From positions 156-64,155 of the IMG/VR virus record IMGVR_UViG_2756170246_000002: a stretch of DNA of 64,000 nt, one strand, 5' to 3'. Numbering within the stretch: the first letter of the stretch is position 1; each line of letters opens with the position of its first letter. A model generated the notes under the pieces. The model saw only the letters and a program-made list of their open reading frames with translations. It had not been told where the DNA came from and ran no database searches. The translations under genes and the position numbers were made by a program. Below, one piece after another: positions 1 to 64,000 of this stretch. This DNA comes from a virus.

Positions 1-1
1 C

Positions 2-334
2 GGCATCGGCTTGATCGGCGAGCTCTTGTGCTGCGGCGTCGATCTCGGCCTGCTTGGCCTTTGCCTTTGCCGCCGCTGCAAGTTCGGCGCGGCGCTGTTT
101 CTCCTGCCAGACCAAGCGTTCGTTCAGTTGGCCGGCGGCGTACTCGCGATCGACACGCCCATCGACGAAGCCGGCCAGCACCGGACCAGCATAGGGGATG
201 TATCGAAGCGGCCCGATCGGCAAGCCCTCATAGAACAGGACGATGCAGCCGGCGACGACCAGCGGCAGGCCGACGCGGCTGGTGCAGAAGGTCCAGATCG
301 GACCAAGCACGACAAGGATAGGGCCGAGGAACAT
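2..334 (-). CDS. Putative Rz-like spanin / lysis membrane protein (partial, runs off window)
   Basis: Read by hand (not in ORF track): MFLGPILVVLGPIWTFCTSRVGLPLVVAGCIVLF... hydrophobic N-terminus then Ala/Lys/Glu coiled coil; ATG overlaps upstream TGA. Confidence 0.55.
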   Translation of the reverse strand, partial: MFLGPILVVLGPIWTFCTSRVGLPLVVAGCIVLFYEGLPIGPLRYIPYAGPVLAGFVDGRVDREYAAGQLNERLVWQEKQRRAELAAAAKAKAKQAEIDAAAQELADQADA

Positions 335-684
335 CACGGTCCTTCTCCTGGCGGTGGCGGCATTGCCGGCCCTGGTGTAGGCATGTCAGCCGGAACGACG
401 GTGCGCTGATACATCTCGGTCTGCATGCCGCCGCCGCCAACGCCGCCGATGTTGGTCAGACCGCCCTTGTCGTCCCAAACCGCTCCGAAGACATACGAGC
501 CGATGACTGACGCCATGAGCAGCAGCAGCCCATTGACCGCGGTCTCGGAAAGCTGGATCGGCCGGCCGAGGATCGCCAGATAGGTCACCATCGCGCCGCA
601 CCAGACGAGCACGATGACGATGATCCGCCTGCGCATCGTCCACGACGAGCGGAACGCATTGCGCGCGGCGCTGCGCGGGTTCAT
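334..684 (-). CDS. Putative holin (two TM helices)
   Basis: Two hydrophobic segments, directly downstream of the endolysin. Confidence 0.55.
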   Translation of the reverse strand: MNPRSAARNAFRSSWTMRRRIIVIVLVWCGAMVTYLAILGRPIQLSETAVNGLLLLMASVIGSYVFGAVWDDKGGLTNIGGVGGGGMQTEMYQRTVVPADMPTPGPAMPPPPGEGP

Positions 685-685
685 G

Positions 686-1177
686 TCAGCCGACCCATTC
701 GGCCGTCAGGGCGGCGTCATAGTGCTGCGCAATGACAGCGATCTCCTGTGCCCGATCGGTGCCGTTGATGATGCGGCGAGCTTCGACGAAGTCGGAATGC
801 TGCAGATCGATATAGTCGGAAAGCTTGCGGCCGGTGAACCAGCCTTCGCGCATGCCAGTCACAGCGATCTTGGCCGCATTGGCCGGATCGAGCGCAAGCG
901 TCGGATCCTGATCGAAGGCCACGCCGAGCTCGCGGGCGGCGCGCTGATAGTTCGCCTGCCAGGTCAATTGCACGAATCCGCGACCGAACCACGGATAATA
1001 GCGCAGGTGCGCCCGGCGCCAGTCTTCCGACAGCCAATAGGCCTCGACGACCGGCCGCATGGTATGCGCGGTCTCCCAGAAGGTGGTGGCGAGCACATAG
1101 GCGCACTGGTTGCGGAGCAGGCCTTGCGCCTTGCTCTCATCGATGAGCAGGCGGGTGCAGCCGAGGGATAGATCCAT
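686..1177 (-). CDS. Endolysin, GH19/lysozyme-like fold
   Basis: AYVLATTFWET, GRGFVQLTWQANY and ARRIING motifs typical of GH19-like phage lysins. Confidence 0.88.
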   Translation of the reverse strand: MDLSLGCTRLLIDESKAQGLLRNQCAYVLATTFWETAHTMRPVVEAYWLSEDWRRAHLRYYPWFGRGFVQLTWQANYQRAARELGVAFDQDPTLALDPANAAKIAVTGMREGWFTGRKLSDYIDLQHSDFVEARRIINGTDRAQEIAVIAQHYDAALTAEWVG

Positions 1178-1224
1178 CGCGTTTGCCTTTCCATGGTCGG
1201 GGAAATTGTTCGCTTTCGGGGTGC

Positions 1225-1239
1225 TTAACCAATCGCTAA
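1225..1239 (+). promoter_or_regulatory. CtrA-box-like site TTAA-N7-CTAA upstream of the tadG-like gene
   Basis: TTAACCAATCGCTAA, one mismatch to TTAA-N7-TTAA, in an AT-rich intergenic region. Confidence 0.5.
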
Positions 1240-1326
1240 TGCAACCCCTTGCTGCATTGCGCAGCCGGGCCTATGCTTTGAAGGCACGGGGAAAATAGTT
1301 GCGGCAGGGCTATGGGGGACGCTGCG

Positions 1327-2841
1327 ATGTTTCGTATTCTGCGTAACTTTTGGAACGATCAACGCGGTGTCGCGATGCTGTTGGTCGCGATCATGTTGCC
1401 GGTTCTCATCGGGTTTTCTTTGCTGGCCATAGACATGAGCCGGGCAACCGGGCTTCACCAACAGTTGCAAAAGGGCATCGACGCCATCGCTCTGGCCGCC
1501 GCCGCGGAACTGGATGGCAGATCGGATTCGATCACGCGGGCCAACCTCACCGTAACGACGCTGCTCGCCAACCAGACATTGTATTCGGAACTTGGCGGTC
1601 ACACGCTCGTCCCGGCAGACGTGACGGTCACCTACCTGACCGGGATACCCGCCAGCGACGAAACCGCATTGACCGCCGCTGGCGTCGACGCCAACAGCGT
1701 GAATTGGGCGAGCAGCGATCCCAAACTGGTGTCTTTAGCCGAAGTGACGATAAATGCATCCGGCTTGGCAAAGGGCGCCGGTGCCTTCGCGACAATCTTC
1801 CCCGCGAGCCTCGTCGGGAGCACAGACACTTTCGACATCCGGCCGCAGGCTGTCGCCGGGTTCGTTCAGTCGATCTGTGAAACGGTTCCGCTGTTCATGT
1901 GCAATCCGTTCGAGACCACGGATTCTTCGACCAGCAAGACGATCCAGCAAGCCTTTGCCTCTGGAGACACCTACAGCCGCGAATTCCGCGTCCTGAAGGT
2001 CGACAGCAACCCTGGCCCTGGCAACTTCGGACTGATCGACAACAACCTGAGTTCATTGCGCGATGCCATAGCGATGGGCACATCTGGTACCTGCTATAGC
2101 CGCGACGCACTCACCACAAAAACCGGCGTCACGCTCGGCCAGGTCAACACGGGCCTCAATGTCCGCTTCGATCTTTACAGCGGCTCGTTGAATAAGAGCA
2201 GCAAGGATTTCAATTACCGGCCAGCGACCAATGTTCGCAAAGGCCAGAAGACGGGTTGCAGCAAGTACGATCCCGTGGCTGACAACACCGCGCTGCCCCT
2301 GCCACCAGGAACGAACTATGTCGATGCGAAAGGAATGTCAGACGCGATTGGTTCCCAAGGCTTTTGGACGAACTACTGGCAGATCAACCATGGCGTGCCG
2401 TACCCGAACGTTCCCAGCGCTACCAACCCAACCGGCTCCACGAGCGCTCCCGCATCACGATATGACGTCTACAAGTACGAGATCGCCAAAAAACTTGTCA
2501 GTGATAAGTCGCTGGCTCCGACCAAGGAGAACGGCGATCCATCCTGCTACAAGGGGGATACGCCGACACTCGATCCAGACCGCCGACTGCTCAACATGGC
2601 GATCGTCAACTGCATCGCCAACCAAGCGAAGCTAAACGGCCACATCTCAATCAAGCCGGACGGCTATGCCAGCGTCTTCGTGAACACACCCGTTCTCAAG
2701 CAGGATAACACCAAAGACCCAGAAGATCCCTCTGCTGGCGAGAAGCCGATCAGCCTGGAGATCGTCGATGTCGATGGCGGTTTCGCCAACAACACCCTTG
2801 TCGACAAGGCATTTCGCAACGAGGCTCAGCTTTACCGGTAG
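1327..2841 (+). CDS. TadG-like Flp/Tad pilus assembly/tip protein (moron, antisense to late operon)
   Basis: Pilin-like N-terminus FWNDQRG-VAMLLVAIMLPVLIGFSLLAID...LQKGIDAIALAAAAEL; C-terminal RRLLNMAIVNC; ORF track gives an alternative start at 1312. Confidence 0.85.
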   Translation: MFRILRNFWNDQRGVAMLLVAIMLPVLIGFSLLAIDMSRATGLHQQLQKGIDAIALAAAAELDGRSDSITRANLTVTTLLANQTLYSELGGHTLVPADVTVTYLTGIPASDETALTAAGVDANSVNWASSDPKLVSLAEVTINASGLAKGAGAFATIFPASLVGSTDTFDIRPQAVAGFVQSICETVPLFMCNPFETTDSSTSKTIQQAFASGDTYSREFRVLKVDSNPGPGNFGLIDNNLSSLRDAIAMGTSGTCYSRDALTTKTGVTLGQVNTGLNVRFDLYSGSLNKSSKDFNYRPATNVRKGQKTGCSKYDPVADNTALPLPPGTNYVDAKGMSDAIGSQGFWTNYWQINHGVPYPNVPSATNPTGSTSAPASRYDVYKYEIAKKLVSDKSLAPTKENGDPSCYKGDTPTLDPDRRLLNMAIVNCIANQAKLNGHISIKPDGYASVFVNTPVLKQDNTKDPEDPSAGEKPISLEIVDVDGGFANNTLVDKAFRNEAQLYR

Positions 2842-2843
2842 GC

Positions 2844-4115
2844 CTAAGACCAGACCGTCGACAGATCCTGGAGCGCCGAGTCCGACATCGGCGCCCAGAC
2901 GTGGATGAAGCGGATATAGCCGCCGTTGACCGTGACATCGCCGGGCAGCCCGCCGAAAGCCGCTGCTTCGGCCGTGGCGACCAAACTAGTTCCGACAGTC
3001 GCCACAGGATCGCCGTTGACTGACATCGAAAGCCGCCCGCTGACCCTGGTTACCGCGATCTGGTGCAAGTTGGCGGAATAATGGGAGCGCGGATCGGTGA
3101 CTGTGCGGCTTGCCAGCAAGGCGTTGAAGTCCGACGCCTGCATTGCGAGGTTATCGGCCGAGGCGAGCCGCTCGAGCGTGACGCCATTGTCAAGCGCATT
3201 GGTCGCAACGGCCAACGGAATAGTGACATGATCGTTGTTGTCTTCCTCGTAGCCGACGAGGATGGTCCAGTTCATCGACGTCAGAGTTGCTAGGAACGTC
3301 CCGATTATGCCGATCGGCACGTCGCCATAGGGAATCTCGAGACCGAAGGCGGAGAGCGCACCGGGTGTATCGACGATATCGGCTAGCGTTTTCGATACGC
3401 CTGCGACGGAATAGACCCCGTTGAGGAAGTCTGCCGAGGCGAGGGTACTGCCGGGCAGGCTATAGGTTGGGCGGGCCGAAAGCGTAGGCAGATCGGCGTC
3501 GGCCTGGAGGTCAAGGCGTTCGATCGAGCGGATGTAGATGCTATGTGCCAGATAACCGGCGCCTGGCGCAGCGCCCAGCGAAAGCGCAGTTGCTGTCAAT
3601 GCAAAGACATCGGCTGTTGTGGTCTCAACTGCGTTGCCATCGGCCGACATCGAGAGGCGGCCGGCCGAGCGCGACAGCGCGACCTTGTGAACACCAGTAG
3701 GGAAACCCGCTGTATCGTTGACTTGGCGGAAGTAGATGCCGACGGTGTCCGTGGCGTTCATATAGCCGCTGGTCAGACGGGCCAGATAATAGGTGCCGTC
3801 ACCGGTGTCCGTGTAGAGGAATGGATAGCTGGTGCCGCTATCGGCGCGCTGGTAGTATTCGACGACGACGGTCTGATCGTCGCCCAAGAAGGCGGCGAGC
3901 GCGTCGCCGATCACCTCCACCGAAGGTGAAGCCTCAGAGTCCAATATCTCAAGCCCTGCGCTTGTGACCCAGCCCGGCTGGTCGATGACGTCGGCAGCCG
4001 TGACGGTGACGCCTGCGACTGTATAGCTTGCGCCCTTGAAGTCGAGCAGGGTCGTGTCGAGCGGAGGCGTTGGTGTTCCAGCGCCCTGCGATGCCCAGAT
4101 GCCGAACGAGGTCAT
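2844..4115 (-). CDS. Tail fibre/receptor-binding protein with two repeated LamG/ConA-like domains
   Basis: Internal repeat (HKVALSRSAGRLSMSADG vs HQIAVTRVSGRLSMSVNG); last gene of the tail module. Confidence 0.6.
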   Translation of the reverse strand: MTSFGIWASQGAGTPTPPLDTTLLDFKGASYTVAGVTVTAADVIDQPGWVTSAGLEILDSEASPSVEVIGDALAAFLGDDQTVVVEYYQRADSGTSYPFLYTDTGDGTYYLARLTSGYMNATDTVGIYFRQVNDTAGFPTGVHKVALSRSAGRLSMSADGNAVETTTADVFALTATALSLGAAPGAGYLAHSIYIRSIERLDLQADADLPTLSARPTYSLPGSTLASADFLNGVYSVAGVSKTLADIVDTPGALSAFGLEIPYGDVPIGIIGTFLATLTSMNWTILVGYEEDNNDHVTIPLAVATNALDNGVTLERLASADNLAMQASDFNALLASRTVTDPRSHYSANLHQIAVTRVSGRLSMSVNGDPVATVGTSLVATAEAAAFGGLPGDVTVNGGYIRFIHVWAPMSDSALQDLSTVWS

Positions 4116-4540
4116 ACCAGTTTCCCGATTGCCAGCCAGACGTCGGTCGAAAGCTGGATCAGTTCGGCGCCTGCATATTGCCCGTCGAGAACGACCGACC
4201 CGCCGCTGACGCCGTTGATGGTGACGCCCGCATCGCCGGTGATGGTGACTGCCCCTGCCCCGAGCGCGGCAACCTTGATCGAAACCTCTGCGTCATAGGC
4301 AACGTCGGCGTGTGCCGGCCATGTCACCGCAATCGCGCCTGCATTGCTGCAGGTGATCAGTTTTCCGGCGTCGCCGATGACGGGCGTGTAGCTCGTCCCC
4401 GTCTGCGCATTGATGGGCGTCTTGGTGTAGAAGGCGTAAAGTTCCGTGAACATGTCGTTGAGCATGGAGCCAGCCGCACGGGCTTTGGTCCCGGTCCCGT
4501 CGTTTGCCGACGCGCCGAGTGCGATGGTTTGCTGTGCCAT
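4112..4540 (-). CDS. Short tail fibre/adaptor protein
   Basis: QTIALGASANDGTG...LNDMFTELY and NAQTGTSYT motifs common in fibre proteins. Confidence 0.6.
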   Translation of the reverse strand: MAQQTIALGASANDGTGTKARAAGSMLNDMFTELYAFYTKTPINAQTGTSYTPVIGDAGKLITCSNAGAIAVTWPAHADVAYDAEVSIKVAALGAGAVTITGDAGVTINGVSGGSVVLDGQYAGAELIQLSTDVWLAIGKLV

Positions 4541-4543
4541 TGG

Positions 4544-7500
4544 CTATTCCTGATCGAATGAGACGAAGGTGCTGTCGAAGGACCAGACATCGGAATCGAA
4601 TGACGGCACGAAACCGCCGTCGAGAATGATGTGAGCCCGGGCCCTATAGCCGCGCCCTGCAACTTGCCGCGCCTGACCCGCCACCAGGATATCGATCGCG
4701 GTCATCATGAAGACGTCGAAGGTGATTTCCGCCGGCGGATCGGATCCAAGATCGGACGCCACGTCGGCGCTGGCATAGTGGACGCTGCCTGTGCTTGAGG
4801 TCAGCGTGCGCTTGTAGGTAGGGCCGTCATAAATATCGACTTCGAAGGCAAGTGCCGCCTCGCCAAAGGTCACAGGGTTGAGGCCGGCTGCGAGCCGCGA
4901 GCGATAGTCCCAAGAGATGTCGAGACCATCCGGCGAGCCGATTGCCGCCGACAGATTGACGCACGCATAGGGCGTTTCCGCCGCGCCGATGATCGTATGC
5001 GGCACCACGGTTCCCGTCGCCGGGTTCTGGGTCAGGCCGATGGCCTTGTAATATTTCGTCGCGTATAGATCGGCCAGCGAGTGCGAGACGCCCTTGATCC
5101 ACGACGCATCGATCATGACGAAGCGGTCACCGACCTGGTGCAGAGATGCGAACACCTCGGTCCCGCGATAGCCACGGATCGTGAACCCGGACAGCGTGAA
5201 GGTGCCATTTCCGTTGTCGACCGCCGTCTTGTAGCCGACACCCTCCCAGCGACCTTGCGCGCCGATAAAGGCGAAGTTCGCCCCGGCCAGGACTTGGTCC
5301 TCAGTCTTGTCGACCAAGAGCGCCATGCTGCCGGCGGTCTTGCGGATCGTCACTGTGGAATCGTCTGTCGTGGCGAACGGATCGAGCGGGTTGGCCAGAA
5401 CCGTCTCGCAGATGCCCACAACGCCATATTGCGGGGCCTGTGAGAGCAGCGCCGTCAAATCTGCCGCCGTATCGCCCCGATAGAGGACGCCGCCGCCCCA
5501 GCCAGCCTGCCCGCGCGAGGCGACGACGCCATATTGACGGAGCCCAAGCCCGCCTAGATCGTCCGCATAGTGGAACAGCGGCACGTCGAGGTGGATGTAC
5601 TGGCTCTGCAGGCTCACCGCGACCGGGCCGAGGCCAACGCTCGTGACTGGCGTGATCGTGGTGGCGACTGAGGTCTGGAAATCGCTGGCCTGGATGTCGG
5701 CCGACATATCCCGATTGAGCCCGACACTGGCGATCTGGACGGCATAGGTGATTGCACCACTTGGGACCGAGACGACATCGCCCGGCAACAGGGTCGGCTG
5801 GCCAATGACCGAATAGGTATGGTCACGGCGCTGCGCCTGTGCCTCGAAATATTTCTGGGTGCAGAAGGTTTTCGCATCGAGGTCCGACAGCACCATCGGC
5901 GTCGAGTATTTGTCGACCTTCCTCGAATTGTTGATCGGCGGCATCTGGAAGGACGCCGGGCGTGAGTTATAGCCCTGCTCCCTGGAGATGTAGTCGAGTT
6001 CGACCCGTGATGTGGTCCGGATCGATGCTTCATCGGTGCTGTCGATCGCCGAGTTTTCGGCGAACACCAGATCGGCGGTCGTCAGTATGGCGTCGAGCGC
6101 GAACGCGTCGTCCCGGCCCGGCTTCTTGAAGTAGAAGCCAGATCCGATATCGGCGAAGGAAAACCCGTAGATATCGGCAATCGATTGCAGTGCGGTCCTG
6201 ACATTGGTGTCGCTGGCGATGACAAAACCGTATCCTGACAGACCGCTGAAGCCTTCAAAAGTCAGTTCCTCGGGCGCATAGCCGGCGAGGAACATGACCT
6301 TGGTAATGATGTCGGACAGATCGACAAGTCGCGGCGAGGTGCCGGGCAAGCGGTATTCTACCCAGACGTGATTGACATAGAGGAAATAGGACGCCTTGGT
6401 CTGATCGACGAAGGGGACTTCGAAGGTGAAGGCAGGCACCGTGAAATCGCTGATTTTGGCCGCTGTCTTGGCCGCGATATCAACGCCCCAGATTTCGTGC
6501 GTTCCATGGATGAAAATGGCAGTGCCTGACTTCGGAACTGTCCGATCGGTGTTCAGCGGCCCAGACATGCTTTCCAGCAGAACGGAGACGGTGAAGGTGT
6601 CGACAAGGCCGGTGTCGGGCGCGATGCGGCGCGCGTTGAAGGTGCTGCCGTTCTTCTCCATCACCAGCAGGTATTCGGTCAGCGGGTCATAATGGATGCC
6701 GGAGACATTGCCCGCCGGGCTGTAGACGACGGCAAAGGACCATGCATCGCCATTGAAGGTGACCTCATAGACATCGCCGCCGCTCGCCGCCGTATTGGAG
6801 AAGAACGACGCCGAACCTGGCCCGATCCTGCCGCGCACGAAAGGACCGCTGAAGGCGGTTGCATTGCGGGTGACGTCGACCGATCCGGCGACAAGATCGA
6901 TAACGGCAAAGGCAGACGGATTGCCGCCCGAACCGTCGGCGTCATTGCCCGCGATCAGCCACTTGTCGACGAACTGTTCGGCGACATACCAGACGAAATC
7001 CTCGCCGCTATCTTCGGAAAACTCGGCGACAATGGCACCCGTGGCGATGTTGTAGACGCGCGTCGGGGAGCCGAGGTCGGACGGAATCGAAAGCTTGACC
7101 CAGACATAGCCGGAGGCGCGCAGGCAAAGCAACGTCGGCGTCGTGCTCGCGGCATAGGCATCGGAACCAGCCAAGGGAATCCGATAGCGCTCCAGATGGG
7201 TATCGGCATCGAGCACAGAGAGGTAGCATTGACCAAGGCCGGGCAGATCGGCTGCGGTCAAGACCTGGTAGATTGCATTCTCTGACGGATCGTAGCCGGC
7301 ATGCTCGTAGGAATACAGCGGAGCGCCTGTGGTTGGCGCCGCACCGGTCCATGCGATTGGCTGCGTACCGCCGTCATCGTCGGCAGCATTCGAAATGACA
7401 GCTTTGACCGTAGGTGCGCTGCTGGCGACATAGCCCGACAGGTAGACCATGGCAAAGCCCTGCCATGCTCCGGCCTTGGTCCCGATGACGTCAGCCGTGA

Positions 7501-7993
7501 TAGGGTCAACCGTCGTCTGGGTGCCGCCATAGAAGCGAAATGTCTCGGACGCTCCGATGCCATTCTCGGCGTCGAAGACGACTTCATCGTTGATCTCGAG
7601 GCGGATCAGTTCATAGCCGTCGCCGAACGGATCATAGGCCAGAAGGTAGCCGAGCTGCGCGGACTGCTGCGTCGCGTAGATCGGCACCTGGACTGGGCCA
7701 GCGGCTCCAATGTCAGGTATGAAGTTGCCGGTCTGAAACCCGATGATGCCCGATCCACCGGTTGGGTTTGGCACCGAATTGTATCCGGTTATGACCTGGG
7801 TCGTGGCTGCTCCGCCAATGACCGGGGCACCATCGACCTTGCCTGTTCCGATGACGATAGGAATGGAGCGGCCAAGAACCTTCGACACCGAGAACGGGCC
7901 ATCCGCAGAAACAGGCTCGACCGCTTTTGTCGTGTCCGGACGAGCACTTCCGGGGATGATGTTGCCCGTCGCGAAGCCAATGATCCCGGCCAT
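4544..7993 (-). CDS. Tail tip/central fibre protein (GTA megatron / host-specificity J-like)
   Basis: 1149 aa, follows the hub gene; GRSIPIVIG and YRGTE-type motifs. Confidence 0.8.
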   Translation of the reverse strand: MAGIIGFATGNIIPGSARPDTTKAVEPVSADGPFSVSKVLGRSIPIVIGTGKVDGAPVIGGAATTQVITGYNSVPNPTGGSGIIGFQTGNFIPDIGAAGPVQVPIYATQQSAQLGYLLAYDPFGDGYELIRLEINDEVVFDAENGIGASETFRFYGGTQTTVDPITADVIGTKAGAWQGFAMVYLSGYVASSAPTVKAVISNAADDDGGTQPIAWTGAAPTTGAPLYSYEHAGYDPSENAIYQVLTAADLPGLGQCYLSVLDADTHLERYRIPLAGSDAYAASTTPTLLCLRASGYVWVKLSIPSDLGSPTRVYNIATGAIVAEFSEDSGEDFVWYVAEQFVDKWLIAGNDADGSGGNPSAFAVIDLVAGSVDVTRNATAFSGPFVRGRIGPGSASFFSNTAASGGDVYEVTFNGDAWSFAVVYSPAGNVSGIHYDPLTEYLLVMEKNGSTFNARRIAPDTGLVDTFTVSVLLESMSGPLNTDRTVPKSGTAIFIHGTHEIWGVDIAAKTAAKISDFTVPAFTFEVPFVDQTKASYFLYVNHVWVEYRLPGTSPRLVDLSDIITKVMFLAGYAPEELTFEGFSGLSGYGFVIASDTNVRTALQSIADIYGFSFADIGSGFYFKKPGRDDAFALDAILTTADLVFAENSAIDSTDEASIRTTSRVELDYISREQGYNSRPASFQMPPINNSRKVDKYSTPMVLSDLDAKTFCTQKYFEAQAQRRDHTYSVIGQPTLLPGDVVSVPSGAITYAVQIASVGLNRDMSADIQASDFQTSVATTITPVTSVGLGPVAVSLQSQYIHLDVPLFHYADDLGGLGLRQYGVVASRGQAGWGGGVLYRGDTAADLTALLSQAPQYGVVGICETVLANPLDPFATTDDSTVTIRKTAGSMALLVDKTEDQVLAGANFAFIGAQGRWEGVGYKTAVDNGNGTFTLSGFTIRGYRGTEVFASLHQVGDRFVMIDASWIKGVSHSLADLYATKYYKAIGLTQNPATGTVVPHTIIGAAETPYACVNLSAAIGSPDGLDISWDYRSRLAAGLNPVTFGEAALAFEVDIYDGPTYKRTLTSSTGSVHYASADVASDLGSDPPAEITFDVFMMTAIDILVAGQARQVAGRGYRARAHIILDGGFVPSFDSDVWSFDSTFVSFDQE

Positions 7994-8832
7994 CAGTTGC
8001 CCCCCAGCAATTCACCGGGTGTGTGGTCCTGGCCGGGGTAGCGATTGATATTGTTGAACGAGATGCAGCCGTCGCGGGTGAGCGGGCAGCCGGCATGAAT
8101 CGTCAACGTGTCGCCTACCTCGATGTCGAGCGGGAAGCCGGTGACCATTTTGACCACGCTTGTTCCGGGCACCCAAAGCATCACATCGTCCTTGGCGCCG
8201 GCACATGCGCCCGATGTCATCTCGACGCCGCCATGGGTGAAATCGAGCGCGTCAGGGTTGCTGACGGTAATGGTGAATTTGCTGTTGTCGGTCTTTGTCG
8301 CGATGACGGCTGTGACTGTGTATGGCGTGAGATTGACGCCGCATTGCGGGCCACCGAACTTGTAGCCGCACTCCGGCTGAATGGTTGGCAGGATGATATC
8401 GGCGAGCGCATCGGCCTTGGTGATGATCTCGATCTGCCCTGCCAGCCGATCGGTAAAGCCGGTCTTGCCGACAAAACCGTCGATCAGGATTTCGCGGACA
8501 GAGGGATCGTCATAGTCGGCGACGAGCCAGACCGTGATCGAGGCGCCGCGCCAGACACCGCGCTTGATATGGTCGCTGTAGAGCGGGCCGATATCATCGA
8601 ACGGCAGCGTGAAATCTAGGCCGGCCGGTCTCCCGCCATTGGCCACGGAAAACTTGGTAACGGTGAAGCCGGGCGAATGGACGAAGGTGTCGTCTCCAAT
8701 CGTCAGGTCGATGTCGATGTCGGTCATGCGAACGACAGGCGTGATGCCGTTGTCCATCTCGACCATGTAGCAGCGGCGGATTTCGCGCGCCTGTAGCTTG
8801 GTAACGAAGGTCGGCGACCAATCGTCCCTCAC
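7993..8832 (-). CDS. Baseplate hub protein, DUF2163/BR0599 family
   Basis: Cys motifs CGYKFGGPQCGV and GCPLTRDGCISFNNINRYPG; likely GTG start overlapping upstream TGA. Confidence 0.85.
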   Translation of the reverse strand: MRDDWSPTFVTKLQAREIRRCYMVEMDNGITPVVRMTDIDIDLTIGDDTFVHSPGFTVTKFSVANGGRPAGLDFTLPFDDIGPLYSDHIKRGVWRGASITVWLVADYDDPSVREILIDGFVGKTGFTDRLAGQIEIITKADALADIILPTIQPECGYKFGGPQCGVNLTPYTVTAVIATKTDNSKFTITVSNPDALDFTHGGVEMTSGACAGAKDDVMLWVPGTSVVKMVTGFPLDIEVGDTLTIHAGCPLTRDGCISFNNINRYPGQDHTPGELLGGN

Positions 8833-9434
8833 GGGATGTCCTCGACGCACTGGAGACCATCGACCGACAGGATATCGGGCGAGAGGTAGGGAACAGACGC
8901 ATCGAACACATCGCCTTCGAAGGCGACGGGAACATCGAAGAACCCGGTCGCGGTCGGCACCGCATCGTATTCCAGCGGCGCCGTGAACGTCACCAAGCCT
9001 GTCGCGTTGACGGTGTAGTCGACGCCCAGATCCTGCTCGACGCCATCGACCTTGACGACGAGCGTGCCCGCCCTGATGTGCCGGATGACACGATAATAGG
9101 GGTTCGAGCCTGCCGATTCCGTCTTGGTGATCTGGAAGGCGGTGGTTTCGTCATCGCCGATGCCGAACGGCTCGTCGACAAGGCGATAGTTCGTCCAGTC
9201 CCGCATCAGGAAGGGTTTGAGGTCGCCGCGGCGATCATAGAAGAACGAGCGCAAAGCCTCGACCATTTCGGCCGGCGCATCCACAATCGCCCAGGTATAG
9301 GCATGCTCGGCAATGGTCGTGTTCGGCAAACGGGTTTTCTGCCTGTTCACCGAAACCACCTTGTCGGTGTAAAAGCGCGGCCCGCCCTTGAAGCCGATCG
9401 AAATGTCGTCCGGCATGATGAGGTTATCGACCAT
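8829..9434 (-). CDS. Distal tail protein, DUF2460/TIGR02217 family
   Basis: GGPRFYT, FFYDRRGDLKPF...DWTNY, FGIGD, FDVPVAF motifs; start set at MVDNLIMP. Confidence 0.85.
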   Translation of the reverse strand: MVDNLIMPDDISIGFKGGPRFYTDKVVSVNRQKTRLPNTTIAEHAYTWAIVDAPAEMVEALRSFFYDRRGDLKPFLMRDWTNYRLVDEPFGIGDDETTAFQITKTESAGSNPYYRVIRHIRAGTLVVKVDGVEQDLGVDYTVNATGLVTFTAPLEYDAVPTATGFFDVPVAFEGDVFDASVPYLSPDILSVDGLQCVEDIP

Positions 9435-12400
9435 ATTTGGCCCTCTCGGCATCCTGGAAGCCAAGCGCTGTTGCCCTGCGAACCGCAGCCAGGCTGTCCT
9501 TTGATGGCGGCGCGTTGCCGTTCCAATGGTTTGTCTGACTGAAGGCGATCGGGCGGCCGGCGGAACCCGCATCGCTCGACGTCTTTGGCTGGCTGCGCGC
9601 ATCGGTGAACTGGTCAGGCCTTGCGATGATGACGCGCTCGTTCGGGTTCTTGAAGAACTCGACCTTTTCCGTATCGCCTGAATCGCCGCCGATCATGCCG
9701 CCTGGTGCGAAGCCATAGATCGCCTTGTGGCGCCGCGCCTCTGTAGCGGAGCGATCGGCGGCGGTCTGCGCCAGCGTATTTTCATATTGATTGGCGCCGG
9801 GGCTCCCGATCGACGACATGCCGCCATAGACGATGTTGTACGCGATCTGCTCAGGAGACGCGCCAAGCCCCTGCGAGCCGTAGCCAATGTTTCCGCTGCC
9901 AACGATGCCGGCAGCGGCAAAGTTCGCCCTCGCGGTGCCGAGAGCCTGCAGATATTGCTGGAACTGCTCATTGCCCTGGCTGCCACCCGACGAAGATCCT
10001 CCATTGTTATAGGACGATCCCCCGCCGAGACCCGAGCTTCGGCTTGCCGTGTTGATCTCGTCGAGCAGTTGCGCGGTCTTCTGCGTGGCCGCCTCGATGT
10101 TCATCAAGACAGTCCAGTAGCGATCGCTTTCCTTGGTCGCCTCGCGGCCCGTGAAGCCGGATTGCGGGTTGGCAAGAGGCGTGCCCTGCATCGCCGCCAT
10201 TTGCTGCGGCGTGAAGATGCCAACGGTCTCTTCCGGGCTCTTAAAGAACGAGACTTCCTGGCTGTCGCCGGGATGGATCATGCCGCCGGTGGCGAAGCGC
10301 GTGACATTGACCGTGCTGGTGCCGAGACCATCGCCAGAACCGCCCATGGAGCCGTATCCGCCAGTGCGCGGCACGGTGTTCGCGGTCATCGACGGGCCGG
10401 ACTGCGAGCCTGGCGCGGCGCCGTATCTCGTCACGCCGACTGTGCCATAGCCGCCCGTCTGGTTCGGAACGCTGTATTGCGACTGCGTGCCCGAGCCGAT
10501 CTGCTGCGTCTTAACCGTGATCGTGACGGTGCGGTTGGGGATATTGCGGATGTCTTCCGACAGGCCCTTCACGCTCGACTGAAGCTGGCGCACCTTGATT
10601 TCGCCGGAGATGATGCTGTCGAAGAAGGCGTTGATCGCGACAGGATCACCGCCCTGGGCAAGCAAGGTCTGGCGCAACAGGTCGACGCTGTCGTTGACGG
10701 TCCTGATCGTCGCATTGCCTGAATCGTAGGCGGCAAAGAGCCGGTCGATGGAATTGACCGTGCGCTCGATCGCCGTCTGCGCCTCGCGCGCGTTGCCCGC
10801 AAAACCCTCGCCGAACACCTGGTCGACTGAGGCGTGACCTGCCGCGTCGAGGATTTCCTGAAGCTGCTTGGCCTCGCCCTGCGCCTTGTGCAGTTCGGTC
10901 GTGGCACCTTGAAGCTGGCCCAGCTGCGCCAGCTTGGCGTCCTCGAACGCGCGCGAGACGTTGATGATCTGCTGGCTCATCCCGCCGAACGAGACTTGCA
11001 CGCCATCCGCCGCCCTGCCGATGCCGCCCACCGCAGATGACAGCCCGTTGGCGCTCGACGTCGCGCCGCCAAAGCTGATCTTCGACAGTTCGCCCAGGCT
11101 TTCAAGTGCGTGGTTGGTCTGGATCTGGTCGACCACCTGCTTGCCGAAATCGCGCAGCGGCGTCGAATTGAGGATGCCGACCACGTCCTTCAGGTGCTCG
11201 GCATTCTTGGCAGCGAGATCGAACGCGGCCGGATTGGCGAAGCGCCCGAGATCTGCATGCTCAATTTGGGGCAGGATGCCGCCAAAGGCGTTGTTCAGGC
11301 TGTTGACCGCGTCCGCGACCTTGTTGACCGCGGCCTCCATCGTGGAAACCAGTGCATTGGCGGCGCCCACGGCAGCGGCCTCAACAATCGTAGGAAGATT
11401 GTTCCAGATGAACGCCATGTCGGAGCCGACGGCGCGAAAATCGTTGATGGTCCATTCGGCAAGGTCGGTCGCCGCAGAGCGCAGCTTGTCGAAGGCATAT
11501 TTCGCGCCCGTCACCAGTGCATCGAACATGCCGCCAACCGCGGTGCCCCTGAGATCATTTCCGATCGTGTCGAAGATGGCGCGGAAGGTCTCGCCAAACC
11601 CGACAGAGCGATGCTCTGCCTCGCTCGCCGCATCCTTGACCGACATGAAACCTTCGGTAAGACCGGCCAGGAGAACAGCGCCGCCCCTGAGCAGTGAACT
11701 GCTGGCGACAAAATTGCCGATTTTCGATGCAGCCTCGGTGATGGCAGTTCCGATGGCTGAAAACGCCGCCCTTGGACCGCCCGGGCCGGAGGCGACAAAG
11801 CTCAGGTGGTTCATCTGACTGGTCAGCGCCTGCAATGGCGAGATGCCAAGCGCGATCTGTTCGGCGAAGCTGCGCGCAGCGTGCGTCAGCGCCATGGTCT
11901 GTTGCGTGCTCAGGCCTGCGGCCTTACCATGCTCGTTCAGCGCTCCGGTGTGCCCCTTGAGAACAGCGATCGCCGCAAGCGTCGACTGCCGGCCGCGCGA
12001 CAGAGCCTCACCGGCCTCTGTCTCCGAAATGGCGCCAAGCTTGGTCGCGATGCGCAGTTCTTCCTTCAGCGTGAGATATTCGCGCGTCACGCGAAACAAC
12101 GGATTGTACTTCGACCGGATGTCGTCGAGCGCCGCGCCATAGGCCTGGATGTCCTCGGCGCGCGCAGCGGTGCCATTGGCCATCTGAAGGTTGGAGGCCG
12201 CGAACTGCTGGTTTGCAGCGACAGCGCGCTGGATGCTGGCGGCGGCGTTGGTGCTTTCCGAAGCGAGGCGACCGACGGAGGCTGATGCGGTTGCCGAACT
12301 GGCGCTTACGCCGGCGATCGCCGAACTCGCCTGTGTCGATTCCGTTGCCAGTTTCGAGACGGCAGTTGCCGCCGGCGTGGCTGCGCCAGTCAATTTCGCC

Positions 12401-12597
12401 AGCATGGCGTTGGTCTGCTCGACCGCCGCCGCGATCTTGGCTATGCCGGCTTCCGCCGCCGACGAGCCCGAAAGCTTCTTCGACACCTCGGCATCAAAGG
12501 CGTTGGCCATCTGCCTGCCCTTGGCCAAAGCGGCTTCGAACTGCGCAAGATTGCCCTTGATCTCGATGCTGACGGAACCGGCTGGATCTTCGGCCAT
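9424..12597 (-). CDS. Tail tape measure protein
   Basis: 1057 aa, Ala-rich helical, between tail chaperones and Dit. Confidence 0.9.
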   Translation of the reverse strand: MAEDPAGSVSIEIKGNLAQFEAALAKGRQMANAFDAEVSKKLSGSSAAEAGIAKIAAAVEQTNAMLAKLTGAATPAATAVSKLATESTQASSAIAGVSASSATASASVGRLASESTNAAASIQRAVAANQQFAASNLQMANGTAARAEDIQAYGAALDDIRSKYNPLFRVTREYLTLKEELRIATKLGAISETEAGEALSRGRQSTLAAIAVLKGHTGALNEHGKAAGLSTQQTMALTHAARSFAEQIALGISPLQALTSQMNHLSFVASGPGGPRAAFSAIGTAITEAASKIGNFVASSSLLRGGAVLLAGLTEGFMSVKDAASEAEHRSVGFGETFRAIFDTIGNDLRGTAVGGMFDALVTGAKYAFDKLRSAATDLAEWTINDFRAVGSDMAFIWNNLPTIVEAAAVGAANALVSTMEAAVNKVADAVNSLNNAFGGILPQIEHADLGRFANPAAFDLAAKNAEHLKDVVGILNSTPLRDFGKQVVDQIQTNHALESLGELSKISFGGATSSANGLSSAVGGIGRAADGVQVSFGGMSQQIINVSRAFEDAKLAQLGQLQGATTELHKAQGEAKQLQEILDAAGHASVDQVFGEGFAGNAREAQTAIERTVNSIDRLFAAYDSGNATIRTVNDSVDLLRQTLLAQGGDPVAINAFFDSIISGEIKVRQLQSSVKGLSEDIRNIPNRTVTITVKTQQIGSGTQSQYSVPNQTGGYGTVGVTRYGAAPGSQSGPSMTANTVPRTGGYGSMGGSGDGLGTSTVNVTRFATGGMIHPGDSQEVSFFKSPEETVGIFTPQQMAAMQGTPLANPQSGFTGREATKESDRYWTVLMNIEAATQKTAQLLDEINTASRSSGLGGGSSYNNGGSSSGGSQGNEQFQQYLQALGTARANFAAAGIVGSGNIGYGSQGLGASPEQIAYNIVYGGMSSIGSPGANQYENTLAQTAADRSATEARRHKAIYGFAPGGMIGGDSGDTEKVEFFKNPNERVIIARPDQFTDARSQPKTSSDAGSAGRPIAFSQTNHWNGNAPPSKDSLAAVRRATALGFQDAERAKYGR

Positions 12598-12652
12598 TGT
12601 TGCTCCGTGCGAAATGTTGGGTTAGCGTTGCCGTCCCTGGGGAGGGCGAACG

Positions 12653-13012
12653 ATGTTGAGAGTGGGACTTTTGCTGGTGCTGATGACCGCGAGCGCGGCG
12701 GCGCAGGAGATCGTCGACAAGTCAGGAAGCGACTTGCCGGAGACAGGAGAATTCGTCGCGCGGGCCACCAAGGGCCTGCTCGACCCCGGCAGCGCTCAAA
12801 TCCGCAGCATTGCCCGATCGGCGCAAAACCCCGACATCATCTGCTCTTTGATGAACGCCAAGAACGCCATGGGCGGCTATACCGGGTTCCACATTGCCGC
12901 GATCGACATGAAGACGCACCAGCGCTTCGTCTATGCCGAACTGGTCAAGCAATATGGCGAGCAGTGGACCGACACCGTCATCGTGTCGAAGACGGGTTGC
13001 GAGCGGGAATAG
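12653..13012 (+). CDS. Exported hypothetical protein (moron, antisense)
   Basis: Signal peptide MLRVGLLLVLMTASAAA-QE; GGAGGG RBS; opposite strand to flanking tail genes. Confidence 0.75.
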   Translation: MLRVGLLLVLMTASAAAQEIVDKSGSDLPETGEFVARATKGLLDPGSAQIRSIARSAQNPDIICSLMNAKNAMGGYTGFHIAAIDMKTHQRFVYAELVKQYGEQWTDTVIVSKTGCERE

Positions 13013-13292
13013 GCGCCGGAGCGCTCTTCACCTTGCGTCCGAACAGCGCGTCGAACAATCCCGGCGTCAGTTTGCGGCTCGAGACGTTCGGCTTTGCCTG
13101 ACGGGGCGCCGCTTCCTCGTCTTCCTCGCCTTCCGGCTTGCTGAACAGCGCCCGAAGGAATTCGTCCTGGCCCTCCAGAGCCATGACGATGATCAGGCAA
13201 TCGGTCTTCATGGCCCGTTCGAAGGACCAGAAAAGCCGGCCCATAGCGTCCCTGACCAGGGCATTGGCATGGACCGAATGGCTTACAAAGGG
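12978..13292 (-). CDS. Tail chaperone 'T' segment (-1 frame extension of upstream chaperone)
   Basis: -1 frame is open from the slippery site CCC TTT GTA AGC... into the ORF-track frame MGRLFWSF (12978..13244). Confidence 0.6.
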   Translation of the reverse strand, partial: PFVSHSVHANALVRDAMGRLFWSFERAMKTDCLIIVMALEGQDEFLRALFSKPEGEEDEEAAPRQAKPNVSSRKLTPGLFDALFGRKVKSAPAPIPARNPSSTR

Positions 13293-13645
13293 CGCTTTTC
13301 GCCGCCTTCCTCTTCGGTCGATTCCGTCTTCAGCGGCCGGCCGCCATTGGCGAGGATCGCTGCAAAATCCTGGAGCTTCGGCATCAGTTCGAGAACCCCA
13401 GACCGGACAACGATCGACGCCATGTCGCGCGCCTCCTGGCCCTTGAGCCGCAGCCCCGCAACGACGGTGTCGGCCATGGCCTTGGCGTTGAGCCGCGCGA
13501 TCGCAGCCATCAGCGGGGCGAAGCCGTCATAGGCCATCGACAGGTCGAGCATCGCTTCCGGCGACGGGATGAGGATATGCTCCTCGCCCAGAAGTTCGAT
13601 CGTGATGCGGGCTTGCTTGATGTCGGACGCGGTTACTTTGGCCAT
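13283..13645 (-). CDS. Tail assembly chaperone 'G'
   Basis: 120 aa between tail tube and tape measure; ends ...CGC CCT TTG TAA. Confidence 0.75.
   Translation of the reverse strand: MAKVTASDIKQARITIELLGEEHILIPSPEAMLDLSMAYDGFAPLMAAIARLNAKAMADTVVAGLRLKGQEARDMASIVVRSGVLELMPKLQDFAAILANGGRPLKTESTEEEGGEKRPL
13286..13292 (-). other. -1 ribosomal frameshift slippery heptamer C CCT TTG
   Basis: X XXY YYZ pattern in the correct codon phase just before the G stop. Confidence 0.65.
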
Positions 13646-13674
13646 AAATCACCTTGGTTGGGGTTGGGAAAACG

Positions 13675-13706
13675 AGCGCGGCCGCCACGGTGGACGGCCG
13701 CGCGCT
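13675..13706 (-). terminator. GC-rich hairpin after tail tube gene (terminator/stabiliser)
   Basis: GCGCGGCCG/CGGCCGCGC stem followed by TCGTTTT on the minus strand. Confidence 0.55.
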
Positions 13707-13710
13707 AGGC

Positions 13711-14211
13711 TTAGGTCGCGGCGACCTTAACCACATTCGAGTTAATTTCGATCGTGGCGTTCAGGTTTCGGACGGTGTTGGCGGCGCCGCCGGCCGAACT
13801 GGCATTCATCACCAGGCCGACGAAGTAGGCGACAGACGGTTCGCTGCCGCTCGCCCCGGAAGCGTCATTGAAGAGGACCTTGAAGGCATAGTTCGACTTG
13901 TTGTCGCCTTGCGCGGCGGCGATCAGCGCGATCTGGCCTTCGTCCTCCGAGATTTCCGCGAAGACGTTCTGCATCGAGCCGGCGTTTGTCGTGCCCTTCT
14001 GCTTGATGTCGCGGCCGCGGTTGATCAGCTGGGTCGAGATCAGCGCTGCGGTGTCGCCAAACGCGCCCATCTGGCTCCAGCCGTCGACCTCGACGAACTG
14101 GTCGGGGCTGGTGACGAAGTCGCTTTCGATGAAATCATCGATCTGGGTAGGTGTGATGCCGCCGATGTAGAACTTGCAACCAGCGACGGGATAAAGGTCT
14201 GTACCGGCCAT
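13711..14211 (-). CDS. Major tail tube protein
   Basis: 166 aa, G.KFYIG N-terminus, position, AAGGAG RBS. Confidence 0.8.
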   Translation of the reverse strand: MAGTDLYPVAGCKFYIGGITPTQIDDFIESDFVTSPDQFVEVDGWSQMGAFGDTAALISTQLINRGRDIKQKGTTNAGSMQNVFAEISEDEGQIALIAAAQGDNKSNYAFKVLFNDASGASGSEPSVAYFVGLVMNASSAGGAANTVRNLNATIEINSNVVKVAAT

Positions 14212-14231
14212 GAGGGATCTCCTTTGGAATT

Positions 14232-14300
14232 GGCTGGTTTCATGAGGGTGAAATCAGCAGGGTCACCGACACCGGCTGCGGGTTTTTCGGGCACCGCCCG
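14232..14300 (-). promoter_or_regulatory. Structured leader motif, copy 1 (upstream of tail tube gene)
   Basis: Shares CGGGCGGTGCCCG, GCAGCCGGTGTCGGTGAC, GCTGATTTCAC and GAAACCAGCC blocks with 22996-23063. Confidence 0.75.
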
Positions 14301-14312
14301 TGGGATAGGGTT

Positions 14313-14765
14313 TTATTCAGCCGCCGGCTTGGCGTAGAGGCTGATGGTGAGCGTCACGCGCCGGCCGACACGGCTTTCGTCGTCGACCGGCGCCGGGTAT
14401 GGCCCCTGGGCAGTGATCTGGGTGACGCTATAGTTGGTGACGGTGATCGCTTGGCGCTGACGATGGAACAGCGAGTGGATCAGTTCGGCGCACGTCTCGA
14501 CGTCGCGATACTGCTTGTCCTGCTCGCCGTAGATACAGATGTCGATGACGACGCGCGGGCGGAAATCGTTGATGCCGTCGGCTTCCATGCGGGTCACGAC
14601 AGGTCCGATGGTGATGGCTGGATACCTGGCCTCCGCCGGCACCGGGCGGCGCGTGTGCGCAGATGGCTCGGAATTGTAGAGGCCGAGCAGACCGACGATG
14701 TCCGAAGCGTTGACAATGGCCGTGCGCAGCGGCTTGAGAATTTCCAGCGGAGGTGCGCCGCTCAT
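14313..14765 (-). CDS. Tail terminator, DUF3168-like
   Basis: YPAITIG motif, 150 aa, upstream of tail tube. Confidence 0.75.
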   Translation of the reverse strand: MSGAPPLEILKPLRTAIVNASDIVGLLGLYNSEPSAHTRRPVPAEARYPAITIGPVVTRMEADGINDFRPRVVIDICIYGEQDKQYRDVETCAELIHSLFHRQRQAITVTNYSVTQITAQGPYPAPVDDESRVGRRVTLTISLYAKPAAE

Positions 14766-15166
14766 TTCAGCGCCGCCCTGATCTCCCCCTGGATATCGCT
14801 TTCGATCTGATCCTTGCTGTTGGCAAGCGCTGGCCTCGCAAACGAGCGCGGGGCCATGTTCTCATTGCCGAACTCAAGCGATGCCGCTTGGGCCGTCGAC
14901 CAGTGCACGGTGCCCGTCAGCTTTTCCGTGTCGAACTCGGTGCGGCCGGACTGGATCGTGGCGCCGGTATCGCTGGCGAACGGCTCGCCTGGTGCCGAGG
15001 CTTTGTGATCGACGCCGCGACGATGGTAGACCCGGCCGGTCTTGGGCGTGTCGAGGATCAGCGAATTCGCCTCCTCATGCACGCCGAGCGTGGCCTTGAT
15101 GACTCCCCGCAGCGTTCCGGCGCGAATCTTCGCGAGAACTTCTGGCCCGCGCCAATCCACCGACAT
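14762..15166 (-). CDS. HK97 gp10-like neck/tail completion protein
   Basis: HKASAPGEPFASDTG, LEFGNENMAPRSFARPAL motifs. Confidence 0.8.
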   Translation of the reverse strand: MSVDWRGPEVLAKIRAGTLRGVIKATLGVHEEANSLILDTPKTGRVYHRRGVDHKASAPGEPFASDTGATIQSGRTEFDTEKLTGTVHWSTAQAASLEFGNENMAPRSFARPALANSKDQIESDIQGEIRAALK

Positions 15167-15181
15167 TTTATCGCTCCCTGC

Positions 15182-15210
15182 TTGTAACCAGATTGGTTAC
15201 GCACCATGTT
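15182..15210 (+). promoter_or_regulatory. Operator-containing promoter TTGTAA-N17-CATGTT; operator GTAACCAGATTGGTTAC at 15184-15200
   Basis: Perfect 7-3-7 palindrome overlapping the -35 and spacer. Confidence 0.8.
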
Positions 15211-15238
15211 TCTTGCGGTTACAACAAAGGAGATTCGC

Positions 15239-15391
15239 GTGAACACCCTCAGCCGCAAGCGGCAGATCGAAGTGCTTGAAGCCGCATGGAACAGCCTCGA
15301 ACTGACGCCGATCCCGTTGGAGAAGGCGTTCGCCGCCATCGCCGAGCAGAGCCGCCGCGCTCAGACCGGCGCGCTGATCTCGAAGCACTGA
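15239..15391 (+). CDS. 50-aa hypothetical protein, antisense inside late operon
   Basis: AAGGAG RBS, GTG start, directly downstream of the operator-promoter. Confidence 0.6.
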   Translation: MNTLSRKRQIEVLEAAWNSLELTPIPLEKAFAAIAEQSRRAQTGALISKH

Positions 15392-15744
15392 AGGCGCATG
15401 GTGGCTGAAGCCGGATCCTGATCGAGGATTTCCCTGACCTTGTGCCACTGCGCCTTGATATAAATCTGGTCGCCTTGCTGCGGCACGGTGCGCGGCTCGA
15501 CGGACTGGAGCAGGACGAGCACGCCGACATCGGTTTGCGGGATTCCTGCACGGACTCTGAACGCTGCATCGAACGTTTCGCGGATGCCATTGAAGGTGAA
15601 GGTCGGCGTCGTGCCGGCGTTCGGGTCGCCAAAATCGTCATTGCCGGTTCCAGGCACCTCGCGGCGCAGCACGCCGTCGGTGAGTTTTCCCCGGAATGCA
15701 CGGGCCACGGTGCGGGCCAATGGACCTTCGAGCAGCGATGCCAT
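15361..15744 (-). CDS. Head-closure/head-tail joining protein
   Basis: MASLLEGPLA...; DPASATMRLQC C-terminus; position. Confidence 0.65.
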   Translation of the reverse strand: MASLLEGPLARTVARAFRGKLTDGVLRREVPGTGNDDFGDPNAGTTPTFTFNGIRETFDAAFRVRAGIPQTDVGVLVLLQSVEPRTVPQQGDQIYIKAQWHKVREILDQDPASATMRLQCFEISAPV

Positions 15745-15926
15745 AGTCTCCCTTTCCGTGACAGAGCCCCCTGATCTTTCCGACGACGAAGCCGCCGACA
15801 TGCTGCACCGCATGGCGTTCGAGCTCGAAGGCAGGCGCGGCATGACGCGGCGCGCCGATACCGCGCTGAAAGCAGCCCGGGCCGCTCTGTTGATGTTCCT
15901 GGCTGGATTGATCCATGCCGGCGAGG

Positions 15927-16973
15927 CTAAGCCGCCGCCTTCTGACGACCAGCCAGCCGATTCACCACGACACAACGGCAACCGATGACGTCTTTCGCCG
16001 GTGCGCCCAGCGAGGTATCGCCGGGAAACATCAGCAGCGCGCCATCAGGCGACTTGAACGGCTGAGTGAAGCCGACCACCTGTCCATCCATGGCCCTATG
16101 CGCGTCGCGGGTGCGCTCGTCGCGGGTGCAGCGCCAGACCTTGGTGACGGTGCTGGCGTCGATCCCCGCCTTGGCGATGACCTGGGCGAAGGCTTCGCGC
16201 TGGGCGGCGCCAGTGGCCTGCGTCGCTTCCGTGCGGCCGATGGTTTCGCCGCGGAGCGCGAGAAGGCGGTTTTCATATTGGGTGACGGCGCGCTCGACGA
16301 CTTCTGCCTCGATCGGTGCCTTGTCGGAGATCGCCTTGATGACTGCCTTGTCGAAGCGCTGGTCCCGGGCCTGGCGCGCGAGGTAGGCGCGGAGTGCTGC
16401 CGGATCGCTCGATGCCAACTGATCGCGGGCACCGGCGACGGCCTGATATTGCCCCGATGTCAGCCCGACAATGCCACCCTCGCGCTGTCCTGTCGCCCTG
16501 TTGAGCCGTCCGACCACGTCGAGCGCCACGGTGCGCGCGGCGCGCCCGGCCTCAAGCCCATCGGAAAGCGCCTTGCGCAAGGCCAGCTTCTGATCGTCGA
16601 GGATTGCCGTGACGAGTTCAACGCCCCTGTTCTCGACCCAGCGCGCCGCACTTGGAAAGCCCGGGTCGAAGCGGAACAGGATCGGAATGCCCTGCGCATC
16701 CCGCAATGTCGGAATATCCCGTGCCACGACGACACCGGTTTCCTCGAAGGCGGTGCGGATGGCGCGCTGCAGGCCACGGAAGGCCGCCGGGTCGAGTTCG
16801 ACCAGTTGCAGCGCCCTTTCGACGTCACCCTTCTGAAGCGCATCAGCGATGGCTGCAATGCGCGCCGTGTCGCGGATTTCCTGGATGGAGGCGAGAAAGG
16901 CCTGCCGGATTTCCTCGCTGAAGCGCTCGAGCAGCGCGTCGAGGCGCTGGCGCGGCGTCTGGGTCTTGGCCAT
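15927..16973 (-). CDS. Head morphogenesis/minor head protein (SPP1 gp7 / Mu gpF-like)
   Basis: ETIGRTEA, KVWRCTRDERTRDAH, MFPGD and GCRC motifs. Confidence 0.85.
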   Translation of the reverse strand: MAKTQTPRQRLDALLERFSEEIRQAFLASIQEIRDTARIAAIADALQKGDVERALQLVELDPAAFRGLQRAIRTAFEETGVVVARDIPTLRDAQGIPILFRFDPGFPSAARWVENRGVELVTAILDDQKLALRKALSDGLEAGRAARTVALDVVGRLNRATGQREGGIVGLTSGQYQAVAGARDQLASSDPAALRAYLARQARDQRFDKAVIKAISDKAPIEAEVVERAVTQYENRLLALRGETIGRTEATQATGAAQREAFAQVIAKAGIDASTVTKVWRCTRDERTRDAHRAMDGQVVGFTQPFKSPDGALLMFPGDTSLGAPAKDVIGCRCVVVNRLAGRQKAAA

Positions 16974-17194
16974 CAGTTCGATGCCTGAGTCTCGAATTGG
17001 GTGAGATCCACAGCGAGCCAGGAACCGTCTGGCAACTGCCCGACTGCCGAGCGCGCCTCGTCTGCGTCGTCAGTCTCTTCGCCATCGGCGTCGAGCAGGG
17101 TTTCGAGGTGAACGGTTGCCCCGTCATCCATGACCGCGATGCGCTGGGCAACGTTGACTGCCGCGACATCGACCGTCAGCGGAAGTTCAGCCAT
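16973..17194 (-). CDS. Hypothetical protein (acidic)
   Basis: Coupled to neighbours by stop/start overlaps. Confidence 0.55.
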   Translation of the reverse strand: MAELPLTVDVAAVNVAQRIAVMDDGATVHLETLLDADGEETDDADEARSAVGQLPDGSWLAVDLTQFETQASN

Positions 17195-17439
17195 TACGCC
17201 TGACCCAGAAGCTTTTCAGCGTAGGCGGATAGGTCACCCTCACGCGTCGCGCCGAACACGAAGCGCATGGCGATCTCGTTCATGCCGATGTCGCATTCCT
17301 TGCAAAGAGCGCGGAACTGTTTGCGGCCTCCGATTTTGTCGGCGCAAATGTTCCATGACGCGTGCGACGGCCTAGCCCCGCAGCGCGCGCATGGCACGCG
17401 CCGGATGCCGATCGCCGAATAGGGCTGCGTCCGCATCAC
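17194..17439 (-). CDS. Hypothetical Cys-motif protein
   Basis: CARC and CKEC; coupled overlaps. Confidence 0.55.
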   Translation of the reverse strand: MMRTQPYSAIGIRRVPCARCGARPSHASWNICADKIGGRKQFRALCKECDIGMNEIAMRFVFGATREGDLSAYAEKLLGQA

Positions 17440-17945
17440 GCCCTCAGGAAGAAACTCGAGGAGGTGGTCGACCGCTTGCCGATAATCCCCGACAGCGCCT
17501 TGTCGATGATGGAAAAGATCGTCTCGGCAGGAGCTCCATCGGTATAGGTGATATCGACCGATCCAGCCTTCAGTTCCTTGATCTTGCCGCCGCGCTCCAG
17601 ATCGGGCGAGAGCGAGCCAGGATCGGCCAGTTCACGCACCGCTGCCTCGCAGGTGGCGTTCTTGATCTCGACGGGAACCTCATCGTCATCGATATCCTCG
17701 CCGAACTGGTCGACCGCTTCTTTGCGAGGCCATTCAAGCGCCTGGGTGCGGCCAAGTAGGCGTTTTCCGGGAAAGCGCAGACGATACTCGCCGTCGATAA
17801 AATCAGTGGCGCGGATCAGCGCGCCTTCTTCATCTCCAGAAGGCAGCGCTGTTGCGCGCGAGTCGAGATAGGCTTCAAAATCGGCGACGCTGACATAGGA
17901 GTTCGCGCCGGCGAGCCCGGTGCCGTCTTCGACAACGAGTGCCAT
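17436..17945 (-). CDS. Head-tail adaptor ('DnaT-like' phage family)
   Basis: MALVVEDGTGLAGANSYVS, QALEWPR, VPVEIKNATCEAA motifs. Confidence 0.8.
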   Translation of the reverse strand: MALVVEDGTGLAGANSYVSVADFEAYLDSRATALPSGDEEGALIRATDFIDGEYRLRFPGKRLLGRTQALEWPRKEAVDQFGEDIDDDEVPVEIKNATCEAAVRELADPGSLSPDLERGGKIKELKAGSVDITYTDGAPAETIFSIIDKALSGIIGKRSTTSSSFFLRA

Positions 17946-17946
17946 A

Positions 17947-18237
17947 TCAGCGCATCCTTGCCGCCGCGCGCATCGCGGCCGCTGTGTGTTCCCTGATCGC
18001 ACCGAGAGGAACGTCCACGTGCGTGACGAAGCCGCCACTTGCGGGTGGCGCGCGGCACAGCAAATCCGCACCGACAGCAATGCCGCATTCCAGCTCGTAG
18101 GAGATGATCGTCGGCGGTTTGCCTATCGAAGTCGCCCATACGTAGCCGGAAATGCGCGTGCGCACGCTCTCCGGCGTGTACACGACGAGATCGCCGATCT
18201 GGAACTGCGCTGCAATTGCCGTTTCGAGATCGGTCAT
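17947..18237 (-). CDS. Hypothetical protein
   Basis: In-operon ORF, 96 aa. Confidence 0.5.
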   Translation of the reverse strand: MTDLETAIAAQFQIGDLVVYTPESVRTRISGYVWATSIGKPPTIISYELECGIAVGADLLCRAPPASGGFVTHVDVPLGAIREHTAAAMRAAARMR

Positions 18238-18239
18238 AC

Positions 18240-18527
18240 TCAGCGCTCCTTGATCTTCAGCTTTTGCGAGAAATCATCTTCCTCGCCGTCCGACATGACG
18301 ATGTGGTTGGTGATGAGATAGGTGGTTCCCTCAACCCCGCCCGAGATGCGCACGGTCGTGTTGGTGTCGGTGAAGGACGATGCGACCTTGACCAGGTCGC
18401 CACCGCCGGCCCAGGTTTCGCTATTCAGCAGCCATGTCGATGCCGCGATGGTTGATTCCCCGATGTCGGCCGTCCAGTCGATGCCGAAATCGCGGATCGC
18501 ATCCTTGTCTTTCGGTCCCCACGTCAT
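18240..18527 (-). CDS. Fibre-adaptor-like virion protein
   Basis: KDKDAIRDFGIDW, VRISGGVEGTTYLITNHI motifs. Confidence 0.6.
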   Translation of the reverse strand: MTWGPKDKDAIRDFGIDWTADIGESTIAASTWLLNSETWAGGGDLVKVASSFTDTNTTVRISGGVEGTTYLITNHIVMSDGEEDDFSQKLKIKER

Positions 18528-18748
18528 GATTGGCTTATCCTTGAGACTGGGTCGACTGTGGCGGAACGCGTCACATGGTCGGCGCTGGCGTTCCGTATTC
18601 CGGCATTGACCAGCACGCCGCGGTTGACCGCATCAGCGATGGCGAAAAATCCGGCCTCGGTCGGGAACACCAGGTCGACCGGGACGAAGCCGCCACCGAA
18701 AAAGCGCTTGCCGAAGAAGTGCCGACCGAACCATGACCCGGAAAACAT
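18524..18748 (-). CDS. Small virion-associated protein (F/G-rich N-terminus)
   Basis: MFSGSWFGRHFFGKRFFGG; coupled overlaps. Confidence 0.55.
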   Translation of the reverse strand: MFSGSWFGRHFFGKRFFGGGFVPVDLVFPTEAGFFAIADAVNRGVLVNAGIRNASADHVTRSATVDPVSRISQS

Positions 18749-20535
18749 CAGGTCGCGTCCGTCGCGACGGCTGAGCGATTCCCATCTGAATCGACGGTTG
18801 CCGTCAGGCGGTTCTTACTGTCGGCCGCGTCGCGGAAATGCACAGTCGTTCCGGCCAAGCCGTTGGCCTTGCCGTAGAGCGCGGCGCGGGCTAGGCGGAA
18901 ATGATCCTGCACCGTCTCGGCGCCTTCGTAGGTGGCCGCCAGGAGCGCGTCTGCATTGTCAGAAGGGCTTGGGATCGAAATCGCAGAGATGTCGGCTGCC
19001 GTTGCAAGCGCTGCATCCGTGATCGACTGATCGACGTCGGCTGACGATAGATCGTTGAGCGCGGCGACAGCGGTGCCGATTCCGTCGATGCTGCCTTGAG
19101 CATGGGCGATGTCGTCGGCCAGATCGCCGAAATTCGGCGTGCCGATGCGGCCTTCAATGGTTCCGGCTGCCGCGCCTGTATCGGTCAGCACCTTGCCCGC
19201 CGTTCCGTCCGTGGCATGGCCGGCAAGCGCTTCATCCCAGACCGCGACAGCAACTTCGCTTGCCGTCGGCGCGTCAGGCAGGGCCGCAATATCCGCGATG
19301 ATCGTGTCGGCCTTGCCGTCAGCCGATTGAGCCGCAGCCGTCCCGTCAAACAGGATCTCGGCCGCTTTTCCGCCGCCGAGATAGTCGGCAATCGTGGCCG
19401 ACCAGACACCGGCCTTGATGTCGTCGACCTTGGGCAGCGCATCGCCGTTTTCGTTGAGCACCCAGAGCTTGCCGGCGGTCTGGGCAATGGCGTCCTGCCA
19501 CGCCTTGATGCTGTCGACTTTGCCATCCGTGGTCGCTAGCGACGCGGCGGTAGCGAAGCCGGTAGCGGTTGCCCAGGTGCTGTCGCCATGCGACTGCAGC
19601 GCAGTGAAGGCGCTCGCGATGTCGGATGCATCGGCTGGGTCGGACGGAAGGTTGTCCGTCTTGGCCTTGACTGCTCCGGTGTCGCTTTTCACCGCTGCGA
19701 CATCCGCTGAAACAGATGCGCCTGATGGCGCACCAAGTCGACCCATGATCGCATCCGTGGCAGCAATGATCAGGCTTTCATCAGCCGGATCGCTTGGCAA
19801 ATTGTCCGTCTTGGCCTTGATAGCGCCGACATCGCTGGCCGTTATCCCGGTCACGCTGCCGACCGAGCCGGTGACGTTGCCCCCAACGTTTCCGGCGACA
19901 GAACCCACGGCACCGGTGACGGAACCGACGGTCCCAGTCACGCTAGCGATGGTAACGTCACTGGCCACCTTGGCGTCAGTAATTGCATCCGCGGCGATTG
20001 CGGCGGCGGTCAGTACTGCAGCCGCCATGGCGCCGACGCTGGCGTCGATGCGGCCGGAAACGAGCGCGGCGGGAATGCGTGTCTGGATGTTGTCGGTATC
20101 GGCCTGCACGCCGGCAATGTCAGCGCTGATCGATGCACCAACCGGGGCACCGATGCGGGCAAACACGTCGCTCGCAAGATTGTCGACCAGTTGCACATCG
20201 ACGCTGGCCTGCACCATGCCTGCCGCGCCCTTGATCACGATAGCGACGCTCTCGGCACCGGTGGCAAAAGCCGCATCCGGCACATCAAGCCGATAGATGC
20301 CAGGCATGTTGGCGGAATCGACTTCCTTGAAACCGCCGGATGACCACGCCGTGTTGGCGGCAGCGAGCGTGGCCAGGGTGATGGCAACGGCAGTGTTCTG
20401 GTTGCGCACATAGTAGGCGGTGAGGCTTGACGTGTTGTAGGCAAGCCCGGTCTTGCGCCCGCCCGTTGTCGATGCCGAATCCAGCACGTCGACATAGATC
20501 GACTGGCTGGTGGCGCCTTTTTTTATGGTGCGCAT
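18748..20535 (-). CDS. Putative head fibre/appendage protein with internal repeats
   Basis: 595 aa, Ala/Asp/Gly-rich; KAKTDNLPSDPAD occurs twice 50 aa apart. Confidence 0.6.
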   Translation of the reverse strand: MRTIKKGATSQSIYVDVLDSASTTGGRKTGLAYNTSSLTAYYVRNQNTAVAITLATLAAANTAWSSGGFKEVDSANMPGIYRLDVPDAAFATGAESVAIVIKGAAGMVQASVDVQLVDNLASDVFARIGAPVGASISADIAGVQADTDNIQTRIPAALVSGRIDASVGAMAAAVLTAAAIAADAITDAKVASDVTIASVTGTVGSVTGAVGSVAGNVGGNVTGSVGSVTGITASDVGAIKAKTDNLPSDPADESLIIAATDAIMGRLGAPSGASVSADVAAVKSDTGAVKAKTDNLPSDPADASDIASAFTALQSHGDSTWATATGFATAASLATTDGKVDSIKAWQDAIAQTAGKLWVLNENGDALPKVDDIKAGVWSATIADYLGGGKAAEILFDGTAAAQSADGKADTIIADIAALPDAPTASEVAVAVWDEALAGHATDGTAGKVLTDTGAAAGTIEGRIGTPNFGDLADDIAHAQGSIDGIGTAVAALNDLSSADVDQSITDAALATAADISAISIPSPSDNADALLAATYEGAETVQDHFRLARAALYGKANGLAGTTVHFRDAADSKNRLTATVDSDGNRSAVATDAT

Positions 20536-20558
20536 CTTACCTCACCCAGAAAAGCATC

Positions 20559-21266
20559 TTAGTTCCGCTTTCCGTATGGCCACATAGAGCCCCAACCTTG
20601 GCTGGCATATGTGGGAGAACCAGGAGTTGACGGGGCAGGAATGCTGGCCTGGCTGAAATAAGCAACCAGTCGACTGGCGCTTATAAAAGATATGCCTGCA
20701 GTCTGTAGATTCAGTCCTATCCAAATAAGATCACCGGCATTTGCCGCGAGCCCTGATGTGAATGGAACAGTATTCACCCCTTGCACGGCGCCGGTTATGG
20801 ATGAGCCATTTGCAAGTCGAGTGCTTAGTGCACCGACACCCGTAGAACCGTAAGCTACCGGTTCGAATACAGCAGAAGCAGCTGCTGCTGTTGCCCGGAA
20901 TTTAACGCCGCTTATCAACATATTAGCTGGAATTAAAAAGGGCACCAATCCGACAAAACCATTACTGAACGTCGAACCAGCTACAGAATCTATTCCGGCC
21001 GGCGGCGAATCAACATTGTTGTCCGAGATTAAAACCCAATCTGTTGCGGCGCCCGTATCCTTGCCCATATAGATTTTGTGGTTCGTTGTATCCACATAAA
21101 CCTGTCCATTCTGTGCCGGGGCGCTACCCGGCGCGCCGGAGCCCTCGGCCAGATTGGGCGTCGATACCAGGAAATCGCGCAACATCTGCGGCGTGATGGC
21201 TCCGCCGGTGTTGTCCGCGAAGAGTACCTGCAGTGCAGCCAAAGTCCGTTGCGTATCAGCCATCAA
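20559..21266 (-). CDS. Putative head fibre/decoration protein with lower-GC C-terminal domain
   Basis: GSGAPGSAP...GQVYVDTT fibre-like motif; sampled 60-nt lines in the 3' two-thirds are 43-53% GC. Confidence 0.55.
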   Translation of the reverse strand: MMADTQRTLAALQVLFADNTGGAITPQMLRDFLVSTPNLAEGSGAPGSAPAQNGQVYVDTTNHKIYMGKDTGAATDWVLISDNNVDSPPAGIDSVAGSTFSNGFVGLVPFLIPANMLISGVKFRATAAAASAVFEPVAYGSTGVGALSTRLANGSSITGAVQGVNTVPFTSGLAANAGDLIWIGLNLQTAGISFISASRLVAYFSQASIPAPSTPGSPTYASQGWGSMWPYGKRN

Positions 21267-21370
21267 CTAAATCCATTCGAAAAGCCGCTGGAGAAAGCGC
21301 GCGTTGAGCTGAAGACGAAGATGTAGGGACCGCAAAAGGTCCACATGCGCATGCCTAGGATCGACATCAA

Positions 21371-21766
21371 TCAGCCGCGCATTGCCAGTTCGGCTTCGAT
21401 GGCCGCAACCGCATCAGCCGCGCTGTTGATGGGCTGATCACTCAATTTCGTGGCAAGGCCGCGCAGTGAGGTGCCGCCCTTTGACCGCGGCAGGTAGGGG
21501 AGGAATTTCCAGTCGTCTGGAATCTCGATCGGCCCGGCCGGCTGCTCGTCTTGGTCAGGCTGCTCGATGAACGCGCGCTCGTCTGTGGCCATTGAGAATT
21601 CTTGGTGCCGATCATTGGCGGCAGGTGCGACCTCCGCGCCATTGGCAAGCGCGTTCGCTTCCTCGCGTGAAAATCCATCAGAGCGCGCCTGGTAATAGCG
21701 GTTGCGCTGCTCCTGGATTTCCTGGCGCTGGCGAAGCACGGCCTCGCTGATGACGATGCGGCGCAT
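21371..21766 (-). CDS. Hypothetical head-module protein
   Basis: 131 aa in-operon ORF. Confidence 0.55.
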   Translation of the reverse strand: MRRIVISEAVLRQRQEIQEQRNRYYQARSDGFSREEANALANGAEVAPAANDRHQEFSMATDERAFIEQPDQDEQPAGPIEIPDDWKFLPYLPRSKGGTSLRGLATKLSDQPINSAADAVAAIEAELAMRG

Positions 21767-21767
21767 G

Positions 21768-21890
21768 TTACTTCCCGAGTTTCTTCTTCAGGAAAGCCGG
21801 CATGGCCTTTGCCTTGCCCTTGGCCTTCTTGGCGCCGGCTGGTTTCTTGCCGAAGAACTTTGCCTGTTTGGCGGTCATCTTCTTGGCCAT
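21768..21890 (-). CDS. 40-aa Lys-rich basic protein MAKKMTAKQAKFFGKKPAGAKKAKGKAKAMPAFLKKKLGK
   Basis: Read by hand; GGAGG RBS; stop 1 nt before the next ATG; below ORF-track cutoff. Confidence 0.7.
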   Translation of the reverse strand: MAKKMTAKQAKFFGKKPAGAKKAKGKAKAMPAFLKKKLGK

Positions 21891-21956
21891 GCGTGATCCT
21901 CCATTTGGGACGGAAAGCGAACAGAGCGGAACAAATGGCCAAAAGGCCGGGGAACA

Positions 21957-21982
21957 GATGGCGGCAGCTGCCCGCCGCCATC
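21957..21982 (-). terminator. Hairpin after major capsid gene
   Basis: GATGGCGGC/GCCGCCATC 9-bp stem 12 nt after the capsid stop. Confidence 0.5.
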
Positions 21983-21994
21983 GATGTCGGGTCG

Positions 21995-22975
21995 TTACGC
22001 GATTTTGTGGCGGAGCATCACGATGCGAACGTTCTTTTGCTCGTAGACGCGGCTCCAGTTGCCGGCGGCTGCGAGTTCAGCGTCGCTCGGCGTGACCGAT
22101 GCGGGAACGCCCGAACCCGGGTCCCACTTGATGCCGCGAGGATGCAGCACGTAGTGGCGGCGGGTCACCAGATAGTCCTGGCCACCATTGATCAGCGGGT
22201 TGCGGCCGACTTCGGACGGAACCTTGGGGTTGCCGTCGGCAAAGCCGATGGCGCCCGGGCCGAACAGGTAGGTGTCATAGACGCCGTTGGTGCCCGCGTT
22301 GGCATCGTCGACGATGAGTTCCTTCTGCATGAAGGTCTTCATGACGATCTGGCCGTCGGAGTCACGGATGGTGTCGATGAGGTTGTTCTTGGCAAGCAGG
22401 GCTTCCACAGCCGAGTGCATGAGCACGCCGCTGATCTGGTCCTTCTTGTCGCCGAGCATCTGGGCCGCGTCGATGAAGGACGTGCCGTCGATGATGGCGG
22501 CGGCACCCGACAGGCCCGAGATGTCGAGAGCGTTGACATCGGGGGACTCGGCGAGCAGCGCGCCCATGGCACCCTTGAGCGTGGCGATGAGCTGGTAGTT
22601 GAACTCACCGGACCAGTTCTCGGCGATGCCCGAGGCGATAGCGGCCATGGCATCGTCGCCGGCGAGAGCCGCCGAGAGATCGGTGCCACCGTAGACAAGG
22701 GCGCGTGCATGCTGCACGGCCTTGTCCTGGCCGGTCTGGACCTTGCGGATTTCCAGATCCTGGGTGTCGTCGAGAAGCTGCGCACGCTCGGACAGCGCCT
22801 TCCAGAACGGCATGTTGATTTCGGTGCCGCCCTGGTTGCCGAAGGTGAGGTCGGGAACCGAGGTGACGATGCCGGAGCGGAAGAACGCGTTGACCTGCGT
22901 GGTCAGTTCGCGGAAGTACGGGTTGAAGCGTTCCGGGACGATGACGTCCGCGAGAGCAGTGGGGGTGTCAGCCAT
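21995..22975 (-). CDS. Major capsid protein
   Basis: 326 aa after scaffold; LADVIVPERF, GGTEINMPFW, LVTRRHYVLHPRG motifs; GAGGAG RBS. Confidence 0.88.
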   Translation of the reverse strand: MADTPTALADVIVPERFNPYFRELTTQVNAFFRSGIVTSVPDLTFGNQGGTEINMPFWKALSERAQLLDDTQDLEIRKVQTGQDKAVQHARALVYGGTDLSAALAGDDAMAAIASGIAENWSGEFNYQLIATLKGAMGALLAESPDVNALDISGLSGAAAIIDGTSFIDAAQMLGDKKDQISGVLMHSAVEALLAKNNLIDTIRDSDGQIVMKTFMQKELIVDDANAGTNGVYDTYLFGPGAIGFADGNPKVPSEVGRNPLINGGQDYLVTRRHYVLHPRGIKWDPGSGVPASVTPSDAELAAAGNWSRVYEQKNVRIVMLRHKIA

Positions 22976-22995
22976 GGGAAAATCTCCTCTGGTTA

Positions 22996-23063
22996 GGCTG
23001 GTTTCGCTGTGAAATCAGCCGCGTCACCGACACCGGCTGCTGATGATTGCGGGCACCGCCCGC
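22996..23063 (-). promoter_or_regulatory. Structured leader motif, copy 2 (upstream of major capsid gene)
   Basis: Three hairpins matching 14232-14300. Confidence 0.75.
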
Positions 23064-23100
23064 GGCGTTGAACTGGCAGGCTTGATGCCGGCCAGGATGG

Positions 23101-23955
23101 TTATTTGAGCGGACCGGTCGACCGGTTGGCGTGGTTGAGATCCTTGAAGCCGGCGGACTTCGCCAGACGCTCCGCCTTGGCGCGATCAGAACCGAGCAGC
23201 GCGCCTTGCTGGCTGATGTTCCATGTCTCCTTGGCGTAGGGGTTGGTTTCGCCATTGCGCAGGTTGCGATTGCCCCCGCGCTCGTCGGCGCCCGAAGGCG
23301 GCGCGATAAAATCCTTAGCCTCGTCGCTCTGCGACCAGTTGCCGATGAACTTGTCGAGCTCGTCACCGCCGAGGTCCGTCTTCATGCGGGCAACGCGCTT
23401 GCCGTCTTCCTCGACAATCTCGACATCGCCTTCGAACATGCGCTGCGCGGCCTTGAGCAGGGTCGGTTTGACGCCGGCTTTGACCAGCGCCTTGGTGAGC
23501 CCATCGCCAACGAGCGTGGTGCGCAGATCGCCTGTGATGCTGGCGATCGCGGTGTCCTTCTCGGCGATGATCTCGTCCTTGGCCCTGATCGCCGCGTCGT
23601 GGCGCGTCTGCATCTGCCGTTCCTTGGCGGCGACAGCGGTCTCGACCTGCTTGCGCACGTCCTTGCCTTCGGGATCGGCCTGGCGGGCTTCGTCCTCGGT
23701 CTTGAGGCGTTCCCATTCGGCGGCATCGAAATCTTCGGGCAGGCCCTTGAGCTTCTTCTCTGCCGCGGTGAGTTTTGCGCGCGCTTCGTCGCGCTCGCGC
23801 TTGGAATTGGTGTGGCCGTTTTTGAGAGCGATGACGGCGGGATGGTCGTCGATCCCGTCGATCTGCAAGATGTGCTTGCCGTCCTTCTCCTCATAGAGGG
23901 CATGGAGGGCTTCCTCGATACCATCGAGGCTGGAAACGACTGACTTCAAAGCCAC
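23101..23955 (-). CDS. Capsid scaffolding protein
   Basis: Coiled coil, LYEEKDGKHILQIDG N-terminus, NPYAKETWN C-terminus; AAGGAG RBS before GTG. Confidence 0.82.
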   Translation of the reverse strand: MALKSVVSSLDGIEEALHALYEEKDGKHILQIDGIDDHPAVIALKNGHTNSKRERDEARAKLTAAEKKLKGLPEDFDAAEWERLKTEDEARQADPEGKDVRKQVETAVAAKERQMQTRHDAAIRAKDEIIAEKDTAIASITGDLRTTLVGDGLTKALVKAGVKPTLLKAAQRMFEGDVEIVEEDGKRVARMKTDLGGDELDKFIGNWSQSDEAKDFIAPPSGADERGGNRNLRNGETNPYAKETWNISQQGALLGSDRAKAERLAKSAGFKDLNHANRSTGPLK

Positions 23956-24000
23956 CGGCTTTTCTCCTTTGGGGTTGAGAAGCCCGCACCGCGAGCACGA

Positions 24001-24025
24001 AAAAACCCGCCGGGATGGCGGGCTG
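24001..24025 (-). terminator. Intrinsic terminator-like hairpin upstream of scaffold
   Basis: CCCGCC ATCCC GGCGGG followed by TTTTT. Confidence 0.65.
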
Positions 24026-24080
24026 GAAAGCATCAGAAATGAGTAGAAATCACCTCGGATTTGAGGTCGTGACCGGACGG

Positions 24081-24193
24081 AAAAGGCGGAAGGCCTTTTG
24101 ACCGGATGACAAATCCGATCCGACCTTCCGCCCCTGGCTCCACACCGCGGGCGGGAGAAGGCGAAACTAGCACCGCGAGGCGCGTTGGATCAA
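24081..24193 (-). other. Putative promoter plus long hairpin/terminator (small RNA or attenuator)
   Basis: TTGATC-N18-TAGTTT, then GGCGGAAGG/CCTTCCGCC stem with inner GATCGGAT/ATCCGGTC and TTTT. Confidence 0.4.
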
Positions 24194-24229
24194 GTCAAGC
24201 CGGCGTCGTGATGGTCAGGAGGGATTTCA

Positions 24230-25039
24230 TCAGTCGCTCGGGCTGGTTGAGGCGTTGGTGAGAGAGCCGGTCACGGCGAAAGCGCCCGCCGACCCCTGGT
24301 TGCTGGCAAAGGCCGCAGCGTTGCCCGTAAAGAGGACGGACCCCGCAGGGAAGCCTGACGGATCAGCCGGCTTGCCGTCAGCATCTATGAACTTGCGGCG
24401 CGTCGCCTCGGGGATATTGCCGTCGCCATCCAGAAGTGAAGTTCCAAACGCAATCCAGACATCGGCAAACTCGATCGCCACTTCACGCGGGAACGAAATC
24501 GGGTCGTCGAACCCGCCGAAAATCCATTTGCGGCCGTTGATCGTCATCACGCCGCCCGGCAGAAACCCACTATGCAGCACGAAGTCGGGGTCGAGATCGC
24601 GCTGCGCGACATCATCAAGATATTGCTGGGCCTGCGGATCAGCCATGTCGCCAGAGAACAGCATGTGATGCCATGCGCCCTCGATGGTCGAGAACTGGTT
24701 GCCGGCCTGATAGCCATAGGTTAGGTCGGCCGAGTAGGAATAGACCGACACTTCTTGTGCACCGGGGCCGTTCGATGGGAAACTGACCGCCGGAGTGGTT
24801 GACGCGTCTTCCTGGGTGACACCAAACCAGTACTGCTCGCCCACGGGCAATGTAGGGGTTTTGAACCAGATGCTGAATGAGAGAAGCCCCGTGTCGGCGG
24901 CCGTGGCGGCGGCATTGACCAATTGCGTTGACGGGTCAAAGGCTACAGCCTGCGCCACATATGGCGCACCACCACCACCGACATTCGGCGCGCTGGCGAG
25001 ACCCAGCCCGAAAGCAGGCGCTAGAGAGAACCCGCTCAT
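24230..25039 (-). CDS. LamG/ConA-like domain virion-associated protein
   Basis: SFSIWFK, WHHMLFSGD, QQYLDD, FADVWI motifs. Confidence 0.6.
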   Translation of the reverse strand: MSGFSLAPAFGLGLASAPNVGGGGAPYVAQAVAFDPSTQLVNAAATAADTGLLSFSIWFKTPTLPVGEQYWFGVTQEDASTTPAVSFPSNGPGAQEVSVYSYSADLTYGYQAGNQFSTIEGAWHHMLFSGDMADPQAQQYLDDVAQRDLDPDFVLHSGFLPGGVMTINGRKWIFGGFDDPISFPREVAIEFADVWIAFGTSLLDGDGNIPEATRRKFIDADGKPADPSGFPAGSVLFTGNAAAFASNQGSAGAFAVTGSLTNASTSPSD

Positions 25040-25317
25040 GCGGCAGGAGCCGTGAAGCCGCGGATTTCAGCCGTGCCATCGCGATCATGCGTGGCGCGGG
25101 CATAGACCAGTTGGTCCGTGCCGAGCGTCGATGACAGTTCGCGCGTGCCGCTGATCGACAGGATCATGAACTGGTCCTCGTCGATATTGGGCTCGGTATC
25201 GCCGATGAAGACCGCGACGTCACCTTGGATCAACTGGATGCCGAAGCTGCCATCGGTCGAACCGTCGGCGATCGCGGTCCATGCGCTATAGGTCAGAGCC
25301 TGGCTGAAAGTGCCCAT
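25036..25317 (-). CDS. Hypothetical protein
   Basis: 93 aa, coupled to the LamG gene. Confidence 0.55.
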   Translation of the reverse strand: MGTFSQALTYSAWTAIADGSTDGSFGIQLIQGDVAVFIGDTEPNIDEDQFMILSISGTRELSSTLGTDQLVYARATHDRDGTAEIRGFTAPAA

Positions 25318-25333
25318 GTTGGTTTTTCCTTTT

Positions 25334-25711
25334 TCAGGCGAGCGCGGCGTCGACCACGCGATAGGGGCAGCGCAGAAGAGCTGCGATCTCGGTGCGCTTG
25401 CGTCCCATGCCGAACAGCCGGCGGATTTCTGCGGCGCTGTTGACGTTCATCGGTTCGAGCGATGGCTCCGGCTTGGGCGGCGCAGCCTTCACCTTGGCGG
25501 CAGCCTCGGCGCGGGCGTGGCGCTTCTCAGCAGCCGCTTCCGGGTCACGCGGCTCGTGCTGGACGCGGCGCGTGACGTTGAGCCTCGCGGCAAGCTGGCT
25601 TGGATAACTGGCAGACATGCCGAACGCCTTGGCGATCTCGGCTGTCGGCACGCCGGCGACATACAGGCGCATTATCTCGCGGCGCTTGTCTTCGCTCAGC
25701 GGCTTGATCAT
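25334..25711 (-). CDS. HTH DNA-binding protein (two HTH-like segments)
   Basis: IMRLYVAGVPTAEIAKAFGMS and IRRLFGMGRKRTEIAALL. Confidence 0.7.
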   Translation of the reverse strand: MIKPLSEDKRREIMRLYVAGVPTAEIAKAFGMSASYPSQLAARLNVTRRVQHEPRDPEAAAEKRHARAEAAAKVKAAPPKPEPSLEPMNVNSAAEIRRLFGMGRKRTEIAALLRCPYRVVDAALA

Positions 25712-25739
25712 GGAATTTCCTGGTCTATCCGGCGCCACC

Positions 25740-26081
25740 GCTTCCCCGCCACAATGAACCGCTTGCCAACGGCTGCCCCGCGCGGGTGCTTCTTAGGGTC
25801 GAGCGAGTGGCCTTTTGGCCGTAGCCGGTATCAGGCTTAAGGACTGCAGGGCAATTTCTGGAGCGGAAGTCGGAGCGTCCGCGAAACTGTTGGGCGGCTT
25901 TCGGTCAGATGCCCCCGACCGTTAGCCGCCCCGCTTTTGGCTCCAACCAACGGAACCGAAAACTGTTGCCCGGTCTCTCAACCGGGCAGGGCCAGATGCT
26001 TGCCTTTAGCGCCATCCTCACCCTGCAAGTCTGCAAGTGTCGGCCGAAGCCTTCGTCTTCAAACTGCAGGTCTATCGGATC
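25740..26081 (-). ncRNA. Putative highly structured ncRNA directly 3' of tRNA-fMet
   Basis: About 340 nt with no credible ORF; nested helices and a UUCG tetraloop (core 25842-26051). Confidence 0.6.
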
Positions 26082-26158
<77 letters not shown>

Positions 26159-26167
26159 AAACCATCT

Positions 26168-26203
26168 GGTGCCAGAATGGTTACAATCTCACGCCGATGT
26201 CAA
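26168..26203 (-). promoter_or_regulatory. Putative tRNA promoter TTGACA-N18-CATTCT overlapped by operator variant (26168-26184)
   Basis: TTGACA at 26203-26198; GGTGCCAGAATGGTTAC. Confidence 0.55.
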
Positions 26204-27424
26204 GAGCGATGGCTGTGGACAATCCGAACCGAGCCAGTCGGCGTCGGGTTTGCCGAGGAGTTCGGCGGTCCACCCGCCCATCGACCGCACGAACGGCGCG
26301 AGGTCCGCCAGATGCGCCCGCCATGCCTGCCGATACCGCTCCACCTGACGCCATGGCTGGCCATTGTAGAAGTGCGGCGAGGTGTCCATCGGGACGCCGC
26401 CAAGAACAATGCGCTCATAGCCCAGTTCAAGCAGGCCCTTGACCGCAAGCAGCCCGGTCGAGCCGCCCCAATCGGGCGTGGTCTTGTCGATGCCAGGCGC
26501 TGCCTTGTGCGCCCAGACCTCGGGTTTGTTGCGCCCTGCCTTGACGCGCCGTGACACCGCGTCTCGGATGCCGATCCAGTCGATGCATGCGCCCGGATGC
26601 AGCGTGAACCAGTAGTCGAGATGCCCCTGCCATTCGATGCCGATGTTGTTGGCGGCGGCGACAGCGTTCGGCGTGAACAGTTTCAGCGCAGATGCGGCGT
26701 CGGCATGGACACAGGCCGCATCGCCCAAAACCAGGGCCGTTCTCACGGGATCAGGTCTCCAGTCGGTGAGCACGGGTGCATCCCGCTCTGGTTCGGGCCA
26801 GATGTCGCCCGCTGCTACCAGGCGCACGCGCTGCCGGCGCGCCAGATGCTGCATCACAGGCAACTCGATCGCGAAATCATGGTTGCCCGCCTTGCTCACT
26901 CCGCCCTTGTAGGCGGAGAAGCTGAAGGTGCCGGGGTTCTTGCGATAGGTCGGCGAAAAGGCCTGGTCGAGCTCCAGCGTTTTTCCCGCTGCGATATTGT
27001 CGAAGCCGACAAGGGCAATAGTCGATCCGCGCTGCGCCCGCTCGATCGCCCAGCATGTAGCGATCGTGCCGCGCGTGAACTGGAGCCGCCCCGTGGCGCC
27101 AAGCCCGCCGAGCTTTTCGCCGATCGTGTTCCAGGGCTTCTGGTCGACCAGCTCGGTTCCCTTTGGCATGTCGCAGCGGTCCGGTTGGTGCAGGATCGAT
27201 GCGACCCAGCCGCGCGCCGGCTTGCGCCGGTTGTTCTGCTGGAACGTCTTGATCATGGCCGGGTGCGCTTCGAGCAGCCCGAAATCGTACTTTTGACCGT
27301 AATCGACCGCATCCTGCCAGGCGCAGTCCCACATGCGGATGACGGTGTCGCAACCGTCGATGAACTTGCCCCAGCGCTTGCCCTCCGGCGAGCGGCCGTG
27401 GCCGATGATCGCTATCGTTGCCAT
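26189..27424 (-). CDS. Two-domain transferase: GT29 sialyltransferase-like + MAF/DUF115-like
   Basis: Sialylmotif-L-like IAIIGHG...GKFIDGCDTVIR, S-like TRGTIA...ALVGFD, VS-like HDFAIE; second domain GGSTGLLAV...YERIVLGGVPMD. Confidence 0.65.
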   Translation of the reverse strand: MATIAIIGHGRSPEGKRWGKFIDGCDTVIRMWDCAWQDAVDYGQKYDFGLLEAHPAMIKTFQQNNRRKPARGWVASILHQPDRCDMPKGTELVDQKPWNTIGEKLGGLGATGRLQFTRGTIATCWAIERAQRGSTIALVGFDNIAAGKTLELDQAFSPTYRKNPGTFSFSAYKGGVSKAGNHDFAIELPVMQHLARRQRVRLVAAGDIWPEPERDAPVLTDWRPDPVRTALVLGDAACVHADAASALKLFTPNAVAAANNIGIEWQGHLDYWFTLHPGACIDWIGIRDAVSRRVKAGRNKPEVWAHKAAPGIDKTTPDWGGSTGLLAVKGLLELGYERIVLGGVPMDTSPHFYNGQPWRQVERYRQAWRAHLADLAPFVRSMGGWTAELLGKPDADWLGSDCPQPSLLTSA

Positions 27425-28329
27425 TCGATCAGCAGCACCGGATAGAGGCCAGGCGAGCCGCGCCAGCGGTTGATGCGGCGGCGGCCGTCGAGCACGATCG
27501 TGCGGCGCTGCGGTCCGCCGCGCATCAGCGTCACCGGGCCATCCTCGAAGCGCGGCGGCAGGTCGGTCCGATAGTGATCCTCCGGCTCGGCCGTGGCATC
27601 ATGCTTCGACGCCATCCAGTCGATGACCTTCACCAGATCGGCCGCCGGCCAATATGTCGATGTAACCCGATGCGTTTCGGGCGACGGTTGGACATGTCCA
27701 AACCATTCGCAGGCAATGCGCTGCATCTCGAAATAGGGCGTGTGGCCATGATGCTGGAACTGCGCAAGCACGTCGTCCCATGTTGGGGGGCGCAGCCGGA
27801 ACATCTCCTCGACGCCGTCTTGCGTGATCTCGGTGACTCGGCGGTCTTCGATGTAGAGCCCGTCAATCGCCGTATACCAAGCCGAAAGCTGGTGTGTCTG
27901 GTTGACGCGGATCGTCTCGTGGCCGTGCCTGATCGTGGCGACGATTGTTCGGGCAACGCGCCGCAGTTCGGCGACGGCGACCTGCATCTCACTTGGCCGA
28001 AGCCAATCGAGGAGCCGTGTGCATATCGCTGTGGCGAAGTCGCTGTCATGGTAGGGCAGCGCGAAAATCGATCCCTGAAACGTGGCAAACTCGGGATAGC
28101 GCGCGCTCGCCACCGCCAACATGTCGGCCGAGACATCGACACCGGTCACAGCAAACCCGCGCTCGCGGTAGATTTCGCCATAGCGCCCGGTGCCAAGCGG
28201 CACGTCGAGCACCGGACCATCTCGAACGAAGTCGGCGACCGCCAGTTGCTCGCGCGCCCAGCGCAGGGAATGGCAGCGCTCGACGTCATACCGCTCTGCG
28301 ATGGTGCCGTGATACTTGTCGGGGTTCAA
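27412..28329 (-). CDS. Class I SAM methyltransferase fused to a ParB/Srx-like C-terminal domain
   Basis: VLDVPLGTGRY, GVDVSADML; C-terminal VLDGRRR; likely TTG start overlapping upstream TGA. Confidence 0.75.
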   Translation of the reverse strand: MNPDKYHGTIAERYDVERCHSLRWAREQLAVADFVRDGPVLDVPLGTGRYGEIYRERGFAVTGVDVSADMLAVASARYPEFATFQGSIFALPYHDSDFATAICTRLLDWLRPSEMQVAVAELRRVARTIVATIRHGHETIRVNQTHQLSAWYTAIDGLYIEDRRVTEITQDGVEEMFRLRPPTWDDVLAQFQHHGHTPYFEMQRIACEWFGHVQPSPETHRVTSTYWPAADLVKVIDWMASKHDATAEPEDHYRTDLPPRFEDGPVTLMRGGPQRRTIVLDGRRRINRWRGSPGLYPVLLIEWQR

Positions 28330-28544
28330 AGCCGGTCCATGACGTGAAGCTTCAGATGCTCGGCGATCCACAACGCAAACTCTCGCGACATGTGGGAAGA
28401 TTGAACCACAAAATCGTCATCGTCCTTGTGGAAGCCGACGATAATCACCTGATCCCACGATTCCCGACTGCTGTAGGCAAGCGCCTCTTCTGGCGTCATC
28501 TTGTTGTGTGGGCCGAGTTCAACGACCTTTTCGTTGGCGCTCAT
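28326..28544 (-). CDS. Small hypothetical protein
   Basis: 72 aa, 4-bp overlaps on both sides. Confidence 0.6.
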   Translation of the reverse strand: MSANEKVVELGPHNKMTPEEALAYSSRESWDQVIIVGFHKDDDDFVVQSSHMSREFALWIAEHLKLHVMDRL

Positions 28545-29392
28545 CGTGCTTGCCAGGCTGCCGCGTGTTCCACCCCATGCTTGCAGCCGTCGCTGTTGCA
28601 GCCGCCACAGGGCGAAAGACCCTCACGAGACCGAAGCAACTGCATGCGACGCTTGCGCATTGCCGGCGAGGTCCAGATGTCGAGCAGGTGCTCGTGAGCG
28701 GCAGAGCCGAAACGCACCACCTTATGCCAATCCTGGGGGCAGAGCAGAACGTCGCCATTCCAATCCAACATCAATTGGTATCCGGCGTACCAGCATGGCC
28801 GTGTCGCATCGATCGGCCGCTGCTCGCCGACATTGATCGTCCCGGCCCGATTGGTGAGGTGCGACAGGCCGAAATTCTCTTCCTCCGGCTGCCAGCGGTC
28901 GCGCAGGATGAACTCGCTCGAGCCAGCCTCGGCAAAGATAGCCTCGAAATGCTCGATCTGGGATGGCCCGTCATACATCGAGACGCAGATGTAATCGCAG
29001 CCGGCCGCCGTGAGGTCGCGCACCATGCTCGCGGTGAGCCGATCGCCATTCGTGGTCAACTCGACGCGGAACTCGCCGAAGGCGCGCACCAGGTCGATGA
29101 TTTTCGGATGCAGCAGCGGCTCGCCGAAGCCGCAGATATGGACCGTTCCCTCGTAGGCGAGGTCTTTCAGGTCGGCCGCGATCTTGCGCGCCAACTCCAC
29201 AGACATGTGGAGCCGCTGGTTGGGGTAAATCGCGTCATCGACGCGCGGGCAGAAGACGCAAGCCCGGTTGCAAAGTTCGGTCGGGTTGATCTCAACGAAC
29301 GAGAACAGCGGCACCTTGCCGACCATCTGGACGCGATCAACGAAGGTCGCCTTGCGCGCCAAGTTGCGGAGCGTGGCGTCGTTGGCGTTCAT
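28541..29392 (-). CDS. Radical SAM enzyme with SPASM/twitch domain
   Basis: CNRACVFC, GFGEPLLHP, LTTNG, C-terminal CWY...NGDVLLC...PCGGC. Confidence 0.92.
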   Translation of the reverse strand: MNANDATLRNLARKATFVDRVQMVGKVPLFSFVEINPTELCNRACVFCPRVDDAIYPNQRLHMSVELARKIAADLKDLAYEGTVHICGFGEPLLHPKIIDLVRAFGEFRVELTTNGDRLTASMVRDLTAAGCDYICVSMYDGPSQIEHFEAIFAEAGSSEFILRDRWQPEEENFGLSHLTNRAGTINVGEQRPIDATRPCWYAGYQLMLDWNGDVLLCPQDWHKVVRFGSAAHEHLLDIWTSPAMRKRRMQLLRSREGLSPCGGCNSDGCKHGVEHAAAWQAR

Positions 29393-29595
29393 CAGGCGGC
29401 AATGCGCTTGTGCACGTAGACCGAACGATCCGGCGTGATCCGGTAGCCATCGAACTCGACGCCTGCGCCTGGAAGGGTGCCCTTGTCGAGATAGACCCTG
29501 CTTCCGTCGCGAAAAATCACGACGCCTTCAATGCTTTCGTCCGATGACAGGACGGCGGCGATTTCCTCGGTGTCGATCTGCAGCTTTTCCATCAT
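29392..29595 (-). CDS. Small hypothetical protein
   Basis: MMEKLQID..., coupled overlaps. Confidence 0.55.
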   Translation of the reverse strand: MMEKLQIDTEEIAAVLSSDESIEGVVIFRDGSRVYLDKGTLPGAGVEFDGYRITPDRSVYVHKRIAA

Positions 29596-30233
29596 CCAAC
29601 CTTCCTGAAAATCATGAGCCCGTCGCGGTGCACCAAGCGCCCGCTGTCGTCGTAGCTGGCGTGGATGAGTTGGAGCCGATCGCTGGCGAGGAACAGTTTC
29701 AGCGCACCGGTAAAGCCGTTGGCGATCTCGGCGCCGTAGCGCTGCTCGCCGTGCAGGAAGGCCTGCGACACGACCAGCAAACCATCGGCGCGCAAGGTGC
29801 GCAGCATGTTGGCCAGCGTCACGTCGAAGCGGTGCAGCACATACCAGAGGCACTGGCCGAGCACGACGAAGTCGACCGAGACGCAACCGAAGTCGTCCGC
29901 TGTGATGTCGCCCTGCCGGAACACCGCGTCGTGCTGGAGGCTGCGCGCGGTCTTGACCGCCGCTTCGCTGATGTCGATCCCGATCATGGGGCAGATCGCG
30001 GCGCGTAGCATCGCGGTCAAGTGACCGTGGCCGCAGCCGATCTCGATGCCGGCATTGAACGGCCCGAGCCTGCCCAGCGTCTCAACGAGGCGCGTGCGGC
30101 TCACGGCGTAATAGGCCGCCATCTGGCCCTTGCGGCCGGCCTGGTCCCAAGGATCAGGGTTTTCCGAATAGACCCTCTGCCAGTCGCCGACGAGTTGGAG
30201 CTTGCCGTCGGTCTCGGCGAAGACGCCTTCCAT
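29592..30233 (-). CDS. Class I SAM methyltransferase, NodS-like
   Basis: PDPWD, IEIGCGHG, GIDISEAAV, LWYV motifs. Confidence 0.85.
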   Translation of the reverse strand: MEGVFAETDGKLQLVGDWQRVYSENPDPWDQAGRKGQMAAYYAVSRTRLVETLGRLGPFNAGIEIGCGHGHLTAMLRAAICPMIGIDISEAAVKTARSLQHDAVFRQGDITADDFGCVSVDFVVLGQCLWYVLHRFDVTLANMLRTLRADGLLVVSQAFLHGEQRYGAEIANGFTGALKLFLASDRLQLIHASYDDSGRLVHRDGLMIFRKVG

Positions 30234-30592
30234 CAGGCCGCTTCCGCCAGCCAGAAGGTCTCGATGGCATCAAGCACATCCGGCGCTGTCACGCCGTCGC
30301 GAAACACGCCGCCGATCTGGCAATATGCGCAGATGGTTCGTTCGGCATGATGCGCTCGGCCTGCCCGATATAGATGCTCGATCCACTCGAACGGCGACAT
30401 ATCTGCCTTCTCGTTGTTGCACGCGAAGCAGACGATAATCGCCAGCGTGCCGCCCTGCGAGCGAGGGAAAATATGATCCCTTGTGGTGTGGAAGATGCTG
30501 CGATTGCGCCCTAGAACCATCTTCACACCGCAGTATGGGCACGGCTTTCCAACGGCCTTTTCGCGTCGCTTGTACAGGTCGATCACGTTCAT
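30233..30592 (-). CDS. HNH endonuclease
   Basis: CPYCG...TRDHIFPRSQGG...CFACNNEK. Confidence 0.8.
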   Translation of the reverse strand: MNVIDLYKRREKAVGKPCPYCGVKMVLGRNRSIFHTTRDHIFPRSQGGTLAIIVCFACNNEKADMSPFEWIEHLYRAGRAHHAERTICAYCQIGGVFRDGVTAPDVLDAIETFWLAEAA

Positions 30593-31641
30593 ACCGACTC
30601 CACAAAGATGCTGTGGAACCGCTGCATCAGCGCCCCAGAGCCGCACGTCACAAGCAGATGCCCGTCGAGCGGCGCCGGGAAACCCGCCTTCACATGCACG
30701 CCGCGCACCTTGAGCGCCGCAGCAACCTCGCTCGCGCGCTCGCCCGGCCCGATCAGCACGTGGTTTGCGAACCAGCCCCGAACATCGAAGCCGTCGGCGC
30801 GCAGCGTCTCGCGCAGCCAATCGCGGCCGGCGCAGACCTCCGCAATGCCGGGCTCGATCCATTGCGCCCACATGTCCATCAGCACCGTGGCGGCATGCAG
30901 CGAAGGGCCTGAAATCTCGCCGGACTCCCGAATGGCATGAAGCGGCCGGATCACCGAAGGCTGCCCGATGGCATAGCCGACGCGAAGCGCAGCACCGCCG
31001 AAAGCCTTCGAAAAGGTGCGCATGATCAGCACGTTGTCGAACTCGTCGACCAGCGGCAGCGCCGTTTCGGCACCAAAGCCGTAATAGGCCTCGTCGATGG
31101 CGAACACCGCGCCGATCTCCTGGCAGCGCTGCGCGATGCGCCTCAACTCAGCGAGGCAGAAATAGGTCTCGACCGGCTGGCCCGGGTTCGGCAGGATCAG
31201 CAGCCGAACGCCGCTGTCCAGCTTGTCCACGATGTCGGCGACGCCGAGCAATCGTTTCGGGTCCGTGACGATCCGAACCGGCCTCGCGAGGAAAACCTCG
31301 GAATAGACGTCGAACATGGCGCAGGTCGGCCAGGTGAAGGCAAACCCATCCGCCGGCTCGCAGCAGAGCAGGATGAGGGTGCGGATAAAATCCTCGATAC
31401 CGGCGCCGACGACAAGCCGTTCCTCGGCCACGCCGGTGAAAGCGGAAAGCCTGCGATAGAACGCGGCATAGTCCGGATACCAGTTGTCGGGCGGGCCGGC
31501 GCGCATCGCTTCCACGACTTCGCTCGGCCATGGCTCGGGGCGTTCAAGACGGTGCAGGCGCATATCCTCGCGCGGGATCGGCGGGATGCGCTTGCGCTCG
31601 ATCGAGCCCAGATGCCGAAAACACTCACGGAACAACGTCAC
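30589..31641 (-). CDS. PLP-dependent aminotransferase class I/II (HisC/CobD-like)
   Basis: NPGQP, IDEAYYGF, RTFSKAFG.AALRVGY (PLP lysine). Confidence 0.92.
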   Translation of the reverse strand: MTLFRECFRHLGSIERKRIPPIPREDMRLHRLERPEPWPSEVVEAMRAGPPDNWYPDYAAFYRRLSAFTGVAEERLVVGAGIEDFIRTLILLCCEPADGFAFTWPTCAMFDVYSEVFLARPVRIVTDPKRLLGVADIVDKLDSGVRLLILPNPGQPVETYFCLAELRRIAQRCQEIGAVFAIDEAYYGFGAETALPLVDEFDNVLIMRTFSKAFGGAALRVGYAIGQPSVIRPLHAIRESGEISGPSLHAATVLMDMWAQWIEPGIAEVCAGRDWLRETLRADGFDVRGWFANHVLIGPGERASEVAAALKVRGVHVKAGFPAPLDGHLLVTCGSGALMQRFHSIFVESV

Positions 31642-31844
31642 AGCGCGCGAAACTCCGTCTCGGTCGAGCGGCGCGTCAACAGCTTGACCTCGCCACCATC
31701 GGGCAGGATCTTGCCTTCAAGCTCCAGCACCACGCTCGACGTTCCTGGATCCCACGATGCCCCGACGATGCGCACGCGGCAGCGCTTGTCGGGCCACATT
31801 TCGCGCTCCAGCACCTCGCGATAGATGCGCAGCGTGGCTCTCAC
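31638..31844 (-). CDS. Small hypothetical protein
   Basis: 68 aa, overlaps portal stop and aminotransferase start. Confidence 0.55.
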   Translation of the reverse strand: MRATLRIYREVLEREMWPDKRCRVRIVGASWDPGTSSVVLELEGKILPDGGEVKLLTRRSTETEFRAL

Positions 31845-33298
31845 GCTGCGGCGGCCGGCGCCGGGATGGCGGGAACGGCATGAACGGCGGGATTGCCAGG
31901 CGCGGCCGGATCGGCAGGATTTGCCACGCCGCCGATGACAAGGCCGCTCTCGTCGAGCGTGCCCTGGCCCGATGCCAGTTCCCTGTCGATGAGCGCCTGT
32001 TCTTCTTCCGCGGTGCGCTCGGCGCTGACCGCTTCGCCCTTCTGCAGGCGCTCGTACATGGTCTGGTAGGAATAGCCGCCCTCCTGCCAGCCCTTGATCA
32101 CGTCGACGACTTCGGCAGGAGTCAACTGGCTGTCGATGAACGACAGGTTCGGCTTGACGATCACCTTTTCAGGATCGAGGCCCATCATGACAGCGATGTA
32201 GCGCAGCGCCTTTTCCAGCCCCTTGGCAGAGGCTTGCGCGATGGTGACGAGCGTTGCCGTCTGGGCAGCGAAGCGCAGGCGGCGCGCGTCACCCGATTCC
32301 TGGGCAGGAGCATCGGTGTCGAACAGCCTCGCGCCAGCCGCGACCGCATTGTTGCGCTCATCAGTGATGGCTGTGCGGTGCGCCGCGATGCCCGTGCCGG
32401 CCGGGCCGACATATTTCGCGTCGGGTGTCTGCTCGCCATCGGCTTTGAGCGAGACGATGACGCCGGCGCCAACTGCTTCTGGCTCATCGCCATTGATGAT
32501 GAACAGCGTTTCCTGGCCGGTCATGAAGAGTTGCCAGCGGTAGTCGGCTGACAACTGGTACATGCTGACCGCCGAGCGCGCCACGCCGATCAGCGGCGGC
32601 GTCTCCGGATCGATCGACAGGTCGCGCGCGCCCATGACGACGAAGGGGATTTGCTCGAGAGCCTTGTCGCCGCGCGCCGTCGGAATGACCGGAGCGCCAG
32701 CGCTTAGCGTATCGCCGGAATGGATCGTGGCTTGGTATTTGCCGTCGACCATCTCAAGCACGCGATACTGCTTTTCCTCAACCCAGTCGAAGCCTTGGCG
32801 CACGAGGCCAGTCTCATCAAGCACATAGAAATCACCGGCTTCCGACCAGTTGATCAGCGCTTCGGTGCAATAGGTCACGATGTACGGCAGGTCGCTTCCG
32901 GTGCTCGCGGCGCCCGCCAACAGGCCATAGCGCCCAGTCGTCAAAAGCTCTGCCGTGATCCTCGCATGCAGCGCCTCCAGCGGCAGGCCTTCCTTTGTCG
33001 CCTTCTCCCACAGCGGCTGCATCGCCGGTGGCATTTCGATCTGGCTTTCGGTGCGATGGATGACACCGATCATGCCGCCAACGGTCGGCCCAACGATCTC
33101 GGGGAACTGCGCCCGCATCTTGTAGGCTTCGTACATGGCGTCGCCGGCCGGCTGCGCCTTGAAACCTGACGGCCTCGGCAGGTAGGTGATCGTTTCGCAC
33201 TTGATGGCCGTTTCGCCACGCGCCGAGTCACGCATCAACCGCCACTCTTCGATCCGAAGATCGTAGTAGGGATGATGGCTGTCGACGGAATTGGTCAT
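31841..33298 (-). CDS. Portal protein, DUF4055 family
   Basis: 485 aa directly after terL; HPYY...W, YLPRP, AESG-like QESGDARRLRF motifs. Confidence 0.85.
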   Translation of the reverse strand: MTNSVDSHHPYYDLRIEEWRLMRDSARGETAIKCETITYLPRPSGFKAQPAGDAMYEAYKMRAQFPEIVGPTVGGMIGVIHRTESQIEMPPAMQPLWEKATKEGLPLEALHARITAELLTTGRYGLLAGAASTGSDLPYIVTYCTEALINWSEAGDFYVLDETGLVRQGFDWVEEKQYRVLEMVDGKYQATIHSGDTLSAGAPVIPTARGDKALEQIPFVVMGARDLSIDPETPPLIGVARSAVSMYQLSADYRWQLFMTGQETLFIINGDEPEAVGAGVIVSLKADGEQTPDAKYVGPAGTGIAAHRTAITDERNNAVAAGARLFDTDAPAQESGDARRLRFAAQTATLVTIAQASAKGLEKALRYIAVMMGLDPEKVIVKPNLSFIDSQLTPAEVVDVIKGWQEGGYSYQTMYERLQKGEAVSAERTAEEEQALIDRELASGQGTLDESGLVIGGVANPADPAAPGNPAVHAVPAIPAPAAAA

Positions 33299-34695
33299 CA
33301 GTATATGCCTGCGTACCCCGTTTTGGTTTCCTGTTTGCGCTTCAGCAGTTCGTTGAAGGCGCGGCTTGTCGAGTCCGCATCATCGTCATGCAGACCTTCG
33401 GGAAAGCCTTCCAGTTCGTTGAACCAGTCGGTGTTCCATGGGCCGCGAAGGACGAGGACGTTTCCGGCTTCAGCCTGGGCGGAAAACCCGCCGAAGCGCG
33501 TCACCTTGTCGCCCGTTTCAGGCGAGGAGCGCACGCGATAGCCGGCGAGCAGCTTTGTCAGCGTCGCTATTTGAGCTTTTCCCGCCTGGCCGGGATCTTG
33601 TGGAAGCGAGATATCGACCTCGCGCCCGTCTTCGGATGCGGTGTTCTTGATCATCGTCTCGACGCCGGATGGCGATCGCCTGTCGCGTCTATGATCGGTG
33701 ACGATGTAGCGCCCGTCCGTGAGCAGGCCGACCCTTGTCCCGCACGTCCAGTCTGGGTCGTTGGCCTCGGTCTTTGGCGTCGCGCCAAGGTCCCAGGCGC
33801 GCATCCATTTCGAGACCTTGGGAACAGCATCGACAATTTCGCACCAGGAGCGCTGGAAATAGAGGCCGGCAGCGGGCCGGATCTTCCAGTTGCCGCCGAG
33901 AAGGCGCTCGCGCTCCACCGTGGGCAGCGCCATGAGGTTGGCGAGATAGCCAGGATCGGCCGCCATCAGCGCCGGATTGTCGGTCAATTTTGCCGGAATG
34001 AACGTCACCGACTTCGGCGGGATCGGCGTGTTCGTGATCGGATCGATATGCTGCGCCAAGTCTTCCGGGCTATCGGCCCAGATGATGGCGTCGCCGATGC
34101 GGACGAACCAGCGCAGGATGCCGGCGCGCTCGGGATTTGCCCGCCCCGTCTCGGGATCGATCCACCAGGCGATGAACTCGGCGACCCAGGAGTCGGCATC
34201 GGGATTGCAGGTGGCGCGGATATAGGGCCGCACCCCGCTCATGGAGCGGTTGCGCGAGACCATGTACCAGAACTGTTTCGCCGAAAAATGCGTGAGCTCG
34301 TCGAAGCCCAAATAAGCGACCTGACTACCTTGCCAATTGAGGACCGTCTTGTCGTGTTCGAGGTGAGCGAACGACATGGACGCGCCGGCCGGGAACTTCC
34401 ATTCCAGCACGTGCTCTTTCGGGTCTGCTCCCGCAAGCGGATAAAGCTTGAAGCTTTCGTCCCAGAGGCCGCCCTCGTTGCGGACCTGGACCGTGGTGCG
34501 GCGGAAGATGACGCCGCCGAAGGCTGGGTTGTGCACGTGGCGCAACGGCTCGAGCAACAACGCCCAACTTTTTCCACCCCCGGCCGCACCGCCGAGTATG
34601 GCGATGTCGGCCGGAGTGGCGAGAAACATCAATTGAGGACCAGGCTGCGGCCGAATGACCGTCTGCGCAGCGCCTGTCGCGCTATCCCCTGCCAT
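33298..34695 (-). CDS. terL: Terminase large subunit
   Basis: Walker A GGAAGGGKS, Walker B LGFDELTHF, ATCNP, RAWDLG, FPEGLHDDDAD. Confidence 0.96.
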   Translation of the reverse strand: MAGDSATGAAQTVIRPQPGPQLMFLATPADIAILGGAAGGGKSWALLLEPLRHVHNPAFGGVIFRRTTVQVRNEGGLWDESFKLYPLAGADPKEHVLEWKFPAGASMSFAHLEHDKTVLNWQGSQVAYLGFDELTHFSAKQFWYMVSRNRSMSGVRPYIRATCNPDADSWVAEFIAWWIDPETGRANPERAGILRWFVRIGDAIIWADSPEDLAQHIDPITNTPIPPKSVTFIPAKLTDNPALMAADPGYLANLMALPTVERERLLGGNWKIRPAAGLYFQRSWCEIVDAVPKVSKWMRAWDLGATPKTEANDPDWTCGTRVGLLTDGRYIVTDHRRDRRSPSGVETMIKNTASEDGREVDISLPQDPGQAGKAQIATLTKLLAGYRVRSSPETGDKVTRFGGFSAQAEAGNVLVLRGPWNTDWFNELEGFPEGLHDDDADSTSRAFNELLKRKQETKTGYAGIY

Positions 34696-35143
34696 TGTCG
34701 GGAAGCTGGAAAATCGCCACAGTCGCCGGTATTGGCGGCAGGTCTTTCCCGTCCTTGCCTGTCAGTTCACGCCGGTTGGTGAAGGCGTTGCCCTGTTCCT
34801 TGGCGGCCTGTTCCAGCAGTTGCGCCGATAGCGCCATATTGCCTTGCGTCTCGGCCTTGTCCGCCATGCGCTGGAGGGCGCGGAGGCGAACGGCGCGGTG
34901 CGAGATTGCGATCGGCGCGGTGTCTTCGAGAAAAGTCTTGCGCGTCTCATCGAACAGCGCGCGCCACTTCGGTGCGACCCTGGCGCCGGATTTCTTCGTA
35001 TGGTCGTGGCTCTCGACCAGCTGGCGCGTGATATCCAGCCCAAGTTCCCGTTTGACCGCCGCGACGACCACAGACGGCGTGTCGAAGCAGGCGAGCCCCT
35101 GAATGATGAAGGCTTTCACCTCGTTCGAAAGCTTTGCGACCAT
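34682..35143 (-). CDS. terS: Terminase small subunit, DUF2280 family
   Basis: KAFIIQGLACFDTPSVV, RLRALQRM, ELTGKDG motifs. Confidence 0.88.
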   Translation of the reverse strand: MVAKLSNEVKAFIIQGLACFDTPSVVVAAVKRELGLDITRQLVESHDHTKKSGARVAPKWRALFDETRKTFLEDTAPIAISHRAVRLRALQRMADKAETQGNMALSAQLLEQAAKEQGNAFTNRRELTGKDGKDLPPIPATVAIFQLPDNGRG

Positions 35144-35155
35144 GGCGCTGGCCGT

Positions 35156-35299
35156 CTAACCGCGGTCCAATGGCGACGGGCGCTTGCCTGATAGCTTGCG
35201 CTTCTTGCCCTTGACCGCCTTTTTTTTCGCCAAGCTGACCGGCTTTGCCTTGCGCTCGGGCTTGGCCTTCGTGCCGGGGATCTGCGTGTAGCGGATCAT
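35156..35299 (-). CDS. 47-aa Lys-rich basic protein MIRYTQIPGTKAKPERKAKPVSLAKKKAVKGKKRKLSGKRPSPLDRG
   Basis: Read by hand; ATGA overlap with upstream stop. Confidence 0.55.
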   Translation of the reverse strand: MIRYTQIPGTKAKPERKAKPVSLAKKKAVKGKKRKLSGKRPSPLDRG

Positions 35300-35910
35300 G
35301 CCGCTGCCCTTAGCTGGCAGGTGCCGCAGGCTTGGGAGATGCGAACGTTGGCGATCTCTGGTCCAGCATTGGCAGCATCTACCAGTTCGCGAACATGGGC
35401 GGCGTCTGCACCGTAGCGGCGGACGACGCCGATAAATTCTTCGACGTCATGTCCACGGATGGCGAAGGCCGGCAGGCCGGACTTGCGGAACTTTGGAGCG
35501 CCGAATGCGTCGCGCTCCTGCCCTGCATGATATGTTTCGTGCTCCACCAGCGCCATGAACTCGGCGTCGGAACACGTGTCGCAATATCCCGCATCGAACG
35601 TGAGCAGGAAATCCGGGATGTCGCCGAACCAGTCGAGCATCTGGCGCTCTATCCGGCCGCGCAACCATTTGCCGGCGGGTGGCAGGCCGCGCTCGCATTG
35701 CCCGATGACGGAACGCCCCGCCCTGCCGTTGGGAACATTGGTCCACAGTGCCGCGAGCGTCGCGGAGCGCAGGTGCTTGTGATCTTCGTTGAGAAGGCTC
35801 GCGCCCTCATCGATGAAGCACTGGCGCGCCCAGGTGATGATCTCGGGCGCCGGGCGAAAGATCGGCTCGCCTGAAATTTCGAGGATGTCCTCGGGCGGAC
35901 GAGGCCGCAT
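35296..35910 (-). CDS. Putative phage metallopeptidase
   Basis: LVEHETYH, GHDVEEFIGVVRRYG and CGTC motifs. Confidence 0.8.
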   Translation of the reverse strand: MRPRPPEDILEISGEPIFRPAPEIITWARQCFIDEGASLLNEDHKHLRSATLAALWTNVPNGRAGRSVIGQCERGLPPAGKWLRGRIERQMLDWFGDIPDFLLTFDAGYCDTCSDAEFMALVEHETYHAGQERDAFGAPKFRKSGLPAFAIRGHDVEEFIGVVRRYGADAAHVRELVDAANAGPEIANVRISQACGTCQLRAAA

Positions 35911-36006
35911 GGCGACCGGCGATCCCGCACGTGCTTCGGCCACCGGCCGGAAATCACGCTGCATTGGTTTGAAGCTCCGCTTCGATGAATTTTCGACTGT
36001 ACCCAC

Positions 36007-36035
36007 TTGTAACCAAAATGGTTACGTCCTATCCT
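36007..36035 (+). promoter_or_regulatory. Operator-promoter TTGTAA-N17-TATCCT; operator GTAACCAAAATGGTTAC at 36009-36025
   Basis: Perfect palindrome, 17-bp spacer. Confidence 0.85.
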
Positions 36036-36059
36036 CTACCAGAGGAAGGGGGAACGCTC

Positions 36060-36188
36060 ATGACCCAGTTGCAAGTTCAATCGCTGAGAACGAACCAGCT
36101 TTGGGCGTTGCTGCGCACGAACAATGCGCACAGCGATCAGGTTTACTGGACAAAGGTTGAGTTGCGTCGGCGCGGCTATGCCGTTTGA
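36060..36188 (+). CDS. 42-aa hypothetical protein
   Basis: GGAAGGGG RBS after the operator-promoter. Confidence 0.5.
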   Translation: MTQLQVQSLRTNQLWALLRTNNAHSDQVYWTKVELRRRGYAV

Positions 36189-36271
36189 CGGGCGGATTCG
36201 GGAAGCGGGCACGACAGACTCAGGATGCATGAATCGCTAGCGACCCCCACCACTTCCGTCAAGAACTATTT

Positions 36272-36288
36272 GCAACCATTTTGGCACC
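36272..36288. promoter_or_regulatory. Degenerate operator GCAACCATTTTGGCACC
   Basis: Matches the half-site variants seen at 49530-49567. Confidence 0.5.
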
Positions 36289-36308
36289 ATCCACCACGGA
36301 GAGACACG

Positions 36309-36539
36309 ATGACCTGCGAATGCATCGCCAAAGTCGATGAACTGCTCAAGCCGCACAACACGCGGCTGCAACTGCTCCTGATCCTTAGCGGCCCTAACAG
36401 CGAACTGCCGTACATCGGGACGGAGCAGATCGAGAAGGGGCGCGGCAAGCCTAAGGCGAAGACGATGTTTCCGAGCTTCTGCCCGTTCTGCGGCACGAAA
36501 TACCGCGCCGATGAGGTCGAAAACTCGGCGGCGGCGTAA
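36309..36539 (+). CDS. Zn-ribbon-like hypothetical protein
   Basis: MTCEC...FCPFCGTKY; GGAGAG RBS. Confidence 0.6.
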   Translation: MTCECIAKVDELLKPHNTRLQLLLILSGPNSELPYIGTEQIEKGRGKPKAKTMFPSFCPFCGTKYRADEVENSAAA

Positions 36540-36580
36540 CGGCCTCCACCCAATCACCATCCACACCCATGGAGCGAGCA

Positions 36581-36967
36581 ATGACGAAGATCGATGACGG
36601 CGGGCCGATGTTTCCGACACTCGCGAAGGTAGGCGCTGTGGCTGTATCGGAAGGCGGCATGTCAAAACGCGAGTACTTTGCAGGTCAGGCGCTTGCAGGT
36701 CTGTTCGCGCAGACCGGCCTGACCATTGACATCGATGGATCGCGCTTGGGTGAGAAGCGCGCCGGCGTGTGCGTGGCGATGGCCGACGCGTTGATAGCGG
36801 CCCTTGAAAAGCCGCCTTTCGACCCGTCCGACGTCGAGCGCAAGGTGCGCTACGCCTTCACGGATGGTGCGAGTTTCCCGCCAGCATCCCTCAACAACAT
36901 CGGCGATTGCCGTCTCGCTTGGGTCAACGAGGGCGACATCGGCATGCTCGGCAAGGAAATCGCCTAA
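36581..36967 (+). CDS. Phage hypothetical protein
   Basis: DGGPMFP...GMSKREYFAGQAL motif common in phage early genes. Confidence 0.65.
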   Translation: MTKIDDGGPMFPTLAKVGAVAVSEGGMSKREYFAGQALAGLFAQTGLTIDIDGSRLGEKRAGVCVAMADALIAALEKPPFDPSDVERKVRYAFTDGASFPPASLNNIGDCRLAWVNEGDIGMLGKEIA

Positions 36968-37356
36968 TGGCTTCCGTCCCCTGCAATGGCTGCACCGTGT
37001 GCTGCCGGAACGAACTGATCTTCCTTTATCCAGAGCATGGCGACATCGTTGCGGCCTATGATGCGGAGCCAGCGGTAAATCCCGTCACGGGAAAGACAGG
37101 ATACGCGCTCCGGCGAAATGAGAGCGGCGCTTGCGTCTACCTGGGCGCAGCCGGCTGCACGATCCACGATCGGGCGCCGACGATCTGCAAGACGTTCGAT
37201 TGCCGGTTGTTCCTGCTTCGCTTTGGAGACAGGGCGGGTCAGAGGCGCGCGCTTCATGAGGGGCGGATAGATCGCGAGACCTATGGAGCGGCACGGGCGC
37301 GGCTGCATACGCTTGGCGATTTGGACAAGTCCAACGCCTTGCCAGTCGCGATTTAG
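36967..37356 (+). CDS. YkgJ-family CxxCxxCC zinc/iron-chelating protein
   Basis: CNGCTVCC...CVYL...CTIHDRAPTICKTFDC. Confidence 0.82.
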   Translation: MASVPCNGCTVCCRNELIFLYPEHGDIVAAYDAEPAVNPVTGKTGYALRRNESGACVYLGAAGCTIHDRAPTICKTFDCRLFLLRFGDRAGQRRALHEGRIDRETYGAARARLHTLGDLDKSNALPVAI

Positions 37357-37366
37357 CATATTCCAC

Positions 37367-37395
37367 TTGTAACCAAAACGGTTACACCGTATATT
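37367..37395 (+). promoter_or_regulatory. Operator-promoter TTGTAA-N17-TATATT; operator GTAACCAAAACGGTTAC at 37369-37385
   Basis: One mismatch to the palindrome, 17-bp spacer. Confidence 0.85.
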
Positions 37396-37432
37396 GATCT
37401 GGCTACAAGATTTCCTGCCACGGAGACCCGAC

Positions 37433-37720
37433 ATGCTCGCCCTGCTTCCCCAGACAAAGCCTGAGTTCCTGCGCGATGTCGTGCGCATGAAAAGGAGCCG
37501 CGGCGACACCGACGTGTCCGAGTTCATCGACATCTGCCGCGATTTTGCATCGGGTAGTTTCGCCACGATCGAAGGTGCTGCGCGCCACATGCGCCGGCAG
37601 ACGCAGGGCAAGAGCCGGTTCAACGAATACTGGCGGGCGCGATTTGCCTTCCTTGCCGACCTCGATGCGGTTCTTGACGGCTCGTTTGGGCTCGATTTCA
37701 TGGCGACGACAAATGCTTGA
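37433..37720 (+). CDS. Hypothetical protein
   Basis: GGAGA RBS after promoter. Confidence 0.55.
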   Translation: MLALLPQTKPEFLRDVVRMKRSRGDTDVSEFIDICRDFASGSFATIEGAARHMRRQTQGKSRFNEYWRARFAFLADLDAVLDGSFGLDFMATTNA

Positions 37721-38036
37721 GCGCACCACAATCACCGAAGCGCTCGCCATGTGGTCGCACTGGCATTGCGACATCTCCCCGCTCGGCCCGCGTGGCGACT
37801 ACGCCCTCGACATGCAACTCGCGGATGCCTTCCGTGCCCTGCTCTATCGGCCGGCCCTGAAAGACAGGCTTGCCTGGATCGAGCGGGAGTTGCGCCGCGC
37901 TAGCCGCAGGCGCCCCAGCGACGACCGTTACCACGCCGAAATCATCTCATGGTGGCTCGCGATTTGGGAGACCGAGAAGGCTCCCATCGTTGCCCGCCGT
38001 TTCCACGAAAGGGAGTTGCGTCTATGCGTTTCGTAA
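37713..38036 (+). CDS. Hypothetical protein
   Basis: MLERTT..., overlaps upstream stop. Confidence 0.5.
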   Translation: MLERTTITEALAMWSHWHCDISPLGPRGDYALDMQLADAFRALLYRPALKDRLAWIERELRRASRRRPSDDRYHAEIISWWLAIWETEKAPIVARRFHERELRLCVS

Positions 38037-38470
38037 TGATTGATTCCGGCCTTCGCCGGGTGTTCGACCTGATGACTCCGTGCCGGATCGATGAGGAATT
38101 CATCGGAACAATGGTGCGAGGCGATTCCCTGGAGCGCGTCGAATTGGCCGACGATCTCGACCTTTGGGTCTCATCCGAACCCGTGAAGACGCGCTTCCGG
38201 CTGTTTGCCGACGGTCCGGAGTATGTCGGGAGCGGGTTGCTCATCGGGCGCAGCGCGCTCGGCGACGTGAAGAGCCTGCCGCGCTGGCTGACCTTCGAGG
38301 CGATATCAGGCTGGGTTGTCTGGCCGAGGAGCTACGATGCGCCGCAGCCGCGCCGGAAGATCGCGAGGCCGACCGGGTTTCCCGCGATCGGCCTTCCTCT
38401 CGAAACCTCCCACGGAATCGGGTGCCGAAGCGCCAGAGAGGCTTCTTACGTAGCGCCGATGTATGGCTGA
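38024..38470 (+). CDS. Hypothetical protein
   Basis: MRFVMID..., GGGAG RBS. Confidence 0.5.
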   Translation: MRFVMIDSGLRRVFDLMTPCRIDEEFIGTMVRGDSLERVELADDLDLWVSSEPVKTRFRLFADGPEYVGSGLLIGRSALGDVKSLPRWLTFEAISGWVVWPRSYDAPQPRRKIARPTGFPAIGLPLETSHGIGCRSAREASYVAPMYG

Positions 38471-38517
38471 CGAAAGAAGCCGAGTGGCGTCAGCACAGGT
38501 ATTTTCGTTGGTGCCAC

Positions 38518-38546
38518 TTGTAACCATTTTGGTTACACGCTATGTT
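38518..38546 (+). promoter_or_regulatory. Operator-promoter TTGTAA-N17-TATGTT; operator GTAACCATTTTGGTTAC at 38520-38536
   Basis: Perfect palindrome, 17-bp spacer. Confidence 0.87.
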
Positions 38547-38574
38547 CCTCTCAACACCAGATGAGGACACGGAC

Positions 38575-38904
38575 ATGAACGCCACTGCAATGATCGCACC
38601 TTGGGCCGACAAAACCAGCCACGCCTATGCGCATGGCTTTGACCAGGGCTTCAAGGGCCGCACGTTCCGCAATCCCTGCGCCGGCAACCCTGCCGGGACC
38701 GACAACCACTATTTCGGGTTCCTTGCTGGCGAGACCGCCAAGGCCAAGGGCTTCCTGACCCGCGAGGATTACGAGGCCCACGAAGCCGCCGACGATGAGC
38801 CGGGCGAAACGGTTCGCGCGTCCGAAGTCCACACCTATGGCCCCGGCTCGACCTGTTCGCACGGCATCCGCTGGCCGTGGGCTTGCAACGATTGCGACGC
38901 CTGA
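38575..38904 (+). CDS. Hypothetical protein
   Basis: GAGG RBS after promoter; C-terminal CSHG...CNDC. Confidence 0.55.
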   Translation: MNATAMIAPWADKTSHAYAHGFDQGFKGRTFRNPCAGNPAGTDNHYFGFLAGETAKAKGFLTREDYEAHEAADDEPGETVRASEVHTYGPGSTCSHGIRWPWACNDCDA

Positions 38905-38942
38905 GCCCTTCCCCACCCCCTTGCATCTGGAGAACGACGACA

Positions 38943-39245
38943 ATGGCTAGCGACGAATTCGAAAGCCGACAGGTGCGCAGGCAGTTTGAGCGCAAGGCGA
39001 AGTTGAATGGGCTTGGTCTGTTGGTCTTGCTCGATGCGCCCCTGACTTACGACTGGAACGGCCACAAGGGCATGGAAGTCCAGAGCGCCGGCATGTCGGA
39101 CATCGAGGTTGCTGGCCGTGTCCGCATGCTGATGCGTGACGACTGGAACCACGAGGAAATCTGCACCCTCGCTCGGGACCGTATCATGGGCTTGTCCAAG
39201 CGCCTCGCGGAGTTGCGCGCAGCCATCGCCAAAGCCACGTCCTAG
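38943..39245 (+). CDS. Hypothetical protein
   Basis: GGAG RBS, MASDEF... Confidence 0.55.
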   Translation: MASDEFESRQVRRQFERKAKLNGLGLLVLLDAPLTYDWNGHKGMEVQSAGMSDIEVAGRVRMLMRDDWNHEEICTLARDRIMGLSKRLAELRAAIAKATS

Positions 39246-39293
39246 CACCCCTCTCACGCAACCAAGAACACACCGCAGACCGGAGACAGGGCA

Positions 39294-39728
39294 ATGACGA
39301 CAGGAAACCTTGGATACGCTGATGGCGACACGTGCAACCGCGAAGGTTGCATGGGAACGATCGCGTTCCACGCCTCGGAGAATTGCTCCTGCCATATCAA
39401 CCCGCCGTGCTTTTCCTGCACGTCAGTCACCGCTTTCTGCCCGGTCTGCGAGTGGGAAGAAAAGGACGATCCGCTGGTCGTTCAGGAGATCGCGTCCATC
39501 CATTTCGGATCGGGCTTTGCCTACGTCGAGCGCAAGAAGCGCGTCCTTGATCCGACCAAGATTGATTACCTGATCGAGATGCACAGCAGCGCCTCACAGA
39601 AGGTGATCGGCGTCTATCCCGAAGGCACCAGCCGACAGGAAGTCGAAGCCCGCGTCAAGGGCACCTTCGGCGGGCGCTTCAACTCATTCAAGGACGGGCG
39701 GTTCGAATACATCGCCTACACCGACTGA
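39294..39728 (+). CDS. Cys-rich hypothetical protein
   Basis: CNREGC, CSCHINPPCFSC, CPVC. Confidence 0.6.
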   Translation: MTTGNLGYADGDTCNREGCMGTIAFHASENCSCHINPPCFSCTSVTAFCPVCEWEEKDDPLVVQEIASIHFGSGFAYVERKKRVLDPTKIDYLIEMHSSASQKVIGVYPEGTSRQEVEARVKGTFGGRFNSFKDGRFEYIAYTD

Positions 39729-39759
39729 ACCACACCGCAGACCGAGAAGGAACGAGACG

Positions 39760-40068
39760 ATGACGACGGCAGATGACGACAAGTTCCCACTCACCGCTGA
39801 GGAAGCTGAGAGCCTTTTGGCTGAAGGCGAGTACGTTCACAATTTCATGCAAGCTGGTTTTGCGATCCTTGGTTGCGACTATGGCCGCGCCGAAGCAATC
39901 GCCGCCTTCAAGGCTGCAAAGTCCATCGAGATTGGGGGCGACGGCTGCAAGGGCATGAAGCATCCGATCGTGGTGTTTGGCCCAGATGGCAGGCATTCGT
40001 TCTTCGCTGCTGACATGGCCAAGGTTGAGGCTCTTGAGGCCTCCCGAGCCGCTTCGGTGCCGGCATGA
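39760..40068 (+). CDS. Hypothetical protein
   Basis: AAGGA RBS; coupled downstream. Confidence 0.55.
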   Translation: MTTADDDKFPLTAEEAESLLAEGEYVHNFMQAGFAILGCDYGRAEAIAAFKAAKSIEIGGDGCKGMKHPIVVFGPDGRHSFFAADMAKVEALEASRAASVPA

Positions 40069-40277
40069 ACGCCTTCCACCGTACCTCTCACTTAATGGCA
40101 GAGACACTGGCGGAAAAGCTGGAGTGTCCCTATTGCGGCGCGACGAAGGGTCTCCGCTACAAGCACCGTGGCTACGGGCCGGTGCCGCCCGAAGTGACGT
40201 GCGAAGGGTGTTTCACGCCGCGCGATGACGGCCCGACGTTCGATGATCTGCCGGAAGTCGTGGCGGTGCCAGCATGA
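40065..40277 (+). CDS. Zn-ribbon hypothetical protein
   Basis: CPYCG and CEGC. Confidence 0.5.
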   Translation: MNAFHRTSHLMAETLAEKLECPYCGATKGLRYKHRGYGPVPPEVTCEGCFTPRDDGPTFDDLPEVVAVPA

Positions 40278-40534
40278 ACGCCGCCCGCTTCAACAACGCC
40301 CTCAGAATCCTCCTCTCCCTTGACACCTCCGACCTCATCAATGGAGGAGTAGTCGACCAGAACTGGGGAACGGCGGAAGCTTCATCGCGCGATCAGGTGC
40401 GCGCTTTCCTTTCAGATCCAGTCCGTGAAGCGCTCCGCATGCCGGATGCGAACTTTGATCGGCTGTTTGCGCTGGTCGAGAGCCGGCAGCCGGAGAGCAA
40501 GTCAACCCAAATCAGGAGCGTTTCCCATGTCTGA
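40274..40534 (+). CDS. Hypothetical protein
   Basis: ATGA overlaps. Confidence 0.55.
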   Translation: MNAARFNNALRILLSLDTSDLINGGVVDQNWGTAEASSRDQVRAFLSDPVREALRMPDANFDRLFALVESRQPESKSTQIRSVSHV

Positions 40535-41018
40535 TCAACAGACGCCGCCTCGCCCAACTCGCCTCACTCCCGAAATGGCGTTGCGTGCCGGGCGCGTCGT
40601 TGCCGAGCAACTGTCGAAGGACGGGCACATCGAGCCGCGCCAGTTCAACGACGCTGCGGCAGATATCGCCAGGCATGGCCGGCCCCACATGGACGGCTAC
40701 AAACTGGCGAAGGCCCTCGACGATGACGAGGGCTGGGATTGTGACATGCAGATGGTCGAAGCGCTCGACGACTTTTCACACGCCGCCGACAAGGAAATCA
40801 AGGCAGCACAGAAGGCCTGGGCAGAGGCTAACGACATCAAGCCGCCGTTCCCAGTCGGCACCAGCGTCATCGCGAGGTGGGGCGGCGACGATTACCCGGG
40901 CACGATCGACCAGGTGTTCGGCTACGGCGTGGCGCAATATGCGGTGAAGGCCGACGGCGAGACTGGCACGACGCGCATGATCGTCGATTATGAAAACGTG
41001 CGGGAGGCAGTTCTATGA
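40527..41018 (+). CDS. Hypothetical protein
   Basis: AGGAG RBS, MSDQQTPP... Confidence 0.6.
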   Translation: MSDQQTPPRPTRLTPEMALRAGRVVAEQLSKDGHIEPRQFNDAAADIARHGRPHMDGYKLAKALDDDEGWDCDMQMVEALDDFSHAADKEIKAAQKAWAEANDIKPPFPVGTSVIARWGGDDYPGTIDQVFGYGVAQYAVKADGETGTTRMIVDYENVREAVL

Positions 41019-41815
41019 TCGAGTCGACCGACATTGCCCAGGCGCAGCAGCCGCGCTACATGGACCCGACTCCGGTCGTGTTCGAGCGCAACGGCGAGGT
41101 CTACGCCAACAGCCGTGACGTGGCAGCATATTTCGAGAAAGAGCACCGCCACGTGCTCGACGCCATCGACAACTTGATCAAGGCCGAACCGAACTTGGGT
41201 CTGCTGAAGTTTCGGCAGACCCCATATGTTGAGGCGCAGAACGGTCAAACCTACCGCTCCTATGAAATACACCGCGACGGGTTCACCCTGCTCGCGATGG
41301 GATTCACCGGGCCGAAGGCGCTGCGCTTCAAGATCCGATACATCGACCGCTTCAACGAAATGGAGGCTTCGCTTCGCAAGAGCGCGCCACCGATTGTCGA
41401 CCTGAATGATCCATCCTCCCTCCGCACCCTGCTCTTGAGCTATTCTGACCAGAATATCGAACTCAAAAAGGAGGTCGACCAGCTGCGCCCCTCGCATGAA
41501 GCGCTGGAGCGCATTTCCGAAGCCGATGGCTCGTTTTGCATCACCGATGCGGCGAAAGCGCTCCAGATGCGTCCGAAAGACCTGTTCGCGTGGTTGCGCC
41601 AGAACGGCTGGATTTACCGGCGCTCCGGCTCGGCGCACGATCTCGGCTACCAGTCCAAGACCTCATCCGGATTGCTCGAGCACAAGATCACCACGGTCTT
41701 GCGCGGCGACGGCTCGGAAAAAGTCACGGAACAGGTGCGGATCACAGCAAAGGGCATGACAAGGCTGGCGGTTTTGATCAAGCCGGCGGTGCGACTCATC
41801 GGAGAAAAGCAGTGA
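41015..41815 (+). CDS. Phage antirepressor, Rha N-terminal + ANT/KilAC C-terminal domains
   Basis: NSRDVAAYFEKEHRHVLDAI, DGFTLLAMGFTG, ITDAAKAL...LFAWL...VRITAKG. Confidence 0.92.
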   Translation: MIESTDIAQAQQPRYMDPTPVVFERNGEVYANSRDVAAYFEKEHRHVLDAIDNLIKAEPNLGLLKFRQTPYVEAQNGQTYRSYEIHRDGFTLLAMGFTGPKALRFKIRYIDRFNEMEASLRKSAPPIVDLNDPSSLRTLLLSYSDQNIELKKEVDQLRPSHEALERISEADGSFCITDAAKALQMRPKDLFAWLRQNGWIYRRSGSAHDLGYQSKTSSGLLEHKITTVLRGDGSEKVTEQVRITAKGMTRLAVLIKPAVRLIGEKQ

Positions 41816-42111
41816 GCGGGCCAGTTCGCGTCCAGCTTTCGCGTGCCAAGGGCTGGCGCATGCCAGAGAACACCGTGAGCGTGGCGCGACCGCACAAATG
41901 GGGAAACCCGTACAAGGTCGGATCAATCGACCCTCGCTCGGGCGGCGTGATGGACGCCGATACGGCAGTCGAGAGGTATCTGGCCAACATTCTTCGCAAC
42001 GGCCGGGAATCTGAAATCATCGGCGAACTGCGCGGCAAGAACCTCGCCTGCTTTTGCCGACTTTGCGATCCCTGCCACGCTGATGTGCTGCTCGAACTCG
42101 CAAACGTCTAG
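41812..42111 (+). CDS. DUF4326 domain protein
   Basis: VARPHKWGNPY, LRGKNLACFC...CHADVLLELAN. Confidence 0.88.
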   Translation: MSGPVRVQLSRAKGWRMPENTVSVARPHKWGNPYKVGSIDPRSGGVMDADTAVERYLANILRNGRESEIIGELRGKNLACFCRLCDPCHADVLLELANV

Positions 42112-42129
42112 CAGCCCCGGCAGCGCGCG

Positions 42130-42399
42130 TCAGTCGCCGCTCTTCCCGTCACATGTCCGAGGCTTGCCGCGCTCATCCTGCCCAGGCTCTGGCGGCGTGG
42201 CGTTCGATTTCGAGGCTTCCCGCGCCAAGAGCCTGGTGCATCGCACGCAGTGCTTGAAATCACCAGGCTCAAGCAGCCAGCCAGCCGCTGCATCCTGCGC
42301 GCCACAAAGCGAGCGAGCCAGGCCGGCGCCGACGCGGCGGAAATAGTGTGCGCTGGCGCGCGGTGCCTTCGATGCCCAGCCCTCGCGAAATGCTGCCAT
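42130..42399 (-). CDS. Hypothetical protein
   Basis: Last ORF of the leftward operon; weak support. Confidence 0.4.
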   Translation of the reverse strand: MAAFREGWASKAPRASAHYFRRVGAGLARSLCGAQDAAAGWLLEPGDFKHCVRCTRLLAREASKSNATPPEPGQDERGKPRTCDGKSGD

Positions 42400-42401
42400 C
42401 G

Positions 42402-42677
42402 CTATCTGCTCTCGACCTGGATCACTCGACCCTTTCGAAAAATGCGGTTCGCTTCGACTCGGGCGCTGGTGATCACTACGCCCTCGCGGCGCATCCTGCC
42501 GTTGAAATAGCGCAGCAAGCTAGCGGTGACAGCCCTCCATGCTTCAACTTCGGTTGGGTAGACCATAGGTTTGCCGCCGGGAGCGAGAACCGGCTCGGCC
42601 TGACCGTCCTCTGCGAAGCGCAGCATGGCAAGAAATCCGGTCGGCGTTTCGCGCGTAAACCCTGCAAAGCAGTTCAT
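42402..42677 (-). CDS. Hypothetical protein
   Basis: In-operon ORF with coupled overlap. Confidence 0.55.
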   Translation of the reverse strand: MNCFAGFTRETPTGFLAMLRFAEDGQAEPVLAPGGKPMVYPTEVEAWRAVTASLLRYFNGRMRREGVVITSARVEANRIFRKGRVIQVESR

Positions 42678-42913
42678 ACATTCCGCCTTCCGAAATTGGC
42701 ATCGAACTCTTTGAGCCAGGCCGCGCCCTTTGCTGACGCCTGATACCGCCGCGCATTCTTCGGATCACGATCGAGGAAGCCATTGTCGTGAAGCTTCAGG
42801 CAGGAGCGGATCGAACACGGCCGGATGGCGAGGAACCATGTCCCGCCGATCGATGCGCGCAGGATCGCCTTTTGCGATGGGCCGGGCGCATAGACCTTGC
42901 CGACATAGGTCAT
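42674..42913 (-). CDS. Small winged-helix-like hypothetical protein
   Basis: ATGA overlaps; L...GFL...Y..S.KG pattern. Confidence 0.5.
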   Translation of the reverse strand: MTYVGKVYAPGPSQKAILRASIGGTWFLAIRPCSIRSCLKLHDNGFLDRDPKNARRYQASAKGAAWLKEFDANFGRRNV

Positions 42914-44082
42914 GGCTGATCGCCTTCGATGATCTCGCCCGTCTCAGGGTCATGCGGCGGCAGTTCCGCCTCCAAGCCCCATGCCGACCAATTTGGCCGC
43001 GCCGGACCGCGCCGGTTCAACTCGATCTTCGGCGTGTTCGGCCAAAGCTTGTCGATCCAGTCGAGGAACAGTTCCGGCTTGGCCGAGTGTTCGCCGCTCG
43101 GCGCCATGATCGCTTCGCCTTCGAACCAGGAAGGAAGTTTCGGATCGTACATATCGGGCGCGACCGGATTTCCGCGCGTGGCGACGAGCAGAATCTCATG
43201 CTTGCCGCGGTTCCAGTAGCCGGTGATGATGCGCTCTTTCAGCCAGGCGAACGAGGTGACGTAGCGGGCGTCGGTCTTGACCGGACGGAGATTACCTACC
43301 TCCGCATCACGCTCCAGCACCGCAAAGCCCCATGCGTCGAGGACGCAAATCGCCTCGATCAGCATCGGCGCCGTGGCCCACAGGAACAGTATGCAATCGT
43401 CGGCCGCGATCGACGCGACGTCGCGCGCCATGATCGCGTCGAGGCTGGATGTCGGGTAATGGTTGTCGGCGGCGCGATCCATGCCGGTTTCTCGGCTGTA
43501 TGGCTCGAAGCGCCATTCCGGGTCGGCCAGGATCAGCCCGAACTTTTGGGTCGGCAGCGCGCGCTGCGATGCGGCGAGCTCCGCCTCGCGCTGGTCGCGC
43601 GACATGCGTTTCTCGCCGGCCTTGAGCAGATTGACCGTGACGCGCTCGTTCTCGATTTCGATCCGATTGCGCCAGTCGCCGACCATGGCTTCGAACTCGC
43701 CTTCGGGAACCGCCGCCATCTTCTGGGCTCGCGCCGACATCTTGCGATCGACGCCGACGTCGGAAAGCGTGGGCTGCTCCGGAACCTGTCCCCTCGAGGC
43801 ACTTGTTTTCGGGCGGCCTCCCGGGTTGAGGCCGATCGTGGTCTTCTGCGCCACGATCAATTCGCCCAGCCGGCGCTCGGCGCGAATCCTGATCTCGGCC
43901 GCGTCGACCTCCATCTGATGATTTTTCGCTTGCCTGGCATAGGCGCGCATCGCCTCGGCCTTGTCGTGGAAGTCCTTCACCTCATCGATAGACTTTGCGC
44001 TGGCGAGCGCCATGCAGGCTGCGTCATAGCGAACGAGCGATGAAACGGGCGAGGCGTCGCCGATTGTTTGCGTGCGGATCAT
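42910..44082 (-). CDS. MT-A70-family N6-adenine methyltransferase with helical N-terminal domain
   Basis: ILADPEW, AADNHYPT, LFLWATAPM, KHEILLVATRG, HSAKPE, KIELN. Confidence 0.88.
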   Translation of the reverse strand: MIRTQTIGDASPVSSLVRYDAACMALASAKSIDEVKDFHDKAEAMRAYARQAKNHQMEVDAAEIRIRAERRLGELIVAQKTTIGLNPGGRPKTSASRGQVPEQPTLSDVGVDRKMSARAQKMAAVPEGEFEAMVGDWRNRIEIENERVTVNLLKAGEKRMSRDQREAELAASQRALPTQKFGLILADPEWRFEPYSRETGMDRAADNHYPTSSLDAIMARDVASIAADDCILFLWATAPMLIEAICVLDAWGFAVLERDAEVGNLRPVKTDARYVTSFAWLKERIITGYWNRGKHEILLVATRGNPVAPDMYDPKLPSWFEGEAIMAPSGEHSAKPELFLDWIDKLWPNTPKIELNRRGPARPNWSAWGLEAELPPHDPETGEIIEGDQP

Positions 44083-45386
44083 GCTGCCCTCCCAAAGATC
44101 ATAAGCCCGGTTGGAATATTGGTGCCTGCTTCTGCAAAGCTCCCGACCGGCAAATCCCGCCACCTGCCTTTGAGTTCGCCGTGATCGTAGTGAGCCGTCG
44201 CCGGGAGAACGGAAATAAGCTTGCCGCCAGGCTTCAGAAAATCCGTAGCGTGACGAACGTGCTTGACGTAGTGGCGCCCATAGAATGGCGGGTTCATCAC
44301 CACGAAATCGAACTCTGGCTTTGCCGGGCATTCCAGGAAGTTGGCTGTCAGGACGTTGTGACCCTTGGCCCTCGCTTCTGCGGCGCGGCCGGCGTGGACT
44401 TCGATTCCGAGCGACAGGCAACCCCGATCGCGCAGCTCATCCAATATCCGACCATCACCGCATGATGGCTCCAGAACACGATAAGGAGGAGCTTCCCGGC
44501 GCGAATATTCGGTAGGCCGATAAATGCCCACCTCGGATAGCGCTTCGTCTATTACCGCCTTCGGCGTCCAGTAGAATTGCAGGTCTTTGGAAACAGAAGT
44601 GCCGGTGCGCTTTGGCGCATTCTCTTCCTCGGCATCCGGCAAAACCTCGCCATAGAACTCTGCAAGCGCGCGGTTGATGTCTACCAGCGTGTCGGGAGGG
44701 AAAATGACATGCCCGTTGCCGTTCCTGAACTTCCGCACATGCAGGCCACGAACGGTTGCATCGCCGTCAGTCTCCCGAGTGTAGGAGTGCAGGCCGTCAA
44801 CCTCGGCGAAGTCGACATGCTCTGCCATCGGCTCGCCGCGATAGGCCGCGAGGGCGTTCACGATGTCGCGAAGCTTGTTTCTGCCATAACTGCCGTAGCC
44901 GGACACATTCGACAGGATAATCCGCTTCGGCAAACCCTTGACGCCGATCTTCACCTTGGAGTGAGACTTGTAGGCCGGGTCGAGATCGGAGAAGACTTCG
45001 GCCAGACCGCGCAAGATATGATGGCGAGGCCGCTCCAGATAATCGCCGAACGTCGCCTTGGCGTTGTCGAAGGTTAGATCCGGCGGGTTCTCAACCGTCT
45101 GGTCGAACAGCTTGCGGTCGCGGGCGCTGGCAATGCGGTCAATTTGGAGGCGATCGTAAATCGCCTTCCACCCCGATTTACAGAGGTTCCGCTTCAGGCT
45201 TTCAGCGCTGACATGCGGGCGATGCTGCGAGACAGGGCCAACGAACTTGCCCTGAATGCATGCTGCCATTTCCAGTCGCGTGTAAGCCGCCTCGAAGGCC
45301 TTCACCTCAGCCTCCATGGCGTCACGTTTCTGATCGTATTCCTCGATCAGGTCGGTGACGGTGCTTTGGCGCGCAAGCGCGTTCAT
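44079..45386 (-). CDS. DUF4942-type DNA adenine methyltransferase
   Basis: FYWTP, VLEPSCGDG, VVMNPPF; N-terminal DUF4942-like region. Confidence 0.85.
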   Translation of the reverse strand: MNALARQSTVTDLIEEYDQKRDAMEAEVKAFEAAYTRLEMAACIQGKFVGPVSQHRPHVSAESLKRNLCKSGWKAIYDRLQIDRIASARDRKLFDQTVENPPDLTFDNAKATFGDYLERPRHHILRGLAEVFSDLDPAYKSHSKVKIGVKGLPKRIILSNVSGYGSYGRNKLRDIVNALAAYRGEPMAEHVDFAEVDGLHSYTRETDGDATVRGLHVRKFRNGNGHVIFPPDTLVDINRALAEFYGEVLPDAEEENAPKRTGTSVSKDLQFYWTPKAVIDEALSEVGIYRPTEYSRREAPPYRVLEPSCGDGRILDELRDRGCLSLGIEVHAGRAAEARAKGHNVLTANFLECPAKPEFDFVVMNPPFYGRHYVKHVRHATDFLKPGGKLISVLPATAHYDHGELKGRWRDLPVGSFAEAGTNIPTGLMIFGRAA

Positions 45387-45907
45387 CACACGCCTCGCCC
45401 GGGAACGAACAAACAAATGGTCCGGCTGTCATCCAGCCCGCCAACGGGATTGGCGAATGCTCCGTGGGCAGCGCGGGCTGCTTCGGCATACGCCTTGGCG
45501 GCATCCTCTTTTTCGACATAGCGGCCGAGACTGTGCGTCTTTCCGAATACAGTGATATCAGCCTTCCATTTGCCTCTGGAGGCATCCCAAACAACGCCCT
45601 TTATGCCGCTCTTATTGCGACGACTCAGCCCTGAGTTGGCGCCGTTGAGGCTCTTGTTGGCCCTACGCAGATTTGAGCGTCGATTGTTGAGGCCATCGTT
45701 GTCCCTATGGTCGACAAGAATCCCAGGCTTAGCGACGAAGATTAGGCGATGAAGGTAGACCGACCGTCCGTTTCGGGTTGAGACCGCATACCACTTCGAT
45801 CCACATTGCGACGCTCGCCATTTGGAGCCTACGATCAGCGGAAGATCTACGGCATCAATGATGGCGAACATGCCTTTGGTGAGCGGAATTTCGAGGATAT
45901 CGTCCAT
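45386..45907 (-). CDS. HNH + AP2 homing endonuclease
   Basis: YLHRLI...VDHRDNDGLNNRRSNLR; AP2 KGVVWD..RGKWKADI...LGRY...AA.AY. Confidence 0.92.
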   Translation of the reverse strand: MDDILEIPLTKGMFAIIDAVDLPLIVGSKWRASQCGSKWYAVSTRNGRSVYLHRLIFVAKPGILVDHRDNDGLNNRRSNLRRANKSLNGANSGLSRRNKSGIKGVVWDASRGKWKADITVFGKTHSLGRYVEKEDAAKAYAEAARAAHGAFANPVGGLDDSRTICLFVPGRGV

Positions 45908-45970
45908 CGGTCAAAAGCCTCTTGAGGGAGCAAAAAGACAGATCGTCCTGCTGTCGTCCAACCCACCCAC
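45386..45970 (-). repeat. Synonymously diverged 60-nt duplication (45386-45445 and 45911-45970) flanking the HNH-AP2 gene
   Basis: VGGLDDSRTICLFVPGRGV* vs VGGLDDSRTICLFAPSRGF*. Confidence 0.9.
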
Positions 45971-46258
45971 CGTGCAAAGATGAAACCGGCCGTCAGGGCT
46001 CATCTTCACCTTGGGATCGGTCATCGGGATCAGTTCATGCGTGTTGCGGATTTCGTAGCCGCGAGCGCCTTCGATGATGTCGGCGTCGGGAACTTCGCGG
46101 CAGTCGATTCCGCTGCAGCAATTTTGTGGATAGCTCCAACCCGTCGGCGCGTCGTGGCTATGCGCCTTCCCGCCGAACAGCGTGTTGAGGAAAAGTACCG
46201 ATGCGGCTATAGCCAGCACCCACTGCAGGAAGAGGAAGCGCTTGCGCTCGGCGGTCAT
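45911..46258 (-). CDS. Exported Cys-containing hypothetical protein
   Basis: N-terminal hydrophobic helix, AHSHDAPTGWSYP..CCSGIDC, PDGRFHLC. Confidence 0.75.
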   Translation of the reverse strand: MTAERKRFLFLQWVLAIAASVLFLNTLFGGKAHSHDAPTGWSYPQNCCSGIDCREVPDADIIEGARGYEIRNTHELIPMTDPKVKMSPDGRFHLCTVGGLDDSRTICLFAPSRGF

Positions 46259-47103
46259 GGGGCACGGTCCACGATGCCGACGAACGTCATCTTGTGTTCA
46301 CGACAATAACGGCGGAACGCGGCACCGTGCAGTTCGCCGGGAAGCATGTCGATGGAGTGGCCGGTCGTGCCTCCCTTCCATGATCCCTTGCGCTCGCCGG
46401 TCTCGCCGGAAAACTGGAGGTCGAGCGAGCGGCGGATTTTCGGCTTGCGGAACAGGGAGAGCCACTTGAACCAGCCGGTTCCGAACTTCCACTCCCATTC
46501 CTCAATCATGGTGGTGACAGTCAGGCGCTCGTCGTCGAAGTCATCGAAGGCAAACGAGACCGTCGGCGTTGCCTTTTCGATGGCGCGCTCGCGCTCCCAT
46601 CGGCCGGAATCGAGCGTGTAGCTTTTTCCGGTATCGGGCATGGTCGCGACATGCTCGCCGTTGATGCCGTAGAAGCTCTTGCGGACATGCCGCCATTGCG
46701 TCCACGGGAGGAACTTCCCCCAGCGCTGTTCGGTGCTGCTGTCGTTGGTCTGGCGGCCGAGCATGACGCTCAGATGGCCTTCGGAGTAGGTGAATCCGTA
46801 TTCCCGTTCGTGCGTGTCCCAATACCAGTCGCGGCCGAGCCGTTCGATGGTTTCGGCATCCCAAAATTTGGCAGTGACCTTCCGGCGCCAGGGCTTCAGC
46901 ACTTGAGGCAGAGCCAAGATGAGCGTGTGGCCGAATCCGCTCAGGCGAAGGTCGCAGCCGGGGTATTCGTCATCACCGGAGCCGAGCACGATGGCCAACG
47001 GCCGGTAATGGCCGCGCTTTTCATGCGCGTAGGTGAACGGGCCGAAGTAGTGGTCGTGATCGCTCCAGCGGCGGTGATAGTGTCTGCTGAACATGCCCAT
47101 CAC
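46255..47103 (-). CDS. Phage hypothetical protein (Trp-rich)
   Basis: 282 aa, ATGA overlaps. Confidence 0.65.
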   Translation of the reverse strand: MMGMFSRHYHRRWSDHDHYFGPFTYAHEKRGHYRPLAIVLGSGDDEYPGCDLRLSGFGHTLILALPQVLKPWRRKVTAKFWDAETIERLGRDWYWDTHEREYGFTYSEGHLSVMLGRQTNDSSTEQRWGKFLPWTQWRHVRKSFYGINGEHVATMPDTGKSYTLDSGRWERERAIEKATPTVSFAFDDFDDERLTVTTMIEEWEWKFGTGWFKWLSLFRKPKIRRSLDLQFSGETGERKGSWKGGTTGHSIDMLPGELHGAAFRRYCREHKMTFVGIVDRAP

Positions 47104-47465
47104 TCGCGCCCCAGTTCAGTCAGTGCTGCCTTGCACGACGCCACCAGCTTGCGATCCGCTGACATGTCACGCTCTGCCTTGATCCTCGCTTCGGTGATGC
47201 GCTCACCAAGGATTGCCATCTCGACATCATGGCGCGCCTTTTCGGCCTTGCGGTCAGCATCGAGCCTTGCGACATCGGCCTTCATGGCGATCCTGGTGTC
47301 TGAGATCCGTTGATCGTATTTCGCAATCGCGAGGCGATGCGCCTTAGCGAGCCGCTCCAGTTCTGTCTCCGGGTCCATCGCCTTGAACGAGACGACCTTG
47401 AGGCCTGGATTGAGCGCAGTATCCATCGCGCCTGCGAGGTCTGCGGTGAGTGCTTCTGCGTTCAT
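47100..47465 (-). CDS. Coiled-coil hypothetical protein
   Basis: MNAEALT..., coupled overlap. Confidence 0.55.
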   Translation of the reverse strand: MNAEALTADLAGAMDTALNPGLKVVSFKAMDPETELERLAKAHRLAIAKYDQRISDTRIAMKADVARLDADRKAEKARHDVEMAILGERITEARIKAERDMSADRKLVASCKAALTELGRE

Positions 47466-47497
47466 GCTGGAGGGTTCCTTCTGTTGCCTGTTGAAAA

Positions 47498-47863
47498 TCA
47501 TGCTGCGACGCCCAAGCGTTTTTCCATGAGCCGGAGCCGCCGGTTGATCCTGCGGCGCGACCACGCCAGCCAGAACGCCAAGGGGCGGCCAGAGACGGGC
47601 GCTTCAAGCGCCTTGCGGAACTGCTGCTCGGGCATGTGACCCTTGAGCTTGTTGCAGGGGTCGCAGGCCGCCACGATGTTGTTGCGGTGATCGAGGCCGA
47701 ACGCGGCGCGCGGTTGGCGATGATCTGCCGTTGCGGTCCTGGCTGTCAGCGGCTCGTCGCAGTAGGCGCAAAAGCTCTTTTGCTCGCGGCGCGCGTCCTC
47801 GCGAAATGAGCGGCGGAACGCTGCGTCCAGTTTCCCTTGCTGGTAGCGGTTGAGCGGCCTCAT
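47498..47863 (-). CDS. HNH endonuclease
   Basis: CAYC...TADHRQPR...NNIVAACDPCNKLKG. Confidence 0.82.
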   Translation of the reverse strand: MRPLNRYQQGKLDAAFRRSFREDARREQKSFCAYCDEPLTARTATADHRQPRAAFGLDHRNNIVAACDPCNKLKGHMPEQQFRKALEAPVSGRPLAFWLAWSRRRINRRLRLMEKRLGVAA

Positions 47864-48180
47864 TCCGCGGCCTCGCCGTACTGGTCGGCTACGAGGGCAC
47901 CGACGATCTCGTCGATCCAATCCTCTCGCCACCATGAGGACTTTCGGAACGTGCCAAGGTTGCTTGGCGCTGCCGCCATCCCCTTGCCGTAGCCGCAGCA
48001 TCGGGCAACGCCCATCTTGCGCGCTTCGGGAAAGGCTTCGATCAATGCAGCAAACGCGAGGTGCCGGCCGCGCGCTTCCAGGTTCGAGGCCCGCCCGAGT
48101 GCGGTCAGCATAGGATTCGTGCCCGTCAGCCGGCAGGCGGTGACGAGCGCAAGGGCGACGGAGTCTGCGGAGGGGAACAT
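47860..48180 (-). CDS. Hypothetical protein (possible HTH)
   Basis: ATGA overlap; 106 aa. Confidence 0.55.
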   Translation of the reverse strand: MFPSADSVALALVTACRLTGTNPMLTALGRASNLEARGRHLAFAALIEAFPEARKMGVARCCGYGKGMAAAPSNLGTFRKSSWWREDWIDEIVGALVADQYGEAAE

Positions 48181-48181
48181 C

Positions 48182-48589
48182 TCAGATCACCCCAGCCGCA
48201 AATCGATCCGCTTCCCGGTCGGACTGTGCTTTCAGGCGCGCGACGATCTCGGCTTGCGTCCACGTTGCAGCCTTGAGGCTCATCGCTTCAGCAGCAATGG
48301 CTATATCGAGGACTTCAAGACTGGCGCGGAACCAATGGCTCCCAAGGGCCGCACTGGCGAGAAACCGCTCCACGCCCATGACGATGGTGCGCGCCACGGC
48401 TGGGCCTTGGGTCCAGATGATGCGTTCGAAGCGCAGCGCTTGCCATGTGCCTGGCTGCAGCGTGGAGAGGTGCGCTTCGAGATTTTCTGCGGAGGCCAGC
48501 CGGAAGACGCCGACATCACCTGCGAAGCCGACAGCCACGACAGCGGCATAGCCAGCGTTGCGCCTCCGCCGGATCAAGTCCCTAGACAT
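48182..48589 (-). CDS. Hypothetical protein
   Basis: In-operon ORF. Confidence 0.5.
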   Translation of the reverse strand: MSRDLIRRRRNAGYAAVVAVGFAGDVGVFRLASAENLEAHLSTLQPGTWQALRFERIIWTQGPAVARTIVMGVERFLASAALGSHWFRASLEVLDIAIAAEAMSLKAATWTQAEIVARLKAQSDREADRFAAGVI

Positions 48590-48596
48590 GGTGGCG

Positions 48597-48800
48597 TCAA
48601 GCGGCATCGACTGCCTTCCGCTTGGCCGTGACGAATGGCGGCAAAGTCGCTGCGCCTAGCATCAGCCGATATCGGCTCATGGCCAGCATGCCGCTTGAGA
48701 CCTTCGCGCGGACCTGCTCGGCAATGTTGTTCGCTACAATCCAGCGCACCTTCATTTCGGCGGCTTGGCGGGCTCGTTCGGCGGCGTGAGGGTCTTCCAT
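48597..48800 (-). CDS. Hypothetical protein
   Basis: GGAG RBS, MEDPHAAE... Confidence 0.45.
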   Translation of the reverse strand: MEDPHAAERARQAAEMKVRWIVANNIAEQVRAKVSSGMLAMSRYRLMLGAATLPPFVTAKRKAVDAA

Positions 48801-48810
48801 CGGCTCGCTC

Positions 48811-49503
48811 CTATTGTTCCGTTGCTTCGGCTTCCTCACGGCGCCGACGCTTCTCGTCGCTCTTCCGGTCCCGCCGCCGCCGGTCGATTTCCTTGAGGCT
48901 CAACCGGCGGAAACCACGCGACGTGCGGACCAGTCCGAACTCGGTCTCAATGCCCTTGAGGATCTGCCCCAGCACCCGGTTGCGGATGTCCCACATGGCC
49001 CGCCTGTCGAAGCCAAGCCGGTGCTTGTCGTAGATCCTGCCGCATTGCTCGATGGAGAGGCCGGCGGCGCGCGCCACCACCGTCCGCTTCATGCGCAGAA
49101 CGTCCTTGCCGTTGTGGCCTCCAACGACGAAACGAAGCAGGTCCAGCACATCGACCATGCGGTCCGATGCATCCTCGTGGACCACGACGCGCACTTCCGT
49201 GTCGTCGTACTGGGGCATTCCGTCGGCCAGGCGTGACAACTCGCGGATGCGGGCCTCTAGCTCGGTCTCGCGCGCCGAGGGCATCGCCGAGCCCATGCGG
49301 GAAACCATGCGCCGTTCGACATCGGGCAAGAGGCGCGCGGTGTGAACCGCGTCTGCGATCAGCAGCCAAAGCAAATCCCGCGGTGTCGGCAGTCCCTTCG
49401 CGTTCTTGATGAAGAACCACGTCTCAGCCAGGCGGAAGTGCTCGACCAGGCGGTCGACCCTCTTGTCGAAGTCATTCGGCTTGTCGAGGAAAAGACTGCT
49501 CAT
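48811..49503 (-). CDS. Putative transcriptional regulator (late activator candidate)
   Basis: C-terminal HTH-like AAGLSIEQCGRIY; preceded by two operator sites; downstream of replication genes. Confidence 0.45.
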   Translation of the reverse strand: MSSLFLDKPNDFDKRVDRLVEHFRLAETWFFIKNAKGLPTPRDLLWLLIADAVHTARLLPDVERRMVSRMGSAMPSARETELEARIRELSRLADGMPQYDDTEVRVVVHEDASDRMVDVLDLLRFVVGGHNGKDVLRMKRTVVARAAGLSIEQCGRIYDKHRLGFDRRAMWDIRNRVLGQILKGIETEFGLVRTSRGFRRLSLKEIDRRRRDRKSDEKRRRREEAEATEQ

Positions 49504-49529
49504 TCGTTCAAATCCGCCATGTCGAATCA

Positions 49530-49567
49530 GCAACCACTTTGATTGCCTATGGTGCCATTTTGGTTAC
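49530..49567. promoter_or_regulatory. Tandem operator variants GCAACCACTTTGATTGC (49530-49546) and GGTGCCATTTTGGTTAC (49551-49567)
   Basis: Match to the operator consensus in an AT-rich intergenic gap. Confidence 0.65.
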
Positions 49568-49571
49568 ATCG

Positions 49572-50048
49572 TCAGCAAATAGAATTTGCCTCGACTGGCC
49601 CATAAATTACCCCCGCAACCCACTTCGCACCGACCGGCAATTGCCTGGCAGCGCTGAACGACCGGAATTGCTCCACCGAGACATCCTCGTGCAGAACGGG
49701 CCGATTCGCATTCTCGGCCTTGCGCTTGTTCGACATGATCTCGAACGGCGCTAGGTTGCCGCGGTGATATTCGAGAGCCGGCCGCTTCGGCGCGTTGAGC
49801 AGGCGAAGGTATTCCTCGCTGGCCCTGGCCTCGCGAACGAACTCGGGAACCGACGGGGCGAATGTCATGTGCTGCTCTGGAACGTCGCCTGACAGGTAGC
49901 GCCGCACCGCGCGGACGACTGCCTCAGTCGATAGGCTCGCCAATTGCTGCATGTATGAATCCAGCAATAGATCGTAGTTTTCCGTCGTCTGAGGAAACCC
50001 GTTCAGCATCCGGATCATTTCCTTCGCCTTGATTTCTCTCTCGCTCAT
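49572..50048 (-). CDS. Replication accessory (helicase-loader-like) protein
   Basis: Follows the initiator; EAVVRAVRRY...FAPSVPEF motif; start uncertain. Confidence 0.55.
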   Translation of the reverse strand: MSEREIKAKEMIRMLNGFPQTTENYDLLLDSYMQQLASLSTEAVVRAVRRYLSGDVPEQHMTFAPSVPEFVREARASEEYLRLLNAPKRPALEYHRGNLAPFEIMSNKRKAENANRPVLHEDVSVEQFRSFSAARQLPVGAKWVAGVIYGPVEANSIC

Positions 50049-50847
50049 GCTCTTTCTCCATAAATCGCCCAAGTGCTGCTACCGGCCCGTCCTTGCGACC
50101 GCGCGTTGCTGGCGGCGGCCGTGACTTCGGGTCTGGAGGTGGTTCGATGCGCCTGTCTCTTTGCTCGAACACAGCGTCGGAACAGTATGACCAGCTTCGC
50201 GGAGCCTTGCCGCGCGCGGCGATGACGCGGAGCGCCGGAATGATATCGGCATCGACATCGCAACCCGCTTCGACCCAGCGGATCGGATCGGACAGCGAAA
50301 GCAAGCCGGGCGATCTCGTCTCGTCGGTCACACCCAGGGCTGCATAGAGTTCGCCTCGCCTGGCCTCGACCACGTCGAGCCCCGCACCGCCATAGCTATG
50401 CTGCGAAGCAGGATAGCTATCTATGTGTATGTGGTTGTGGTTGGTAGCGCTTTGCTCTGGCATTGATGTAGCATTGCTAGAGCTTTGCTTATTGACGGCT
50501 TTGGCATTGCCGCCCGCTCGACCGGCCGCAGCCCGCTTTTCATATGCTTTGCGGGCTTTCTCCAGTTCATCATCGACGCGCTCATGGCGCCATCCCGGCG
50601 CAAAGAACCCTTCGATGTTCGGTCGGATGTCAGCCCATTGCTCTGGCGATGCCCTAGCAATGCTAGCTAATTTCTTGTTGTCGTCCGGAAGAGATCCGCG
50701 CTGCCAATAATGCATGATGAGCAAGAGGTAGGCGCCGTGCTCAAGCGTCGACAAATCGCCCGTGTCGGCGAGATAGTCGCGCACGTAGAATGGCATCCAA
50801 GGACGGCTCACGCGAGCGCATCCGCGGTATCGGCTGTCGCCAGCCAT
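49924..50847 (-). CDS. YdaU/DUF1376 replication initiator
   Basis: WMPFYVRDYLADT..LSTLEHGAYLLLIMHYW. Confidence 0.9.
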   Translation of the reverse strand: MAGDSRYRGCARVSRPWMPFYVRDYLADTGDLSTLEHGAYLLLIMHYWQRGSLPDDNKKLASIARASPEQWADIRPNIEGFFAPGWRHERVDDELEKARKAYEKRAAAGRAGGNAKAVNKQSSSNATSMPEQSATNHNHIHIDSYPASQHSYGGAGLDVVEARRGELYAALGVTDETRSPGLLSLSDPIRWVEAGCDVDADIIPALRVIAARGKAPRSWSYCSDAVFEQRDRRIEPPPDPKSRPPPATRGRKDGPVAALGRFMEKEHERERNQGEGNDPDAERVSSDDGKLRSIAGFIHAAIGEPID

Positions 50848-50932
50848 CTATGAAATTGGCAGACAAGTCCCATGTCGCTCTCTCAAACCCTTGAGGAGCG
50901 GCAACCCTACACACTACAAAATGAATTGCCGT

Positions 50933-51160
50933 TCAGTGTTTTTCGTTCGATCCCGATCCCATCGAAGCAATGGTTGCCCGCAGGATATTCGTTGTTTTTT
51001 CGACCCCGACTTCTTGGTCGAGATAAGCTGCCGCCGCAACAAGATGAACTGTCGCTTCGCGCTGCGCGGCCTTTGGTCCGGCCGTCCTGGCCTTCATGCA
51101 GAAACTGGCAAGGACGGCGCGTACCGCGCAGTCTTGGAGCGATCCGTAATCCTGCTTCAT
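50933..51160 (-). CDS. Hypothetical protein
   Basis: GGAGG RBS before MKQDYG... Confidence 0.45.
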   Translation of the reverse strand: MKQDYGSLQDCAVRAVLASFCMKARTAGPKAAQREATVHLVAAAAYLDQEVGVEKTTNILRATIASMGSGSNEKH

Positions 51161-51280
51161 GTTGTTGCCTCCCCGTGCGCGTCTCCCAAAATGGACGCAC
51201 GAATTTTGTACGATTTCAGACAAAGCACGCGGATGCAAAACACATTTAGCCGGCACAAAGACTAAATTTTTAGAGCACCG

Positions 51281-51589
51281 TCATTGTTCACCGACTTTGC
51301 TCAAGATGGTTATGGGATCGTTCGCAGGTACACGCGATTCCGCGGTTGTATCGGCGATGACCCCATGCTTTCGCACGTAGCGATTGTATCGATCGAGCAG
51401 ATCGAAGACCGCCCGGGCCGTCCAGTTGTCAGCGTAACCGTACCAGGCACGCCTCACGCGCCAGTGACCGCGGGGATAACCCAGATTGTCGCAGGCACTA
51501 TTCTGCTGGCTTTTGATCGACATCCCGGCCGAGATCGGGCCGGCAGCACGCCTGACGACGTTCTGTAGCTCACTTCCAAGGTCGTGCAT
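51281..51589 (-). CDS. CII-position hypothetical regulator
   Basis: GAGG RBS; first gene after cro. Confidence 0.55.
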   Translation of the reverse strand: MHDLGSELQNVVRRAAGPISAGMSIKSQQNSACDNLGYPRGHWRVRRAWYGYADNWTARAVFDLLDRYNRYVRKHGVIADTTAESRVPANDPITILSKVGEQ

Positions 51590-51699
51590 TTGTTCCTCAC
51601 GAAATACAGGAGAAGGAACGACAAATTTCAAATTCGGAACGACCTGTTCCGCACGCGAAACCCTTTCCGCGCCATTGTCGCCGCCGTGGCAAGGAGGCT

Positions 51700-51773
51700 T
51701 CAAATGGCGCTTGACGATGATACCTGGATACCGCTTGGCCTCGCGGTTTGGGGAGTTGTGGAGCGCGCCGACC
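51700..51773 (-). promoter_or_regulatory. nutR-like element: hairpin with C/A-rich loop then CGCCATTTGA (51709-51700)
   Basis: Same 10-mer and layout as 52916-52997. Confidence 0.5.
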
Positions 51774-51815
51774 GGCTTCGGACGGAGCGGGGAACCTTGT
51801 TGATCGTACCCCGGG

Positions 51816-52055
51816 TCAAGCCGAAGCCTGTCGCTTTGCAACGACATCAGCAGCCTCCTTGCCCAGCCAATCGGATGCCGTCACTTCGCCGTCGGTCATG
51901 ACGACGATGCGGTCGAGGTAAGGCTGCTTGGGGCGCCGGCCGGACTCGTAGCGCGACACCGCCTGGCGCGTGCTCCTGATCTTGGCCGCAACGTCGGCAG
52001 CCTTCAGCCCGCGCTCGATGCGCCATCTCTTCAACGGATGATCAAATTCTTCCAT
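51816..52055 (-). CDS. cro: Cro-like XRE repressor
   Basis: LKRWRIERGLKAADVAAKIRSTRQAVSRYESGRR; divergent from cI. Confidence 0.85.
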   Translation of the reverse strand: MEEFDHPLKRWRIERGLKAADVAAKIRSTRQAVSRYESGRRPKQPYLDRIVVMTDGEVTASDWLGKEAADVVAKRQASA

Positions 52056-52066
52056 GCCCCGCAAAT

Positions 52067-52112
52067 CGCACCATTTTGGTTACGCGTCAAGGGTTGTAAC
52101 CACTTTGGCGCT
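52067..52112. promoter_or_regulatory. OR region: CGCACCATTTTGGTTAC (52067-52083) and GTAACCACTTTGGCGCT (52096-52112)
   Basis: Two operator variants between cro and cI; TTGACG -35 on the minus strand at 52090-52085. Confidence 0.8.
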
Positions 52113-52148
52113 GTTTCGTTGTGAGTTGTTTTGCGCTACCGCCGTCTC

Positions 52149-52745
52149 ATGAATAACGGAATCAAGCTTTTCCGCGAGAAAGCCGGGCTCACCAAGGCCG
52201 AGCTTTCGCGCCGCATTGGCACCACGCGGCAACAGATGGGCAAGCTCGAAGAGGGCAAGCGCAAGCTCACCACGGAATGGGCGCAGAAGATCGCCGCGGT
52301 TCTCAACTGCACGGCACAGGATCTCATGTTTCCTGAGATGTCGCGCATCGATACCAAGCGCTTCCACAACGTTTTCGAAATCCTCAACGGCAAGGAAGCA
52401 CCGGCCGATTCGCCGGGGATGGCGCTGGAGACCGAGTTTTTGGCCCGGCTCCTGCCCAGCGCCCGGCGCCACAATCTCCGCTTCATGATGGTCGAGCCGT
52501 CGCAATCAAACGCGTTGGTGAGCAAGGGTGATGCCCTGGTCATCGACATCGACGACAACAAGCCCTCCGTTCCCGGCCTCTATGCGCTGGAGATCGCCGG
52601 CGTGATCCAGTGGCGCTATCTCGCCCCCACGACTTCCGGCGCCGTCCAGGTCCACAGCGACAACCCCAATATTGCGTCTGAAACGGTCAAACCCGACGAT
52701 CTGACCATCATTGGTCGAGCGCGGCTGCGGATATCCACACTCTAG
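52149..52745 (+). CDS. cI: CI-like repressor (XRE HTH + degenerate S24 domain)
   Basis: IKLFREKAGLTKAELSRRIG HTH; GD.LVID...G.YAL...SDNP...IIGR S24 fold. Confidence 0.88.
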   Translation: MNNGIKLFREKAGLTKAELSRRIGTTRQQMGKLEEGKRKLTTEWAQKIAAVLNCTAQDLMFPEMSRIDTKRFHNVFEILNGKEAPADSPGMALETEFLARLLPSARRHNLRFMMVEPSQSNALVSKGDALVIDIDDNKPSVPGLYALEIAGVIQWRYLAPTTSGAVQVHSDNPNIASETVKPDDLTIIGRARLRISTL

Positions 52746-52768
52746 CGCACTATTTTTTTGCTTTTCGC

Positions 52769-52818
52769 GTAACCAAATCGGCTACGCCTCTTGCAAAGCG
52801 CACCAAATTGGTTACATT
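52769..52818 (+). promoter_or_regulatory. OL/PL: operators GTAACCAAATCGGCTAC (52769-52785) and CGCACCAAATTGGTTAC (52799-52815); promoter TTGCAA-N16-TACATT
   Basis: Directly after cI, upstream of the recombination operon. Confidence 0.8.
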
Positions 52819-52915
52819 CCCTCTCGTGCAGAAGGATTGCGAACCGATGACCCCAGCGCCCCTGGTCGTTTTTCCCCCTCATCGTTCAATTTCCGGTGTC
52901 GAGTATCTGCGCGTT

Positions 52916-52997
52916 TCCGGCCGGGCTGGTGAAACCCCCAACCCCTCACCCCGCACCAGTTCGGCCGGACTCCTCCCAAGGTAGAATCGCCATTTGA
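52916..52997 (+). promoter_or_regulatory. nutL-like element: 16-bp stem with 22-nt C-rich loop then CGCCATTTGA (52988-52997)
   Basis: TCCGGCCGGGCTGGTG/CACCAGTTCGGCCGGA. Confidence 0.55.
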
Positions 52998-53061
52998 GCC
53001 CGCACGGTCGCGCGGTTCGTGGTGCCAGACTGGTTTCACGTGGAACGTTGAGGATACGCAG

Positions 53062-54159
53062 ATGACGGATCAATACGCCAAATGGCGACAGCTTTTGAAA
53101 CTGGCCGGTGGCGATTGCCGCGAGTTGACCCGCGATCAACTCGCGCTGGTGGGTGTGTCGGTCGACAGTCCGGAATCGGGCTTCTATCGCAATCGCGCTT
53201 TCAAGGGCGGCGAGTTGCTGCCCGTCGCCATTTGGCGCGACGCTGCCGGCGCAACGATCTGCCTGCAGGGCGGCAAGGAAGCCGATGCCGACAAGGTCTG
53301 GAATTACGCCTGCCGCAACCCGATCACGGAAGCGCTCTATCATTCGGTGCTGGCCGGCGGCGCATGGCCGGATGAGCCGCCGACAGTGGCAAAGGATCAC
53401 AACCAGCCATCCAAGACCGGCGACGTGCACAAGGATCTCACAGCGGAACTCGCCGCCGAAAAGGAAATGGCGGAAGCCTTCCTGAAAAAGCCGATCACGA
53501 CGCAGGAGCAGGCGGATCAATCTGCCATCTGGAGCAAGCGGCTCGCCGCGATCGCCAAGAAGGCAACTGATCTTCATCGCGTCGAAAAGCAGCCGTCGCT
53601 TGATGAAGGCCGGAAGGTCGACGACAAATGGCGCGACCTCAAAGAGCAACCCGCCGAACTCTCCAAGCGCCTCAAGCGGCACATGGACGCCTTCCTGCAA
53701 GAGCAGGACCGGATCGAGCAGGAGCGCCAGCGCAAGGCGCGCGAGGAAGCCGACAAGATCAGGCGCGAGGCCGAGGACGCCGCGCGCAAGGTTGCCGAGG
53801 CCGAGCGGGCGGCGATCGATGCGGCTACCGCCGGTGGCGTTGCCGCCTCGTTCGAAGCCGAGGCCGCGCTCGAAGCCGACCGGCAGGCGAAGCAGCGCGA
53901 GGCCGAAAAGCTCGCCCAGCAGGCCGCCGACGCCGAACGGGAAACCCAGGCGCGCAACGCCAATGCCGGAAGGACGGGCGCCCGCGTGGCTCTGCGCACC
54001 TTCGTATCGGCGCGCGTCGTCGATTACGAAAAGGCGCTCCTGGCGCTCAAAGATCACCCCGAAATGAAAACGCTGGTCGAGCAACTCGCCAACCGGGCCG
54101 TCAAGGCTGGTCTGGAAGTGGCCGGTGTCGAGCGCATGGAGGAAAAACGTGCTGCCTGA
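53062..54159 (+). CDS. Phage coiled-coil early protein
   Basis: 365 aa, GAGGA RBS, first gene of the PL operon. Confidence 0.7.
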   Translation: MTDQYAKWRQLLKLAGGDCRELTRDQLALVGVSVDSPESGFYRNRAFKGGELLPVAIWRDAAGATICLQGGKEADADKVWNYACRNPITEALYHSVLAGGAWPDEPPTVAKDHNQPSKTGDVHKDLTAELAAEKEMAEAFLKKPITTQEQADQSAIWSKRLAAIAKKATDLHRVEKQPSLDEGRKVDDKWRDLKEQPAELSKRLKRHMDAFLQEQDRIEQERQRKAREEADKIRREAEDAARKVAEAERAAIDAATAGGVAASFEAEAALEADRQAKQREAEKLAQQAADAERETQARNANAGRTGARVALRTFVSARVVDYEKALLALKDHPEMKTLVEQLANRAVKAGLEVAGVERMEEKRAA

Positions 54160-54493
54160 GACCCGCAAGATCGTCGCCGTCAAATTCGGCAACAGCGAAC
54201 GGACCTATGACTATGACGCCACCGGCTTCGAAGTCTCTGTCGGCCAGAAGGTCATCATCCCCATGCGTGGCAGGGAAGTTTCAGTCGAAGTGGTTGAGAT
54301 CAAGGCCGAGTCCGAACTGGCGAAGGTTGCGATCCTGCGCATTGCCGAGCCTGAGAACCCTCCGGTTGTCGACGTGCGCACCGAGGAGCAGCGCGCCGAC
54401 AAGCATCCGAACGGCCAGCCCATGTGGGCACCAAGCGGCACGCTGCTCGACGAGCGCGGCAACCGCTCGATTTTCGATGACGTGGACCAGTAG
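54149..54493 (+). CDS. Hypothetical protein
   Basis: VAVKFG...YDY motif; GTG start after GGAGG. Confidence 0.6.
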   Translation: MLPETRKIVAVKFGNSERTYDYDATGFEVSVGQKVIIPMRGREVSVEVVEIKAESELAKVAILRIAEPENPPVVDVRTEEQRADKHPNGQPMWAPSGTLLDERGNRSIFDDVDQ

Positions 54494-54502
54494 GAGATCA
54501 CC

Positions 54503-55618
54503 ATGAACGACCGTCCCAACCTTACGGCACTGGTCGCTGGCGCTTCGATCAGCGCCATCATCCCGACCAATTTGGAAGAAACCTGGCGCCTCTCGACAAT
54601 GATCGTTGAGGCAGGCGTCGCGCCTCAAGCCCTCGTCGGGCGCGAACCAGCCGAGACCGCCGCTCCGGAAGTCTGGCAGCGCTGGGGAAAGAAGGCGACG
54701 AGCGCGGTTGCAATCGTGATCATGTCCGGTGCTGAGCTCGGCCTGCCGCCGATGGTAGCGCTCCGGTCCTTCACCGTGATCGGCGGAAAGCCAGCGCTTT
54801 ATGGCGATGGTCTGATCAACGTCGTTCGGAAGTCGGGCAGGGCGAAATCGCTGGAGCTTGGCTATCTGCGCGATGCGTCGAAGGAAGCGCTGATCAATCT
54901 CGGCCTGCACAAGGATGTCGTCGCTGGGATGAACACCGTCGACGAGCGGACCATCGGCTGGTGCAAGGCCGTGCGCATCGACACAGGCGAGATGAAGGTC
55001 GAGGCTTATTCGGTCGCGGATGCCAAGACAGCCGGCCTTTGGGACGATCGGGCCACGCGCCGCGGCAAGGTCTGGAAGAACAATCAACAGGTGTGGGATG
55101 ACGTCCCAAACGACACGTCATGGCATCGCCACCCCAAGCGGATGCTGCAATGGCGCGCCGCTGGCTTCGGCCTTCGTGAGCTTTTCGGCGACGTTCTTGG
55201 CGGCATCCGTGATGAATTCGAGGCGAGCGAAAGCATCGGCGGAGGGGTGATCGAGCACCATGAGGAAGCAGCACCGGCCAGGCTATCGCCACCGTCGCCG
55301 CCAAGCCCGCCGAGTCCTGACGCGCCGGCAACTGCAGAGCAGCATGCCGACGAACGCGCCGAACAGGGTCAGCACGACGACGGCGCCGAAGTTTCCGAGA
55401 ACGAGGGAGAGGGCGATGGCGAGCCCTTCGACTTTGGTGCGTTCTTCGAATCCTTCCAGATCGCGCTCGCCGGCGCAAAGAACGAAGTTCAAGTCGAGGA
55501 AATCTGGACCGAGTTTGACGTGGAAGCCCGGTTCCAGGACGACGCAGACAGCCGCCAGTTGGCGGACCGGATTAAAGAACGGCGGCTGTCTGCGCTCAAC
55601 CCGCTGTCGAGCGGCTGA
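54503..55618 (+). CDS. RecT/Redbeta-like single-strand annealing protein
   Basis: GAELGLPPM.AL..F.VI.GKP.LYG; W..HPKRML.WRA.GF.LRE.F.DVLGG; acidic tail. Confidence 0.78.
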   Translation: MNDRPNLTALVAGASISAIIPTNLEETWRLSTMIVEAGVAPQALVGREPAETAAPEVWQRWGKKATSAVAIVIMSGAELGLPPMVALRSFTVIGGKPALYGDGLINVVRKSGRAKSLELGYLRDASKEALINLGLHKDVVAGMNTVDERTIGWCKAVRIDTGEMKVEAYSVADAKTAGLWDDRATRRGKVWKNNQQVWDDVPNDTSWHRHPKRMLQWRAAGFGLRELFGDVLGGIRDEFEASESIGGGVIEHHEEAAPARLSPPSPPSPPSPDAPATAEQHADERAEQGQHDDGAEVSENEGEGDGEPFDFGAFFESFQIALAGAKNEVQVEEIWTEFDVEARFQDDADSRQLADRIKERRLSALNPLSSG

Positions 55619-55620
55619 CC

Positions 55621-56049
55621 ATGGCCGGGCGCGTAGCATTCCTCCCTGATCATGGCGCGACAGTGCTTGGCCCGCCCGTGAAATGGCGGCCGCGCCCGCT
55701 GACGATCAAGGAAAAGCTGGAAATTGTGGTGCGCCAGATGGGCAAGGAGCCAGGTGGCGACCGCCTCAACCCGCTGGATGGCATCGATTTTCACCATGAT
55801 CCGGCTTTGCAGCGCCGCCGCTGGGATCCTGTGGCTTTGGATACGGTGCCTCCCAGCTGTTCGCTGGAAAATCTGGTGGCGCTCAACAAGCCGACGCATC
55901 GGGTACAGACCGCCAAGCGGGACGCGCCCGAGATCGCAAAATTGAAGCGCCTTGAAGGTCGAACCGGCCAGGGCAAGGTCAAACGCAAGATCCCGGGCCG
56001 CAAGCTCCAGTCGCGCCCGTTCCCGAAGCTCAATAAGGGGTTCCGATGA
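55621..56049 (+). CDS. HNH-like nuclease
   Basis: IDFHHDPAL...NLVALNKPTHR.QT. Confidence 0.55.
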   Translation: MAGRVAFLPDHGATVLGPPVKWRPRPLTIKEKLEIVVRQMGKEPGGDRLNPLDGIDFHHDPALQRRRWDPVALDTVPPSCSLENLVALNKPTHRVQTAKRDAPEIAKLKRLEGRTGQGKVKRKIPGRKLQSRPFPKLNKGFR

Positions 56050-56318
56050 GGTTCGACGGAAAGCGCTATCGCGATTGCCGGTTCTGCCAAGGTCGCGGTT
56101 GCCTCTACTGCGAGGCCGAAGCCGATCGCGCATACAAGCGGGCGTTTCCAGACGGTCCGAAGCCAATGGCCACGTTCGACATGACGACGCCAGAGGGTGC
56201 CGCGGCCGCCCGGCAAGCAATAGGCCGCGAAGCCATCGAGAAGGCGTTCGGCGCTGGAGGCGGTGGCATCGGCGAGATCGTCGCCAACATCGCTAAGGTG
56301 CAGGGAGAGCAGAAATGA
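56046..56318 (+). CDS. Hypothetical protein (CxxC...CxxC)
   Basis: CRFCQGRGCLYC; ATGA overlaps. Confidence 0.6.
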   Translation: MRFDGKRYRDCRFCQGRGCLYCEAEADRAYKRAFPDGPKPMATFDMTTPEGAAAARQAIGREAIEKAFGAGGGGIGEIVANIAKVQGEQK

Positions 56319-56572
56319 AACGAGCAAGCTACTGCGAAATAGCCGTGCTTTCGGGGTACGTGTTTATCGCCGATCGCTTCCGGCCTGATCTGCCGACCGT
56401 TGCCACAGATGCCGAGCGCGTCGTGGTCGATCTCCTCTCGCAATATGGCGAGCGTCGTTTCGTCTACCGCGACAGGGAAGGCGGATGGACGGAGCTTTTG
56501 CATACCGGCATCCAGTTTCGTGGCTTTGCGCCGTTTGTTGGTGAGATACCGGGCGAGGAGCGGGCGGCATGA
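56315..56572 (+). CDS. Hypothetical protein
   Basis: ATGA overlaps. Confidence 0.55.
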   Translation: MKRASYCEIAVLSGYVFIADRFRPDLPTVATDAERVVVDLLSQYGERRFVYRDREGGWTELLHTGIQFRGFAPFVGEIPGEERAA

Positions 56573-56949
56573 AAACGATGACGATTCCAGAATTCCACGC
56601 CGCGCTCAAAGAGCAGGGCGTAGAAGCTCGCGAAGACCTGGCGTTCAAATGCCCGCTCTGCGGCACGATTCAGTCGGCGCGCTCGCTCATCGGCGCCGGT
56701 GCCGGCAAGACCATGGATGAGGTCGAACGCTTTCTAGCGTTCAGTTGCGTCGGCCGCTTCAACAATGCCGGCCCGCATAAGAAGGGCGCTCCTGCCGGCA
56801 AGGGCTGCGACTGGACGCTCGGCGGATTCTTTCGCCTGCACTGCTTGGAGATCATCGACGAGGACGGCAAGGCGCATCCCCGGTTTGAAATTGCCTCACC
56901 TGCCGAGGCGGTTGAGTTGGCGCAACGCAACCTCGTGGTGCCGGCATGA
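56569..56949 (+). CDS. VVA0879-like phage protein
   Basis: FKCPLCGTIQS, FSCVGRF, GCDWTLGGFF. Confidence 0.7.
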   Translation: MKTMTIPEFHAALKEQGVEAREDLAFKCPLCGTIQSARSLIGAGAGKTMDEVERFLAFSCVGRFNNAGPHKKGAPAGKGCDWTLGGFFRLHCLEIIDEDGKAHPRFEIASPAEAVELAQRNLVVPA

Positions 56950-57287
56950 GCGACAGCTTTTTCACCACGCGCACAGCGGCGGATATGCAATTCGAGCAGG
57001 TCAACATCGCCACCTGCGAACTGTTCATGGACGCCGCCGTTCGGCGCATCGCTAAGGTGGAAGGCCCATTCGAAGCCGCCAAGCGCCTCCAGCGCCTGGC
57101 TGACATCTGCTCCGGCGCCTACGTGCTGCCAATCGAGCATTGGGCACAACTCGGCAAGGTCGAGCAGCAGAAGGTCGAGGCGCCGCCGCGTGTGAGCACC
57201 AGGAAGCGCATCTTCGATTTCATTGGCAGTCCGACCGCAGCTTGGCTGGCGGGTTTGGCGACAGGCTTTCTCATGGGGAGTTCGTGA
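56946..57287 (+). CDS. Hypothetical protein with C-terminal TM helix
   Basis: ATGA overlap; hydrophobic tail. Confidence 0.55.
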   Translation: MSDSFFTTRTAADMQFEQVNIATCELFMDAAVRRIAKVEGPFEAAKRLQRLADICSGAYVLPIEHWAQLGKVEQQKVEAPPRVSTRKRIFDFIGSPTAAWLAGLATGFLMGSS

Positions 57288-57469
57288 TGGCGGCCTTCAC
57301 CAACGAACGGTTCGCGCAGCATTGCATTCGGATGGCGGCCAAGGCTGCCGGATGGGCTGGCGACATTCTCGACAGCCCGGATGAGCCTGCCCGGCGGGAT
57401 GCCGTAGAACGTTTCATCACCGAAATGCGCGACCGCTTGACCTTCATGGAGGAGAAACTGAATGGCTGA
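57287..57469 (+). CDS. Small hypothetical protein
   Basis: TGATG overlap. Confidence 0.45.
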   Translation: MAAFTNERFAQHCIRMAAKAAGWAGDILDSPDEPARRDAVERFITEMRDRLTFMEEKLNG

Positions 57470-57701
57470 CCAAGTACCGCACCCCCAGCGCGTTTCCGAC
57501 CTGCAGGAGCGCATCGCTCGCGCCCAGGTCGACGCCAAGATGACAGTCCTGGAGCAGATGATCGATCGCATGCATTGTCAGTTGCAATCGATCTTCGACG
57601 GCATCGGCCGCAACGAACAGGTCGAGCTCGTCTACCCCGATGGAGAGGTCGTACTGATCACCAAGGCGCGACCGCGCAAGGCCGGCGAGGGCGGTGAGTG
57701 A
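57462..57701 (+). CDS. Hypothetical protein
   Basis: GGAGG RBS. Confidence 0.55.
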   Translation: MADQVPHPQRVSDLQERIARAQVDAKMTVLEQMIDRMHCQLQSIFDGIGRNEQVELVYPDGEVVLITKARPRKAGEGGE

Positions 57702-57943
57702 TGGTCGACAGCGTCGTTGAAGCCGTTCGCGCCGATCTGCTGCGCCGGTCCGAACTCGGCATCGCCAAATATGGCGTCACGCTAGATCGGACCGACCTCA
57801 ACCTGCGCGCCTAGTTGCAGCACGCCTACGAGGAGACGCTCGACCAAGCGAACTACCTCAAGCGCGCGATCATCGAGATCGACAACCGCGCCGACAGCAT
57901 CGCCGCCATCGTCATGAAGCACACAAACATCGCGGGGCAGTGA
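57701..57943 (+). pseudogene. All-alpha NTP pyrophosphohydrolase-like gene with in-frame TAG at 57812-57814
   Basis: GIAKYGVTLDRTDLNLRA*LQHAYEETLDQANYLK; both halves in one frame. Confidence 0.65.
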
Positions 57944-58362
57944 TGCACGGCGCCGATTTGGACAAGTCAAAAGCAAACGAAGTCGATCCGCGCGACGTGG
58001 CGCTGATGAAGCTTCACGACCTGCTCGCAGGGAGGAACGCGCCAAAGCCCGGTAGCTTTACCGCCCTCGATCAGGACCAGAAGCGGGAATACTTCCGGCT
58101 CTCGCGCCGCCGCAGCCGGGAGAAGGTGCGCGCCGCGGCATCTGTTCCAGCCACGGCAGCCAACATCAACCAGGCTCTCGCCGACGCGGCGCTGATGATC
58201 CTTGCCACGGGCGCTCCTGGTGCCGATCAGGTGCGCAAGGTTCTGGAGACGATCTTCGCCGATCGCGCCGGCGTCCCTCTCTCCGTCGAGACCAAGGCCA
58301 AACGCGGCAAACTGAAACCGAAACTGATCGCGACAAGCCCCGCCCCTCTCGCCCGTTCATGA
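57943..58362 (+). CDS. Hypothetical protein
   Basis: TGATG overlap. Confidence 0.55.
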   Translation: MHGADLDKSKANEVDPRDVALMKLHDLLAGRNAPKPGSFTALDQDQKREYFRLSRRRSREKVRAAASVPATAANINQALADAALMILATGAPGADQVRKVLETIFADRAGVPLSVETKAKRGKLKPKLIATSPAPLARS

Positions 58363-58377
58363 ATGGAGAAGACAGCA

Positions 58378-58740
58378 ATGAGTGAACCGAAGCATACGCC
58401 CGCGCCGTGGTCTCTGCCGCATTTCGCGCGGCCAGCGGTCGGTTGCAGATGCGGTTACGTACTTGCAGATGGCTACATGGGGGCCGTGGCAACCGTCCAT
58501 TGCAGCGGTGAAGGCGATGGAAGCGATTGGCGGCAAGGCGACAACCCGAAGTTCGATGAGGCTGTTGCCAATGCTCATCTAATCGCCACCGCTCCCGCCC
58601 TCCTTGCCGCTCTTATCAAGGCGACCACCAAGCTTGAACACGCCATGATCCATCTCGGCTCCGATCCCGAGTTCGCGGCGGCTGGAGTCGAAGAGTTCCG
58701 TGAAGTCATCGCCCGCGCGAATGGAGGCAACCAGCCATGA
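58378..58740 (+). CDS. Phage hypothetical protein
   Basis: KHTPAPW...ANAHLIATAPALL motif common in phage early genes. Confidence 0.7.
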   Translation: MSEPKHTPAPWSLPHFARPAVGCRCGYVLADGYMGAVATVHCSGEGDGSDWRQGDNPKFDEAVANAHLIATAPALLAALIKATTKLEHAMIHLGSDPEFAAAGVEEFREVIARANGGNQP

Positions 58741-59282
58741 ACAGGGTAGAGACGCCCGCACAGGAATTTTCGCGCCTAGTGATAGAATACAACGAGGGCA
58801 AGAAGGATTCGCCGACGCGGCAAGAGGCATGGAACCTCATAGCCGACTTCGCGCTCGAACACTGCGACACCATCATTCGCTCCCTCAGCACCCCTATAGC
58901 AGCGGGGGGCGGAGAGGCAATCGAGCCGCCGATCTCGCAATTGATGCGCGACGATGGCGAGCCCGAGTGGAAGCAGATCAACGCCTTGTTTCTCAGGAAC
59001 GACATCAACGCTTTTCCGATCAGGCTTCGCGACGAGTTGTCCACAATGCTGGCATGGGCGCGATACGGCGAACGCGCCACTCTCAGTACAGCCGGGGCAG
59101 CGGAGCCATCTTGGCGAGCGTCTGCGAAAAGCGCCCTCGCCTGCGTTGTCCATGCGCTGATGGTTCTGCCGGTGCCGATCGATGGGCAGGGCAAGCGCGC
59201 GTGGGCGTCCTTGAAGGAAGCGCAAGAAACCCTCGAAGCGCTCGCCTCCCCACCTTCCGATACCGAGGAGAAACGCTCATGA
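58737..59282 (+). CDS. Hypothetical protein
   Basis: ATGA overlaps. Confidence 0.55.
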   Translation: MNRVETPAQEFSRLVIEYNEGKKDSPTRQEAWNLIADFALEHCDTIIRSLSTPIAAGGGEAIEPPISQLMRDDGEPEWKQINALFLRNDINAFPIRLRDELSTMLAWARYGERATLSTAGAAEPSWRASAKSALACVVHALMVLPVPIDGQGKRAWASLKEAQETLEALASPPSDTEEKRS

Positions 59283-59899
59283 CCGGCGAAACCCAACCCG
59301 CCGCAGAGGGTGTGACAGAGGCGATGGTCGGCACCGTCGCGGAAAATATCCTGCTGACAGTCAAGGAACTCATCAAGGCCGAGCGCGCTCATGCTCGCAA
59401 AACTGGTGACCAGATCGACCCAACCAACACGACGCGCGATGAAGCCGACCATTGGCACGCCGCACTACTCGATTTCAGCATTGAAGACTTCGACGCCGCA
59501 TTGAAGCTTGTCCGCCGTCGCATCGCAGCCCTATCGCTACCCACCCCAGGGGAGGGAGCGCCTACACTCGACACATCGATTTCCGCTGAGACCCAAGCCG
59601 CGCTCGACGCGATAGATGACAACATCCGGGCTGCTGCGGTTCAGGCTCCCACCACGTTCTTCGGTTCCACCCCCGCAGATCCAGAACTGGGAGCGGTGAA
59701 GGCGCTGCCGTGGAAAGATGGAGAGACGCGAACCGCATTCGGCAGCGCCTACGCCGTGCACCAGCAAGCGGATGGCCTATTCGTGGCGGTGGGCTGCGGA
59801 TCATTTGTCGGCGGCACTCATCCGACGCGTGAAGCCGCGCAAGCAGCCGCGCAAGCCGATTACGAGGCCCGCATCCTGTCTGCCTTGGTGCGCCCATGA
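59279..59899 (+). CDS. Hypothetical protein
   Basis: AQAAAQADYEARILSAL motif; ATGA overlaps. Confidence 0.6.
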   Translation: MTGETQPAAEGVTEAMVGTVAENILLTVKELIKAERAHARKTGDQIDPTNTTRDEADHWHAALLDFSIEDFDAALKLVRRRIAALSLPTPGEGAPTLDTSISAETQAALDAIDDNIRAAAVQAPTTFFGSTPADPELGAVKALPWKDGETRTAFGSAYAVHQQADGLFVAVGCGSFVGGTHPTREAAQAAAQADYEARILSALVRP

Positions 59900-60246
59900 G
59901 CATCGACAAGCTGATCGAGCGGCTGCGCATCAAAGCCGGCATGATCGAGATGGGTGAGAAAATCGCATGGGGCAGCGATAGCGCCTTGATGTACGAAGCC
60001 GCATCCGCCCTCGCCTCCACCCAGGCCGAGATACTTCGCTTGCGCCAGAGGGTAGCCGCTCTTGAGTATGTGCTGGAGCCGTTCGCGGCACAGGCCGCTA
60101 CGCACGGGACACAGATCCCAGACGAAATGTTCATAGATGACTACGAACAGCCCACCGACCGCCCATGGAAATCCGCAGCGGGCATCACCGTGGGCCAACT
60201 CCGCCGCGCCGCCCGTTCCCTATCTCAAGATGGGCCGGCAGCATGA
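59896..60246 (+). CDS. Hypothetical protein
   Basis: ATGA overlaps. Confidence 0.6.
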   Translation: MSIDKLIERLRIKAGMIEMGEKIAWGSDSALMYEAASALASTQAEILRLRQRVAALEYVLEPFAAQAATHGTQIPDEMFIDDYEQPTDRPWKSAAGITVGQLRRAARSLSQDGPAA

Positions 60247-60545
60247 CCCAGCCCTCCCCTAGCAAGGCGGTGAAGAGCGGGACAGATGCCAACGGCTGGC
60301 TCGGTATCGAGAGCGCGCCGAAGGATGGAAACGAGGTTCTTGGCTTCTGGTCGTATCTCTACGTTGACGACAAGACGCCGACGACCGGCATGGACATCAT
60401 CCGCTGGGAGCGAACTGCCATCCCCGGCCTTGATGCTGAGGGCTGGGTCGACAGTGAGGGGCTATGCTCGCCCGGCGTTTTCACGCACTGGCAACCGCTT
60501 CCTGGACCGCCTGTCGCCCCTCCCTCTATCGATGGGGAAGACTAA
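60243..60545 (+). CDS. DUF551-like protein
   Basis: W.GIESAPKDG...FTHWQPLP.PP. Confidence 0.7.
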   Translation: MTQPSPSKAVKSGTDANGWLGIESAPKDGNEVLGFWSYLYVDDKTPTTGMDIIRWERTAIPGLDAEGWVDSEGLCSPGVFTHWQPLPGPPVAPPSIDGED

Positions 60546-60815
60546 ATGACGAGGGCCGAGCGCATCGTCTCCGCTGCGATCCAGCATCAAGGCGTTACGA
60601 TCAGCCTGCCTATGCCGGCAAGGCACGCACAGGTGCTTCACTGCGCCGAACAGTTCTTGCCAGACTATGCCCTGCCGGCGTTCTGCCAAGGCTTCCTGAC
60701 GAGCGAGGGCCGCTTCGTGAACCGGGTGCAGGCCCGGCAGATCGGTTATATCGCGGGACAGGAGCCCAAGACGACGGGCAACGAACGCGACCTCTATTCG
60801 GAGGATCTGTGGTGA
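60546..60815 (+). CDS. Phage hypothetical protein
   Basis: QGFLTSEGRFVNR...LYSEDLW motif. Confidence 0.7.
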   Translation: MTRAERIVSAAIQHQGVTISLPMPARHAQVLHCAEQFLPDYALPAFCQGFLTSEGRFVNRVQARQIGYIAGQEPKTTGNERDLYSEDLW

Positions 60816-60842
60816 AATCTCCAGATTCTTTGCTTGCGCATC

Positions 60843-60871
60843 TTGTAACCATTTTGGTTACGGCGTAGCTT
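60843..60871 (+). promoter_or_regulatory. Operator-promoter TTGTAA-N17-TAGCTT; operator GTAACCATTTTGGTTAC at 60845-60861
   Basis: Perfect palindrome, 17-bp spacer. Confidence 0.85.
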
Positions 60872-60907
60872 CCCCATGCAAAGTATTCAACCCGAGGAAA
60901 CCCTACC

Positions 60908-61356
60908 ATGGAAGACAACGAAGCCCGTTTCATTGAACTGACAGCCGATATCGTCTCAGCCTACGTGGCCAACAATCCAGTCCTGGCGGCGCAGCTGCCG
61001 GACCTCATCGCGAGCGTCAACGCAGCGTGCGCGGCCTCGGCGGTGCGCTCGTCCAGTCTGTTGCGGCCGAACCTCTCGTGCCGGCGGTCAACCCGAAGAA
61101 GTCTATCTTCCCCGACTACATCATCTGCCTGGAGGATGGCCGCAAGTTCAAATCCTTGAAGCGCCACCTCCGCACCGACTTCGGCCTGACGCCGGAGCAA
61201 TACCGGGAAAAATGGAACCTGCCAGGCGACTATCCGATGGTGGCACCGAGCTATTCGGAAAAGCGCTCTGCGCTGGCGAAGGCGTCTGGGCTCGGCCGCC
61301 ATGCCAAGCTGGCAGCGGTTCGCGGCGCGCGCAACGGCCGTCACGCGGTCCAGTAG
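60908..61356 (+). pseudogene. mucR: MucR/Ros-family regulator split by a one-base frameshift near 61027
   Basis: Frame 1 LTADIVSAYVANN...LIASV; -1 frame PDYIICLEDGRKFKSLKRHL...YREKW.LP.DYPMVAP.YSEKRS.LAK..GLG. Confidence 0.88.
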
Positions 61357-61366
61357 GAGCAGCGCC

Positions 61367-61561
61367 ATGATCCGACGGGGCGCAAGCGGCAAATATTACT
61401 GCGACGGGCGAGAGTGCGGCTATCCGCTCGCTTGGTTCGCTTGTGACCCTGAGGATGGCGCAGACGGGGAATGGGTGTGCCTCGATTGCGGTGCCTCCAT
61501 GTTCGCATCGGCCCCCGTTCGGAATGAAGATCCGGCGCTTGCCGTGGAGATCGCACAATGA
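61367..61561 (+). CDS. Zn-ribbon hypothetical protein
   Basis: CDGREC and CLDCG; AGGAG RBS. Confidence 0.5.
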   Translation: MIRRGASGKYYCDGRECGYPLAWFACDPEDGADGEWVCLDCGASMFASAPVRNEDPALAVEIAQ

Positions 61562-61839
61562 CGACGCTGCATATCATGGACGAATGGGGCCAGAGCAACC
61601 GCACCCGTCGGTTCGTCTGCGGCATCGTTGGCGCCCTTCCCGATGGAGACCAGTGGGTTGAGGACGAGGTGCGCGCCGCTGCTCATCTGGGTGCGCACCC
61701 CGAGAAAACGCATTGCGTCGGCTGTCTTGGCGAAAAGCGGCCGACGCTCGGCACGCCGATATCGCAACTCTCGGGGCGGCCGGGCGAGCCTGGTTTCGAT
61801 GAGTTCTGCCGCATTGCCAGATCATGGGGATACGACTGA
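61558..61839 (+). CDS. Hypothetical protein
   Basis: ATGA overlap. Confidence 0.55.
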   Translation: MTTLHIMDEWGQSNRTRRFVCGIVGALPDGDQWVEDEVRAAAHLGAHPEKTHCVGCLGEKRPTLGTPISQLSGRPGEPGFDEFCRIARSWGYD

Positions 61840-62540
61840 TGAGCGCGCTTCGAGCCTTTGCCGTCACCGAGAACGATGAGAGCACCGGCGCGATCTATTT
61901 CGCGAAGCACGACATCGTTGCGAAGAAGTGGGGCGCCAACGAGTTCGCCGACGGCGAGATCGGCTATGTCTCCTGCCGGCGCGCGCCGTGGGCTGACGCC
62001 TATGTCGGGAAGCCGCTCCCTGTTTCGGTGATGATCGAGAACGGCTGGCATTTCGGGTGCCACGGCTGCGGCATGCGCATGGACGAGGACGAGTTGCGCG
62101 AGCGCCATCTTCCTGTCGATGGCGTGATTGGCAGCCAGCACAGCGCGGTCTACTGCTGCGCGCGCTGTCGCCGCAAGCATCTCAGCCGTCAGCGGCGCAA
62201 GGAGGCTGAGCAGCAACTCGCGATCGAAAGTTTCAAGGCAATCGTACGGAAGCGCTTTCCCGAAGTCGAGTTCATCAACGAGCATCCGAATTGGCAAAAC
62301 TACGCCCGGGCGGATTTTTTCCACGGCCAGAAAGGCTGGATTTGGCAGCGCGTAACCGTCGCCTTCACCTTCCCTGGCATGAAGATCGCTCCCGCATGGC
62401 TTGAGCTTCCCGAGCGGCCTTGGCGCGGCTACGGCGAGGGCAATCGATCCATCGGCCCGCTCCAGCCTGCCTACACATGCTGCAACGGCGACCGTGAGGC
62501 GTTCGAAACTTATGCGGCTGCGACGAGGACACAACCATGA
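61839..62540 (+). CDS. Phage hypothetical protein (Cys motifs)
   Basis: CHGCG and YCCARC; TGATG overlap. Confidence 0.65.
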   Translation: MSALRAFAVTENDESTGAIYFAKHDIVAKKWGANEFADGEIGYVSCRRAPWADAYVGKPLPVSVMIENGWHFGCHGCGMRMDEDELRERHLPVDGVIGSQHSAVYCCARCRRKHLSRQRRKEAEQQLAIESFKAIVRKRFPEVEFINEHPNWQNYARADFFHGQKGWIWQRVTVAFTFPGMKIAPAWLELPERPWRGYGEGNRSIGPLQPAYTCCNGDREAFETYAAATRTQP

Positions 62541-63157
62541 CCGGCTGGATCGTTGGAAGCGGCGACGAGACGCGCTGGCGCTGCTGGACTGCTCTAGGAC
62601 CCGAGTGGACCGAGGATCGATCGAAGGCGACGCGATACGCTCGCCGCGAAGACGCCGAGGCCGTTCATGCTGGCGATGAGGACGCATGGACGGTCGTGCC
62701 TTATGACGACGCCGCGCATGCCTGGCGCTGCTTCCATTGCGATGAGGTGTTCACCGACGAGCGGTGCGCGCGTGACCATTTCGGCCGCGATGAGACTTGC
62801 GAGCCGGCCTGTCAGATCAAGATGGGCGCCGAACGCAGCCTTCTGACGGCTCTGCGCCGAGCGGAGAACGACGCGGCAGACGCATGGGCGGCAATCCACA
62901 GTGAATCGACGGACGCCGCCAAGGCATATCATGCACAGCTCGCCCGACACCAAGAGCAGCTTCGGATCACGGAAGAGCTAGGGTTTGAGCGCGGCATGCG
63001 TGAGGCCGTCCCGGCTGCAGTGATCGCGCTCGCCGAGGCGATGGCCTACCTTGAAGGCGAGGATCCGCTCCATGTTTCAGGCGGTTTTCGGAACGTCGCC
63101 ATTCGCGAAAAGATCAGGACGATTCTTTTCATAAGGTCGGATGGGGCTCCGGCATGA
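62537..63157 (+). CDS. Phage hypothetical protein
   Basis: WRCFHCDE...ARDHFG motif. Confidence 0.65.
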   Translation: MTGWIVGSGDETRWRCWTALGPEWTEDRSKATRYARREDAEAVHAGDEDAWTVVPYDDAAHAWRCFHCDEVFTDERCARDHFGRDETCEPACQIKMGAERSLLTALRRAENDAADAWAAIHSESTDAAKAYHAQLARHQEQLRITEELGFERGMREAVPAAVIALAEAMAYLEGEDPLHVSGGFRNVAIREKIRTILFIRSDGAPA

Positions 63158-63339
63158 TCGAGCGCCTCGACGACAAGATCGAGCTCTGCTGCGACGAGTG
63201 TAGCAACAGCGCCGGCCGCGTGTTCGGCAAGGACGACTTCGATATCATGATCCAGCACGCGAAGGACGAGGGCTGGCGCATCTTCAGGGTGGGCCGGGAT
63301 TGGAAGCACAACTGCGCTGATTGCCGCGATGACCGTTGA
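63154..63339 (+). CDS. Small Zn-finger-like protein
   Basis: CDEC...HNCADC. Confidence 0.6.
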   Translation: MIERLDDKIELCCDECSNSAGRVFGKDDFDIMIQHAKDEGWRIFRVGRDWKHNCADCRDDR

Positions 63340-63351
63340 GAGGAAGCACCC

Positions 63352-63654
63352 ATGAGCCCGCGCAACAGCCGCGTCACCAGCGCCGAGGTCATCTACGGGT
63401 TCTGGCTGATATTCGAGGAGGCCGGCGGCCTCCGGCTCACGCGCACCGAGCCGAGCCTCGATCGATCGGAACGTTCGATGTTCATCCAGGCCACGTTGCC
63501 TCGCAGCCTATGGCGCACGCCGACGCTACGGGCAACCATCGGCGTCAAGGCTGATCCATCCGGCAGCTACACGGCTGACATCGAGGCCGCCGCCGACGCT
63601 GTGCGCAGCGCCCTCGGCGTCGACATCGACCTGAAGGTGATCCCGCCGGCATGA
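63352..63654 (+). CDS. Hypothetical protein
   Basis: GAGGA RBS. Confidence 0.55.
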   Translation: MSPRNSRVTSAEVIYGFWLIFEEAGGLRLTRTEPSLDRSERSMFIQATLPRSLWRTPTLRATIGVKADPSGSYTADIEAAADAVRSALGVDIDLKVIPPA

Positions 63655-64000
63655 ACCTACGCATCCTCAAAAAGCTCTCGAAGCGCGCCGCGCCGCTCCT
63701 GCCGCTGATCGGCGACAAGCGTGAGCAGTTCCGCGCCGAGCATCACAACACCGGCAACAATTTCATTGGCGGAACGCTGATCATGGCGCGCAAGCATTGG
63801 GAGCGCGGCCGGTCGGTGCACGACGAGTGCATCAGCCAGTGCGAGATCAAGAGGCCGGCGCCCAAGGGCAAGGGCTGGCTCTGGATGGCTCCGCCAGATC
63901 ACCCGCGGAAGGGCACCGTGATGGTTGGCGCGATGAGCGGCTATTACGAGCCCGAATGGGACGAGGAATGCGCATGGTCGGCGCTGGAAAACTTGGTTCG
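63651..64000 (+). CDS. Hypothetical protein (partial, runs off window)
   Basis: Read by hand: MNLRILKKLSKRAAPLL...; ATGA overlap; no stop before the end. Confidence 0.55.
   Translation, partial: MNLRILKKLSKRAAPLLPLIGDKREQFRAEHHNTGNNFIGGTLIMARKHWERGRSVHDECISQCEIKRPAPKGKGWLWMAPPDHPRKGTVMVGAMSGYYEPEWDEECAWSALENLV

Follow-up and report, generated by a model that had tools for sequence, protein, structure and literature searches.

A prophage-borne variant of the Tad-pilus tip protein TadG in Mesorhizobium and its possible role in superinfection exclusion

Some receptor-blocking phage genes adjoin the gene for the receptor-binding protein, as with T5 llp beside the pb5 gene and with Cor of phi80, N15 and T1. 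Like the candidate described here, these are small exclusion modules co-inherited with an adjacent tail-tip or fibre gene, but their products bind and block an outer-membrane receptor, whereas the candidate, which we call P-TadG, would replace a subunit of the receptor organelle. Pseudomonas minor-pilin mimics, invoked as a precedent in an earlier note on this DNA, do exist: P-FimU is a prophage-encoded FimU-like minor pilin of Pseudomonas aeruginosa F10-like phages (Sztanko et al., Cell Rep 2026, PMC12952977). In both cases the prophage encodes its own diverged version of a subunit from the host's pilus tip complex, related phages differ widely in their alleles, a variable tail protein is linked to the gene, and the host subunit is proposed to be replaced while the pilus is kept. 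P-FimU, however, is a small core minor pilin of a type IVa pilus, whereas P-TadG is a head-bearing protein of the TadG/CpaL type, about 500 aa long, from a Tad (type IVc) pilus. Cassettes of its type include a CtrA-like box and, in many cases, a secreted partner of 98 aa, and sister prophages hold Flp major pilins in the same slot. Exclusion has been shown for P-FimU, while P-TadG is known here from sequence analysis alone; Tad and Flp go unmentioned in the P-FimU paper. The most likely reading of P-TadG is pilus-tip swapping, already shown for another pilus type and not described for Tad pili.

Two further systems involve Tad-pilus subunits directly. Caulobacter crescentus CpaL/TadG and P-TadG are laid out alike, with an N-terminal module (only putatively minor-pilin-like in P-TadG), a large middle and a strand at the extreme C-terminus; P-TadG orthologues hold the same tad-locus position, and CpaL is linked to pilus-dependent phage sensitivity (PMC12607857, PMC13533445), cpaL having been recovered in a phiCbK-resistance screen (PMC12607857). 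CpaL is larger, at about 600 aa, and has a predicted vWA middle domain, whereas neither Pfam nor fold search gave a vWA signal in the P-TadG middle domain, whose matches were other TadG-like proteins only; P-TadG is also phage-borne and outside any tad locus. Vibrio harveyi prophages likewise carry Tad-pilus subunit genes, but these encode only the major pilin Flp, which is listed among putative virulence factors; slot, alleles and regulation are not analysed there, and no TadG is reported (PMC12482185).

The P-TadG gene is best explained as a phage accessory gene, or moron, for a variant Tad (type IVc) pilus tip protein TadG/CpaL. It lies inside a complete prophage, the integrated form of a temperate phage, in a Mesorhizobium genome, with phage genes on both sides and throughout the window, the whole 64-kb stretch of DNA analysed here. 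As the earlier note had described, an intact orphan ORF of the TadG family runs antisense to the late operon between the tail-fibre and endolysin genes (Table 1), and its stop (TAG 2839-2841) lies 2 bp from that of the fibre gene (complement of CTA, 2844-2846). The same note had seen no tad partners in the window, and tblastn there with tad-locus proteins (Flp, RcpC, CpaC, two TadE, CpaE, CpaF, T2SSF and prepilin peptidase) indeed found TadG alone. The gene has the traits of a moron: its own promoter, an orientation independent of its neighbours, and presence or absence among related phages. Next to the fibre gene come a T4 gp9/10-like gene and then the gene for a 1149-aa Phage-tail_3/Rcc01698_C tail protein. 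A terminator scan 3' of the P-TadG gene found none convincing. A tRNA-Thr left of the window (L007 13863-13937) was considered as the left attachment site and rejected, its orientation being unfit for simple 3'-end integration.

Table 1. Features of the P-TadG locus and its neighbours, in window coordinates
Feature	Position	Strand	Details
Lysis cassette continuation	334..684, then 2..337	- (334..684)	phrog_14936 (334..684)
GH19-type endolysin	686..1177	-	phrog_181, E 1.4e-23; first gene of the lysis cassette, which runs leftwards
CtrA-like box TTAACCAATCGCTAA	1225..1239	+	TTAA-N7-CTAA; left edge of the conserved cassette
Promoter-like element	1248..1277	+	CTTGCT (-35, 1248-1253), 17-nt spacer, CTATGCT (-10, 1271-1277)
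Conserved leader GCACGGGGAAA...	1284..1326	+	Shine-Dalgarno GGGGGA 1314-1319; predicted transcription start near 1284
P-TadG (P0001), probable CDS	1327..2841	+	504 aa from ATG 1327; prophage-borne tadG
Tail fibre, 423 aa	2844..4115	-	two ConA/Laminin_G_3-like halves; convergent with tadG

The P-TadG gene is intact and under purifying selection, with a dN/dS of 0.05-0.10 against its nearest relatives. Its longest ORF spans 1312..2841 (+; 509 aa), and the likely start is the ATG at 1327: homologues are 499-505 aa long with that Met as first residue, and GGGGGA lies 7 nt 5' of it. Pfam Tad (PF13400) matches residues 19-65 at E 1.6e-6 and 28.8 bits, above the gathering cut-off of 22.3 bits, which upholds the TadG-like identity first proposed from the letters alone. 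The protein comprises a Tad module at the N-terminus, putatively pilin-like, followed by a variable middle domain and a C-terminal strand, RNEAQLYR, that is invariant or nearly so across 53 sequences. In canonical Mesorhizobium tad loci, the orthologous gene is tadG. Homologues at 78-88% identity sit as tadG in flp-rcpC-cpaC-x-tadG-tadE-tadE-cpaE loci, and orthologues 36-88% identical to P-TadG hold the tadG position (cpaC - small gene - tadG - tadE - tadE - cpaE) in more than 40 Mesorhizobium tad loci. The TadG allele classes, old (dS about 1) and kept by purifying selection, accordingly give no hint of rapid positive selection. Reading frames are intact in all full-length copies and broken only in fragments of G020 and G045. 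PHROGs and PADLOC gave no match for P-TadG, NCBIfam a TadE-like match only, below threshold, and tblastn against 50,697 phage records none; the gene is known from prophages and viral contigs only and is absent from the isolated phages among those records.

Fold comparisons group P-TadG with its own family. Its neighbours in AFDB and the ESM atlas were TadG-like proteins only (AFDB clusters, E 2e-19). Foldseek against PDB and Swiss-Prot AFDB returned nothing below E 0.1, and a wide PDB search with the whole model reached Z values of at most 6.5, to unrelated folds. The middle domain alone (model pLDDT 73) reached at most 3.0 against PDB, so no known fold can be assigned to the head. Against pilins, the N-terminal module scored Z 4.8 (PilX), 4.6 (PilJ) and 3.4 (PilV), all under the tool's stated noise level; weak minor-pilin structure alignments pair residues 43-180 with the C-terminus. 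The AF2 model has a strand at residues 501-508.

A conserved regulatory cassette precedes the gene. The promoter-like element is close to the rhizobial promoter consensus, CTTGAC-N17-CTATAT. A generic E. coli-type sigma-70 scan found no promoter before the gene; the call is based on conservation and the rhizobial consensus. The promoter blocks are kept in a four-cassette alignment (A3) and in five orphan tadG copies, and box, -35, -10 and leader are all kept in the four cassettes, whose proteins are 45-78% identical. The TTAA-N7-CTAA motif noticed earlier is a putative CtrA site: across these four diverged cassettes its half-sites are invariant and its spacer variable, in the form TTAACC-N4-GCTAA. 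It matches seven of the eight positions of the TTAA-N7-TTAA consensus and ends 9 nt before the -35. This is the sole TTAA-N7-YTAA of the window, where 0.21 are expected, and 15 of 100 shuffles held at least one. The motif is missing or re-spaced in three other orphan tadG copies. Because the motif doubles as an imperfect inverted repeat, it could be a binding site for some regulator other than CtrA. The surrounding region had been called AT-rich, which overstates its composition: at 57% GC against about 60-62%, it is only mildly AT-richer. Perfect TTAA-N7-TTAA boxes stand 5' of the host flp genes and of the flp genes of the G128 prophage, and S. meliloti pilA1 is directly activated by CtrA (PMC4433202).

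P-TadG resembles the host's own tip protein where docking would occur and differs from it in the head. A complete tad locus with a resident TadG lies on contig 10 of the host genome, from which we judge the host able to build a Tad pilus, a point in favour of tip replacement. The two proteins are about 48-51% identical overall, with 76% identity over residues 1-180, 31% over residues 181-496 and 100% over the last 8. This mosaic matches the pattern expected for a swappable tip subunit. In Caulobacter CpaL the C-terminal strand is indispensable, whereas assembly can largely do without the middle, partial piliation persisting in its absence, and published models place the middle region on top of the pilus tip (PMC13533445); we count the agreement between that architecture and the P-TadG mosaic in favour of tip replacement. 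In all seven genomes with an extra TadG, identity between its middle domain and that of the resident does not exceed 53%, and in five of them it is less than 40%, whereas only 39% of random resident TadG pairs have a middle-domain identity below 50%.

Related prophages carry divergent TadG alleles, or other pilus genes, in the same slot. The slot between fibre and lysis genes holds a TadG 77% identical to P-TadG in one prophage (L036) and a 45% identical one in L037/L038, each with the 98-aa partner gene; in L039 a 37% identical TadG and the partner lie beside the fibre gene, and in G001 a 36% identical TadG and the partner lie beside the lysis cassette. The divergent alleles in related prophages, which the earlier note had asked for, span 37-77% identity. 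The G128 prophage has Flp pilin genes in this slot, and five IMG/VR contigs of the same phage family have Flp pilin genes in the same orientation near fibre/tail (L085, L086, L087, L089) or lysis genes (L086, L088). Two related prophages (G059 and G055) have an empty slot, with the endolysin gene immediately after the fibre gene. A fibre search in IMG/VR found two further contigs that break off within the fibre gene, leaving their slots unreadable. Fibre and TadG identity appear to co-vary in the two comparable prophages, an anecdotal pattern (n = 2): fibre, TadG and tail protein are 77%, 77% and 43% identical to those here in L036, and 33%, 45% and 51% in L037. The tree against host chromosomal TadG that had been suggested places prophage and orphan alleles at no fewer than four positions among host alleles, a nesting that points to repeated exchange of tadG between prophages and hosts and that we count for tip replacement. 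The 98-aa secreted partner goes with most prophage and orphan tadG copies. It was found neither in the 64-kb window nor in the genome that the window belongs to, nor outside Mesorhizobium in a species-representative collection; if the partner is needed, the P-TadG copy may be incomplete.

Together with the P-FimU analogy, these features lead us to propose, with moderate confidence, that P-TadG mediates superinfection exclusion by Tad-pilus tip replacement. In the lysogen, the gene's own promoter would drive transcription, perhaps controlled by CtrA as for the host flp genes. As pilus assembly begins, P-TadG would associate with the host's minor pilins TadE/TadF and displace the resident TadG at the tip. 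The re-tipped pilus would lack the surface recognised by tip-binding phages, whether relatives of this phage or others, and superinfection would be excluded with the pilus retained, as for P-FimU in Pseudomonas. We infer pilus-synchronous expression, tip incorporation and phage exclusion alike. Counted against the proposal, the lectin/glucanase-like domain of the adjacent fibre fits a polysaccharide receptor equally well, and use of Tad pili by Mesorhizobium phages is hypothetical in this analysis. We count on the same side the missing 98-aa partner, the extra TadG copies outside recognisable prophages, the lack of rapid positive selection on the allele classes, the contig-level nature of the RNA data, the lack of a terminator and the chance that a regulator other than CtrA binds the box.

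The same tip change could instead serve the lysogen without blocking any phage, a possible though rather doubtful alternative. Phage TadG would then be a different binding or mechanosensing head, altering how the lysogen attaches to soil particles, to roots or to other cells, or else its surface-sensing output. CpaL/TadG carries the adhesin/sensor part of the Tad tip, and losing it alters Caulobacter holdfast production and attachment (PMC12607857), and prophage Flp pilins elsewhere were interpreted as adhesion factors (PMC12482185). The age and conservation of the TadG allele classes fit such a role. Extra TadG copies also occur outside recognisable prophages, in G088, G048:C70 and G175, where no mobile-element genes were recognised, so their benefit may go to the host, for example through adhesion; one more (G059:C1) lies beside an ORF judged integrase-like by eye only. 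An extra allele that differs from the resident is predicted by both readings, but the recurrent tail-to-tail placement with a receptor-binding fibre gene and the co-variation of fibre and TadG suit a phage-versus-phage module better.

A dominant-negative blocker, which we think improbable, would poison the tip initiation complex, leave few or no Tad pili and exclude all pilus-dependent phages, an outcome like that seen with Tip or Aqs1 from Pseudomonas phages. Fibre assembly depends on licensing by the tip complex, and CpaL defects abolish piliation (PMC13533445). TadG, TadE1 and TadE2 co-vary as a module across host tad loci, so mismatched subunits could interfere; yet the N-terminal module and C-terminal strand look fully compatible with the resident's, and host TadE1 and TadE2 share 87% and 94% identity with their counterparts from loci naturally paired with class-A TadG. 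A mere blocker would also have no need of a full-length middle domain under purifying selection. Very improbable in our view is a passenger, a host tadG that illegitimate recombination brought in and that has yet to be lost, serving neither phage nor lysogen. Homology to host loci begins and stops almost exactly at the ORF, as a passenger would have it, and the empty slots in related prophages show the gene to be dispensable. Against this stand TadG or Flp in the same slot of many diverged prophages, the conserved promoter cassette, the low dN/dS at dS about 1 and the intact frames of all full-length copies.

If P-TadG does act by tip replacement, subunit-swap exclusion would reach from Pseudomonas type IVa pili to the evolutionarily distant Tad (type IVc) pili, and the swapped subunit would be the large, head-bearing TadG/CpaL in place of a small minor pilin. 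The Tad tip would be a phage battleground in rhizobia, offering an explanation for the striking hypervariability of TadG, TadE and TadF in conserved tad loci. A wider joint reading, which we regard as unlikely as a whole, would take the exposed TadG middle domain as the receptor for one widespread family of Mesorhizobium siphophages and TadG heads as one pool shared by phages and hosts. Prophage cassettes, made of box, promoter and tadG, to which the 98-aa partner or flp may be added, would both protect lysogens by re-tipping the pilus and carry new alleles into chromosomal tad loci, replacing those there; this too would explain the hypervariable subunits. The CtrA-type box would set the phage subunit to the cell-cycle window of tip-complex assembly. 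Phage/host TadG pairs, alike in their docking parts and different in their heads, are natural chimeras for dissecting Tad-tip binding. In rhizobia, as reported for S. meliloti (PMC10934763), Tad pili influence both attachment and the interaction with plants, so prophage-driven tip changes could matter for inoculant performance and soil phage pressure.

RNA-library contigs cover the P-TadG gene, starting at 1290 (X2) and 1298 (X3) after gaps at 1080-1289 and 990-1297, respectively. These are contig-level data from one sample of one study, carry neither strand nor level, and cover late genes too. Under the rules of the tool, such gaps count as evidence neither of absence nor of a start site. The contig starts lie near the predicted transcription start at 1284, a weak hint in its favour.

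The window holds a moron, a TadG gene carried by the phage, whose regulatory cassette is conserved and for which sister prophages have divergent alleles. Its setting is as the earlier note described it: an intact TadG-family gene lies antisense between the endolysin and a tail-fibre gene, their stop codons 2 bp apart in the latter case, and no further tad gene occurs within the 64-kb window. The remainder of the window, G000:C11:71783-135782 of a 7.45-Mb Mesorhizobium assembly (the host), is a single temperate phage. Its structural genes encode a tail assembly protein, a 1149-aa Rcc01698-like tail protein, a head-tail adaptor, major head protein, portal and large terminase; early and regulatory genes encode an anti-repressor, CI-like repressor, RecT/exonuclease and primosomal protein. 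A transposase-like gene inside the prophage adjoins the packaging genes. The tail fibre is built of two similar halves, ~200 aa each (residues ~24-214 and ~209-419), and each resembles the lone lectin-like domain that makes up shorter fibres of related prophages.

Features of the window (bare coordinates) and of related loci (L handles, loci or contigs)
Feature	Position	Strand	Remarks
tadG ORF, longest form	1312..2841	+	509 aa
tadG, probable CDS	ATG 1327 start	+	504 aa; GGGGGA upstream; homologues start at same Met
GH19-type endolysin	686..1177	-	left neighbour of tadG
Lectin-like tail fibre	2844..4115	-	423 aa; right neighbour of tadG
Transposase-like gene	35296-36006	-	phrog_513, E 5e-73
98-aa partner gene	L033:6717-7013	-	
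98-aa partner gene	L034:5975-6277	-	
98-aa partner gene	L032:8491-8787	+	
98-aa partner gene	L036:5459-5764	+	
98-aa partner gene	L037:3536-3838	+	
98-aa partner gene	L014:9512-9808	+	
G128 Flp genes	L028:9612-9972 (G128:C11)	opposite	replace TadG in fibre/lysis slot
DNA ligase gene	L032:5899-6777		
DNA ligase gene	L036:1-891		
DNA ligase gene	L039:933-1811		
DNA ligase gene	L069:2222-2704		
Orphan TadG, partner, start of Flp gene	L014:8001-10271		Logan contig, SRR29763724

Phage-borne TadG is not a one-off, as divergent alleles or Flp genes recur in related prophages. In prophages sharing the tail-module genes, we compared what lies antisense in the slot that separates fibre from lysis genes. 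The divergent alleles that the earlier note proposed to look for were found there: TadG is 77% identical in L036, an IMG/VR prophage of an isolate genome, 45% in the metagenomic viral contigs L037/L038, and 37% in L039, where it adjoins the fibre. In L036 and L037/L038 the slot also holds a 98-aa secreted two-cysteine protein, and in M. amorphae (G001) a 36% TadG with this partner sits just past the lysis cassette. In other sister prophages, one or two Flp major-pilin genes take the place of TadG. G128, whose endolysin is 93% identical, has two in the slot. Five more IMG/VR contigs bear Flp genes in the same orientation, near this family's tail-fibre or tail genes in L085, L086, L087 and L089 and near its lysis genes in L086 and L088; the slot is flanked on both sides in L086 only. 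The slot is empty in G059 and G055, with fibre-endolysin gaps of 47 and 250 bp.

Read with the published architecture of Caulobacter CpaL/TadG, the identity pattern indicates that the phage copy (P0001) retains its putative docking parts and has a changed head. P0001 scores above the Pfam threshold for the Tad N-terminal domain. Across 53 TadG sequences, conservation peaks at residues 1-80, reaches its minimum at ~320-360 and is near-complete at the terminal RNEAQLYR. Identity to the host's resident TadG is 76% over residues 1-180, 31% over the head (181-496) and 100% over the final eight. The Caulobacter protein has a minor-pilin-like N-terminal domain, a middle region modelled atop the pilus tip, without which assembly persists less efficiently, and an extreme C-terminal strand essential for fibre initiation (PMC13533445, PMC12607857). 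In an AF2 model of P0001 (pLDDT 78), a long helix occupies the N-terminal part and a strand the terminus; the model's fold neighbours are exclusively TadG-like proteins. Fold searches matched the head to no solved structure, and P0001 gave no vWA signal.

The tip-complex genes are a hypervariable module of an otherwise conserved machine. The closest relatives, at 78-88% identity, occupy canonical tad loci ordered flp, rcpC, cpaC, small gene, tadG, two tadE-like genes, cpaE, ykuD. The host's locus, on contig 10 of G000, is complete; all its genes except tadG match those of the reference locus L008, the tad locus with P0006, at 81-94% identity, versus 47% for TadG, and its TadG is 48-51% identical to the prophage copy. 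Across ~40 Mesorhizobium tad loci, identity to P0001 ranges from 36% to 88% for TadG; TadE1 (37-88%) and TadE2 (49-94%) are likewise variable while CpaC and CpaE are 78-97% identical, hence the module. TadG, TadE1 and TadE2 vary jointly, in several old allele classes (L006 = G000:C10:138000-157900; L047-L078, L098, L100-L102).

Prophage and orphan TadG alleles fall at at least four separate places among host-locus alleles in a maximum-likelihood tree, so phage cassettes and host loci have exchanged alleles repeatedly. The window's TadG groups with orphan copies L014 and L033, weakly supported (90/64); adding three host alleles gives a six-member set with good support (100/98). Two further host alleles are the sister group of L034 and L036 (99/94). 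Extra and resident heads belong to different classes in 7/7 comparable genomes, a small and non-independent sample, and are 31-53% identical (<40% in five); only 39% of random resident allele pairs have head identity below 50%. Fibre and TadG identity to the window co-vary while other tail parts do not (L036, 77%/77% versus 43% for the tail protein; L037, 33%/45% versus 51%), in two comparisons only.

The best-supported mechanism is that the phage TadG would replace the pilus tip subunit and so confer superinfection exclusion, a proposal with about an even chance of being right. The closest published parallel is P-FimU: prophages encode this FimU-like minor pilin, which is incorporated into the Pseudomonas pilus and blocks tip-binding phages (PMC12952977); that pilus is type IVa, whereas the window's gene is Tad. 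The same paper lists phage PilA-like proteins and makes no mention of Tad, Flp or TadG (PMC12952977), and our literature search found no publication on prophage TadG. Flp genes of Vibrio harveyi prophages have been catalogued as putative virulence factors (PMC12482185). The phage TadG might instead convert adhesion or sensing, a less likely reading. A dominant-negative block is unlikely. TadG copies show dN/dS of 0.05-0.10 at dS about 1, so they are old and functional; a neutral passenger gene is the least credible account.

Co-regulation of the phage gene with the host pilus is plausible. Aligning four cassettes (window, L036, L037, G174) gave five conserved blocks upstream of tadG: a CtrA-like box (TTAACC, four variable nucleotides, GCTAA), a predicted -35 (CTTGC), a 17-nt spacer, a predicted -10 (TATGCT) and the leader GCACGGGGAAA. 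Homology starts a few bases ahead of the box. The site that the earlier note saw is conserved in these cassettes and is the sole TTAA-N7-YTAA in 64 kb; three other orphan copies keep the promoter with the box re-spaced or absent. Uniqueness says little by itself because 15% of shuffles contain such a site. Perfect TTAA-N7-TTAA boxes lie upstream of host flp genes and of the G128 prophage-borne flp genes. In Sinorhizobium meliloti the Flp pilin gene pilA1 has a promoter that CtrA binds and activates (PMC4433202); with the conserved box, these observations make shared control plausible. Since the box is an imperfect inverted repeat, another regulator could bind. The region is present in three RNA-seq runs from one sample of the same organism, whose contigs, carrying no strand or level information and covering late genes too, begin at 1290 and 1298, just past the predicted -10, after an uncovered stretch. 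In each of the three runs, contigs follow the window as far as 973, or from 5327 onward, and then run on for 255 nt of unlike sequence; the sequenced culture may contain a related element, or a variant, whose segment between these positions differs.

The 98-aa protein may be a partner of phage TadG. Its gene comes directly after TadG in prophage and orphan copies; the protein carries a signal peptide and a pair of invariant cysteines, belongs to no Pfam family and was detected in Mesorhizobium only (4/200 genus genomes); it is absent from the window, where the junction is clean. TadG and this protein adjoin terminase-, tape-measure- and baseplate-like genes in M. huakuii (G131) and M. argentiipisi (G174). 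TadG matches at E <= 1e-30 occur in 136 of 201 species-representative Mesorhizobium genomes, and 11 genomes have more than one match. Extra copies adjoin an integrase-like ORF in G059:C1 (judged by eye only) and tail-like ORFs in G048:C46 (by eye, plus one weak tail-protein match); near those of G088, G048:C70 and G175 no mobile-element genes were recognised. In several of these prophages an ATP-dependent DNA ligase gene recurs, at most a few kb from the TadG cassette. On a contig that breaks off too early to show its full context, the closest relative (89%) is the orphan TadG of L014, followed by the 98-aa gene and the start of a Flp gene; it adjoins an exopolysaccharide cluster (Wzz/Wzy/Poly_export).

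Follow-up and report, generated by a model that had tools for sequence, protein, structure and literature searches.

Structured 5' leader RNAs of an uncatalogued family ahead of SPP1-type capsid genes in alphaproteobacterial siphophages, with hairpin loops matched within most phages

The major capsid gene of the prophage studied here is preceded by a structured 5' leader RNA belonging to an uncatalogued family, which is found at the SPP1-type capsid genes of alphaproteobacterial siphophages. As defined by models R1 and R2, and as found in the leaders, members of this family carry two GC-rich hairpins (HP1 and HP2) with RRN (purine-purine-N) triloops closed by C-G, a conserved third hairpin (HP3), and a Shine-Dalgarno (SD) sequence 5-7 nt downstream. 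The triloop is the same in the different hairpins of one phage and changes from phage to phage, and it also marks three hairpins around the start of the scaffold gene that were absent from the first-pass annotation of this DNA. That annotation had proposed a conserved cis-acting RNA structure ahead of two abundant virion genes; covariation, the lack of an Rfam entry and the position of the element support this proposal, which is revised below as to the origin of the two copies, the overlap of HP2 with HP3, and the nature of the GGU loops. The boost to the two cistrons that it also put forward is a putative effect.

The window, that is, the whole stretch of 64,000 nt that was analysed, contains two leaders of approximately 88 nt, both located where they had been placed before and both on the minus strand. 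The capsid leader (22977..23064; covariance model match of 83.4 bits, E 1e-18) comprises HP1 at 23049-23063 (GCGGGC-GGU-GCCCGC), the long form of HP2 at 23016-23039 with its GGU loop at 23026-23028, and HP3 at 22996-23020, followed by a ribosome binding site (RBS), GGAG, at 22984-22987 and by the capsid ATG at 22973-22975. The tail-tube leader (14212..14302; 66.1 bits) has HP1 at 14288-14300, HP2 at 14255-14278 with the GGU loop at 14265-14267, HP3 at 14233-14258, the RBS AAGGAG at 14219-14224 and the tube ATG at 14209-14211. Both matches span the full length of the covariance model. The window contains exactly two occurrences of the 17-mer CAGCCGGTGTCGGTGAC, where 0.24 are expected, and in the whole 7.45 Mb genome the leader is present only two times, the next BLAST match having an E value of about 0.1. 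A host repeat family was ruled out, with these two genome copies and a copy in only 1 of 150 other genomes of the family. A further hairpin on the minus strand, CUGGCCGGC...GCCUGCCAG (23073..23095), immediately follows the stop codon of the scaffold gene, on the upstream side of HP1.

The genes that follow the leaders are those named in the first-pass annotation. The major capsid protein gene (21995..22975, minus strand; Pfam PF20036, Gp13-like) is of the SPP1 gp13 type, its product being 42% identical to that of SPP1 gene 13, and the major tail (tube) protein is coded at 13711..14211 (minus strand; PHROG 158, E 1.5e-16). The head scaffolding protein gene (PHROG 206, E 3e-20) occupies 23101..23955 of the same strand, and N-terminal alignment with relatives places its true start at the GTG at 23955, not at the ATG at 24033. 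The strong hairpins reported after the capsid and tube genes are both real and on the minus strand: one at 21957..21982, 13 nt 3' of the capsid stop codon, with a 9-bp GC stem and then a second small hairpin, and a terminator-like one at 13676..13703, 5-8 nt 3' of the tail-tube stop codon, whose stem of 11 pairs, 10 of them GC, is followed by UCGUUUU. An intrinsic terminator (24004..24024, minus strand; 8 pairs and T6), which is kept in relatives, lies directly upstream of the scaffold leader hairpin, and an HTH/sigma-r4-like protein is encoded further upstream, at 25334-25738.

The case for structure is comparative and not thermodynamic, since the single-sequence folding energies of the leaders are not unusual (z of -0.3 to -1.5). 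A plain MAFFT alignment misplaced HP1, for which reason RNAalifold found no more than 3 pairs in it, and covariance models were therefore built and the sequences realigned. Over 24 distinct copies from related alphaproteobacterial phages and prophages, 93% of the cells are then paired, against 84% in shuffles. Compensatory changes, which had been named as a check, were found in these homologues: the covariation score is 0.255, compared with 0.091 in shuffles (none of 500 reaching it) and 0.02-0.06 in slid controls. In HP1 both sides have changed in 5 of the 6 pairs, and one pair of HP2 is divided among CG (10), UA (9) and GC (5). This covariation supports the three hairpins.

HP3 differs from HP1 and HP2 in that its AU-rich sequence is itself conserved, including an unpaired or mismatched A, and in most copies it ends 5-7 nt ahead of the SD core. 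It exists as described before but is larger, GGCUG-A-UUUC ... GAAA-C-CAGCC, so that the CCAGCC once listed as a separate box is no box of its own and forms the 3' arm of this larger hairpin. HP2 is likewise present, with the amendment that its 3' arm, GCUG, doubles as the 5' arm of HP3; because this arm is common to both, the outer stems of HP2 and HP3 are mutually exclusive. Bulges differ between subfamilies, which made a column-based count of HP2 outer-stem pairs unfeasible, and per-sequence energies were used instead. The states with a long HP2 and with a long HP3 differ by -0.8 kcal/mol on average, and by no more than 2 kcal/mol in 13 of the 24 copies. The outer stems thus compete for one strand and are near-isoenergetic.

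The 24 copies all precede capsid genes, with the exception of the tail-tube copies of the present prophage and of one close relative, G001. The tail-tube duplicate is absent from three other proviruses, and the tail-tube leaders of other phages (L027-L034) contain different hairpins and lack the element. The capsid leader is the ancestral home of the element, and the tail-tube leader is a duplication found only in this prophage and that relative. A scan of IMG/VR with the HP3 pattern gave 23 matches, of which about half were true copies, all in capsid leaders save the tail-tube copy of G001; the remaining matches were due to chance and lay inside coding sequence. No close capsid homologue was found among cultured phages, the best being 46% identical. 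Rfam 15 was searched as the first-pass annotation had advised, and the element has no match there: over the whole window at the gathering threshold a tRNA alone was reported, and in E-value mode on both leader loci nothing overlapped the element up to E 10. A literature search, which covered publications other than the supplement of the virus structured-RNA survey PMC10690425, found no description of it.

The GGU loops, described before as conserved between the two leaders, do not form a fixed motif: GGU is one phage's version of a phage-specific RRN triplet. Among 48 HP1 and HP2 loops, all but one are 3 nt long and 47 are RRY, the triplets seen being GGU, AGU, GAU, GAC, AAU and AAC. The HP1 loop equals the HP2 loop in 25 of 30 non-redundant phages, where 5.2 are expected (none of 100000 shuffles), and the HP2 loop equals that of the scaffold start hairpin in 16 of 18, again with 5.2 expected; the loops were tabulated by eye from the output of the tools. 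Altogether, the matching loops within one phage belong to 3-7 triloop hairpins. The capsid tree requires at least 17-19 loop changes, bearing in mind that this tree may differ from leader history if modules recombine, and well-supported clades mix differently matched members (AAC/AAC, AGC/AGC and AGU/AGU; or GGU, GAC, AGU and GAA). Copy-correction between hairpins is ruled out because the stems within one phage differ. The 64 kb window contains 12 sense-strand GGU-triloop hairpins with a stem of at least 5 bp, and six of them fall in the scaffold, capsid and tube leaders. The broader class of C-RRY-G triloop hairpins is not enriched window-wide: each strand has 36, which for the most part lie in coding sequence, including an adjacent pair at 18188-18217. 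The first late-strand gene has at its 5' end a possible further member, a block of 57 nt (35929..35985, minus strand) which contains the hairpins GAAGC-GGA-GCUUC and CGGCC-GGU-GGCCG. In G001 this block is 97% identical, with different flanks on either side. A CsrA/RsmA hairpin, with its GGA loop, was rejected for HP1 and HP2; only the hairpin at 35971-35983 has GGA.

The same triplet is found at the start of the scaffold gene, in three minus-strand hairpins. The first, GCUCGC-GGU-GCGGGC (23982..23996), lies between the terminator and the scaffold RBS and has equivalents in relatives; in such pre-scaffold hairpins the third loop base is less strict, and a phage with GAG loops likewise has two GAG hairpins ahead of its scaffold RBS. 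In the second, AAAGCC-GGU-GGCUUU (23948..23962), the GUG start codon (23953-23955) occupies the loop and closing pair; wherever the scaffold start of a related locus is confirmed, its start codon is in such a hairpin too. The third, CCUCGAU-GGU-AUCGAGG (23913..23929), is in frame over scaffold codons 10-14, its loop being codon 12 (Gly). The start and codon-12 hairpins both covary (0.44 against 0.19; none of 500 shuffles), the former with 86% of its cells paired and double changes in 4 pairs, the latter with double changes in 4 pairs as well. Furthermore, residue 12 of the scaffold protein tracks the loop triplet, being Gly with GGU, Ser with AGU, Asp with GAU, Asn with AAU and Glu with GAG; the RNA loop dictates the amino acid at this codon. 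The idea that the hairpin is a start-codon decoy, in which loop and closing G would read GUG or AUG, is weakened by the loops GAG, AAG, GAA, AAC and AGC.

We propose, with moderate confidence and from sequence comparison, that the triloop hairpins may be operators for a phage-specific trans-acting factor that would tune the expression of scaffold, capsid and tail tube. The existence of this factor, its identity and the direction of its effect we infer; it would most likely be a phage-encoded RNA-binding protein. The same triplet would mark all such hairpins of one phage, the operators here being one before the scaffold RBS, one at the scaffold start codon, one at codon 12, two in the capsid leader and two in the tube leader. 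Bound at the scaffold start, the factor would occlude initiation; bound at HP2 of the capsid and tube leaders, it would shift the balance between long HP2 and long HP3 and thereby change how accessible the AU-rich segment and the region near the RBS are. The three virion proteins made in greatest amount would in this way be coordinated post-transcriptionally. In its full form, which we advance more tentatively, the proposal is that a siphophage-encoded hairpin-binding regulator, whose RRN-triloop specificity has been re-set many times, reads 3-7 operators and sets the ratio of scaffold to capsid and, in this lineage, to tail tube, via a bistable HP2/HP3 switch in the capsid and tube leaders. 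Counting against the operator model, at least 17 specificity switches among 32 phages would be fast for a protein-RNA pair, and the even spread of C-RRY-G triloop hairpins over both strands and the laxer third loop base before the scaffold also weigh against it. No candidate factor was found, and a column scan of the scaffold protein showed nothing convincing besides the codon-12 imprint. As to an RNA that might pair in trans, only chance 10-12-mers complementary to the leaders were found in the window, and complementary loops were not found in the structured region behind the tRNA.

Precedents exist for parts of this operator model. In the single-stranded RNA phages MS2, Qbeta and PP7, the operator is a start-codon hairpin of which loop bases and an unpaired A are recognised, and the binder is the coat protein. 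The start-codon hairpin, and the dispersed hairpins with a common loop motif and different stems, are similar here; the systems differ in that those are RNA genomes bound by their coat protein, whereas this is a dsDNA siphophage with a putative binder. In the com-mom system of phage Mu a protein-bound hairpin beside a second structure governs access to the translation start, but at a single site, with a known zinc-finger protein and no multi-site loop matching. The N-terminus of the P22 scaffolding protein has been implicated in translational autoregulation (bioRxiv 10.1101/2022.12.13.520362), so that there too a head scaffold is regulated post-transcriptionally through its N-terminal region; no defined operator RNA was found for P22, however, the scaffold proteins are unrelated in sequence, and here the capsid and tube leaders share the hairpins.

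A purely cis-acting expression cassette is an alternative that we consider unlikely. RNase E would cut the late transcript in single-stranded stretches ahead of the hairpins, the 5' and 3' hairpins would protect the capsid and tube segments from decay, and the hairpins would shield the RBS region, which is C/A-rich and unstructured, from its GC-rich surroundings, giving the abundant proteins more mRNA and more initiation. This is the established model for papBA, in which an RNase E cut lies upstream of a protective 5' hairpin and, together with a 3' terminator, the 5' hairpin brackets the cistron of the most abundant structural subunit in the operon, as in ompA (PMC5927463). In a stabiliser of this type, a hairpin lying at most a few nt from the 5' end, processed or primary, prolongs the half-life of the mRNA. 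The anatomy described above is compatible with it: the capsid and tube cistrons each lie between 5' hairpins and a strong hairpin on the 3' side, the scaffold leader hairpin comes after a U-rich terminator tail, the linkers are 75% A+C with only 7% U, and the distance between the end of HP3 and the SD is fixed at 5-7 nt. That the element was duplicated to another high-copy virion gene would also suit a portable booster of expression. In the papBA and ompA hairpins, in contrast, loop identity is not conserved, matched copies do not occur elsewhere and there is no alternative pairing, and a generic stabiliser would need neither a fixed RRN class, nor loops matched across 3-7 hairpins, nor loop differences between close relatives. 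It would also leave unexplained the start-codon hairpin, the RNA-imposed codon 12 and the strict conservation of HP3 with its unpaired A.

Processive antitermination of the nut or put kind appears improbable. Under this explanation the nascent hairpins would recruit a phage factor to RNA polymerase or would themselves act on the enzyme, HP3 would be a conserved host-factor box, and the terminators after the capsid and tube genes would be read through. In lambdoid nut sites the boxB hairpin loop is common within one phage and differs between related phages, and boxA is more conserved. The present arrangement resembles N, boxB and boxA in having the same phage-specific loop at each of several sites, one conserved neighbouring box and terminators nearby, here strong ones in the late strand before scaffold and after capsid and tube; moreover, the first late gene has at its 5' end a block with a GGU hairpin, and this block is kept across a mosaic junction. 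However, these loops are 3-nt RRN loops closed by C-G, not GNRA-like pentaloops, and the sites abut late structural RBSs and start codons instead of early promoters. The start-codon and codon-12 hairpins lie in translated sequence, where ribosomes would melt them, and a processive system would need no reloading before the tube gene. No CGCUCUUA-like boxA string was seen on reading the leaders, and no N-like or Q-like gene was recognised among the ORFs searched, with Pfam and PHROG searches of selected ORFs, which covered the small ones in part, giving no N-like, arginine-rich family. The put RNA of HK022 consists of two stem-loops directly downstream of a promoter, which act on RNA polymerase without a protein; no promoter-like hexamer was found beside the leaders.

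A late promoter or operator acting at the DNA level, with palindromes binding a dimeric activator or hairpins extruding as in phage N4, is highly improbable. In its favour, every hairpin is palindromic as DNA, the scaffold leader comes directly after a terminator, as if a new transcription unit started there, and the HTH/sigma-r4-like protein is encoded just upstream. Against it, the stems vary by compensatory substitutions and differ between sites while the loop alone is kept, which is the opposite of a double-stranded DNA operator, and all copies are on the sense strand at a fixed distance from RBSs. Neither sigma-70-like hexamers nor, on reading the sequence, sigma-54 spacing was found, and promoter readings of both kinds were ruled out by spacing and loop variation; an N4-type hairpin promoter, which is read by a phage-encoded virion RNA polymerase and has a stem of 5-7 bp and a 3-nt loop, was ruled out with no phage RNA polymerase family among the ORFs searched.

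Beyond a few model phages, little is understood of how tailed phages set the very unequal amounts of the proteins that a single long late transcript encodes. The leaders described here constitute a compact RNA module at scaffold, capsid and tail-tube genes, with a phage-specific three-base tag whose imprint is readable in a protein, and the module is portable, as its duplication to the tube gene of one lineage shows. It is also of use in annotation, where it flags capsid genes and corrects the scaffold start. If the tag is read by a protein of the phage whose specificity is easily re-set, these phages would have a natural family of orthogonal RNA hairpin-protein pairs, usable as tools, and would set a precedent among dsDNA phages for translational control coupled to assembly.

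The tail-tube and capsid ORFs, whose ATGs lie at 14211 and 22975 on the minus strand, are preceded by stretches that have in common a block of about 88 nt (14212-14302 and 22977-23064, respectively) with three hairpins (HP1, HP2 and HP3), in agreement with the first-pass annotation, which had proposed one shared leader for the two genes. The window contains two exact copies of a 17-mer, CAGCCGGTGTCGGTGAC, for which 0.24 occurrences are expected. Only two copies of the leader are present in the whole 7.45 Mb genome, both in the window, and a host repeat family was therefore ruled out. The gene assignments made in that annotation were borne out, the capsid gene (21995-22975, minus strand) coding for an SPP1 gp13-like major capsid protein and the other (13711-14211, minus strand) for the major tail protein that forms the tail tube. 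The strong hairpins that it had placed after each gene were also found, directly 3' of both cistrons, the one after the tube gene being terminator-like in form. The Rfam comparison that it had suggested gave no match for either leader at the gathering or E-value threshold, and the minimum-free-energy z-scores of the leaders showed nothing unusual.

Relatives were gathered by protein-guided scans with the capsid protein (about 170 loci). The closer ones, with capsid identities of 50-89%, comprise alphaproteobacterial proviruses and metagenome contigs, and in them the same three-hairpin leader precedes the capsid gene. A covariance model of the leader built in this analysis has 24 distinct full-length copies (47-93 bits), all directly 5' of a capsid homologue except two tail-tube copies, one in the window and one in G001, a 72-kb relative with terminal repeats that carries two leader copies, one before the tail tube, as the window does. 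The capsid copy alone was present in three further proviruses searched whole, and the tail-tube leaders of other phages had unrelated hairpins instead of the element. The tail-tube leaders of three compared loci (L027-L029) have a different hairpin in common, GCCCCUUCGGCAAGGGC, some 60 nt before the ATG; leaders of abundant genes with hairpins of their own may be common. Because the copies track capsid homologues and only one of 150 other genomes of the family of the prophage's Mesorhizobium host has one, sequence comparison indicates that the element is phage-borne, with the capsid leader as its home, and that the tube copy is a duplication apparently confined to the lineage of the window and G001. 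In the capsid leader of one relative (L137, 1392-1494) an extra, third GAU-triloop hairpin lies upstream of HP1, so the number of hairpins varies among capsid leaders.

Pair statistics were taken from a model-based alignment of the 24 copies, with shuffled and slid controls. Standard pairs filled 93% of pair cells against 84% after shuffling, counts that lean toward the model because the alignment was fitted to it, although slid controls and raw sequences give the same structural picture. The covariation in homologues that the first-pass annotation had named as a check was present, with a score of 0.255 compared with 0.091 after shuffling (0 of 500 shuffles) and 0.02-0.06 in slid controls. HP1 has changes on both sides at five of six pairs, and one pair of the HP2 inner stem is divided among CG (10 copies), UA (9) and GC (5). 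Most of HP3 is invariant; it has one compensated pair (GC in 18, CG in 2) and a conserved A, mismatched or bulged. The linker between HP1 and HP2 is 75% A+C, and in most copies the Shine-Dalgarno (SD) core lies 5-7 nt after the end of HP3. The middle strand GGCUG can pair either with an upstream CAGCC, forming a long HP2, or with a downstream CAGCC, forming a long HP3, and both options are retained in all subfamilies. Long HP2 and long HP3 differ by a mean of -0.8 kcal/mol, with 13 of the 24 copies within 2 kcal/mol, and the two alternative states of the window capsid copy have values of -13.3 and -13.8. As modelled, this competing pairing is compatible with a two-state switch.

The loops of HP1 and HP2 are purine-purine-pyrimidine triloops closed by C-G in 47 of 48 cases, and leaders of more distant capsid homologues also have paired C-G-closed triloop hairpins, with loops GAG, AAG, GAA, AAC or AGC. 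In a loop table curated by eye from sequence output, the HP1 and HP2 loops were identical in 25 of 30 non-redundant phages, whereas 5.2 were expected when loops were shuffled among phages (0 of 100000). The stems differ among the hairpins within one phage, which argues that the loops were not copied from one another. On a capsid tree (32 rows, quick IQ-TREE; two rows with out-of-frame start coordinates left out) loop state must have changed at least 17 times for HP2 and at least 19 times for HP1, figures that overestimate independent switches if whole scaffold-capsid modules recombine; well-supported small clades include members with differing yet internally matched loops. The window has 12 GGU-triloop hairpins on the sense strand whose stems reach 5 bp or more, and six of them fall in the scaffold, capsid and tube leaders; tube HP2, with a shorter stem, is the seventh in these three leaders.

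The gene preceding the capsid gene codes for a head scaffolding protein, and homologues and the ribosome-binding site (RBS) place its start at a GTG (23955, minus strand). The ATG of the longest ORF (24033, minus strand) was rejected; a strong intrinsic terminator (24004-24024, minus strand), upstream of the gene, lies inside that extension. Directly after the terminator and before the scaffold RBS comes a GGU-triloop hairpin (23982-23996, minus strand), and the start codon is within a further one, AAAGCC-GGU-GGCUUU, in which GUG consists of the last two loop bases (GU) plus the closing G. Wherever a related locus has a fixed start matching the conserved N-terminus, the start codon, be it AUG or GUG, falls in such a hairpin with covarying stems, and the loop of this hairpin is that of the capsid leader in 16 of 18 phages versus 5.2 expected. 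When the scaffold protein alignment was scanned for columns that track loop class, residue 12 was among the top three, being G with GGU, S with AGU, D with GAU or GAC, N with AAU and E with GAG loops. It does so because codons 10-14 form an in-frame triloop hairpin, CCUCGAU-GGU-AUCGAGG (23913-23929, minus strand); about 15 of 21 scaffold genes have this hairpin, each with the triplet of the phage concerned. Both scaffold hairpins covary (score 0.44 against 0.19; 0 of 500 shuffles), with four doubly changed pairs each, and a GAG-loop phage has two additional GAG hairpins before the scaffold RBS.

Other features were observed in the window. An 8-bp C-G-closed GGU-triloop hairpin, UCACCUUC-GGU-GGAGGUGA (3911-3929, minus strand), within a 423-aa late-strand ORF (2844-4115), could be due to chance or be a further site. 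The first late-strand gene (PHROG 513 'transposase'-like) has at its 5' end a 57-nt block (35929-35985, minus strand; 1500-1557 in the compared locus L234) that is 97% identical to G001 while the flanks on both sides diverge. This block contains GAAGC-GGA-GCUUC, whose loop holds the SD, and, directly after the ATG, CGGCC-GGU-GGCCG; it could either belong to the same hairpin system as a further site or serve to control the late operon. A perfect palindrome, TCCTCT-GGT-AGAGGA (36032-36046), lies where the late strand and a small plus-strand ORF (start near 36059) diverge, and resembles a DNA operator more than an RNA hairpin. The late strand also carries a phage-borne tRNA-Met (anticodon CAT; 26082-26158, minus strand), with the enzyme cassette on one side and the head genes on the other, and, in its middle, some 1.3 kb before the scaffold gene, a 134-aa HTH_23 / sigma-70 region-4-like protein (25334-25738, minus strand) whose weak PHROG match labelled RNase E (E 9e-4) is probably not meaningful. 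The Pfam family of the CBASS inhibitor Acb3 is strongly matched at 46255-47103 (minus strand; E 3e-82).

The reading we rank first, with about an even chance of being right, is that the triloop hairpins are operators read by a phage-specific trans-acting factor, probably a protein, because the loop is identical at three to seven sites with unrelated stems and yet has switched many times from one related phage to another. A host factor would not vary like this, and a purely physical requirement would give one loop everywhere. The factor would block initiation when on the scaffold-start hairpin; its action at the capsid and tube leaders could be through the HP2/HP3 competition or by mRNA protection. 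We infer the existence of this factor, its identity and the sign of its action; the scan of scaffold alignment columns gave no candidate protein, and no RNA complementary to the leaders or loops was found in the window. A possible but doubtful alternative is a stabiliser or insulator cassette acting only in cis, for which papBA is the model (PMC5927463): it agrees with a portable module and with an anatomy in which hairpins on the 5' side and one on the 3' side flank the most abundant subunits, but loop matching, the start-codon hairpin and the conserved HP3 would be left unexplained. Antitermination of the nut or put kind seems unlikely; the late strand does carry terminators and has at its head a conserved block with a GGU hairpin, but hairpins in translated sequence and beside RBSs fit it poorly. 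A promoter or operator at the DNA level is highly improbable, being contradicted by the compensatory stem changes, the different stems within one phage and the lack of promoter hexamers, and weakened further in that no phage RNA polymerase was found among the ORFs searched.

For operators read by a trans-acting factor, precedents of such recognition logic are the N-boxB system of lambdoid phages and, in RNA phages, the operators bound by the coat protein. The P22 scaffolding protein, to which translational autoregulation has been attributed (bioRxiv 10.1101/2022.12.13.520362), offers a further one. We found no paper on the element; a large survey (PMC10690425) predicted structured RNAs in front of some capsid genes, and this leader may be among them. 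New here are the matching of loops within a phage together with their turnover between phages, the presence of the triplet also at the scaffold start and at codon 12, with its amino-acid imprint, and the competing pairing of HP2 and HP3.

Follow-up and report, generated by a model that had tools for sequence, protein, structure and literature searches.

The question raised by this locus is what occupies the 342 nt (25740..26081, minus strand) that separate a phage tRNA gene from the next protein-coding gene in the head operon of a prophage. The window, i.e. the whole stretch of viral DNA that was analysed (64,000 nt, positions 156 to 64,155 of IMG/VR record IMGVR_UViG_2756170246_000002), is contained in a Mesorhizobium-type genome of 7.45 Mb in 52 contigs, and its nearest named protein relatives are from Mesorhizobium. 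In a first-pass annotation made from the letters of the sequence, this gene-free stretch (hereafter the gap) was presented as a single compact multi-helix RNA, comparable by its position to the large phage RNAs GOLLD and ROOL. Another explanation is favored here and, taking its two statements together, we regard it as probable: Mesorhizobium phages would carry in their head-gene clusters a small RNA island with its own promoter, of which the 342 nt represent the part that is not tRNA, and these 342 nt would form a chain of separable modules (M1, M2 with HP1, HP2, HP3, HP4, and leader D) connected by ACAGUUU linkers.

The gap lies in a prophage late operon on the minus strand. The 5' part of the operon encodes a DUF2280 (TerS-like) protein, TerL, the portal protein, an aminotransferase, an HNH protein, and a methyltransferase. 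These are followed by a radical-SAM/SPASM protein, a second methyltransferase, a 411-aa Maf-like protein, the tRNA-Met gene, and the gap, after which come an HTH_23 gene (ATG at 25711), two small genes, the scaffold gene, and the major capsid gene. In more distant phages harboring the same enzyme cassette, the 411-aa gene is directly followed by the scaffold and capsid genes, without tRNA, gap, or HTH gene; these three thus correspond to an inserted island. Islands of this type are found in the head modules of three capsid families, phrog_247, phrog_371, and phrog_264. The tRNA itself is a tRNA-Met(CAU) of the initiator type (26082..26158, minus strand), detected by ARAGORN and by the Rfam tRNA model (56.4 bits). 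It harbors a C1xA72 mismatch, an A11-U24 pair, and an encoded CCA, and is about 86% identical to the rrn-type tRNA-fMet genes of the host. The region downstream of the host tRNA-fMet was considered as a source of the modules and discarded, only the first 12 nt of the trailer being alike. A reading of the gap as a pac or cos site was also rejected because the terminase genes are located about 8 kb upstream.

The gene-free stretch behind the initiator tRNA is confirmed as a real folded RNA region. On the minus strand, the gap folds with a minimum free energy (MFE) of -150.9 kcal/mol, corresponding to a z-score of -3.15 against dinucleotide-shuffled controls, of which 1 in 100 is as good, and its core (25857-26004) reaches a z-score of -4.14, none of 200 shuffled sequences folding as well. 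The antisense (plus) strand yields -139.7 kcal/mol and a z-score of -1.76, so that the sense strand folds better by about 11 kcal/mol. All helices and repeats listed in the first-pass annotation were found on the minus strand: the GGC-UUCG-GCC tetraloop GGCUUCGGCC (26051-26042), the two strands of P1 (26031-26018 and 25854-25842) and of P2 (25996-25992 and 25861-25857), the hairpins UGCCCGGU/ACCGGGCA (strands at 25988/25974), GGUUCC/GGAGCC (25957/25944), GGGCGGCU/AGCCGCCC (25931/25899, with the inner helix CGGUC/GACCG at 25921/25906), and GCGGA/UCCGC (25882/25867), as well as the two copies of CAACAGUUU (starting at 25968 and 25892) and of GCAUCUG (starting at 25999 and 25912). The word AACAGTTT is found four times in the window for an expectation of 0.57, two of the four being inside the gap on the sense strand.

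The region was also correctly described as a structured and conserved minus-strand RNA region directly downstream of the phage tRNA, as non-coding (a conserved ORF is absent), and as distinct from known RNA classes. A cmscan of the window against Rfam at gathering scores detected only the tRNA and nothing in the gap, and the same search of 25500-26400 at E-values up to 10 added two chance matches. Five related loci, at both gathering and relaxed thresholds, yielded tRNAs only. No tmRNA was found by ARAGORN or by the Rfam tmRNA model. The region is thus outside GOLLD, ROOL, tRNA, tmRNA, and all other Rfam families.

Relatives of the gap were reached by way of the flanking proteins, by scanning IMG/VR for short conserved words of the RNA, and with a covariance model. 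As a query, the HTH protein retrieved very little from genome and viral contigs or from genomes of the family and of the genus, and the homologous loci came from a large protein index. Homologous RNA was found in L026 (Mesorhizobium sp. M0058), L043 (=L044), L040 (=L041, L042), L083 (=L085), and L086, and further in L088 and L091 (one viral contig), L090, L092 (=L093), and L094, as well as in three other Mesorhizobium genomes (L097, L098, and L099). About 10 related Mesorhizobium prophage or viral contigs carry the same pieces in different combinations. The homologous gaps range from 370 to 940 nt and have only blocks in common, the order and number of which vary; the region from the window, with its 342 nt, is the shortest of all loci. 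All-against-all blastn of six homologous gaps also retrieved common blocks in different combinations. In GenBank phages and PLSDB plasmids, blastn with the gap returned the tRNA only or nothing, and no copies of the gap were detected in 201 other genomes of the genus. Several candidate matches were discarded: two short blastn matches to M1 in other Mesorhizobium genomes are located inside a hydrolase-like coding region and are due to chance, a 20-nt pattern scan of genome contigs gave 3 matches in unrelated phyla versus about 4 expected by chance, and none of the 37 chance matches from an 18-nt scan of metagenome contigs extended past the seed. The gap is present as a single copy in the 7.45-Mb genome and not in the many copies that characterize RIME- or REP-like rhizobial intergenic repeats.

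The modules differ in their distribution. M1 (26020..26081, minus strand) is, in the MFE structure, a long imperfect hairpin capped by the GGC-UUCG-GCC element and holding the 5' strand of P1. It has no homologue in any related locus and is unique to the window phage. M2 (25960..26016, minus strand) is composed of GAUGGCGCUAAAGGCAAGCAUCUGGCCC, the hairpin HP1 (GCCCGG-UUGAGAGA-CCGGGC, 25988-25967), and the linker CAACAGUUU. In the mosaic comparison, the succession of GAUGGCGCUAAAGGCAAGCAUCUGGCCC, this hairpin, and AACAGUUU recurs in L040, L091, and L094, and M2 blocks are 92-96% identical in L040, L086, L091, and L094. The HP1 hairpin alone recurs in L086, L090, and L092, and is present in 6 IMG/VR viral contigs, each time behind an initiator-type tRNA-Met. 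M2 or HP1 is found without the remaining modules in L090, L092, and L094, and HP4 without M2 in L083, L097, L098, and L099. HP2 (GGUUCC/GGAGCC) and HP3 (GGGCGGCU/AGCCGCCC with its inner helix) together span 25892..25959 on the minus strand. At the position of HP2, relatives harbor GUCCU/AGGAC, GUCCC/GGGAU, or GGUUC/GAGCC, and at that of HP3 GGGACGGC/GCCGUCCC or GGGGACUCGCUC/GAGCGGGUCCUC; in both cases the hairpin is kept while both strands have changed. HP3 can also accommodate inserts of 40-230 nt, including a 70-aa ORF in L040. As a whole, the non-coding blocks are 84-95% conserved versus 60-77% for the neighboring HTH gene.

Adjacent units are joined by a fixed linker, the second CAACAGUUU copy of the window being located at 25884..25892 on the minus strand. 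The islands of 9 loci contain 14 sense-strand copies of the heptamer ACAGTTT, all located directly past the 3' strand of a stem and ahead of the following unit, versus a single sense copy in the flanking DNA of the same loci, which makes up most of the approximately 85 kb scanned. In L026 the heptamer directly adjoins tRNA-Met on its 5' side, and most loci have a GUUU leader before the tRNA.

HP4 (25859..25882, minus strand) has the signature of a tRNA-Gly-type acceptor microhelix. It can be read as ACAGUUUC / GCGGA - loop - UCCGC / U / CCA, with a tRNA-type 5' leader, the five pairs G1-C72, C2-G71, G3-C70, G4-C69, and A5-U68, a 10-nt loop, U73, and an encoded CCA, whose three bases are the first three of the P2 3' strand. 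A search of the whole host genome with ARAGORN found 5' GCGG and CCGC-UCCA 3' combined only in the three tRNA-Gly genes. In bacteria, the glycine identity elements of the acceptor arm are U73, G1-C72, and C2-G71 (PMC9976931). The window therefore carries the 5-bp microhelix of a tRNA-Gly-like RNA.

The nature of this RNA is suggested by its longer relatives. Seven of them harbor a long form with the same ends, built on a 7-bp acceptor. Inside it come 11 nt of single strand, a hairpin of 7 bp closing a 5-nt loop, 4 nt, and a second hairpin (5 bp, 7-nt loop) directly next to the 3' strand of the acceptor. The whole has the geometry of a tRNA lacking the D arm. The last hairpin of L097 is a canonical T arm, CUGGG-UUCGAUU-CCCAG, and the T loop grades from UUCGAUU in L097 to AUUAGCA in L026. 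The short forms of the window, L043, and L040 are reduced to a 5-bp microhelix with a 10-13-nt loop, the T arm (a 5-bp stem and a 7-nt loop) of the long relatives being absent. Judged from these comparisons, HP4 is a truncated form of a D-arm-less tRNA-like RNA. It is not a tRNA in the usual sense: HP4 has no cloverleaf with D, anticodon, and T arms, and neither RF00005 nor ARAGORN has a match in the gap. The long forms in L026, L083, and L086 have no RF00005 match, and the copies in L097-L099 are not called as tRNAs by ARAGORN.

A covariance model, R1, was built from seven sequences, four long forms and three short forms including that of the window. It scores 105-110 bits for the four long training forms and 29-35 bits for the three short ones (34.5 bits and an E-value of 4e-7 in the window), and 57-68 bits in three further Mesorhizobium genomes outside the model, for a total of 10 copies. 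In the R1 alignment, 98.7% of the cells pair versus about 40% for slid partners, and 8 of 19 pairs show compensatory changes, values reached by 0 of 500 shuffles, although the relatedness of the sequences and the fitting of the alignment to R1 overstate this covariation somewhat. All 10 copies are identical in the first four acceptor pairs, U73, CCA, and the 5' leader, and the internal hairpins covary, whereas the bases located 3' of CCA vary (GAAA, AGAA, UUAU, GAGA, GCCC). Of 150 other Mesorhizobium genomes, 3 contain the HP4 family, and it was not found in any of 150 genomes representing 134 further genera of the host family; given this rarity, selection may be weak, or the elements may be recent.

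These data bear on the possibility that the gap is a decaying relic, namely the wreck of a phage tRNA array in which pseudo-tRNAs and spacers without present function lie beside a working tRNA-Met. HP4 is indeed a deletion derivative of a tRNA-like unit, with a T loop that is canonical in L097, altered in L026, and lost in the window. The window gap is the shortest of all, M1 is restricted to it, and in relatives odd tRNA-like genes with aberrant anticodon loops are found at the place of block D. With only 5 bp and no T arm, the window copy of HP4 might be cleaved poorly by RNase P or be a dead relic. Decay of the whole region is nevertheless difficult to reconcile with 10 copies that are all identical in acceptor pairs 1-4, U73, CCA, and 5' leader but covary in their internal hairpins, with the retention of the same microhelix by three independently shortened forms, with non-coding blocks that are more conserved than the adjacent gene, or with a linker kept on the sense strand only. 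The relic explanation is thus rather unlikely.

The last 120 nt raise a different issue, as they form a separate conserved leader before the HTH gene. This structured leader, block D (25725..25856, minus strand), contains the 3' strand of P1 and is directly upstream of a gene (25334..25711, minus strand) encoding a 125-aa protein with two HTH-like segments (Pfam HTH_23, E-value of 1.8e-8). This gene, for which 16 homologues were aligned, is the first gene after the RNA modules, which it follows in 7 of 10 loci. Block D is 87-95% identical at the nucleotide level among the window, L043, and L040, versus 71-77% for the adjoining HTH gene. In L088, a diverged copy of block D, alone, precedes a different gene, and in L026, L083, and L086 a type-II tRNA-like gene is found where the window has block D. 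The consensus fold of block D has 3 compensatory pairs and many pairs broken in L088, and is ambiguous.

The whole gap could accordingly be conceived as a cis-acting leader, i.e. a long 5' UTR controlling the stability, translation, or read-through of the HTH and head genes. The highly conserved block D is immediately adjacent to the start codon and is also found, in L088, before another gene, and its 3' half resembles hairpin leaders found before capsid and tail-tube genes. No terminator separates the modules from the HTH gene, and HP4-type units lie about 30-280 nt upstream of a gene start in 10/10 loci. However, M2/HP1 is also found before unrelated genes in phages without the HTH gene, and no conserved switch between alternative pairings was found. 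Control in cis suits block D better than 25857-26081, and for the gap as a whole we hold it to be unlikely.

The compact architecture of the first-pass annotation is a third possibility. It describes one RNA of about 340 nt, with a multi-hairpin junction closed by the long-range helices P1 and P2, that would act as a unit in the manner of GOLLD or ROOL. The fold is significantly stable, P2 and the adjacent GGCAA/UUGCC helix reach a pair probability of 0.9 in two of three sequence contexts (0.1 in the third), and the P2 series goes from C-G in the window to U.G in L026 and U-A in L043. Yet in the full-length ensemble the M1 hairpin sequesters the 5' strand of P1, which brings the pair probability of P1 down to about 0, and the isolated core contains P1 but not P2, so that the two are never found together there. 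P2 cannot form in L040 (CCAUU), L088 (CCAGC), or L086, and three of the five bases of its 3' strand, CCAGA, are the invariant CCA of the tRNA-like unit. An apparent covariation of GGCAA/UUGCC in the window to GGUG/CACC in L026 was rejected, as part of its 5' strand also falls in a conserved local hairpin of module A and the pairing is disrupted in L086. What argues most against long-range helices closing a single RNA is that the parts of that RNA occur separately in relatives, where the modules are shared in shifting combinations. The analogy with GOLLD (RF01998) and ROOL (RF03087), which are also non-coding, highly structured, found in prophages, and often located beside tRNA genes, holds for the position next to a tRNA and for nothing else. 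No covariance-model match to either family was found even at an E-value of 10 in the window region or in five related loci, nor any Rfam match to another family, and both have one large conserved multi-domain architecture of about 500-800 nt, whereas the gap has 342 nt and independently exchangeable parts. Long-range closure by P1/P2 is unproven and is not taken here as a trait of the family, and the compact RNA is quite improbable.

Lastly, we give very little credence to a DNA-level element, in which the hairpins and the near-palindrome AACAGTT would be protein-binding sites, for example for the adjacent HTH protein, or sites of recombination and module exchange rather than RNA structures: AACAGTT is palindromic around its central base and coincides with module boundaries, and an HTH gene is next door, but the sense strand folds better and with the stronger z-score, the conserved stems contain G.U pairs, the linker is on the sense strand only within the islands, and HP4 has the leader, acceptor, and NCCA end of a tRNA.

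If the gap is a chain of modules, its expression can be considered together with that of the tRNA, which it adjoins on the same strand. A promoter-like site (26176..26204, minus strand) is composed of CTTGAC, a 17-nt spacer, and ACCATT, followed by a GGCACCA leader, its -35 element being inside the 3' end of the upstream Maf-like gene. The block CTTGAC...GTAACCA...TGGCACCA precedes the tRNA or the modules in L025, L026, L083, L091, and L094. The conserved block, with ACCATT or a similar element, travels with the island to all insertion sites, and is kept even in L083, where tRNA-Met is deleted. The strict sigma-70 scan did not call this site and found no promoter. No terminator-like site was detected between 25300 and 26500, the U run of ACAGUUU(U) starting 4-5 nt past the stems, and none separates the tRNA from the gap. 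The gap and the tRNA are behind the same conserved promoter-like site and, as proposed in the first-pass annotation, may share their control.

The proposed release of the RNA by RNase Z is less convincing. An encoded CCA is an anti-determinant for this enzyme, and since the phage tRNA encodes its own CCA, RNase Z is unlikely to release the RNA; processing would instead be expected to involve RNase P, RNase E, and exonucleases. The AG↓UUU of the linker fits the RNase E preference, RN↓WUU, and the linker looks like a processing site; a U at position -1 is favorable for RNase P. In the mechanism that we propose, the island would be transcribed with the initiator tRNA as one polycistronic unit. 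RNase P would cut 5' of the tRNA and 5' of the acceptor-like unit (at G25882), RNase E would cut at the AG↓UUU linkers, and exonucleases would trim the products back to CCA. The products would be the tRNA, a handful of small, stable hairpin RNAs, and, downstream, an mRNA starting at leader D.

Known systems provide partial parallels for such a scheme, and the closest functional resemblance would be to the tRNA cluster of T4, including its stable RNAs, and to the t-elements of organelles. The T4 cluster also yields the stable RNAs C and D (species 1 and 2), and is the closest analogue published so far: in both cases a phage tRNA gene lies beside structured non-tRNA small RNAs, with co-transcription and maturation by host enzymes being presumed for the island. 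T4 is, however, a lytic coliphage with eight elongator tRNAs, whereas here a single initiator-type tRNA lies in the head operon of temperate Mesorhizobium phages, with modules that are unrelated in sequence to the T4 stable RNAs and mosaic between phages. T4 tRNA precursors and their processing by RNase P have been described, and RNase P also processes the phage M3 and C4 RNAs (PMC11143913). In plant mitochondria, tRNA-like t-elements and acceptor-like stem-loops define mRNA ends (PMC1920247). Like HP4, t-elements are partial tRNA mimics, with an acceptor stem and sometimes a T arm, located between coding units, and they guide RNase P or RNase Z to cuts by which mRNA ends are set and stable RNAs of small size are freed (PMC1920247). 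They belong to another kingdom and involve other enzymes, and the window HP4, a putative cleavage signal, has no T arm.

A further parallel concerns the tRNA-Gly acceptor minihelices that are substrates of GlyRS, FaRel2, and TacT. The toxSAS FaRel2 selects tRNA-Gly via G1-C72, C2-G71, G4-C69, and Pu5-Py68, and modifies minihelices (PMC11559606), whereas TacT reads U73 and G71 (PMC9976931). All of these determinants, together with CCA, are present in HP4, which makes a role as a decoy possible, but the substrates of these enzymes are host tRNAs or synthetic minihelices, and the window stem has 5 bp instead of 7 bp and a T arm. The acceptor unit could conceivably be a phage decoy or sponge, the UCCA end of which, once exposed by processing, would soak up readers of the tRNA-Gly end, such as CCA-pyrophosphorylating toxSAS and TacT-type acetyltransferase toxins, and would thereby protect late-gene translation, the initiator tRNA serving the same counter-defense purpose. 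This idea is highly speculative and its probability is low; to our knowledge, no natural phage-encoded acceptor mimic of this kind has been described.

Phage tRNA genes are now viewed as counter-measures to host defenses that destroy or block tRNAs, and structured RNAs that travel with phage tRNAs have been without explanation since the T4 stable RNAs. The island described here provides a comparative handle on this problem, with tRNA-Gly-like acceptor mimics that have a conserved CCA, modules absent from Rfam, and a fixed linker, all in rhizobial head operons. If its pieces are processed and stable, they would represent either a bacterial-virus form of tRNA punctuation or RNA decoys for enzymes that read the acceptor stem, and both ideas are directly testable in a culturable Mesorhizobium lysogen.

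The phage initiator-type tRNA of the island (window 26082-26158) was compared with the tRNA-fMet genes linked to the rrn operons of the host genome (G000:C1:58962-59055 and 66474-66567). Two differences were found, one being position 3, with U3.G70 in the phage tRNA and C3-G70 in the host tRNA, and the other the entire T stem. Both tRNAs have A29-U41 in the anticodon stem where a third G-C pair would stand. The first 12 trailer bases are also alike, a match suggesting that the phage tRNA was captured from a host-type gene. One related phage (L083:1866-1900, identical in L085) keeps the promoter of the island together with the GGCACCAAC leader but lacks tRNA-Met, and its RNA modules come straight after the promoter. 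Upstream of the island, between it and the portal gene, lies a cassette encoding an aminotransferase, two methyltransferases, a radical-SAM/SPASM protein and a 411-aa Maf-like protein (window 26189-31641). Pfam PF00777 is recorded in a distant half-length homologue.

A module of about 90 nt recurs in five related Mesorhizobium prophage or viral loci (L086:1628-1722, L090:5580-5668, L092:2418-2506, L094:4116-4210 and L040:141-236), each time directly 3' of tRNA-Met. It is composed of GGGG-AA-GCCGCNG-CG-CCCC, a variable hairpin, CNGCGGC and a hairpin of the HP1 type found in the window. Pairing between the first hairpin's loop and the strand downstream gives an H-type pseudoknot, with compensatory changes in both the loop pairing (GCCGCCG/CGGCGGC, GCCGCAG/CUGCGGC, GCCGCUG/CAGCGG) and the stem (GGGG/CCCC versus GUGG/CCAC). 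A further module of about 130 nt, module A, is found at L026:5453-5600, L043:2009-2155, L086:1719-1865 and, on the minus strand, in L091; the window has no copy. Its identity between loci is 84-86%, against 60-69% for the HTH genes of the same loci. With a ACAGUUUUUGA leader followed by the closing helix GGGUGC/GCACCC and R-CCA, module A appears to be a second unit that ends, as a tRNA does, in NCCA.

The RNA modules are followed by the HTH gene in 7 of 10 loci. The window's HTH protein (25334-25711, 125 aa) has HTH_23 at its N-terminus and a C-terminal second segment, EIRRL..GR.RTEIAALLRCPYRVVDAAL, which is nearly invariant among 16 homologues. At L040:320-532, hairpin HP3 carries an inserted 70-aa ORF, and on the contig carrying P0021 a called 70-aa gene lies equally far upstream of the HTH gene.

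The tRNA-Gly-like unit, a D-arm-less tRNA-like RNA, also occurs in two other Mesorhizobium genomes (L097, G137:C10; L098, G136:C26) with no tRNA-Met close by. It lies only 70-250 nt from frames that read as host-type, a transporter-like C-terminus in L097 and a response-regulator-like gene in L098, and the gene 3' of it closely resembles the phrog_2085-family gene of L088. Judged from these neighbours, the unit in both loci is at the apparent border of phage-derived DNA.

Block D, the conserved leader upstream of the HTH gene, reads in its 3' half (window 25725-25800) as CCCGCGCGGGG, CAGCCG-loop-CGGUU and AUU. It is similar to the paired hairpins in the capsid and tail-tube gene leaders (window 22996-23063 and 14232-14300), which run CGGGC-GGU-GCCCG, CAGCCG...CGGCUG and AUUU, and the three may share a late-gene leader motif. 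At three loci, the block D position is filled by type-II tRNA-like genes with a long variable arm (L026:6147-6243, L083:2314-2406, L086:2369-2467). They lack an encoded CCA, and CACCAG/CUGGUG lengthens their acceptor helix to 12-13 bp. Each locus has its own aberrant anticodon loop: CUAAUCA in one, a loop with the anticodon AGA in another, and in a third an 8-nt loop for which ARAGORN gives a 4-base anticodon. These genes could encode suppressor tRNAs, frameshift tRNAs or tRNA mimics.
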